Translations under genes and position numbers: made by a program
Source: a virus
Taxonomy: Duplodnaviria > Caudoviricetes
Length of the DNA stretch: 29,340 nt
Virus record (IMG/VR): IMGVR_UViG_3300017785_002243
Coordinates: 1-29,340 of that record
Reading direction: 5' to 3' (one strand)
Shown: positions 1 through 29,340 of the stretch, in pieces
Numbering within the stretch: the first letter of the stretch is position 1
Layout: the number at the start of each line of letters is the position of its first letter
The notes under the pieces: generated by a model
What the model saw: only the letters and a program-made list of their open reading frames with translations
The model's database searches: none
What the model was told of the DNA's origin: nothing

Positions 1-776
1 CCAAGACAAAGGCGGGGAACTATCACAAAAACCTCTTCGCTGGCACCGACAAGCTGGAGAAAGTGCAATCCATCTCGGGGAAAATCAGGAACTGGCATCT
101 GCGTCAGACCCTGCCGTGGTCGGATACCGGCACGCGGTTGTTGCCGATGGGCAACTTCTTCGATTACAAACAAGAACTTAACAAGATGGAGCAGGAGTTC
201 GATGCTGCGGTGCAAGATTTCATCACGGCATACCCAACCCTGATCTCCGCTGCGGCCTTCCAGATCGGTGCGCTGTTCAACAGGGACGACTACCCCACCG
301 AGGACAAGATCAGGCACAAGTTCAACATTCGGACTGTCTTCCACCCTGTGCCGCTGGCTGATGACTTTCGCGTCGAGGCCGAATCTGCGCTCAAGACGGA
401 GTTGCAGGATCAGTACGAAAAGATGTATCGTGAGCGCGAAGAGTCTACTGCCAAAGAACTTTGGGGGCGTCTGCACGAGTACCTGACGACTTTGGTGGAC
501 AGGCTGGAGAAGAAGCAGCAAGCGACGATCGCATCTGCGAATGGCGAAAAGACCAAGGCAGGGCAGTTCCACGAATCGCATCTGGAGAACGGTTCGGAGC
601 TGTGCAGTTTGTTGGGTCGCTTGAACATCATGAATGACCCGCAGCTGGAAGCAGCACGGAAGTATCTCGAGTCCGCGTTGTCGGGTGTCACGGTCAAAGA
701 CATTCGCACCAGCGAAGGCACGCGCAACGAAGTCAAAGCGCGTGTGAAAGACATACTGGACAGGTTTGATTTCTGA
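1..776 (+). CDS. DUF3150-like conserved phage protein (5'-truncated by window)
   Basis: Frame is open from position 3 (KTKAGNYHKNLFAGTDKLEKVQS...), so the true start is upstream of the window. The TLPWSDxGxRLLP, FxxAYPxL and LFNRDDYP motifs resemble the DUF3150-like phage family. Confidence 0.6.
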   Translation, partial: KTKAGNYHKNLFAGTDKLEKVQSISGKIRNWHLRQTLPWSDTGTRLLPMGNFFDYKQELNKMEQEFDAAVQDFITAYPTLISAAAFQIGALFNRDDYPTEDKIRHKFNIRTVFHPVPLADDFRVEAESALKTELQDQYEKMYREREESTAKELWGRLHEYLTTLVDRLEKKQQATIASANGEKTKAGQFHESHLENGSELCSLLGRLNIMNDPQLEAARKYLESALSGVTVKDIRTSEGTRNEVKARVKDILDRFDF

Positions 777-783
777 GGACTAC

Positions 784-984
784 ATGGCAACAAAACTCGA
801 CGGCGGTAAAGAGATAGTGCGGGAGCTTTCCATCACGGTGCAGGACGCTGGCGCTCGTGAGCTCGTTGTGACGGTGCGCGGGGATGGTGTGATGTACCTG
901 CGTGCCAAGGGCTTGAAGCGGCAGGTGATGTGGAAGCTCAACGCACTTTACGAAAAAGGTATTAAAGAGGGAAGGAGTATCTGA
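784..984 (+). CDS. hypothetical protein (66 aa)
   Basis: ATG at 784 after GAGGA RBS; its stop overlaps the next ATG (TGATG). Confidence 0.7.
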   Translation: MATKLDGGKEIVRELSITVQDAGARELVVTVRGDGVMYLRAKGLKRQVMWKLNALYEKGIKEGRSI

Positions 985-1268
985 TGGCCATGACGCCCGA
1001 GGGGAAGGTGAAGAAGCAGGTTGTTGCGATTCTCAAGCGGCACAACGTATATCACTTCTTCCCTGCAGCAAACGGTTACGGTCGCACCGGTATCCCGGAC
1101 ATCATCTGTTGTTGGCGCGGGGCGTTCGTGGCTATCGAGTGTAAGGCCGGAAGAGGCCGCACGACTGCGTTGCAAGACCGAGAGATCGCACAGATTCTTG
1201 GTGCGGGTGGCCACGCGTTTGTGGTGAATGAAGACGCGCTCGACGCGCTTGCCAGCTTTTTTGAATAA
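984..1268 (+). CDS. VRR-NUC domain nuclease / Holliday junction resolvase-like
   Basis: TPEGKVK...GIPDII...FVAIECKAG...TALQ...GG.AFVV is the PD-(D/E)XK VRR-NUC signature; AAGGAG RBS. Confidence 0.85.
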   Translation: MAMTPEGKVKKQVVAILKRHNVYHFFPAANGYGRTGIPDIICCWRGAFVAIECKAGRGRTTALQDREIAQILGAGGHAFVVNEDALDALASFFE

Positions 1269-1270
1269 AC

Positions 1271-1376
1271 ATGCCCCAGCTCCAACCGTTGGCGCGGCTG
1301 CGGTAGTTAGCCTGAATGACACACCTTGGGGCGGCTCATATGTAGGTAATTCAGGCACCGCGCACTTCTTTAACTT
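1271..1376 (+). ncRNA. candidate structured RNA / attenuator (long stem plus possible pseudoknot, U-rich tail)
   Basis: Pairings: GCCTGAAT 1310-1317/ATTCAGGC 1349-1356; GCGGT 1300-1304/ACCGC 1357-1361 (or GCGCGG 1292-1297/CCGCGC 1358-1363); GCCCCA 1273-1278/TGGGGC 1327-1332. Followed by CTTCTTTAACTTT. Confidence 0.4.
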
Positions 1377-1389
1377 TAGTGGAGGCTAT

Positions 1390-1572
1390 ATGGCAGCACA
1401 CAAGATTCCAGATTATGTGCAAAAGATTTACGCATACTTCGGCATACCGGTGCGGGACTGGCCGGATCACTTTACACAAGACCGGAGTGTGCGCAATGGG
1501 GTGCGGGCTGAGGTGGCGCAGGTGTACAAGCTTCTGCACAAGGAGCTTAAAGACGCGAGGAGAATCAAATGA
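1390..1572 (+). CDS. hypothetical protein (60 aa, MAAHKIPDYVQK...)
   Basis: GGAGG RBS at 1381-1385 and ATG at 1390; overlaps the next gene (ATGA). Confidence 0.7.
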   Translation: MAAHKIPDYVQKIYAYFGIPVRDWPDHFTQDRSVRNGVRAEVAQVYKLLHKELKDARRIK

Positions 1573-1799
1573 AACCTTATGTCCTTGATGGAGCAGTGCT
1601 GGTGAAGCGCATGGCTGTCGTGCTGGTGGCGGGGCTGTTCGTTGGTGCTGCCGCTGCAGCGGTGGGATACAAAATCAAGGAAGTCGAACCGGCGATGCAG
1701 AAGGTTGCGCTGTCGGTATGCCCACTGCCACAGACGGAAGGTGAGATGACGGTGTACGTTGTTGAGAACGGTAAGATCAAATGCTGGAGGTGGAAATGA
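1569..1799 (+). CDS. hypothetical membrane protein
   Basis: Hydrophobic N-terminal segment (MAVVLVAGLFVGAAAAAVG) and two Cys; ATGA overlaps on both sides. Confidence 0.65.
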   Translation: MKPYVLDGAVLVKRMAVVLVAGLFVGAAAAAVGYKIKEVEPAMQKVALSVCPLPQTEGEMTVYVVENGKIKCWRWK

Positions 1800-1978
1800 A
1801 GCTGCGACTTCTTGATGTTGTGCGAACCAAGCGGGGCACCATCGCTGTGGTGACAGAGCTTAACGAGGACGGAGAGGCGGCGGTAGCGTTTGCCCACGAC
1901 AGTATGCAGAAGTATGCGTGGTACAAGCCTTCCGAGTTGCGGGTAATCAATAACGTCAAAGATACCTTTGGGGGATGA
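1796..1978 (+). CDS. hypothetical protein (SH3/KOW-like small beta protein)
   Basis: ATGA overlap at 1796-1799 after GGAGG; pattern DVVRTKRGTIAVV...WYKPSELRVI. Confidence 0.6.
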   Translation: MKLRLLDVVRTKRGTIAVVTELNEDGEAAVAFAHDSMQKYAWYKPSELRVINNVKDTFGG

Positions 1979-1979
1979 A

Positions 1980-2267
1980 ATGAGACACAAACACGCAGAC
2001 CTGATCCACGCATGGGCGGATGGTGCGGAAATTGAGATTTATGATTGCGGGAAATGGGTGGTGGTTCAGCACCCGACGTTTTCAGGTTCACTTGAATACC
2101 GCATCAAGCCCACGCCGAAGCCGGATGTGGTGCATCTGTATTACGTCGATGACGGAGAGCTAATTAAGTGCAAGAAAACAATTGGTCCTTGCGAAGACCC
2201 GCATGATCTACGAGTAACTTTCGACGGTGAAACCAAAAAACTTAAATCTGCGGAGGTGATTAAATGA
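1980..2267 (+). CDS. conserved hypothetical phage protein
   Basis: HKHADLIHAWADGAEIE...W...P.F....EYRIKP, a motif common in proteobacterial phage early genes; ATG at 1980. Confidence 0.7.
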   Translation: MRHKHADLIHAWADGAEIEIYDCGKWVVVQHPTFSGSLEYRIKPTPKPDVVHLYYVDDGELIKCKKTIGPCEDPHDLRVTFDGETKKLKSAEVIK

Positions 2268-2758
2268 TTTCGATTGACGAGCAGATAGCGTATAAAAAAC
2301 ACGTTATCAAGTTGTTGCAAAGTATCGAATCACCGAGAGATGTTGCTAACGAAGAAGCCATCCTCGCCAGCCTTGAACGCCTGAAAGCCATTGATGCGGT
2401 GCAGGTGCCGGATGAACCGGAGTCTGTTCGGTATTTGCGTGAATGTGTTGTCGCTAGAACTCGCGGCGAATCAGCACTTCAATACATCGACACCCTGCGC
2501 GACCTGCTGAAAAGGGAGAGTGCAAGGGCTGACCGGCTAAGTCAAATGCGGCTGGACGATGAAGAACTGACCAGAAAATATCACGCCGAGAAACGGGCAG
2601 CAGAACGCCAGCTCGCCGCGATTCTGAAACTTGGCGCGGAGCCTAGCGAGGAAATGATTGCTGTTGGCGGGGAAGATTTGCCGTGTCCGTCAGATGCGAT
2701 TCACGTTTTCCGCGCCATGTTCGCCAAACTGGTAGAAGAATCGGGGGTGAAGAAATGA
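2264..2758 (+). CDS. hypothetical coiled-coil protein (C-terminal EPSEEM motif)
   Basis: 164-aa ORF with GGAGG RBS and ATGA coupling. Confidence 0.7.
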   Translation: MISIDEQIAYKKHVIKLLQSIESPRDVANEEAILASLERLKAIDAVQVPDEPESVRYLRECVVARTRGESALQYIDTLRDLLKRESARADRLSQMRLDDEELTRKYHAEKRAAERQLAAILKLGAEPSEEMIAVGGEDLPCPSDAIHVFRAMFAKLVEESGVKK

Positions 2759-3012
2759 GCGATACACCGAGGATGTCGAAAGCCTCCAGCTTGCCGATTG
2801 GCGGAGAACGAAATGAAGCAATTTTGTTTGAGGGTTGTCAGCTTGAGCGAGAGAACGAGGCGCTGCGGAAGTTGCTGGTAGAAGCGAAGAAGCATATACA
2901 TCACTCAGATGGGTGTGACTACATACACGACTCCAGCGCAAGATGCGATTGCAATTATTTGCAGCTACTCTCCAGAATCGACGCAGCCATCAAGGAGCAA
3001 TCACATGACTGA
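2755..3012 (+). CDS. hypothetical protein (MSDTPR... family, His/Cys cluster)
   Basis: ATGA overlap at 2755-2758; MSDTPR...QLERE N-terminus; HHSDGC..CDC cluster. Confidence 0.65.
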   Translation: MSDTPRMSKASSLPIGGERNEAILFEGCQLERENEALRKLLVEAKKHIHHSDGCDYIHDSSARCDCNYLQLLSRIDAAIKEQSHD

Positions 3013-3304
3013 TATTAAGCCGGTGGCGTTACTGCCGTGTTGTGGGTATGACAATACATCAGCGGTTTACTGGAATCCGTATAACAAGGTTTGCCAGTGC
3101 CACAACTGCGGGCATGTCTACACGCCAATTCTCCCCGAATCCGCCCTCACTCAAGCGCGAGAAGAAGGTCGGCGGGAGGGGATGCGGGAGGCGGCTGAGA
3201 AATACAAGGCGCTGGTGGAGGCGGCGGAGCAGGAACACGGCGGAAGTCATCATGAGCCGGAATGTCCGATCTGCATCGTCCTCGCCGCGCTGAATAAGGA
3301 GTAA
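3005..3304 (+). CDS. hypothetical Zn-binding protein
   Basis: ATG at 3005 after AAGGAG; motifs CCG...CQCHNCG and H..HH.PECPIC. Confidence 0.65.
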   Translation: MTDIKPVALLPCCGYDNTSAVYWNPYNKVCQCHNCGHVYTPILPESALTQAREEGRREGMREAAEKYKALVEAAEQEHGGSHHEPECPICIVLAALNKE

Positions 3305-3306
3305 TC

Positions 3307-3447
3307 ATGCACATCGGAACGATTACTGTTGAATGGTTCGACTTCATGCTCGGAACATTCTTTTTCTGTGTGTGGTGCGCCTATGACGGTTCGCTTGTCG
3401 AGGATGTCGCTGCGTGGTTTAAACGGAAGCTGAAGGATCAATCATGA
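3307..3447 (+). CDS. small hydrophobic protein (46 aa; not in ORF track)
   Basis: AAGGAG RBS; translation MHIGTITVEWFDFMLGTFFFCVWCAYDGSLVEDVAAWFKRKLKDQS*; its stop overlaps the next ATG. Confidence 0.6.
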   Translation: MHIGTITVEWFDFMLGTFFFCVWCAYDGSLVEDVAAWFKRKLKDQS

Positions 3448-3680
3448 CCAGACTTGATTTTTTACTGAAGACCTTCGCCACCAACACCGAGCAGATGAAG
3501 GTTACGCTGGACACTCAGCAGACGATAGTGGACACGCTGGAATACATACGGGAAAAGAAGGAGTGGGTGGGTCTGACGGATGAAGAGATTGAGAAGTTGC
3601 TGGATGGAATGTCCCTTGGCTGTTGTGCTAGAGATGTGCGAATTGTTCAAGAAAAACTGAAGGAGAAAAACAATGGTTGA
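3444..3680 (+). CDS. hypothetical phage protein (WVGLTDEE motif)
   Basis: EWVGLTDEEI...LKEKN, a C-terminal module common in betaproteobacterial phages. Confidence 0.7.
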   Translation: MTRLDFLLKTFATNTEQMKVTLDTQQTIVDTLEYIREKKEWVGLTDEEIEKLLDGMSLGCCARDVRIVQEKLKEKNNG

Positions 3681-3771
3681 AATGAGATGGGTAGTTAGAC
3701 AAGTTAAAGGACTTCCACCGGAGTTTAATTCCCTTAGTCCTAACGCTAAATACAAGGGTTTGAGGGGGTAA
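3673..3771 (+). CDS. small hypothetical protein (32 aa; not in ORF track)
   Basis: AAGGAG RBS and ATG at 3673; MVEMRWVVRQVKGLPPEFNSLSPNAKYKGLRG*; fills the gap between its neighbours. Confidence 0.45.
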   Translation: MVEMRWVVRQVKGLPPEFNSLSPNAKYKGLRG

Positions 3772-3773
3772 GT

Positions 3774-3980
3774 ATGTTTTATCGTTTTAAGCTATGCACT
3801 AACAGTGTGTGGGTATCAGGCTGGGCGCGGGCGGAAGATGGGGTTGTGCAGGACGCAAGTAAACCGTTCGCTTTCAGTATTGGTAAACACATCGAGGTGT
3901 TGCTGGATTGGTTGGAGCGAAAAGGGTACCGCGTCGCTGTGTCCGAAAACCCCGGCGCTACAGAAACGAACATAGTCTAA
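3774..3980 (+). CDS. hypothetical protein
   Basis: 68-aa ORF with GAGG RBS, in tandem with its neighbours. Confidence 0.6.
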   Translation: MFYRFKLCTNSVWVSGWARAEDGVVQDASKPFAFSIGKHIEVLLDWLERKGYRVAVSENPGATETNIV

Positions 3981-3992
3981 GGAGAAGCGGAA

Positions 3993-4202
3993 ATGAACGA
4001 TGACGAATTTGATAAGGCACATGCCGTTATGGAGCAGTTTTCTCAGCTCATTGTTGTAACGGGTGTCACGCTGCTGAAAGACCTAGCCCCCGCACAGCAA
4101 GAATATGTGATCATGAAGATGGGGGACGAGTTTCGGTTCTGGAACGTCGAAGAAGTCTTGCGGCAAAGACAGCTTGTAAAGGAGCAGTTGAAATGTTCAT
4201 GA
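3993..4202 (+). CDS. hypothetical protein
   Basis: Strong AAGGAG RBS; 69 aa. Confidence 0.7.
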   Translation: MNDDEFDKAHAVMEQFSQLIVVTGVTLLKDLAPAQQEYVIMKMGDEFRFWNVEEVLRQRQLVKEQLKCS

Positions 4203-4393
4203 AGTCCTACACTGACAAAGAAGTCAGGGAAGTATTACCGCCGATTCAAACGGAGAAGGTGTGTCTGCCGTGCGCGGGCAAGCTGGGCGGCAAGTTGGAT
4301 CGCCGTTTGCCGAAGAAGTGGGCGTTTGCTACGTGCGACATCTGTGGCAAGAAGAACGAAGTGACAACCCCGAAGGAGTTAATATGGCGCTAG
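4193..4393 (+). CDS. small Zn-finger protein
   Basis: CLPC...CDIC; AAGGAG RBS. Confidence 0.65.
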   Translation: MFMKSYTDKEVREVLPPIQTEKVCLPCAGKLGGKLDRRLPKKWAFATCDICGKKNEVTTPKELIWR

Positions 4394-4599
4394 AAGCCCA
4401 AGTGGGCGGCAACCACTATAAAAGCATGGCCATCCAGCCGGTTGAGTACATCTACAAGAACAACATCCCGTATATCGAGGGGTGCGTGATCAAGTACGTC
4501 AGCCGCTGGCGCAACAAGAACGGTGTCGAAGACCTGCAGAAAGCGAAACACTTCATTGATCTGTTGATTGAACTGGAGAGTAAAAATGTCGAACGCTGA
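4384..4599 (+). CDS. DUF3310 / SaV-like (T7 gp1.7-like nucleotide kinase family) protein
   Basis: QVGGNHYK...IQPVEY...EGCVIKYVSRWRNKNGVEDLQKAKHFI is the DUF3310 signature; ATG at 4384 after AAGGAG. Confidence 0.85.
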   Translation: MALEAQVGGNHYKSMAIQPVEYIYKNNIPYIEGCVIKYVSRWRNKNGVEDLQKAKHFIDLLIELESKNVER

Positions 4600-4870
4600 C
4601 CTTGCTGTAATGTTTGGTGGTGTCTTTGTGTTTGTTGTGGTTATTTTGTACATCACGCATAAGTTCATAACGGTTTCAAACAAAGTGAAGGAGGTTTGCA
4701 GTAGTGAGCTACCCTACAAAGTCGATCCGCCGCATACAATCACTACCGTTGACGTGGCCATTCCCAGTAACCCAAAGCGACCCTACACCAAGCGCAGCAA
4801 GTACTGGACGGACAAGCGCAAGAAAGCCGCTGCGGCGAAAGCCCGCAAGACGAAACGTAAATCTAAATGA
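4586..4870 (+). CDS. membrane-anchored protein with basic C-terminal tail
   Basis: N-terminal TM segment (LAVMFGGVFVFVVVILYI) and a K/R-rich tail; GGAG RBS. Confidence 0.65.
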   Translation: MSNADLAVMFGGVFVFVVVILYITHKFITVSNKVKEVCSSELPYKVDPPHTITTVDVAIPSNPKRPYTKRSKYWTDKRKKAAAAKARKTKRKSK

Positions 4871-4888
4871 CATCGAGGAGGCGTTGAT

Positions 4889-5461
4889 ATGAAATGGGAA
4901 GAACGAATACTGGCGTATGAAAAAGCAACGGGTTTTCCACGCAGTATGTTTGTCGCAGCGGACGGCAGGGTTGTCGGTACGTGGATCATGGGGAACGACT
5001 ATCGAGTGAAGTCAACATACTACGGAGGCTACCCTGCAGGGTATTTGCGTAGAATCAAAGCGCTGTTCCCAGACAAGAAAAAGGTTCTGCACTTGTTCTC
5101 CGGCAAAGTAGATACGGCGTTGTTTCCGGGGGACACAGTGGATATCCTAGCCGCAAACAGCCCTACGTATGTAGACGACGCGCAAACCTTGACGAAGGTT
5201 CCGTTGCCCTCTTACGATTTGGTTATGGCTGACCCCCCGTATAGCGTGGAAGACTGCGAACACTACCAGACCACAATGATAAAACGTAACGTGGTGATGC
5301 GTAGTCTCGGGGAGCGCTGTAGCCCGGGGGCACATGTCGTGTGGCTGGATCAGGTGCTCCCCATGTATCGTAAAGACCAGTGGGTTATGGAAGCGGTGAT
5401 CGGTATGGTGAAAAGCACCAACCACCGGTTTCGCGTTATAACTATTTTTAGGAGGCGTTGA
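4889..5461 (+). CDS. orphan amino-methyltransferase (N6-adenine/N4-cytosine DNA MTase-like)
   Basis: Motif I-like VLHLFSG, DI/DA SAM-binding elements and catalytic motif IV DLVMADPPY; GAGGAGG RBS. Confidence 0.75.
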   Translation: MKWEERILAYEKATGFPRSMFVAADGRVVGTWIMGNDYRVKSTYYGGYPAGYLRRIKALFPDKKKVLHLFSGKVDTALFPGDTVDILAANSPTYVDDAQTLTKVPLPSYDLVMADPPYSVEDCEHYQTTMIKRNVVMRSLGERCSPGAHVVWLDQVLPMYRKDQWVMEAVIGMVKSTNHRFRVITIFRRR

Positions 5462-5462
5462 T

Positions 5463-5798
5463 ATGAAGTGGACTGCGTGGAAGCCAACTACCGAAGCGTG
5501 TAGTTTTCGGTGTGATTGCGGACGAGCATTTAGGAGCGAAGTAGAATCCCGCGAGGGTGTATTGTGGAGCCGGTACCAAACACTAACCCGGAAAATCCGC
5601 TTGGAAGCTCACGAAGATTTGCACAACTGCGACTTCTCCTGCGCCCGCGAGTCGTGCATTAAACACCAACGCGATGAACTGTGGCAGTTAGCCCGCCCGA
5701 TATACATCGAGGTGCAGCGCCGCTACGCGAAAAAAGCCCGCATGACTTTTGCTCAAACTATGACGTTAGCGTCGAAACTTTTGGAGGATTTGCCATGA
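5463..5798 (+). CDS. hypothetical Cys-rich protein
   Basis: CSFRCDC and CDFSC....C..H motifs; AGGAGG RBS. Confidence 0.6.
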   Translation: MKWTAWKPTTEACSFRCDCGRAFRSEVESREGVLWSRYQTLTRKIRLEAHEDLHNCDFSCARESCIKHQRDELWQLARPIYIEVQRRYAKKARMTFAQTMTLASKLLEDLP

Positions 5799-5980
5799 AC
5801 GGCAAACTGGACGAAGCCATCGCATATCTACGCAGCCGCAAGAAGTACATCGTTGACCCCGGCTGCAAGTTCATACCAACCAGCGCCGCGCATACCGACA
5901 TCACGAAAACCGTCGAAGCGTATCGGCAGGAGGTGCTGGAGGAGCCGTCCGTGCGGCTGGTGAAAGGCAAGAAGAAATGA
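5795..5980 (+). CDS. hypothetical phage protein
   Basis: ATGA overlap at 5795 after GGAGG; KLDEAIAYLRSRKKY...F.PT.AA.TDI.KT motif. Confidence 0.65.
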   Translation: MNGKLDEAIAYLRSRKKYIVDPGCKFIPTSAAHTDITKTVEAYRQEVLEEPSVRLVKGKKK

Positions 5981-6279
5981 AATGCAGCTGCGGTGGGAAG
6001 ACGCGTGTGTTGGATCGCCGGGGTATTTACCGGCGCAGGGAGTGCCTCGCGTGCGGCATTCGTTTTTCTACGAAGGAGTCTATGGTGAACCGGCAATCGG
6101 TCCGCAAAAAGGCCAAGCCGATCGAAGAAAAGCGCCGCGCATACAAAAAGCATGAGGCACCCACCATGCCACCCAACACACGGGCGCAGGTAACATTGAA
6201 CGTCAGCGCACGTCGAAAACTAGAGGAGCTGCGAGACATGCGAGGCATGAAAGGTGATGGGTACGACTATGAGTATTAA
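5977..6279 (+). CDS. NrdR-N-like Zn-ribbon protein
   Basis: MKCSCGGKTRVLD...RRRECLACGIRFSTKE resembles the NrdR N-terminal Zn ribbon; no ATP-cone follows. Confidence 0.7.
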   Translation: MKCSCGGKTRVLDRRGIYRRRECLACGIRFSTKESMVNRQSVRKKAKPIEEKRRAYKKHEAPTMPPNTRAQVTLNVSARRKLEELRDMRGMKGDGYDYEY

Positions 6280-8086
6280 CCTGCTAACGCTGGACTTCGA
6301 GACGTACTACAGCAAGGAGTTCAGTCTGTCCAAGATCACAACGGAGTCGTACATCCGGGACGATCAGTTCGAGGTAATCGGCGTAGCTGTGAAGGTCAAT
6401 GACGAGGATACACAGTGGTTCAGCGGCAGCTTCGAGGAGACCAAGGCGTGGCTGCAGCAGTTCGACTGGGCTAACTCAATGCTGCTGGCACACAACTGTG
6501 CCTTCGATGCGGCGATCCTGAGTTGGCGGTTCGACATACACCCCAAGATTCTGGCCGATACCATGTCGATGGGTAACGCTGTAGGCGATGGGTCAGGGTC
6601 AGTGTCGCTGAAGGCGCTGTCCGAGCGGTATGAGTTGGGTGAGAAGGGCGACGAGGTCATCAACGCGATCGGCAAGCGGCGAGCGGACTTCACCCCGGAA
6701 GAACTATCACGCTACGGGAACTACTGCATCAACGACGTAAACCTGTGCTACCTGCTGTTTCAGATCATGCTGGCCAAGGGTTTCCCCAAGGCGGAGCTGA
6801 AGTTGATCGACATGACGCTGCGGATGTTCACGGAGCCGGTCTTCGAGCTTGATCTGGAGACGCTGGAGATTCATCTTGAGAGCGTCCTGCACAAGAAAGA
6901 GAAGCTCATGCAGGCGCTGGGTCAGGGTGTAGAGCTAACTGCGATCATGTCGAACCCACAGTTTGCCGAACTGTTGAAGGCCCGGGGTATCGAGCCGCCC
7001 ATGAAGATTAGCCCCACCACGGGTATGAAGACCTACGCGTTCGCCAAGACAGATGAGGCGTTTCGTGCGTTGTTGGAACACGAGGACGTGTATGTGCAGG
7101 CGCTGGTCGCGGCACGGTTGGGCACCAAATCTACCCTCGAAGAGACCCGCACCCAGCGGCTGATCGACATCGCCAAGCGGGGTAAGCTGCCGGTACCCAT
7201 CAAGTACTGCGGTGCCCGGACGAAGCGGTGGTCGGGCGAGGGCGGGGGCATCAACATGCAGAACCTGCCACGGTCTTCACCCATCAAGCAGGCCATCAAG
7301 GCACCGGAGGGGCACTCCATCGTCGGGGTTGACCTGTCCAACATCGAGCTGCGGGTCGGCCTGTGGTTCGGCGGTATGAGGGGTAAGCTTGACCAGCTGC
7401 GCAACGGCCTTGACCTGTATAAAGACTTCGCCTCGTTGGTGTTCGGAGTCCCCTACGCAGACGTGGATAAAGACCAGCGGTTCATCGGCAAAACCTCGCA
7501 GTTGAGTCTGATCTATGGTGTCGGTGCGGACAAGCTACGGCAGGCCATCAAGACCGGCTCCCGCAAGGACATCGGGGAGGATCAGGCCAAGCGGATCGTA
7601 GCCCTGTACCGCAGCCAGTATGCCGGGGTAGTCAGTGCGTGGGACCAAGGTGAGAAGGTGCTGCAGGCCATATGCCGCGACCAATATATGGAGTTCGGGC
7701 CGATCAAAGTCCACGGCAGGGAGGGGTTGCTCCTGCCCAGCGGGTTGTATATGCAGTATCCCTTGTTGCAGCGCACACGTGATGGGTGGTCGTACAAGGT
7801 CCGCAACGGCTGGGAGCATATCTACGGAGCCAAGGTGTTTCAGGGATCGATTCAGGCGCTGGCCCGGTGCGTGATTGGCGATGGGATGCTGCGCACCCAA
7901 AAAACGATACCCGACCTGCCGATCGCGCTGACAATCCATGATGCTGACTACATGGTAGTGCCAGATTTGTTGGCAGAGGTTACAATGGAGCAGATGATTG
8001 CCGACCTTTGCGTGCCCCCGTCGTGGGCACCTGACCTGCCGCTGGCTGCGGAGGGAGCGTTTGGCAAGACCTTGTTCGATTGTTGA
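6269..8086 (+). CDS. polA: DNA polymerase, family A (3'-5' exonuclease + polymerase; no 5'-3' exonuclease)
   Basis: ExoI DFET, ExoII AHNCAFD, ExoIII YCIND; motif A DLSNIELR; motif B RFIGKTSQLSLIYG; motif C TIHDA. Start placed at ATG 6269. Confidence 0.92.
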   Translation: MSINLLTLDFETYYSKEFSLSKITTESYIRDDQFEVIGVAVKVNDEDTQWFSGSFEETKAWLQQFDWANSMLLAHNCAFDAAILSWRFDIHPKILADTMSMGNAVGDGSGSVSLKALSERYELGEKGDEVINAIGKRRADFTPEELSRYGNYCINDVNLCYLLFQIMLAKGFPKAELKLIDMTLRMFTEPVFELDLETLEIHLESVLHKKEKLMQALGQGVELTAIMSNPQFAELLKARGIEPPMKISPTTGMKTYAFAKTDEAFRALLEHEDVYVQALVAARLGTKSTLEETRTQRLIDIAKRGKLPVPIKYCGARTKRWSGEGGGINMQNLPRSSPIKQAIKAPEGHSIVGVDLSNIELRVGLWFGGMRGKLDQLRNGLDLYKDFASLVFGVPYADVDKDQRFIGKTSQLSLIYGVGADKLRQAIKTGSRKDIGEDQAKRIVALYRSQYAGVVSAWDQGEKVLQAICRDQYMEFGPIKVHGREGLLLPSGLYMQYPLLQRTRDGWSYKVRNGWEHIYGAKVFQGSIQALARCVIGDGMLRTQKTIPDLPIALTIHDADYMVVPDLLAEVTMEQMIADLCVPPSWAPDLPLAAEGAFGKTLFDC

Positions 8087-8106
8087 ATATAACCGAGGGG
8101 CCTTCT

Positions 8107-8766
8107 GTGTCTGTCAAATGGTCATACAGCAGTCTTTCCCTGTTCCAACAATGCCCGAAGAAGTACTACCACCTGCGGGTGGAGAAGAGCATCAAGGAGC
8201 CGCAGTCCGAGCAGATGCGGTATGGCCTCGACCTGCACAAAGCTGCGGAAGAATACATCCGTGACGGCTTCGCACTGCCCGAGGGGTTTGCGTTTATGCG
8301 GGAGACGCTGGACCAGCTGAAGGCGCTACCCGGCGAGAAGTATTGTGAGTACAAGCTGGGTCTGACCCGCGACTTGGAGCCGTGCGAGTTCTTCGATGAC
8401 AACGTGTGGTGGCGTGGCATTGCCGACCTGCTGGTCATCAACGGTGACGAGGCGCGGGTGCTGGACTACAAGACCGGCAAAGACAAGTACGCAGACACAA
8501 AGCAGTTGGAGATTCTTGCGCTGGCTGTGTTCAAGAAGTTCCCGCAGGTGCAGCGGGTGAAGGCCGGGTTGTTGTTCGTGATCCATACGAACTTCATCAA
8601 GACCGCGTACGAACGCACCAAAGAGATGGAGTTGTGGAACAAGTGGCTACCAGAGACCAACAAGCTGGAGACCGCGTATGAAAAAAGTGTGTGGAATGCC
8701 AAACAGAACTTCACCTGTAAAAGTTGGTGTCCTGTTATGAGCTGCCCGCACAATGGGAAACGATAG
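8107..8766 (+). CDS. Cas4/RecB-like PD-(D/E)XK exonuclease with Fe-S-type cysteines
   Basis: WSYSSL..F.QCP, G..LH, E, GIADL, LDYKTG, QL..LA and C-terminal C..WCP...C; GTG at 8107 after GAGGGG (the track starts it at 8080). Confidence 0.85.
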   Translation: MSVKWSYSSLSLFQQCPKKYYHLRVEKSIKEPQSEQMRYGLDLHKAAEEYIRDGFALPEGFAFMRETLDQLKALPGEKYCEYKLGLTRDLEPCEFFDDNVWWRGIADLLVINGDEARVLDYKTGKDKYADTKQLEILALAVFKKFPQVQRVKAGLLFVIHTNFIKTAYERTKEMELWNKWLPETNKLETAYEKSVWNAKQNFTCKSWCPVMSCPHNGKR

Positions 8767-8774
8767 GAGAAAAC

Positions 8775-8978
8775 ATGAATCAAGAGGACAGAGAGATGGC
8801 GAACGCCGCGCTGGCACTGGACGAAACGATCAACGAGCGTGTTATTCAGGCGTTGACGGTGAACTCGTTTGCGGTTGAATCGATAGTGATGGACATCATC
8901 AGGAACCGCTGCCAATACGACTCAACCTTTCAGAGCATCATCGCCAAAATCATCAAGGACCGTATCCGAGAGCTATAG
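8775..8978 (+). CDS. hypothetical protein
   Basis: AGGAG RBS and ATG at 8775. Confidence 0.65.
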   Translation: MNQEDREMANAALALDETINERVIQALTVNSFAVESIVMDIIRNRCQYDSTFQSIIAKIIKDRIREL

Positions 8979-8987
8979 GAGATTACC

Positions 8988-9263
8988 ATGCCCTACAAAA
9001 ACAAACCCCGCCCGTACGGGAAAGAGTACGCGCAGTATCAAGGCAAGCCCGAGCAGATCAAGAACCGCGCCAAGCGTAACGCCGCCCGCGCTGAGATGGT
9101 GAAGAAGGGTCGTGTTCGCAAGGGCGATGGTAAAGATGTAGACCATGCGGTGCCGCTGTCCAAGGGGGGTGCCAACGTCAAGGGCAACCTTCGGGTAAAG
9201 TCCGCCAGCGACAACCGCAGCTTCAAACGCAATAGCGACCGGAGCGTCAAGAAGAACACGTAG
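8988..9263 (+). CDS. HNH endonuclease
   Basis: DVDHAVPLSKGGAN...NLRV....N is an HNH (H-N-N) core with a basic N-terminus; AGGAG RBS. Confidence 0.85.
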   Translation: MPYKNKPRPYGKEYAQYQGKPEQIKNRAKRNAARAEMVKKGRVRKGDGKDVDHAVPLSKGGANVKGNLRVKSASDNRSFKRNSDRSVKKNT

Positions 9264-9276
9264 TGTGTGCGGCCCA

Positions 9277-9418
9277 GCTGGAGGTGGCTTAAAACACCAG
9301 CAACTACAGGTTGTATTCTAGTTGGACACCTCCACAACTGATGTGGTTGACACCTCGGAAAGACGGGGACAGAATATGCAGCACAACAACGAGCAGCGTG
9401 CAAACAAGCACTTTGCTC
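9277..9418 (+). ncRNA. candidate multi-hairpin structured RNA between HNH and helicase genes
   Basis: At least five stems plus an 8-bp long-range pairing, TGGAGGTG 9279-9286/CACCTCCA 9327-9334; see findings. Confidence 0.5.
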
Positions 9419-9439
9419 CGCAACGCTTTTGGAGAGGCG

Positions 9440-10990
9440 ATGGAAATAGTAGAAAACAAAGCACTCAAGCTGCGGGTGCGCGACCCCAAGAGGATCACCA
9501 ACGTCATCCCGAAGAGCGCATTGATCGGGGACAACGAAGTGCTGGTGAAGTGGGGGCTGGAGGAAGCTCAGGTGCTGCGCAATCTGGGCATCAAGAACGT
9601 GCCGTCACCCATCAACAAGGACTACCAATGGCCCGGGCTGTATAAGCCGTTCGACCACCAACGCGTAACCGCAGCGTTCATGACCATGCACCGCCGTGCG
9701 TTCTGTTTCAACGAGCAGGGCACCGGCAAGACCGCCAGCGTGATTTGGGCGGCGGACTACCTCATCAAGCTGGGCTACGTGCGCAGGGTGTTGGTGCTGT
9801 GCCCGCTGTCGATCATGCAGTCGGCGTGGCAGGCGGACTTGTTCCAGTGCGCGATGCACCGTACGGTGGTGGTAGCCCATCATCGGAACGCCAGACGCCG
9901 CAGGGAGTTGATACAGCAGGACGCTGAGTTTGTGATCATGAACTACGATGGGCTGGAGATCGTAGCGGATACCGTGATCGAGGATGGTGGGTTCGACCTG
10001 ATCGTCGTGGATGAAGCCAATGCGCTGAAGAACCCCGGCACCGACCGATGGAAGGCGTTTGCCAAAGTACTGCGCCCCGATAGCTGGGTGTGGCTGCTGA
10101 CCGGTACCCCTGCGGCACAGTCGCCTGAAGATGCGTATGGGCTGGCCAAGATCGTGAATCCCGGCGGTGTGCCCAAGTTCCGTGGTGCGTTCAAGGACAT
10201 GGTGATGAACAAGATCACGCAGTTCCGGTGGGTGCCCAAGCCCAACGCTACTGAGACCGTCCACCGCGTACTGCAGCCAGCCATCCGGTTCACCAAGGAG
10301 GAGTGCCTTGACCTGCCGGAGATGACGTATGTGACACGGGACGTGCCGATGTCCAAGCAGCAGGAGAAGTACTACCAGCAGATGCGCACCGAGATGTTGA
10401 TGGTTGCAGCGGGTGAAGAGATCAGTGCGGTTAATGCTGCGGCAAAGTTGACCAAACTACTACAGATTAGTTGCGGTGCAGTATATGCAGACAGTAAAGA
10501 GATTGTGGACTTTGACTGCAAAGACCGGATGAAAGTGCTTAAGGAAGTCATTGACGAGTCAAGCCACAAAGTCCTAGTATTTGCACCATACCGCCACAGC
10601 ATCTACGCGATTGCAGAAGAACTTAAAAAGTCAGGCTACGCGGTTGGTGTAATCGACGGTGGTGTGTCTCCGGGGAAGCGAACCGAGCTATTCAATAAGT
10701 TTCAAAACACGCCTGAACCGCGTGTGCTGGTGATTCAACCGCAGGCTGCATCGCATGGTGTGACTCTTCACGCAGCGAACACCGTTGTGTATTGGTCGCC
10801 CGTCATGTCAGTCGAAACGTATTTGCAAGCGAACGCAAGGGTCCACAGGTCAGGACAAAAGAACAAGACGACCGTCGTTCATTTGCAAGGTAGTTCCGTG
10901 GAGCGAAAGCTCTACAAGATGTTGCAGGGGAAGGTGGATATCCACGAGAAGCTAGTTGGACTTTACAAAGAGGAAATGCAAGATGAGTGA
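9440..10990 (+). CDS. SNF2-family (SF2) helicase
   Basis: Walker A QGTGKT, DEAN box, LTGTP, HGVTLHAA and QANARVHRSGQ; ATG at 9440 after GGAGAGG. Confidence 0.9.
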   Translation: MEIVENKALKLRVRDPKRITNVIPKSALIGDNEVLVKWGLEEAQVLRNLGIKNVPSPINKDYQWPGLYKPFDHQRVTAAFMTMHRRAFCFNEQGTGKTASVIWAADYLIKLGYVRRVLVLCPLSIMQSAWQADLFQCAMHRTVVVAHHRNARRRRELIQQDAEFVIMNYDGLEIVADTVIEDGGFDLIVVDEANALKNPGTDRWKAFAKVLRPDSWVWLLTGTPAAQSPEDAYGLAKIVNPGGVPKFRGAFKDMVMNKITQFRWVPKPNATETVHRVLQPAIRFTKEECLDLPEMTYVTRDVPMSKQQEKYYQQMRTEMLMVAAGEEISAVNAAAKLTKLLQISCGAVYADSKEIVDFDCKDRMKVLKEVIDESSHKVLVFAPYRHSIYAIAEELKKSGYAVGVIDGGVSPGKRTELFNKFQNTPEPRVLVIQPQAASHGVTLHAANTVVYWSPVMSVETYLQANARVHRSGQKNKTTVVHLQGSSVERKLYKMLQGKVDIHEKLVGLYKEEMQDE

Positions 10991-11384
10991 AGAACTTGGA
11001 GCGGATAAGCTCGTCAAGGTGTTTATCAAAATCCGTGACGCACGGGAAGCGCTTGCCCGTAAGTATGAAGAAGATGATGGCAACCTCAAGGAGCAGCAGG
11101 AAGTAATCAAGCAGGAGCTGTTGGATCGCTGCAAGTCTGTTGGAGCTGACAGCCTGAAGACCACGTTTGGAACTGTCACGCGCACGGTCAAGACGCGTTT
11201 TTGGTCTAACGACTGGAGTTCGATGCACGAGTTCTGCAAGGAGCACGACACACTTGATCTGATGGAACGCCGCATCAGTCAGGGCAACATGAAGACGTTT
11301 CTGAAGGACAACCCGGATATCAAAATCCCCGGGCTTAATTCGGACAGCTTCTACGATGTAACCGTTCGGCGCAGCAGTAAATAA
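10983..11384 (+). CDS. conserved phage replication-module protein (coiled-coil N-terminus)
   Basis: ATG at 10983 after GAGGA; FIKIRD...S.KT..GT...DW......PG pattern; lies between the helicase and SSB-like genes. Confidence 0.7.
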   Translation: MSEELGADKLVKVFIKIRDAREALARKYEEDDGNLKEQQEVIKQELLDRCKSVGADSLKTTFGTVTRTVKTRFWSNDWSSMHEFCKEHDTLDLMERRISQGNMKTFLKDNPDIKIPGLNSDSFYDVTVRRSSK

Positions 11385-11400
11385 CCAAGGAGAAGCAAGC

Positions 11401-12318
11401 ATGGCATCTGAAATGACTTTGTTTAAAGACGGCGTTCAACTCCCGGCGTACCTCAAGAACCGTGAGATGGATGATGTGACCAAGAGCCTGATGGGTGGCG
11501 GATCGCTGGCCAAGCGTATCTCGATCAAGGGCGGTGTGTGGCGGCTGATGTCCGGCGGCAAGGAGATCGCGGTCAACGAAGATCGGGCGATGAACTTCGT
11601 CATCGTCAACGCAGCACCGAAAGTCGGGCGCACGTTCTATCAAGGCACGTATGACCCGGATGCGGAGAAGGCTTCGGCACCGGTCTGTTGGTCGGCCAAC
11701 GGTGATACCCCCGATGCGTCGGTTTCCGAACCGCAGAGCAAGACCTGCGCGAACTGCCCGCAGAACATCAAGGGCTCCGGTCAGGGTGACTCCCGGGCGT
11801 GCCGCTTCAGCCAGCGTGTTGCGGTGGTGCTGGAGAACGATCTGGAGGGTGACGTGTTTCAGCTGTCGCTGCCCGCCGCGTCGATCTTCGGCAACGGCGA
11901 GAACGGCAAGCTGCCGCTGCAGGCGTATGTGAAGTTCCTCGCGGGCTTCAACGTGCCGATCACTGCGGTCGTTACCGAGGCGCGGTTCGATACCAATGCG
12001 GCTACGCCGAAGCTGACGTTCAAAGCCGCTCGTCCGTTGTCCGAGGCCGAGTATGCGCAGTGCCAAGCAGCCGGTCAGACTGCTGCAGCCAAACAGGCCA
12101 TCGCGTTCACGGTGTCGCAGCAGGATGGCGTGAAGCAGATCGAGAAGCGGGACGAGGAGTTCCGCAGCAACGACAAGCCGGTCACGAAGAAAGCCGCCGA
12201 GCCGGAACCCGAGAAGGCCGAAGCCACGGAAGAAGCGCCGACCAAGCGCACGACCAAGGCTCCTGCACCCGAACCGAAAAAGGACGCCAAAGCACTGCTT
12301 GCTGAGTGGGACGACTGA
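11401..12318 (+). CDS. putative single-stranded DNA-binding / recombination protein
   Basis: RISIKGG, C.S..G..P, CANCP..IKGS....RAC core, flexible K/E/A/P linker and acidic-aromatic C-terminus (EWDD); strong RBS; followed by a terminator. Confidence 0.65.
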   Translation: MASEMTLFKDGVQLPAYLKNREMDDVTKSLMGGGSLAKRISIKGGVWRLMSGGKEIAVNEDRAMNFVIVNAAPKVGRTFYQGTYDPDAEKASAPVCWSANGDTPDASVSEPQSKTCANCPQNIKGSGQGDSRACRFSQRVAVVLENDLEGDVFQLSLPAASIFGNGENGKLPLQAYVKFLAGFNVPITAVVTEARFDTNAATPKLTFKAARPLSEAEYAQCQAAGQTAAAKQAIAFTVSQQDGVKQIEKRDEEFRSNDKPVTKKAAEPEPEKAEATEEAPTKRTTKAPAPEPKKDAKALLAEWDD

Positions 12319-12332
12319 AGCTAGGTCGTGTC

Positions 12333-12361
12333 GGGGGTAGGGACGCCTACCCCCATTTTTT
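12333..12361 (+). terminator. Rho-independent terminator
   Basis: GGGGGTAGG-GACG-CCTACCCCC (perfect 9-bp stem) followed by ATTTTTT. Confidence 0.85.
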
Positions 12362-12379
12362 CTTTCGGACGGATCACCC

Positions 12380-15220
12380 ATGCAAACACGAAGTGAATTC
12401 CTGCAGGCTGTTCTACCTGCAGAGGGGGTCTATGTAGCGGTTGCCATCGACGGGAAGCGGGTGTCACAGACGTTTCACGATACGGTAACCGATCTCGAGG
12501 CGCGGTGCGACACACTGATTAGCGAGGGGCAAAACACATTTTTTGCGGTAGCGACGTTCAATACCGTCGGCACGCGCACTACGGACAACATGAAGCTGAT
12601 CCGGTCCCTGTTCGTGGACTTGGATTGCGGCGAAGACGAGGAAGGCAGGAAGTACGCCACACAGGCTGAAGCGGTTGCTGCACTGCGGGAGTTCGTCAAG
12701 GACATGCGGCTACCCACACCGTGGGTCATCAACTCAGGCCGGGGCATCCACGCCTACTGGCCGTTCACCGAGGCAGTCAACCGGTTGCAGTGGAAGCCGG
12801 TGGCCGAGAAACTGAAGCAGCTGTGCGCCATCAAGGGGTTCAAAGCTGACCCTGCTGTCACGGCTGACGCCGTGCGGGTGCTGCGGGTGCCGGGGTCATT
12901 CAACGTCAAGGACAAAGACAATCCCCTGCCGGTGGAGATTCTGAAGGCTGGGGTAGCCACCCATTTCGATGATTTACGGCAGCTGCTGGGGGTGTCAGAG
13001 TTCGATGCGTCAGCCGCCAAGCGCCCGATGGATGAAGTCACCAAGAACCTGCTGGCGAACCGTCCGTCCCACTTCAAGGACATTCTGCAGAAGAGCGTGG
13101 CGGGGGAAGGCTGCAACCAGATCATGCACGCGGTGGGCAACCAAGCCACCATCCCGGAGCCGTTGTGGCGGGCCACGCTGTCTGTAGCGCAGCACTGCGC
13201 CGATCGGGACAAGGCCATCCATGTTGCGTCAAAACAACACCCGGGCTACGACCCGGGCGAGACCGAGCGCAAAGCCAGCGCGACCAAGGGGCCCTACACC
13301 TGCGCGTCGTTCCAGAAGATCGATCCCACATTGTGCGAAGGCTGTCCGCATCTTGGTAAGATCAGCTCCCCGATCACGCTGGGTATGGGGCGGGTGCTGG
13401 AGGCTACGCAGGAGGATCGCACGGTCGAGGTGGTGCTGCCGGAGTCCGAGGAGCCGGTGGTCTATGAGATACCTGCATACCCCTTCCCGTTCTTCAGGGG
13501 CAAGAATGGCGGCGTTTACGTCAGGGAGCAGGTGGAGGACAAGAAGACCGGGGCCACGCACGAAGAAGACACCCTGATCTACCCGCATGACTTCTATCTG
13601 GTGGCGCAGATTTCTGACCCACATGACGGCGCAACGGGGCTGTTTCGGGTTCACTTCCCGCAGGACGGGGTCAGGGAGTTCTGCGTGCCGCTGTCGGACA
13701 TGCTGGCGAAGGATCGATTCCGCGACTCTATCGCAACGGTGGGCATGTGCCCGCAAGGTCAACAACTGGACAAGCTTATGGCGTATTCAAACTACTGGGT
13801 AAACACGTATCAGAAGTCGAGTCAGTCCAAGCTGGGTCGCGTGCAGTTCGGCTGGGCGGACAACAACCAATGCTTCATTGTCGGAGACCGGGAGATTCGC
13901 GCCGACGAGGTCAGATACAGCCCACCCACCATCACCACGGTGCCGATCGCATCGTCATATCAAAAGTCGGGGACTCTCGAGGAGTGGCAGAAGATCGCCA
14001 ATTTCTACAACCAACCCGGCATGGAGCTGCAGCTGTTCACCCTGCTGGCGGGGTTCGCCTCACCCCTGATGCCCTTCACCAAGACCCAAGGTGGTGTCAT
14101 CAGCCTACACTCTGACAAGGGCGGCACCGGTAAAACGACCCTGCTGTGGATGATCAACAGCATCTTCGGCCACCCCAAGGACACCTGCCTGATCCTGCGG
14201 GACACGGTCAACGCTCGGCTGCACCGGGTGGGTGTGCTGAACAACATATCTGCGACCACGGACGAGATCACCAACGACATGCCGGAGAACCTGTCCGCCT
14301 TCGTCTACGACTCCCTGCAGGGCCGTGCCAAGAACCGGATGAAGTCATCGTCCAACGTGGAGCGCGTCAACAAGACCACATGGAACAGCATCAGCGTAGT
14401 GACCGGCAACGCGGTCATCAGCGACAAGCTGCGGCTGATCAAGGGCGAGCCAGATGGCGAGCTGCGCAGGCTTCTGGAGTTTGAGGTGTCTCTGGCTACG
14501 AAGATCAGCAAGGCTGAGTCGGACTCCATATTCATGCCCCTGTTCGACAACTATGGCACCGCTGGCGAGGTATATATCCAGCACCTGCTCTCCAAGACCG
14601 ACACGATCCACGACACATTCCGCAAGGTGCAGTTGAAGCTGGATACGGCGGCGGGGCTTCAGCAGCGGGAGCAGTACCAGTCGGCCACCTGTGCCGCCAT
14701 CCTCACGGCGGGTGTCTACGTCATGGAGTGCGGCGTTATGAACCTGACTTCCGCCGACATGAAACGTCTCTACCAGTGGGTAGTCAATTATCTGGTTGAG
14801 ATGCTGGCGAAGACCGCCAACGACACGGTGCCGCTGGATGAGGTGCTGGGCATGTTCTTGTCGAGCCATGTCAACGATATGCTGGTGATCAAGGGCAACC
14901 CCACGCTCGGCACCATGCTGGACGCACCCATACGGGAACCACGAGGCAGGCTGCTGATCCGCTACGAGCCGGACACCCAAGAGCTGTGCGTGAGCGCGGC
15001 CAAGTTCCGGGAGTTCTGTGCCCGCAGGCAGGTGTCGTACGATGCAGTCATGGCGTATTTCAAGCGGGAGGGCAAGTTCCGGGAGATCACTCGAAAGCGG
15101 CTGGGCAAAGGCACCCACATATCAGCCAACGAGCGGGTGGTTGTGTTTACCAACATTGATCAGGACGTTATAGGCGATGCAGACAAACGTGCAGGTGTTG
15201 GGGCTACCGGTAGTAATTGA
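12380..15220 (+). CDS. primase-helicase (AEP/RepB-like primase + PriCT-like + DUF927 + P-loop domain)
   Basis: AEP motifs FVDLDC, NSGRGIHAYW and RVLRVPG; EPLW and Cys cluster TC...C..CPH; GW (DUF927); P-loop GGTGKTT; DE.T. Confidence 0.85.
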   Translation: MQTRSEFLQAVLPAEGVYVAVAIDGKRVSQTFHDTVTDLEARCDTLISEGQNTFFAVATFNTVGTRTTDNMKLIRSLFVDLDCGEDEEGRKYATQAEAVAALREFVKDMRLPTPWVINSGRGIHAYWPFTEAVNRLQWKPVAEKLKQLCAIKGFKADPAVTADAVRVLRVPGSFNVKDKDNPLPVEILKAGVATHFDDLRQLLGVSEFDASAAKRPMDEVTKNLLANRPSHFKDILQKSVAGEGCNQIMHAVGNQATIPEPLWRATLSVAQHCADRDKAIHVASKQHPGYDPGETERKASATKGPYTCASFQKIDPTLCEGCPHLGKISSPITLGMGRVLEATQEDRTVEVVLPESEEPVVYEIPAYPFPFFRGKNGGVYVREQVEDKKTGATHEEDTLIYPHDFYLVAQISDPHDGATGLFRVHFPQDGVREFCVPLSDMLAKDRFRDSIATVGMCPQGQQLDKLMAYSNYWVNTYQKSSQSKLGRVQFGWADNNQCFIVGDREIRADEVRYSPPTITTVPIASSYQKSGTLEEWQKIANFYNQPGMELQLFTLLAGFASPLMPFTKTQGGVISLHSDKGGTGKTTLLWMINSIFGHPKDTCLILRDTVNARLHRVGVLNNISATTDEITNDMPENLSAFVYDSLQGRAKNRMKSSSNVERVNKTTWNSISVVTGNAVISDKLRLIKGEPDGELRRLLEFEVSLATKISKAESDSIFMPLFDNYGTAGEVYIQHLLSKTDTIHDTFRKVQLKLDTAAGLQQREQYQSATCAAILTAGVYVMECGVMNLTSADMKRLYQWVVNYLVEMLAKTANDTVPLDEVLGMFLSSHVNDMLVIKGNPTLGTMLDAPIREPRGRLLIRYEPDTQELCVSAAKFREFCARRQVSYDAVMAYFKREGKFREITRKRLGKGTHISANERVVVFTNIDQDVIGDADKRAGVGATGSN

Positions 15221-15392
15221 CTGGGCCAAGCTGCAGATCGGGGCGTCGTTCTTTGTCCCGATACCGCTCGCCATGACCCAGCATCCGCGTAAACAACTTC
15301 AGGCAGTTGCTGCCCAGCATGGGTATGACGTGCTGGTCGAGGAGGTCGTGGAGAAGGGGCTAACTGGATTGCGGGTTTGGCGTATTCGGTGA
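15177..15392 (+). CDS. hypothetical small protein (possible DNA-binding)
   Basis: IDW..L.IGASFFVP...GLRVWR motif, common after the primase in related phages. Confidence 0.65.
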   Translation: MQTNVQVLGLPVVIDWAKLQIGASFFVPIPLAMTQHPRKQLQAVAAQHGYDVLVEEVVEKGLTGLRVWRIR

Positions 15393-15405
15393 CCCGTGCT
15401 AGTAT
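15377..15405 (+). promoter_or_regulatory. putative sigma70 promoter with extended -10
   Basis: TTGGCG (15377-15382), 17-nt spacer, TAGTAT (15400-15405) preceded by TGc; predicted start near 15412. Confidence 0.5.
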
Positions 15406-15411
15406 CCGTCT

Positions 15412-15479
15412 GACGCTAGTTCCTCGCTAGTCGTCGCTTCTCCTCCCCTTCACCCCCGGCGCAATGCTGGGGGTTTTTT
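15412..15479 (+). ncRNA. candidate small RNA with anti-Shine-Dalgarno motifs
   Basis: 5' hairpin 15412-15435 (loop UCCUC), single-stranded GCUUCUCCUCCCCUUC and a terminator hairpin with U tract; contains no ORF. Confidence 0.45.
15452..15479 (+). terminator. Rho-independent terminator at convergence of early and late arms
   Basis: ACCCCCGGC-GCAAT-GCTGGGGGT followed by TTTTT; the U tract is on the + strand only. Confidence 0.85.
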
Positions 15480-18400
15480 ATAGGCCGGTGTTTTTCCGCA
15501 GTGTCGGCAGGTTCAGGGCGGAGAACAGCCGCATTTCGTATTGATCGATCTGGTCCAGTTTCTCTCGTTTCTCTGCGCTGTCAAGGTTGTTGTTTGCCTC
15601 GATCAATCTACGGGCTTGCCGCAGTTGCGAGAGCTGCTGCTCTACTTGGGTGAAGAACCCGGACTTGGCCAGCGCATACAGCTCCTTATTCTCCATCAAG
15701 CGCTGTTGAGCCTCTACCGGGTCACGCTCCATCAGGAACTTAACATCCTCCGCTACTTCGCGGGACCGCTGGCGAAGCTCGTAGTAGTCATCTTTCAGCC
15801 CGGACGGCGCACTGCCGGTTATGAACGTAGTGGCCTGCGGTACGTCTGCCCAGCGGCGATCCGCCCGCTCGATACCTGAAACTGTTTCGATAGCACGCCC
15901 ACCCGCATACATCGCGGTGCCGCCGAGCACTCCGAGATACCCGCGAATCAGATGCTCAACCTGCACTGGAGCCAGCGGGGTTACCGCAGACAACAGCTTC
16001 GACAGCTCTGACGTGCCGCTGGTAAACTGCAAATCCTTTGACCGCCCTTCTAGCCCCTTGCCGATTATGGGGTTGCCGCTGAAGAACGAGTAGTTAGCCG
16101 CGACTTCAACGCCGGGTTTTAGCAGCTGCGGCATGTAGCCCGGGGCGGATATGGCGTTGACTAGCCCGTCACGGAACACGCGGGCCAACTTGGTGGCATC
16201 CACTTCGTCTTTGGTGCCCAAGCGCATGATGTAGTTCCACGATTGCTCGGGGATGGTCTTGAACATCAGACCGATCGGGTCTTGCGGCGTCGGAATCTTG
16301 AGGTTGCCACCGATATCGGTGCCGGTCAGTTCTTTGATGGCATCACGCGAACCCGGGATCATAAACCCGGTCAGCTTCTCATGGTCTGGTAGCTTCTTGT
16401 AGTCCTCGTCATCCGACACCAGCATGGCGTAAATGGACCCTAGCGCCGCGATCTTCATACCAGTGGCCCAGAACTGCCGCATAGCAGTGGTCCGGTCTTT
16501 GCCGGAGATGCCTTCACGGAACATGCTGCGGTAGGTCACGTCCATACCCTGTAGGTAGGCGTTCATAAACGGGATAATCTGACGCAGCACGTTGATTGAA
16601 CCCGAGCGCCCCTGCCGTTGGAAGTTGATGACCTCGCTGGCTTTGTACAGCGCCAGCATCTTGTCGCCGGTCTCCTTCAGTGTCTGCTCGTAAATCGCCA
16701 TCCGTTGGGACGCATCCGAAGCACGAGTCATGGCGTCCAGAGCGCCCCGCACATGCCGAGCTGCTTTCTTAGCGCCTGAACCGCCTTCGTCCAGCGCGGC
16801 CTCGATCCTGCTGCGGTCGGAGCCGACCATGAAATCCGGACGGCCAATGATGCCGTACGCCGCGAGTTCCAGCGACGTACCCTTGTGCGCCAGTGCGTCC
16901 TTAAAGGACCCCAAAACCTTAGCACCCACCATGAACGGACTTTGCGCTCCGGATAGCGCAGTTGCACGGAACCCGTCCTGAAACAGCTGACTGATCACGA
17001 ACCCCGGCATTAACGTCGTGCCGGTCCGCAGCCAGTTCGCGGCGCGACCCAGAGCGGTAAACAGTGGGGTAGATACGGACTCCACCCCCAAGAAGGCGTG
17101 CCTGTCCAGCGGGTCTGCGACTTCAAAGAATGTCGGTTCTCCGTTGCGGTATGTCTTCACAAGGCGCTCTGCTGTGCCTTGATTCGCGTGCGTCAGGGCT
17201 TTGGCGTCAATCTTCAGCAGCCCGTCCATAGCCACATTCGCCGCATGATTTCGCACGATGGTGTTGACCAGCCAGAACGACAAGTTCTCCATGTTGCCAA
17301 GGATGTCGCCAATGGGCCGCTTGTTCACGTCGCCACCGATCAGCTCGGCTATCTTGCCGTTGTCCACTAACCCCTTGAAATACTTCTTGGTGGATTTCTT
17401 GGTCTCGTAGCCAAACTTGGCGTCGTCCAATATGCGATGCCACGGCACGTACTCCGGTGCTTTGACCCACTCGTCCACATCTTCCTGCGTGAACCGCCCC
17501 GTGGCTTTGCCGACTTGAAGCAACTGGTTCTTATACTGCTGGAACTTCTGAACACCGGCACGAATCTCGTCACCATACAGGCGCAGTACATCATCAGCGG
17601 CCTGTGTATCTTCAGCGGACAGCGCCATCGACTTGCGAATTTCAGGACTGATTTCCGGCGAACGCATACGCAGCACAGTCGCCCCGAGGTCGAACCACGC
17701 TTTGGCCGTGTCCATATCCACACCAGCCTTCTCGGCTATCTTATTAACCTCTTGGTGGACATCTGCCAGTGACACCCCACTGGCCACCCTGAACAGCCCG
17801 GTCTCCGGGTCCAGCGCAATCGAACCTTCCAAGATGGAGGACGTTGCCAAGTCCATTGACCGGGTAGCCATCAGCAGGTTGACGACTGATTTGAGGTCAT
17901 TCTTCTCTAGCAGCTTCTCTTCTACAGCAGCGCCGTTGAATATAACCGCGTTCCTATATTCTTTGATCTTGTTGACCCGGTATTTTTCATCAAACGCAAA
18001 CCTCCACGCGTGTGTGAAGAACCCTTGATCGCCTTCGCGCTGCTTCTCGGCGATGCGTCTCGTCGCTTGCGCGTCCATGGCTGCTGTGGGTTGTTGCGCG
18101 GAGAACGGCAGTGGCATAAGTTGGACGCCACCCATCTCGCTGAAATCGTGGGAGTGTAGTTCGCCAAACGCGGGTTTTATATTGACGTAATCCGCAGCCT
18201 CTTTTCGAGTCAGAAAAACTCCATCTTTTGTCGAAAAACCAGCTTCCCATTTGGACAAATCTGATTTCCAACCCCCCGGCAGTTTGTACCGGTCGTGTAT
18301 CGGACCTGTAACAACGACCTCACCGGACTCCTTGTGCCGAAAACTAGCCCCGATAATAGGGCTACGAACGGGTAAATCTTTTACCCCTTCCACGCGCGTC

Positions 18401-21400
18401 TCAGACGGCGCAGCCTCCAACAGCTGATCCAGCGTCTTCTCGACCTGCTTGGCCTTGCTCAGACCGAGGAAACCACGAATGGCATCAATGAACCGACCCC
18501 ACCAGCCCTTGGGTTGGCCACGCAGCACGTCTTGGAACTCTTGATTGCTGATTGCCTCTGCGGCAAATTCCTGCAGGTTGGTCGCGCCATACTGCCCTTT
18601 GATCTCCGGGGCCAGCGAGTCAAACAACGCTTGCAGCTTTTTCGTAAGAACATGGTTGGGGTTAGCCAGCACATGTGCGACTGCTGCGTGCATTGCCTCG
18701 TGCAACAAGGTGTGCTCGTGAAGCCCTTCCGGATCGATATAGATGGTGTCTGTGGTCGAGCTGTAGATACCCGCGTCACCCGTCGGTGTCTTGCGAACCA
18801 GCACCTTGGTGCCCTTGATGGCGGACAGAATTTTGCGAGCCGCTGTGCGTATTACCGGCGTGGAGCCGGTCTCCCCGAGCAGCTTCAAAGCGCCTTTAAG
18901 GTCGCCTTTATCCAGCAGTGAACGAACTTCTTTTGACAACCCGGAACCAATCGGGGTGTGGGATAGGCCGTATTGCGGCGGCGGGTTTGACATCATCCGG
19001 TCGTATTCCGCACGGAACGCGGCCCTACGGGCTTTTTTAATTGCGCGGAAAACTATGACTGCGCTTGTTGTGTACGCTGCGTCATATTGCTTATCCCGCA
19101 TCAGGCTCACGATCTCAGCGCGATCCTTTTCTGACACAGCCTCTCGAACCGGGAAAGGCTCCGCCGCGTACTCGGACGACCTACCTGCGCGTTTTTCTCG
19201 TTTGGCAATAGCTCGCTTTGCCGGATCACCGGCCTCAGCATCACTGATCAGCGTGTCAAGCCATAGAAGCGCGTCTTGCTCGGTTGTGTACGAACCGTCA
19301 GTGGGGGCTTTAAGGAACGGCTTCCTCGAATCCGCTGCTTTTTCTGCTTGCTTCACAGGGGACTTGGTGCCGAATACCTTCTCGGCGGCGTTGCGAATAA
19401 GCCCGAGTCTGGATTCCCACTCTGGGGTATCCCGCTTTGCGGCCAAAGCTTGATCAATACCGGCACCGGCTTTTGCCGCTTCGCGCCAATCAGCCTGCTT
19501 TGCCTCAGCTTCTTGCTCGGCTACGCGGGCTTCTTCGACAGCCTGAGCGGCCCTCTTTAATTCTGCATTCTCCGCACCGGCAGCTCTGGCTTGTTTTGCG
19601 GATGCAATTTCGCGTTCTGTTCTTAGTTGGTTTACGGCTTCGGTAGCCAAGGCCAACTCGTCCTTGGTTATGCTGGGGTCTTGCAACGCCTGCTTCGCCG
19701 CGTTTATCTGTGGCGCTACTTCGGCTTGGGCTTTCTTACCCTTCGGTTGTTTTTGAGTGGCGGTGTCCACCAGATATATCAGCGCCTGCCGATACTCCGT
19801 GCGATCCTTTGGGTTCCTTAATCTGGCCGCTGCGGTTTCTACTTCTTCAACGTCGCTTAGTGGACTCGGTTTTTGCTCTTCTCCAGCATTAACAGGACCA
19901 GCTGGTCCTTTGCCGCCAGCCACAACTGGAACTCCATCTCCAGCAGCTCCGGTTCTTCCGGCTGTCTGTCCCAGTACAGGCACTCCCATGCCTTCTCCAG
20001 CAGCTTCTGGTCGAATAGCATCTATCTTCTCCCGGGCTTGCGCGACGAATTGTTTTACCGCATCGTCATTGAACGGTTGTTTCGCAGAAGAGCGGTCGCC
20101 GTAGTCCTTGACCAGCGCTTCAAACTGAGCAATGTCTTCCGGCTTCGACATGTCCAGCGCCTGCAGTGCTTTGGCTACCTTGGATGTTCTTACAGCGGTC
20201 GGGTTAAACCCCAAACCCAGCAGCGTATCTCGCGTTATCTTTGTCGCCTCTGGTTTTGTTACTGCAGGCTCTACCGGTGCCGGTTCCGACGGCTCCTGCA
20301 GGTCCAGCTGCCCCTGCATCTTGGAGAGCTTCTGTTGCTCACGCTTGGTCGGCTGCTTCTCGATCGAGGAGATGCGCTTGTTTACGGCCTTCAGTTGCGC
20401 ATCGATAGCCTCAATATCCAGCCTCCGGGACACAGCCTCTTCCCGGGTAGGTGCGCGTTGGAACTCGCGCTCCATGATGCCTTTAACCCGCAGCAGCTCG
20501 TCGCGCTCCATGAGCGCAGAGGCCAGATCAACATCCGCACCCTGTGCTTCTTCGTCGGCAAACCGGTCGGCGGAATATCGCTTTCCTGATGGAGCCATAC
20601 CGGTAACAGGCGGCACACCCTCAGCAGGGAGAGGTTCAAACAACGGCTGTTGTGCCCCTGTCGGGATCGGTTGCGTGGCTACCGGCTGGGCTTGCTCCTG
20701 CGATTGTTCCGGTTGCTCGGGTACTGACTCTGCCGCAGTCGGCGTGGTAGGTTTGGCTGCAGCTGCTCGACGGCCAGCCACTGCATCCAGCAGGAACTGC
20801 ACAATCGCACCAGCACCCGCACCATATGCTGCGTTCTCACCCACACCCTCGACAAGTTCTTGGCTGGGCTTGTAGACCTGTTGGGTAATCAGGTTCTGCG
20901 CGACTGCCGACGCGGCTTCTTGAGCACCCTCCATACCGCCGGTAACGAGCGCCCGCTGGACATAGTCAAAGATGCCGCCCTTGATTTCTTTGGGCATGAC
21001 GCGGAATATCCACTCGATCGGTGCAAGCTCCGCAATGCCCGGGATCACACCCAGCTGCGTGGCGCTTGTAATCTGCTCCGGAGTAGCACCGGCAGTAACA
21101 GCGCGTTCTCGCGCCTCGCCCGCACCCATACCCGCAGCGGTAGCACCAGCAGCTGCCGTCCGCCCCGCACCTGCCGCGAGCCCAAGCCCACGAGCTGCCA
21201 AGCCGCCCGCGCCGCCGGGTATCAGCAGTGAACCCATTGAACCCACGGCCTCACCCAGCTTGGTCGGAATGGCCTCTTCATAGCCGAAAGCGGCCTTGGG
21301 CTTGAGGCGTTCAGCGAACCCCTTGATGCCTTCGCGGGCGGTCTTTTCAAACCCTTCCTGTGTGTCACCCGGCAGCAACGCTGCGGCACCCAGAGCGGCG

Positions 21401-21573
21401 CTTTCAAGGCCCCCGACCAACCCACGCGGGATAGCCTTCAGGGCTTCCTTCGCGTAACCGCCAACCGTTCTGTTTTCTTCGGCGTATTGGCGATACCGCT
21501 GCAGCAGCTCTTCTTGCGTGATGTCGTCAGGAACCCCGCGAACAACCACGCCATCCGGCATCCGAACATCCAT
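15478..21573 (-). CDS. giant internal virion / DNA ejection protein, polyvalent type (zincin-like metallopeptidase + LPD38-like C-terminus)
   Basis: 2031 aa. N-terminal MPDG..V..VPD motif and Gly/Ala-rich hydrophobic helices; HTLLHEAMH...QEFAAEA zincin motif (18688-18702); C-terminal PF.NA..QG, LKP.VE..AN..FF.G.PI and P..VEHLIRGY.G typical of LPD38-type proteins. Confidence 0.75.
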   Translation of the reverse strand: MDVRMPDGVVVRGVPDDITQEELLQRYRQYAEENRTVGGYAKEALKAIPRGLVGGLESAALGAAALLPGDTQEGFEKTAREGIKGFAERLKPKAAFGYEEAIPTKLGEAVGSMGSLLIPGGAGGLAARGLGLAAGAGRTAAAGATAAGMGAGEARERAVTAGATPEQITSATQLGVIPGIAELAPIEWIFRVMPKEIKGGIFDYVQRALVTGGMEGAQEAASAVAQNLITQQVYKPSQELVEGVGENAAYGAGAGAIVQFLLDAVAGRRAAAAKPTTPTAAESVPEQPEQSQEQAQPVATQPIPTGAQQPLFEPLPAEGVPPVTGMAPSGKRYSADRFADEEAQGADVDLASALMERDELLRVKGIMEREFQRAPTREEAVSRRLDIEAIDAQLKAVNKRISSIEKQPTKREQQKLSKMQGQLDLQEPSEPAPVEPAVTKPEATKITRDTLLGLGFNPTAVRTSKVAKALQALDMSKPEDIAQFEALVKDYGDRSSAKQPFNDDAVKQFVAQAREKIDAIRPEAAGEGMGVPVLGQTAGRTGAAGDGVPVVAGGKGPAGPVNAGEEQKPSPLSDVEEVETAAARLRNPKDRTEYRQALIYLVDTATQKQPKGKKAQAEVAPQINAAKQALQDPSITKDELALATEAVNQLRTEREIASAKQARAAGAENAELKRAAQAVEEARVAEQEAEAKQADWREAAKAGAGIDQALAAKRDTPEWESRLGLIRNAAEKVFGTKSPVKQAEKAADSRKPFLKAPTDGSYTTEQDALLWLDTLISDAEAGDPAKRAIAKREKRAGRSSEYAAEPFPVREAVSEKDRAEIVSLMRDKQYDAAYTTSAVIVFRAIKKARRAAFRAEYDRMMSNPPPQYGLSHTPIGSGLSKEVRSLLDKGDLKGALKLLGETGSTPVIRTAARKILSAIKGTKVLVRKTPTGDAGIYSSTTDTIYIDPEGLHEHTLLHEAMHAAVAHVLANPNHVLTKKLQALFDSLAPEIKGQYGATNLQEFAAEAISNQEFQDVLRGQPKGWWGRFIDAIRGFLGLSKAKQVEKTLDQLLEAAPSETRVEGVKDLPVRSPIIGASFRHKESGEVVVTGPIHDRYKLPGGWKSDLSKWEAGFSTKDGVFLTRKEAADYVNIKPAFGELHSHDFSEMGGVQLMPLPFSAQQPTAAMDAQATRRIAEKQREGDQGFFTHAWRFAFDEKYRVNKIKEYRNAVIFNGAAVEEKLLEKNDLKSVVNLLMATRSMDLATSSILEGSIALDPETGLFRVASGVSLADVHQEVNKIAEKAGVDMDTAKAWFDLGATVLRMRSPEISPEIRKSMALSAEDTQAADDVLRLYGDEIRAGVQKFQQYKNQLLQVGKATGRFTQEDVDEWVKAPEYVPWHRILDDAKFGYETKKSTKKYFKGLVDNGKIAELIGGDVNKRPIGDILGNMENLSFWLVNTIVRNHAANVAMDGLLKIDAKALTHANQGTAERLVKTYRNGEPTFFEVADPLDRHAFLGVESVSTPLFTALGRAANWLRTGTTLMPGFVISQLFQDGFRATALSGAQSPFMVGAKVLGSFKDALAHKGTSLELAAYGIIGRPDFMVGSDRSRIEAALDEGGSGAKKAARHVRGALDAMTRASDASQRMAIYEQTLKETGDKMLALYKASEVINFQRQGRSGSINVLRQIIPFMNAYLQGMDVTYRSMFREGISGKDRTTAMRQFWATGMKIAALGSIYAMLVSDDEDYKKLPDHEKLTGFMIPGSRDAIKELTGTDIGGNLKIPTPQDPIGLMFKTIPEQSWNYIMRLGTKDEVDATKLARVFRDGLVNAISAPGYMPQLLKPGVEVAANYSFFSGNPIIGKGLEGRSKDLQFTSGTSELSKLLSAVTPLAPVQVEHLIRGYLGVLGGTAMYAGGRAIETVSGIERADRRWADVPQATTFITGSAPSGLKDDYYELRQRSREVAEDVKFLMERDPVEAQQRLMENKELYALAKSGFFTQVEQQLSQLRQARRLIEANNNLDSAEKREKLDQIDQYEMRLFSALNLPTLRKNTGL
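19857..20021 (-). CDS. overprinted 54-aa gene nested in the +1 frame of the giant virion protein gene
   Basis: GGGAG RBS 7 nt before ATG 20021; MLFDQKLLEKAWECLYWDRQPEEPELLEMEFQLWLAAKDQLVLLMLEKSKNRVH*; codons strongly CTG/GAG/CAG/AAG. Confidence 0.65.
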   Translation of the reverse strand: MLFDQKLLEKAWECLYWDRQPEEPELLEMEFQLWLAAKDQLVLLMLEKSKNRVH

Positions 21574-21583
21574 AGTCGCTACC

Positions 21584-24292
21584 TTACTGTTTTTGAGATG
21601 ACGGCAATTTGCTGAAATCTACCACGCCTTTTCCACCACTCGCCCCCTTCATCATATCAGCCATCTCAAACGGCATTGGGTTTGTGATTTTTGTGGTGGC
21701 TTCCGTGTACATCTGCAGCGCCCTTTTTGCGTTTTCAATTCGCGCCGGGTCCTTGCTGCGAACAGCATTGACGTAGTCAACCTTCAGTTGATCAGCCTTG
21801 TCTGTGTAGGCTTTGGACAGGATTCCAATTTTTTGCCGCTCGACATCCAGACCGGCACGTTTAATCGACAGCTCTTCCAATTTGGCCTTGTACATGGCGT
21901 CGGCTTGCTGCGCCTGACGTGTGATGTCTTCGACACGGGTGCGGGCTTTGTCGGCAGCGTCATACTTCTGCATACCTTCCAGACGGCTTGCCTTGCGCTC
22001 TTCGCGCTCGATTTGCTTGCGGAGGTCGTCAGCCTTGCGGAAGTCTTTGTTAACCGCAGCGATCTCTTTGGTCGTCAGGCCAAGACCCTTAGCAAAGTTT
22101 GTCAGTGCGTAGGGGGACTGTCCAGCAGCAGCTTCAAATCCGCCCATAGCCACCGCCAACCAGCGGTCAGCGTCACGGTCTTTTATCGCCTGCTGTCCTT
22201 GAGCCTTAAGTTCCTCAAGGCGATCCTTCAACTCACTGGGGAACCGCTTCTCCATCTCAGCTTCTTTGCGAGCAAACGCTGCCTCGGGCGACTCACCGGT
22301 ATAAAGCAGCGATGTCTCTGGCTTGATGGATTGACCTGCGGTTGCAGTCGGTCGCGCAGCGGGGATGGCGGTTCCTGATCCTCCGGTTGCGGGCCCGCCT
22401 GACGGTTGACCACGCCCTTCTTGTTTAGCCTGCGCTTCGTACTGCGACTGCGGTGCCGCTGCCTCTGCGGTTTTTGCCAGCGGTTGTCCGGACCGCAATT
22501 TACGGAGGTCCTCGGATGTAGAGCCAAACGGATTCAGCATCCCGAGAGCAGCACGGGCTCGTGCGACAGTATCAGTGACAACACCCGGCTCACCGGACAT
22601 ACCATAGTATTGTTTTATCGTGTCTGTCGGGGTTTGATACAAGTCATAAGCAGTAGCTCCCAAATCCGCCGCTGCAACCGGCGCTACAAACTTGCCGCCC
22701 ACACGCGCTGCACCACGAGCAAGGCCACCTAGTCCTTCCAGACTGAGACTCGGGTTTAGCCGTGACGGTTGCACGGCGGCTCGCGCACGGGAAAACAATC
22801 CCGCTTCTTCTGCTGCTCCGGAACCGATACCCGAAGTTGTTGCTCGCGCTGCCTGCGCCGCCTTCTCTGCCTGCGCTGCCCTTATACGAGCTGCGCGTTC
22901 TTTGGGGGATTCTTCTGCATACGGGCTACGTTGGCGACGGCTTTCTTCGAGGTCTTCCGGAAGTATGTCCTGTGCGGATGGAGGGGTTCCTCCGGTGTTA
23001 AACGCAATAATCCCACCGCTTGCGGCCATCACGGGGTCTGCCATCACACCTGCATCCATACCGGGGATACCTGCGTTGGCCTGTTGAACCCCGTCCAGCT
23101 CGCGCAGCTGCTCCTCGTACATGCTCGGCTCCTGCGCTACCTGCCGCCCATTCTCCAGAGCCTGTTGGTTCCTCGCACCAGCGGTGAGCTGCAGCTGCTT
23201 CACAAACTTCTCATCCCGAAGCGCGAGCATCACACCCAGCGGGGGCAACTCGCGGGGGTTCACACCCGACAACAGCTGCTTCTTGACATCGGTCACAATA
23301 GACGGAGTCGCACCCTGCGTAGCCTCTCGACCACCCGTGATCCCACCATCGGCATACCCCGGCACCTCGCCACCCTCTTTGGCACCGAACGCTTTTGACA
23401 GACCCAACGCGCCAAGCCCCAGCCCGCCAATCTGAGAAGCCATCGACGGCGCGGCCTGATACTGATACATCGTCTGTTGCGGTGCGACAACCGAGCCACG
23501 AAGCAACGAGCTCAAGAACTGCAGCTGCTCCTGCGGGTAGTACTTCTGCTGCATGAATTCTTCGTATCGCTTGTCCAGCCCTTGCTGGTTCTGCGCTTGT
23601 TGGATAGCACCGGCCTGTTGCTGCGCCGTGGCTGCAGCTGCTTGTTGACCGAACGCCGTCTGGCCCAGCTGACCGAACTGCTGACCCATCTGACCCGCGA
23701 GGCCGAGACCCTGCAGCCCAAGCTGTGAGCCGAACTGTAGATTCTTGTTGGCTTGGTCGAACGCCTGTTGCGTGCCCTGCGCCTGAATGCCACCAAGCTG
23801 GTTCTGCAGATTACGCTGGGCTTCTGACTCCACGATCGCCTGACGAGAACCGCCGAACGCACCAGCACGAGTAGCCGCTGCTTGCTGGCCGGGAAGCTGC
23901 CGACCATAGTCCTGAATGGCCTGCTGTTTCTGCCAGTCCACCACGTTCTGCATGTAGGGCGACATGTAGGACTGCATCGCCCCGGGGGAGGTAGCCTGCT
24001 GGGTATACTGCTGACCAGCCCCCAGACCACCCAGACCAGCCGCACCGGTCAACCCGGCAGCGGGCTGCAGCAACGGCGACGTGCCGAGATTCTGCACACC
24101 TTGGAACCCCTGCTCCTGCAGAGGGCTGAAGTCCGCTACACGCTGACCTTGATACGGCTGATACGCGGTGTTCGAGGCAGTCGTGCCTCGAGTCATTATG
24201 TCCTCAAAATAGGGACGTGCGTATTCCGGAAGGTTGGACTGATTTACTGTTTGTGATGCGGGCTGTGGTGCGCCGCCGCCGCCTTTTCCCAA
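21584..24292 (-). CDS. internal virion / DNA transfer (pilot-like) protein
   Basis: TTG start after AGGAG; MGKGGGG...LPEYA.PY, Y.GQRVA.FSPLQ, YMSPY.Q.V and AGAFGGSR motifs; Q/G/A-rich with coiled coils. Confidence 0.7.
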   Translation of the reverse strand: MGKGGGGAPQPASQTVNQSNLPEYARPYFEDIMTRGTTASNTAYQPYQGQRVADFSPLQEQGFQGVQNLGTSPLLQPAAGLTGAAGLGGLGAGQQYTQQATSPGAMQSYMSPYMQNVVDWQKQQAIQDYGRQLPGQQAAATRAGAFGGSRQAIVESEAQRNLQNQLGGIQAQGTQQAFDQANKNLQFGSQLGLQGLGLAGQMGQQFGQLGQTAFGQQAAAATAQQQAGAIQQAQNQQGLDKRYEEFMQQKYYPQEQLQFLSSLLRGSVVAPQQTMYQYQAAPSMASQIGGLGLGALGLSKAFGAKEGGEVPGYADGGITGGREATQGATPSIVTDVKKQLLSGVNPRELPPLGVMLALRDEKFVKQLQLTAGARNQQALENGRQVAQEPSMYEEQLRELDGVQQANAGIPGMDAGVMADPVMAASGGIIAFNTGGTPPSAQDILPEDLEESRRQRSPYAEESPKERAARIRAAQAEKAAQAARATTSGIGSGAAEEAGLFSRARAAVQPSRLNPSLSLEGLGGLARGAARVGGKFVAPVAAADLGATAYDLYQTPTDTIKQYYGMSGEPGVVTDTVARARAALGMLNPFGSTSEDLRKLRSGQPLAKTAEAAAPQSQYEAQAKQEGRGQPSGGPATGGSGTAIPAARPTATAGQSIKPETSLLYTGESPEAAFARKEAEMEKRFPSELKDRLEELKAQGQQAIKDRDADRWLAVAMGGFEAAAGQSPYALTNFAKGLGLTTKEIAAVNKDFRKADDLRKQIEREERKASRLEGMQKYDAADKARTRVEDITRQAQQADAMYKAKLEELSIKRAGLDVERQKIGILSKAYTDKADQLKVDYVNAVRSKDPARIENAKRALQMYTEATTKITNPMPFEMADMMKGASGGKGVVDFSKLPSSQKQ

Positions 24293-24293
24293 T

Positions 24294-24716
24294 TTAGTCT
24301 CCTAACGGTAACTCACAGGTTACCCACTGAGTTTGGTTGCCGTCTCCGGCGAATATTTTGATCCAACCTTTGCGCCCCGTGAATTCAATGGCGTCGCACT
24401 GCGAATCCGTAGCCCATCGGCGCAGCAGCGCCAACATGGGGTCTTTCCAACGACTTAACTCCTCCCCACCGCAGAAGTGCATCGTCAGCACTCGCTTGCC
24501 GGGGTAGTCTGTAAAGCCTGTTACAACAGCACCATAATAGACGGGGCCCTCTTCAAACGCCACCCATAAATGGTGGTCAGGGCGTTGGGACACCAGATCA
24601 AAGATGTCCTCGTCGTGGAACCTGCCGTGGGTCTGCTCCGCAGCCTGCTCCATAAATGCCTGCACATTCGGCCAGCACTCGTGGACATGCTCCGGCGGCA
24701 CCAGACTGACCATCAT
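24294..24716 (-). CDS. GNAT-fold acyltransferase-like virion morphogenesis protein
   Basis: LWVAF...GAVVT...YP.KRVL..HFCGG..L..W...LRRWA....C.AIE.TGRKGW; located among the internal virion genes. Confidence 0.6.
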   Translation of the reverse strand: MMVSLVPPEHVHECWPNVQAFMEQAAEQTHGRFHDEDIFDLVSQRPDHHLWVAFEEGPVYYGAVVTGFTDYPGKRVLTMHFCGGEELSRWKDPMLALLRRWATDSQCDAIEFTGRKGWIKIFAGDGNQTQWVTCELPLGD

Positions 24717-25969
24717 GCCCGTCGGGCAGCTTCGCGTTCTGCTTGCTTCATCAGGGCGTAGAACTTCTTGGCCCCACCACGGCGCTTGACCTGATCCCTC
24801 GGGACGTACGCCTCGCCGTTCGACAACAGCGCCGGTCGCTTACCCTCGATGGTGGTCCGGATGGAGTCGCTGGTGCCAGTGCCCGGGCCTTTGATGGGGA
24901 TCGCACCCAGACCCGCAGACGCCGTCCGCTGACCGCGCTCATTGCTGCCCTTACCGATACCGTCCACCGCCTTCTTGGTGAGGACAAAGCCGCCGTCCTC
25001 CAGCTCCGGCACGGAGTGCATCGCACCGCCCTTGGCGGCATATACCGGCTGCAGCTGCCCGTAGTCTGTGAAGAGGTTCCGCTCCGGGTCGTAAGGACGG
25101 CGGTTCATTGTTTGTGCCCGGTAGTTCGATGGTTGTTGTTGCGGTGCAAGAAAATCAAGCTGGGGTTGTTCAAACCCGCCCAGAGCACCGATCGCGCCGA
25201 TACCGGCAGCGGCTTTACCAGCCGTTCCACCGTATTGACCCCCAAGATAGGAACCGAACTTCTCCATCCCGCCGGGTTGCGTTAGTTGACCAAGCCCTTT
25301 GGCGTAGTTTTCTCCTGCCGATCCCGCTAACATATTGCGTTGCTGTTCTGCTCTGAGCGCGGCGGTGTCCCATCCAGCAGCGTTTGAAGCTGGCACAGTA
25401 TATGAAGTAGGTCCGCCGGGGATGTATTGCTCACCGGGAAATGCAAGGGGGATTTCAGCTGCAGGGGTAGGGTTCATAGCAGCTAACTGGCTCTCCGCTA
25501 GACCACGAGATGCTTCTACACCGGCCTGATCAGCGCCCATCTGTCCTAACGCGCCCATGCCGCCACCAATACCGTACCCGCTCAATCCACCCATCAAGGC
25601 ACCCTGCAGCGGATTTTGCCGATTGGTCAAAGCCCCGGTAGCCGCCCCAGTCAAAGCGCCTGTCCCTGCAGAACCCAAGCCAAACAGCCCACCTGCCCCT
25701 GCCGCAGCTGCCCCCGCACCTTCCGCCGCAAGTACTCCGGGAGCCGCCGCGCCACCAGTAAAGTAAATAGCCGCAGCGGCGGCAAGAGCAGGCAGCATAT
25801 TATCCAAGAACCCAGCTTCAGGTAGCCCGGTGTGCGGGTTGGTAGTCAGGGAGCCACCATGCGCCATAGCAAGTTGTTGCAACCCAGCGACTTCCCGGGG
25901 GCTCATGTGTACCAGCATCGTATCCGGGCCTCGCCCGAGCGCGGCCAGTCCTTCTGCAACTTTTTTCAT
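24713..25969 (-). CDS. internal virion protein
   Basis: N-terminal LAALGRG.DT.LVHM.P.EV..L...GG..T.NP.TGLPEA, Gly/Ala-rich hydrophobic middle and C-terminal GPGTGTSDSI...LSNGE; GGGAG RBS. Confidence 0.7.
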   Translation of the reverse strand: MKKVAEGLAALGRGPDTMLVHMSPREVAGLQQLAMAHGGSLTTNPHTGLPEAGFLDNMLPALAAAAAIYFTGGAAAPGVLAAEGAGAAAAGAGGLFGLGSAGTGALTGAATGALTNRQNPLQGALMGGLSGYGIGGGMGALGQMGADQAGVEASRGLAESQLAAMNPTPAAEIPLAFPGEQYIPGGPTSYTVPASNAAGWDTAALRAEQQRNMLAGSAGENYAKGLGQLTQPGGMEKFGSYLGGQYGGTAGKAAAGIGAIGALGGFEQPQLDFLAPQQQPSNYRAQTMNRRPYDPERNLFTDYGQLQPVYAAKGGAMHSVPELEDGGFVLTKKAVDGIGKGSNERGQRTASAGLGAIPIKGPGTGTSDSIRTTIEGKRPALLSNGEAYVPRDQVKRRGGAKKFYALMKQAEREAARRA

Positions 25970-25993
25970 ATCGTATCTCCCGGGAACGGGGTC

Positions 25994-26002
25994 ATGTTAT
26001 CA
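25994..26002 (-). promoter_or_regulatory. possible extended -10 promoter upstream of internal virion genes
   Basis: TGATAACAT on the - strand, about 25 nt before ATG 25969; no convincing -35. Confidence 0.25.
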
Positions 26003-26887
26003 CGCGTAGATGTCTGAAACCACATCCGAAACCCGTGTTACGGTCACAATAACCGAGGGGGTCGCAGGACGGGTCGGGCTTACCTGTGCAGCTATGGCTT
26101 GGATCGTCGTGGCGGTGTTTCTGGTGGCCCACATGATCTCGATGTAGTCGGTAGCGGCCAATTCCACAAAGAAGTTCAGCGCCCCGATGATGTGCCCATC
26201 AACCCCACCGTGGCTGTTTGGAACAGAGAACTGGCTGTTGCTGTTGGCGATATCCACGCCGTTCTTCCGGAACCAGATGTCTGTGTCATGAATCTGACCA
26301 TCGGTATTGACGAACTGAACGCTGAACTGGACGTTGTATATACCAGCGGTATCCACCACGATCTTCGATGCCACCGTGCCGGTAATGGCGGTAGAGGTGC
26401 GCTCCTGCGATGTGCCCACCACGTACACCCCGACCCCGCCAGTAGTTCCCGAGGTCTGCGAGACAATGCGGGTATTCGCTGTGATGGAGCCACCGGTTAA
26501 GATCATGCCGGGGTAGATGGTGCCGGAAGACACCGCAGAAACCGTAAGCACAGTGCCAGCACCGGGAGGTGTGCCGTCATCGATTGTGCCGGTGAAGCTG
26601 GCAGTCCGGTTCTCGTAAGAAACCCCGGTACTGAAATCCACGGTGTCATACGTTAAGGGATATGCCGTGGTGGTTGACCCATCAGCCTGACTGACCGAAC
26701 TGGAGAACGCACCACAACTGCAGGTCAGGTAGTCCCCGCCTCGTGGCCCGAACAGCGCGGCAGTCGCATTGTCCAGCGCGTTGAAATAGACCCGAAGCTC
26801 ACGGTAAAGTTGATCAAACTGCCGCGAGTCATATGCCTGCGGAGCATTGACGAGGTTCGGGGCTTTGGAGGGGCGCAGGATCGCCAT
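26000..26887 (-). CDS. tail-associated structural protein (C1q/TNF-like beta domain with inserted Thr/Gly module)
   Basis: N-terminal AP.L..AP..Y...F.QL...LR.YF; C-terminal G.YNVQFS.Q...IWFRKNG.D...DYIEIMW; directly downstream of the tail tube gene. Confidence 0.6.
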   Translation of the reverse strand: MAILRPSKAPNLVNAPQAYDSRQFDQLYRELRVYFNALDNATAALFGPRGGDYLTCSCGAFSSSVSQADGSTTTAYPLTYDTVDFSTGVSYENRTASFTGTIDDGTPPGAGTVLTVSAVSSGTIYPGMILTGGSITANTRIVSQTSGTTGGVGVYVVGTSQERTSTAITGTVASKIVVDTAGIYNVQFSVQFVNTDGQIHDTDIWFRKNGVDIANSNSQFSVPNSHGGVDGHIIGALNFFVELAATDYIEIMWATRNTATTIQAIAAQVSPTRPATPSVIVTVTRVSDVVSDIYA

Positions 26888-29017
26888 TTATCTACGTCCA
26901 TCAGGTCTGATATCCACACGCGGCACACCCAACTGCCACGAAACGCCGAGGTCTGTGGAGCCAACGCGGAATGAAATCTGCCGCCCCCGGATGCGCGTGT
27001 AGACCTGTCCGGTGAACTGCTGAACCGTGTAAGCGCGTACATTCGTGTAGTTCTGAGCGCTGGTAACCGCAGGATCATCCGCTGTGCCATAGGCCGAGCC
27101 AGCGTTCTGTCGAGGATATACCGAGAACGTCACTTCAGGCTGATTCACAACCGAGCCATCAAACGACACATCGGGGAGCATACGCCAGATAAAGCCAAAG
27201 TTGTGCCCGTCACCAATGTCGAAGTCGGACGAACTGACATACGACTCAATAGCCTGCGCCTGTGGTGTCGAAGCATCATCAACCCCGAGCTCGTGGAACA
27301 TGACCTGATTGGCAACCTTGTTGGTCACGGCAGTGTAGGCCGTGTGCGAAGTAGCGGTCGTGTTGTTTACTCCACGCGTGCAGTTGAGCAGATCAGTCGC
27401 CGTGGTGCCACTGTAGGTGATCTCTTCGCTCTCGATGACCACCGTGCCAGCGTAGGGGTAGCTCGAAGCGTCGATAAGGTTCAGCGTGGTGTCGGTCGAT
27501 GTAACAGCCGAACCGAGGTATGAGTTCTGCACACTGAACGCCGCCATCGGGTATTCCCGCAGCGAGCTGTCGATCCAAGCCGACCGGTTCAAGGTGCCGT
27601 AATACCACGCGTTGTCGATGTAGTTGAAGATGACGTAACTATCATTGACTGTGCTGTTCAGGGACGGGTAGTGCCACCAGACCTCGCTGAAGCCCTCGTT
27701 ACCACCGGCCACCACTTGGAAGGCTTGGTCTTTGTTCAAGTTGTTGAACACGTATTGCCGCACCGTGCAGGGCAGCGTCTGCACCCGACCGTCGTACATG
27801 TAGAACTTGTCGAGACCCATCCAAAAGTGGATGTTGCTGGCACCGGTAACTGCACCGGGCGACATGATCGAGGTGCCGTCCATCAGCAGGTTGAAGCCCC
27901 ACACGTAGGGGGGCCCGAGGTACTGCATGGCGAACACCGCGCTGTCCGACCAGATAACAAACTCCTGCCGACCGTGCCGCGCTGTAACAAGCCGGGAACC
28001 GTGGGACATACGCTGCTCACCAGACTGGTTATCCGCAGCCGGAATCCACTGGAACAAATTCTCTTGGTCAGACCACCGCACCAACATCGGGTCAAACTCG
28101 GTGTCCGCATCGAGCGGGTCGTAAGGGTTAGCACCGATCGCAATAGCAAAGCGCTGAATACCCGAGGTGTGCATCTCATAGACCGTATGGGGCACAAACG
28201 TGCCATCAAACCCCGCCGTTGTAGCCTCGCTCTCCAACGTAACCGCCCGTGCAGGGCTCGTTGTGGTATCCACTTCCCAGTAGTACGGCGTGCCTTGGCG
28301 CGGAGCCAGCACGAGGTTCTGGCCATAGTTATCGAGTGACCACAGACGCAGTTGCTGATTTGTGTTGATAGCGGTGGCTTCCCCAAACTCTGAGCCCCAC
28401 GTTTCCCGGCTGTACGGTCCCGCGCTCCAGCCGTTGTTCACCGTGTATACCGCATTACCGGCGTTCAGTTGATACGCAGCCGACACCGAAGCCCCGCCGC
28501 CAGTAGCCGTAGACGAAGCAGCCGTTACGGATGCGATGTTGTAGTTGTTGCCGTCAACGATACGGATGATCTCAAACTCGCCGTTCAATGTCAGCCCGCC
28601 AACAGCTGTGGCCCCCGAGAACGTAACGTAAGTGCCGACCGTGGCGCTGTGCGCAGTATCTGTGACGACGACCAGCTTGCTCCCGGATGTCGTAGCGAAA
28701 GGATCGGTGTTAATGGTTGTGGTGTTGCGGATGGGCGTGATGTCCCGGTAGGCACCGCCGTTCTCCACGTACACCTTCTGGTCGGTCCCAAGTGCCAGCA
28801 GATTGGTGCCGCTGAGTGTAATCCAGTTCCAGAGCGTGCGACATACGCCTTTGAACGTGTAGACCGTGGTGTTGGAGATACTCTGCCAGCCGCCGATCTT
28901 CTCGGGATAACCCGAGCGGAACCGAATCTTTTCGGAGTCGAACCAGCCGCCCTCACCAGCGTAATTGGTGTTCTCTCTGTTGATACCCGGCTTGAACTGC
29001 AGCTTCTGTAACGGCAC
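26888..29017 (-). CDS. tail tubular/nozzle (P22 gp10 / T7 gp12-like stabilisation) protein
   Basis: MPLQKLQFKPGIN.E...EGGW.D..K.RFRSG.PEKIGGW N-terminus; VRWSDQE, F.EVWW.YP and C-terminal R.RGRQ...W.LG..R.D.RPDGRR. Confidence 0.75.
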   Translation of the reverse strand: MPLQKLQFKPGINRENTNYAGEGGWFDSEKIRFRSGYPEKIGGWQSISNTTVYTFKGVCRTLWNWITLSGTNLLALGTDQKVYVENGGAYRDITPIRNTTTINTDPFATTSGSKLVVVTDTAHSATVGTYVTFSGATAVGGLTLNGEFEIIRIVDGNNYNIASVTAASSTATGGGASVSAAYQLNAGNAVYTVNNGWSAGPYSRETWGSEFGEATAINTNQQLRLWSLDNYGQNLVLAPRQGTPYYWEVDTTTSPARAVTLESEATTAGFDGTFVPHTVYEMHTSGIQRFAIAIGANPYDPLDADTEFDPMLVRWSDQENLFQWIPAADNQSGEQRMSHGSRLVTARHGRQEFVIWSDSAVFAMQYLGPPYVWGFNLLMDGTSIMSPGAVTGASNIHFWMGLDKFYMYDGRVQTLPCTVRQYVFNNLNKDQAFQVVAGGNEGFSEVWWHYPSLNSTVNDSYVIFNYIDNAWYYGTLNRSAWIDSSLREYPMAAFSVQNSYLGSAVTSTDTTLNLIDASSYPYAGTVVIESEEITYSGTTATDLLNCTRGVNNTTATSHTAYTAVTNKVANQVMFHELGVDDASTPQAQAIESYVSSSDFDIGDGHNFGFIWRMLPDVSFDGSVVNQPEVTFSVYPRQNAGSAYGTADDPAVTSAQNYTNVRAYTVQQFTGQVYTRIRGRQISFRVGSTDLGVSWQLGVPRVDIRPDGRR

Positions 29018-29027
29018 GGTTTACCCC

Positions 29028-29340
29028 TTACACAAACGGGCGGGTGCCCTGCTTGTCAATGATCAGCCGGGAGTTGCGCGGAGCAACGCCATAAATGTTC
29101 GGCACCGAGATATGCGTCCACGAGTCGAACTCAAGGATGATTTGATCAAACGGAACATTCGCCGCAATACAGGCTTCCACCACTTCCCGAGGTTTCATAC
29201 CCGGCACTCGGATATCTGCTGCGCAGCCCAAACGGTGCTGGCTGGTGTCCTTGGAGCCTACCGAGTCGTTCACCTTCTTCGACCGGAATCCACTGTTGAT
29301 CATGACCGGCTTGCCACCCACCGCAGTCTTCACCTGTTGC
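29028..29340 (-). CDS. peptidase M15A family endolysin (5' end outside window)
   Basis: SGFRS..VN..VG....SQH..G.AADI...FDQ.I.E...WTHIS are M15A Zn-peptidase motifs. Confidence 0.85.
   Translation of the reverse strand, partial: QQVKTAVGGKPVMINSGFRSKKVNDSVGSKDTSQHRLGCAADIRVPGMKPREVVEACIAANVPFDQIILEFDSWTHISVPNIYGVAPRNSRLIIDKQGTRPFV

Follow-up and report, generated by a model that had tools for sequence, protein, structure and literature searches.

Layout of the locus

The window, i.e., the whole stretch of 29,340 nucleotides that was analysed, is a linear virus record with a completeness estimate of 44%. It encodes a DNA polymerase of family A and a DUF927 protein and contains a virion block. 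A single gene of the virion block encodes a 2031-aa polyvalent ejection-type protein (15478..21573, minus strand) and adjoins genes matching phrog_4287 and phrog_3287. The phrog_4287 (DNA ejection protein) match is the upstream gene of 902 aa (21584..24292, minus strand). Three features were located in the giant protein, all encoded on the minus strand: an N-terminal G/A-rich region (residues 30-285; 20719..21486) that a profile finds in some giants carrying the nested gene described below and in two that do not, the HExxH motif of a zincin-like metallopeptidase region (18688..18702), and an LPD38 domain (residues 1722-1911; 15841..16410; E 7.4e-25). In other words, LPD38 and an HExxH region lie within one very large protein, as in phage polyvalent proteins. 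Polyvalent proteins with MPTase and LPD38 domains are known (PMC5512222; bioRxiv 10.64898/2026.04.10.717836), and the giant gene is likewise built and stands beside an ejection gene. According to the same two sources, the LPD38-bearing gp47 of phi24B is a virion protein and is proposed to be ejected. The main text of PMC5512222 does not contain the word "overlap".

The closest cultured phages, judged by a tail-region protein, are DSL-LC04, MinM2, HTVC023P, and CRP-901 at ~30-35% identity. Assignment of a bacterial host from the labels of metagenome-assembled genomes (MAGs) was rejected because the labels contradict each other. Elsewhere in the window, the replication block (plus strand) and the virion block (minus strand) converge at 15220-15478, where the sign of the GC skew flips, and a 190-aa ORF at 4889-5461 (plus strand) contains a DPPY motif, which we take to suggest an amino-methyltransferase.

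The first-pass annotation had proposed that a hidden ORF with its own ribosome-binding site lies inside the giant gene, and the start, the stop, and the Shine-Dalgarno (SD) sequence were all verified. The nested gene of 54 codons (19857..20021, minus strand) runs from an ATG at 20021 to a TAA ending at 19857 and is offset by +1 from the frame of 15478-21573. An in-frame TAG immediately precedes the ATG. The SD sequence, GGAG (20029..20032, minus strand), is located 7 nt before the ATG, and its register is the same in four relatives (L106-L109).

The codon counts that had been reported for the nested gene are exact (Leu CTG 9/12, Glu GAG 6/8, Gln CAG 4/4, Lys AAG 4/5), and they are only modestly higher than the genome background of 51, 67, 72, and 70% for CTG, GAG, CAG, and AAG. 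The depression of codon usage in the giant frame is the stronger signal. The GC3 of the giant frame is 0.22 across the nested span as compared to 0.64 for the whole gene, and only 2 of 1976 windows are equally low. Across the same span the codon adaptation index (CAI) is 0.73 in the nested frame and 0.42 in the giant frame, against a mean of 0.66 for the giant gene; a giant-frame CAI this low occurs in 4 of 1976 windows. The description of the overlying giant frame as a G/A/P/V-rich linker with atypical codons was also borne out, since giant codons 518-572 encode a linker that is 51% G/A/P/V, as compared to 31% overall, and is free of W, C, and H.

Could the nested frame be open without being translated independently? 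It might be the +1 frameshift tail of the giant protein or a by-product of the composition of the linker. In 20,000 synonymous recodings of the giant span the +1 frame was open in 27%, which favors this explanation, and an open +1 frame by itself is therefore weak evidence for a gene. However, an open +1 frame with an ATG and a stop arose in only 2.3% of the recodings, and one with at least 12 Leu in 0.015%. The decisive evidence for the nested gene is its composition together with its conservation in relatives. Taken together, the nested ORF is almost certainly a real, conserved gene.

A family of nested genes

A single-sequence protein search with the window peptide returned no match. A peptide search led to one viral locus, at which the ORF was nested within a 2312-aa giant almost unrelated to that of the window, and the nearest homologue of the window's giant contains, at the corresponding place, a 54-aa ORF built in the same way. 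Relatives were collected by using the upstream 902-aa gene as an anchor, which yielded 80 loci, and an iterative six-frame HMM search was run over 85 sources. It produced 45 matches at E<=1.2e-9, all on the strand of the giant; the next match had an E of 0.2. All but one (44/45) were located in the +1 frame of an ORF of at least 1400 codons; the giant of the remaining one was cut by the end of the locus. These matches represent 40 distinct peptides. Among the other 40 sources, 20 had a giant without the nested gene and 20 were too short to judge.

Searches that began with the peptide found 157 further loci, and 156 of them lay within a long ORF, in its +1 frame, while one lay at a contig edge. 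The 157 loci included no free-standing copy, and each locus had a single copy. The nested start fell between codons 274 and 768 of the giant at these loci, i.e., in its N-terminal part, and the nested gene was upstream of HExxH wherever the giant had one. In total there were 203 matches with 154 distinct complete peptides from viral, metagenomic, and MAG contigs.

The family profile matched 482 of 1.84 billion protein-cluster representatives, and 150 of the 482 clusters were examined as sequences. Ten clusters that were looked up were unnamed or hypothetical, except that one 59-aa protein carried the automatic label "predicted amidophosphoribosyltransferase". Gene callers report each locus as one gene, so that this family, with at least 482 clusters, largely goes unseen and unnamed. 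Literature searches, whose scope was journals outside subscription, found no description of it. Three family members queried against cultured phages gave no significant match, and no member was present in the stretches retrieved from four cultured phages that are distant relatives. A search for cellular homologues gave no match in 401 genomes from the family of one MAG, a set that contained no positive control, and a match in one of five MAGs, namely the genome holding the phage-like locus L101. This locus (L101:13410-13583) and L099:4016-4198 are family members nested in giants on contigs that were binned in bacterial MAGs under conflicting labels; the two are probably co-binned phage contigs. 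The nested family is thus real, large, and uncatalogued, and its architecture is of an already known kind, consisting of embedded +1 genes and polyvalent giants.

The best-known embedded gene of this type is the lysis gene Rz1 (PMC6139136), a small gene that in lambda is likewise contained entirely within a larger gene of the same strand, in its +1 frame. In contrast to Rz1, the nested gene described here encodes neither a lipobox nor a transmembrane (TM) segment and lies outside a lysis cassette. Furthermore, the larger gene is that of a 2031-aa virion protein, and its frame is relaxed over the overlap.

Start signals and selection

Start signals of the relatives argue for independent translation. 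An SD sequence of at least 5 nt with an ATG or GTG at proper spacing was present in 29/40 homologues but in only 9/444 control +1 frames from these giants. At a threshold of 4 nt, which is the score of the window's own SD, the counts were 34/40 and 42/444, and in the peptide-first set 84/118 loci had an SD of at least 5 nt with ATG or GTG. The absence of a clear SD at four loci (L001, L012, L031, and L041) is what a frame lacking independent translation would predict. The enrichment of start signals speaks against that explanation, and a +1 stop no more than two codons from the chosen start in 8/40 members, the window included, speaks against a frameshift tail. Likewise, no coupled restart of the giant frame was seen after the nested stop, with an ATG nearby in 4/40. 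Homologous giants retain the nested start, SD, and stop, which is the opposite of the loss that the first-pass annotation had named as evidence against the gene.

More direct evidence comes from the pattern of substitutions. In six independent close pairs the nested frame had a pN/pS of 0.25 and the giant frame one of 2.06, and the most conserved position was the second position of the nested codons. Selection on the nested frame, which had been proposed from codon usage, is thus upheld by a frame-specific test. A by-product of linker composition or a frameshift tail is, on this evidence, a most improbable explanation. Comparison of the window with L106-L109 gave the same pattern (for L106, pN/pS of 0.13/0.44 in the nested and 0.23/0.13 in the giant frame). 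Conservation in this comparison starts at the SD and stops at the stop codon, whereas the upstream flank of the giant is 33-47% identical; for L106 the peptide is 74% identical and the flanking giant 35-39%. The apparent positive selection in the giant frame (pN/pS about 2) is therefore an artefact of the nested gene, and what is read as a "disordered linker" of a giant virion protein can be the trace of a second gene, with consequences for domain parsing. The term "overprinted" holds in the sense of a nested +1 gene, but the nested frame is not established as the younger of the two. A younger frame would be expected to fit the codon usage of the genome worse than the ancestral one. Although codon usage in the window favors the nested frame, it was higher in the nested frame in only 73/152 family members (p 0.95).

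When is the nested gene expressed? No sigma-70 promoter was found in 19300-21800. In four freshwater metatranscriptome assemblies the virion block was represented by patchy pieces, which in one assembly cover the nested span, a coverage that carries no strand, level, or frame. Judging by the position of the gene, expression would occur late and from the mRNA of the giant. Translation of the nested gene probably takes place late in infection and starts from the gene's own ribosome-binding site.

The predicted protein

The earlier reading of the product as an acidic, Trp/Leu-rich helical mini-protein agrees with structure prediction and with the family alignment. AlphaFold, run with 40 sequences, predicted helices at residues 5-17, 24-27, and 31-51 (pLDDT 85). 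The predicted helix 1 (residues 5-17; 19971..20009, minus strand) contains the near-invariant A11 and L15, and the predicted helix 2 (residues 31-51; 19869..19931, minus strand) contains the invariant W34 and the near-invariant L41, L44, and E47. Nine columns are 94-100% conserved (L3, A11, L15, L26, L29, W34, L41, L44, and E47), and the window departs from the family at two of them (F3 and M29). Net charge ranges from -9 to +3 across members, most of which are acidic. The nested product is thus predicted to be a soluble, mostly acidic helical hairpin.

This prediction bears on a role at the membrane, in superinfection exclusion or lysis. The precedent of Rz1 favors such a role, but none of the 154 members has a lipobox, no TM segment was found in 40 members (maximum 19-residue hydropathy 1.33), and the giant gene encodes an LPD38 protein and not an i-spanin. 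A membrane factor is accordingly very unlikely.

The C-terminal tail (19860..19883, minus strand) follows the pattern E-K-x-x-S/N-x-[LVI]-[H/Q/N] and has a fixed length of seven residues after E47. The last residue of the 154 members is H in 98, Q in 44, and N in 12, and the penultimate residue is L, V, or I in 152. An [LIV][HQN] ending was found in only 13/808 crudely filtered control ORFs. Ser occupies position -4 in 81/154 members, and the window ends in N-R-V-H. While most of the conserved positions of the family are Leu, Ala, and Trp in the predicted helices, the conserved polar residues are concentrated in the tail, and for this reason the tail is taken as the putative docking end. A subfamily (L046, L057, L068, L077, L079, and L084) has ~8 additional residues in the interhelical loop; the tail is unaltered.

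Searches for the identity of the protein gave little. Pfam, PHROGs, and NCBIfam gave no assignment for 40 members, with weak, scattered matches (best E 0.0074). The best E in a sequence search of the PDB was 1, Foldseek found nothing at E<=0.001 in the PDB and viral structures, and the ESM Atlas gave no usable match. A wide fold search with VIA returned a generic helical match as the best (Z 5.5). Two of the 40 members matched Pfam NblA (PF04485) with a best E of 0.0076, which is marginal for 40 queries, and the window protein did not match; NblA was not among the 50 VIA matches listed, and no fold search gave a match that discriminates for or against the NblA fold.

Carriage among giant proteins

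The giants are highly mosaic. For example, the giant of L002 is 88% identical to that of the window in its C-terminal half and 52% in its N-terminal part, and the giant of L001 has little in common with it beyond the metallopeptidase region. Of the 40 carrier giants, 12 had the window-type N-terminal region by profile, 24 the metallopeptidase region, and 5 LPD38; 9 lacked HExxH. No single domain was detectable by profiles, whose sensitivity is limited, in all carriers. Conversely, L010 and L053 contain the window-type N-terminal region and have no nested gene. On a tree of the anchor (93 columns, hence short; 61 rows), at least nine gains or losses of the nested gene are forced.

The nested product had been proposed to be a dedicated chaperone, inhibitor, or immunity partner of the giant protein. 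In the form of a co-translated chaperone or inhibitor that assists folding or packaging of the giant ejection protein or its neighbors, this proposal draws on the constant setting of the gene, which is always nested, in single copy, in the N-terminal part of the giant and upstream of any HExxH, and on the many conserved hydrophobic positions of the peptide. However, the 20 related giants without the gene, L010 and L053 among them, weaken it, as does the lack of a giant region detectably common to the carriers. Furthermore, the peptide is conserved far better than any flank. When the nested protein was modelled in complex with the N-terminal and metallopeptidase regions of the giant, the score was 0.04, which is evidence neither way. 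A chaperone of this kind appears doubtful. Patchy carriage and the lack of a domain common to carriers fit an accessory role better than an essential or domain-specific one, and from these comparisons the nested gene looks accessory and not like a dedicated partner of the giant.

A possible decoy for Lon protease

What might the tail dock onto? Our tentative answer, reached by analogy with published termini, is the host Lon protease. The nested gene would be translated from its own ribosome-binding site on the mRNA of the giant to give a small, soluble helical hairpin late in infection, presumably in the cytoplasm. Its fixed C-terminal tail would then dock onto Lon and act as a decoy, and newly made virion proteins would be spared. 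Both the choice of Lon as the target and its inhibition, as opposed to activation, belong to this conjecture. Tested Lon degrons end in VTLH, FTVH, PIIH, and LSLH (PMC11986505), and LarA binds and activates Lon via a V-H terminus (PMC10665427). SulA, Smg, and LarA (PMC11986505; PMC10665427) likewise have, after a helix, a short tail with [LVI]-H at its end, although no sequence similarity of the family to these proteins was found. A precedent for inhibition is Dap2 of phage PaoP5, which binds and inhibits Lon and thereby protects a packaging protein and, more generally, proteins of the assembly stage (PMC13083879). No homology to Dap2 was detected in library searches, which are not a direct comparison. 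The binding of Dap2 to Lon depends on E97/E99, and dap1 and dap2 are a tandem pair with minimal overlap (PMC13083879).

Several properties of the tail weigh against a Lon decoy. In a published Lon reporter screen, half-life by last residue was 152 min for H, 283 for V, 319 for P, 401 for N, and 402 for Q (PMC11986505). Q and N are thus mediocre, and 56/154 family members end in them, in contrast to SulA, Smg, and LarA. V and P, which come next after H in that screen, are never the last residue in the family. Ser at -4 is favored by the family and called disfavored for Lon degrons (PMC11986505). The strict motif x-[LI]-[LIV]-H was found in 3/40 and 6/150 members, and the N-R-V-H of the window does not fit it; several tested Lon degrons also deviate from it (PMC11986505). 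It should be noted that the published preferences may not be those of Lon in the host of this phage. Finally, a generic Lon decoy would have no need of a link to the giant, yet the lack of free-standing copies suggests one.

Instead of Lon, the nested product might act on some other host protein, such as one involved in division, transcription, or defence, and inhibit or modulate it as a late accessory factor. In that case the tail would serve as a docking motif for that protein or, as in SulA, be a mere turnover tag. Patchy carriage and the soluble, mostly acidic character of the product fit this explanation, and the interchange of H, Q, and N would indicate a pocket that recognizes polar side chains without being specific for His. 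However, the family, fold, and Atlas results suggest no such target. Host-takeover genes are usually early, and the nested gene sits in the virion block. A different host target is a tentative explanation and almost as likely as the Lon decoy.

A third explanation is that the product activates or redirects a protease, either as a LarA-like activator or as an NblA-like adaptor that brings host proteins to be degraded. LarA activates Lon by the same kind of terminus, and the two marginal NblA matches and the cyanophage nblA genes, which are likewise small, proteolysis-related, and overlap their neighbors (PMC12695635), point in this direction. That overlap is only partial (up to 110 nt; PMC12695635), in contrast to the full nesting seen here. 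The NblA score comes from two members only, and the Q and N endings count against an activator as they do against a decoy. An activator or adaptor is unlikely.

If the Lon decoy were correct, a large lineage of podoviruses from aquatic habitats would keep an anti-proteolysis gene permanently embedded in its giant ejection gene, so that every mRNA of the giant would also yield a tail-docking protease decoy. The nested gene, as opposed to the giant, would dictate the sequence of the linker, and it would persist while the giant modules around it are swapped. This larger picture is speculative and, as a whole, rather improbable. The fixed [LVI]-[H/Q/N] tail nevertheless offers a cheap and direct way to probe by experiment what may be a new interaction of a phage with a protease or with its host.

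Other nested frames

Giants without the family contain other +1 ORFs. Two ORFs of 50 codons with SD and ATG are located at L044:15147-15299 and L044:16779-16931 (also in L045 and L049). L049 contains a homologue of the second (E 6e-13), in which SD and length are conserved. In the cultured phage MinM2 (L085; OQ594354.1), an unannotated +1 ORF of 69 codons with a strong SD, AGGAGG, begins at L085:13099 within an 8.4-kb giant gene; it has the same layout and an unrelated sequence.
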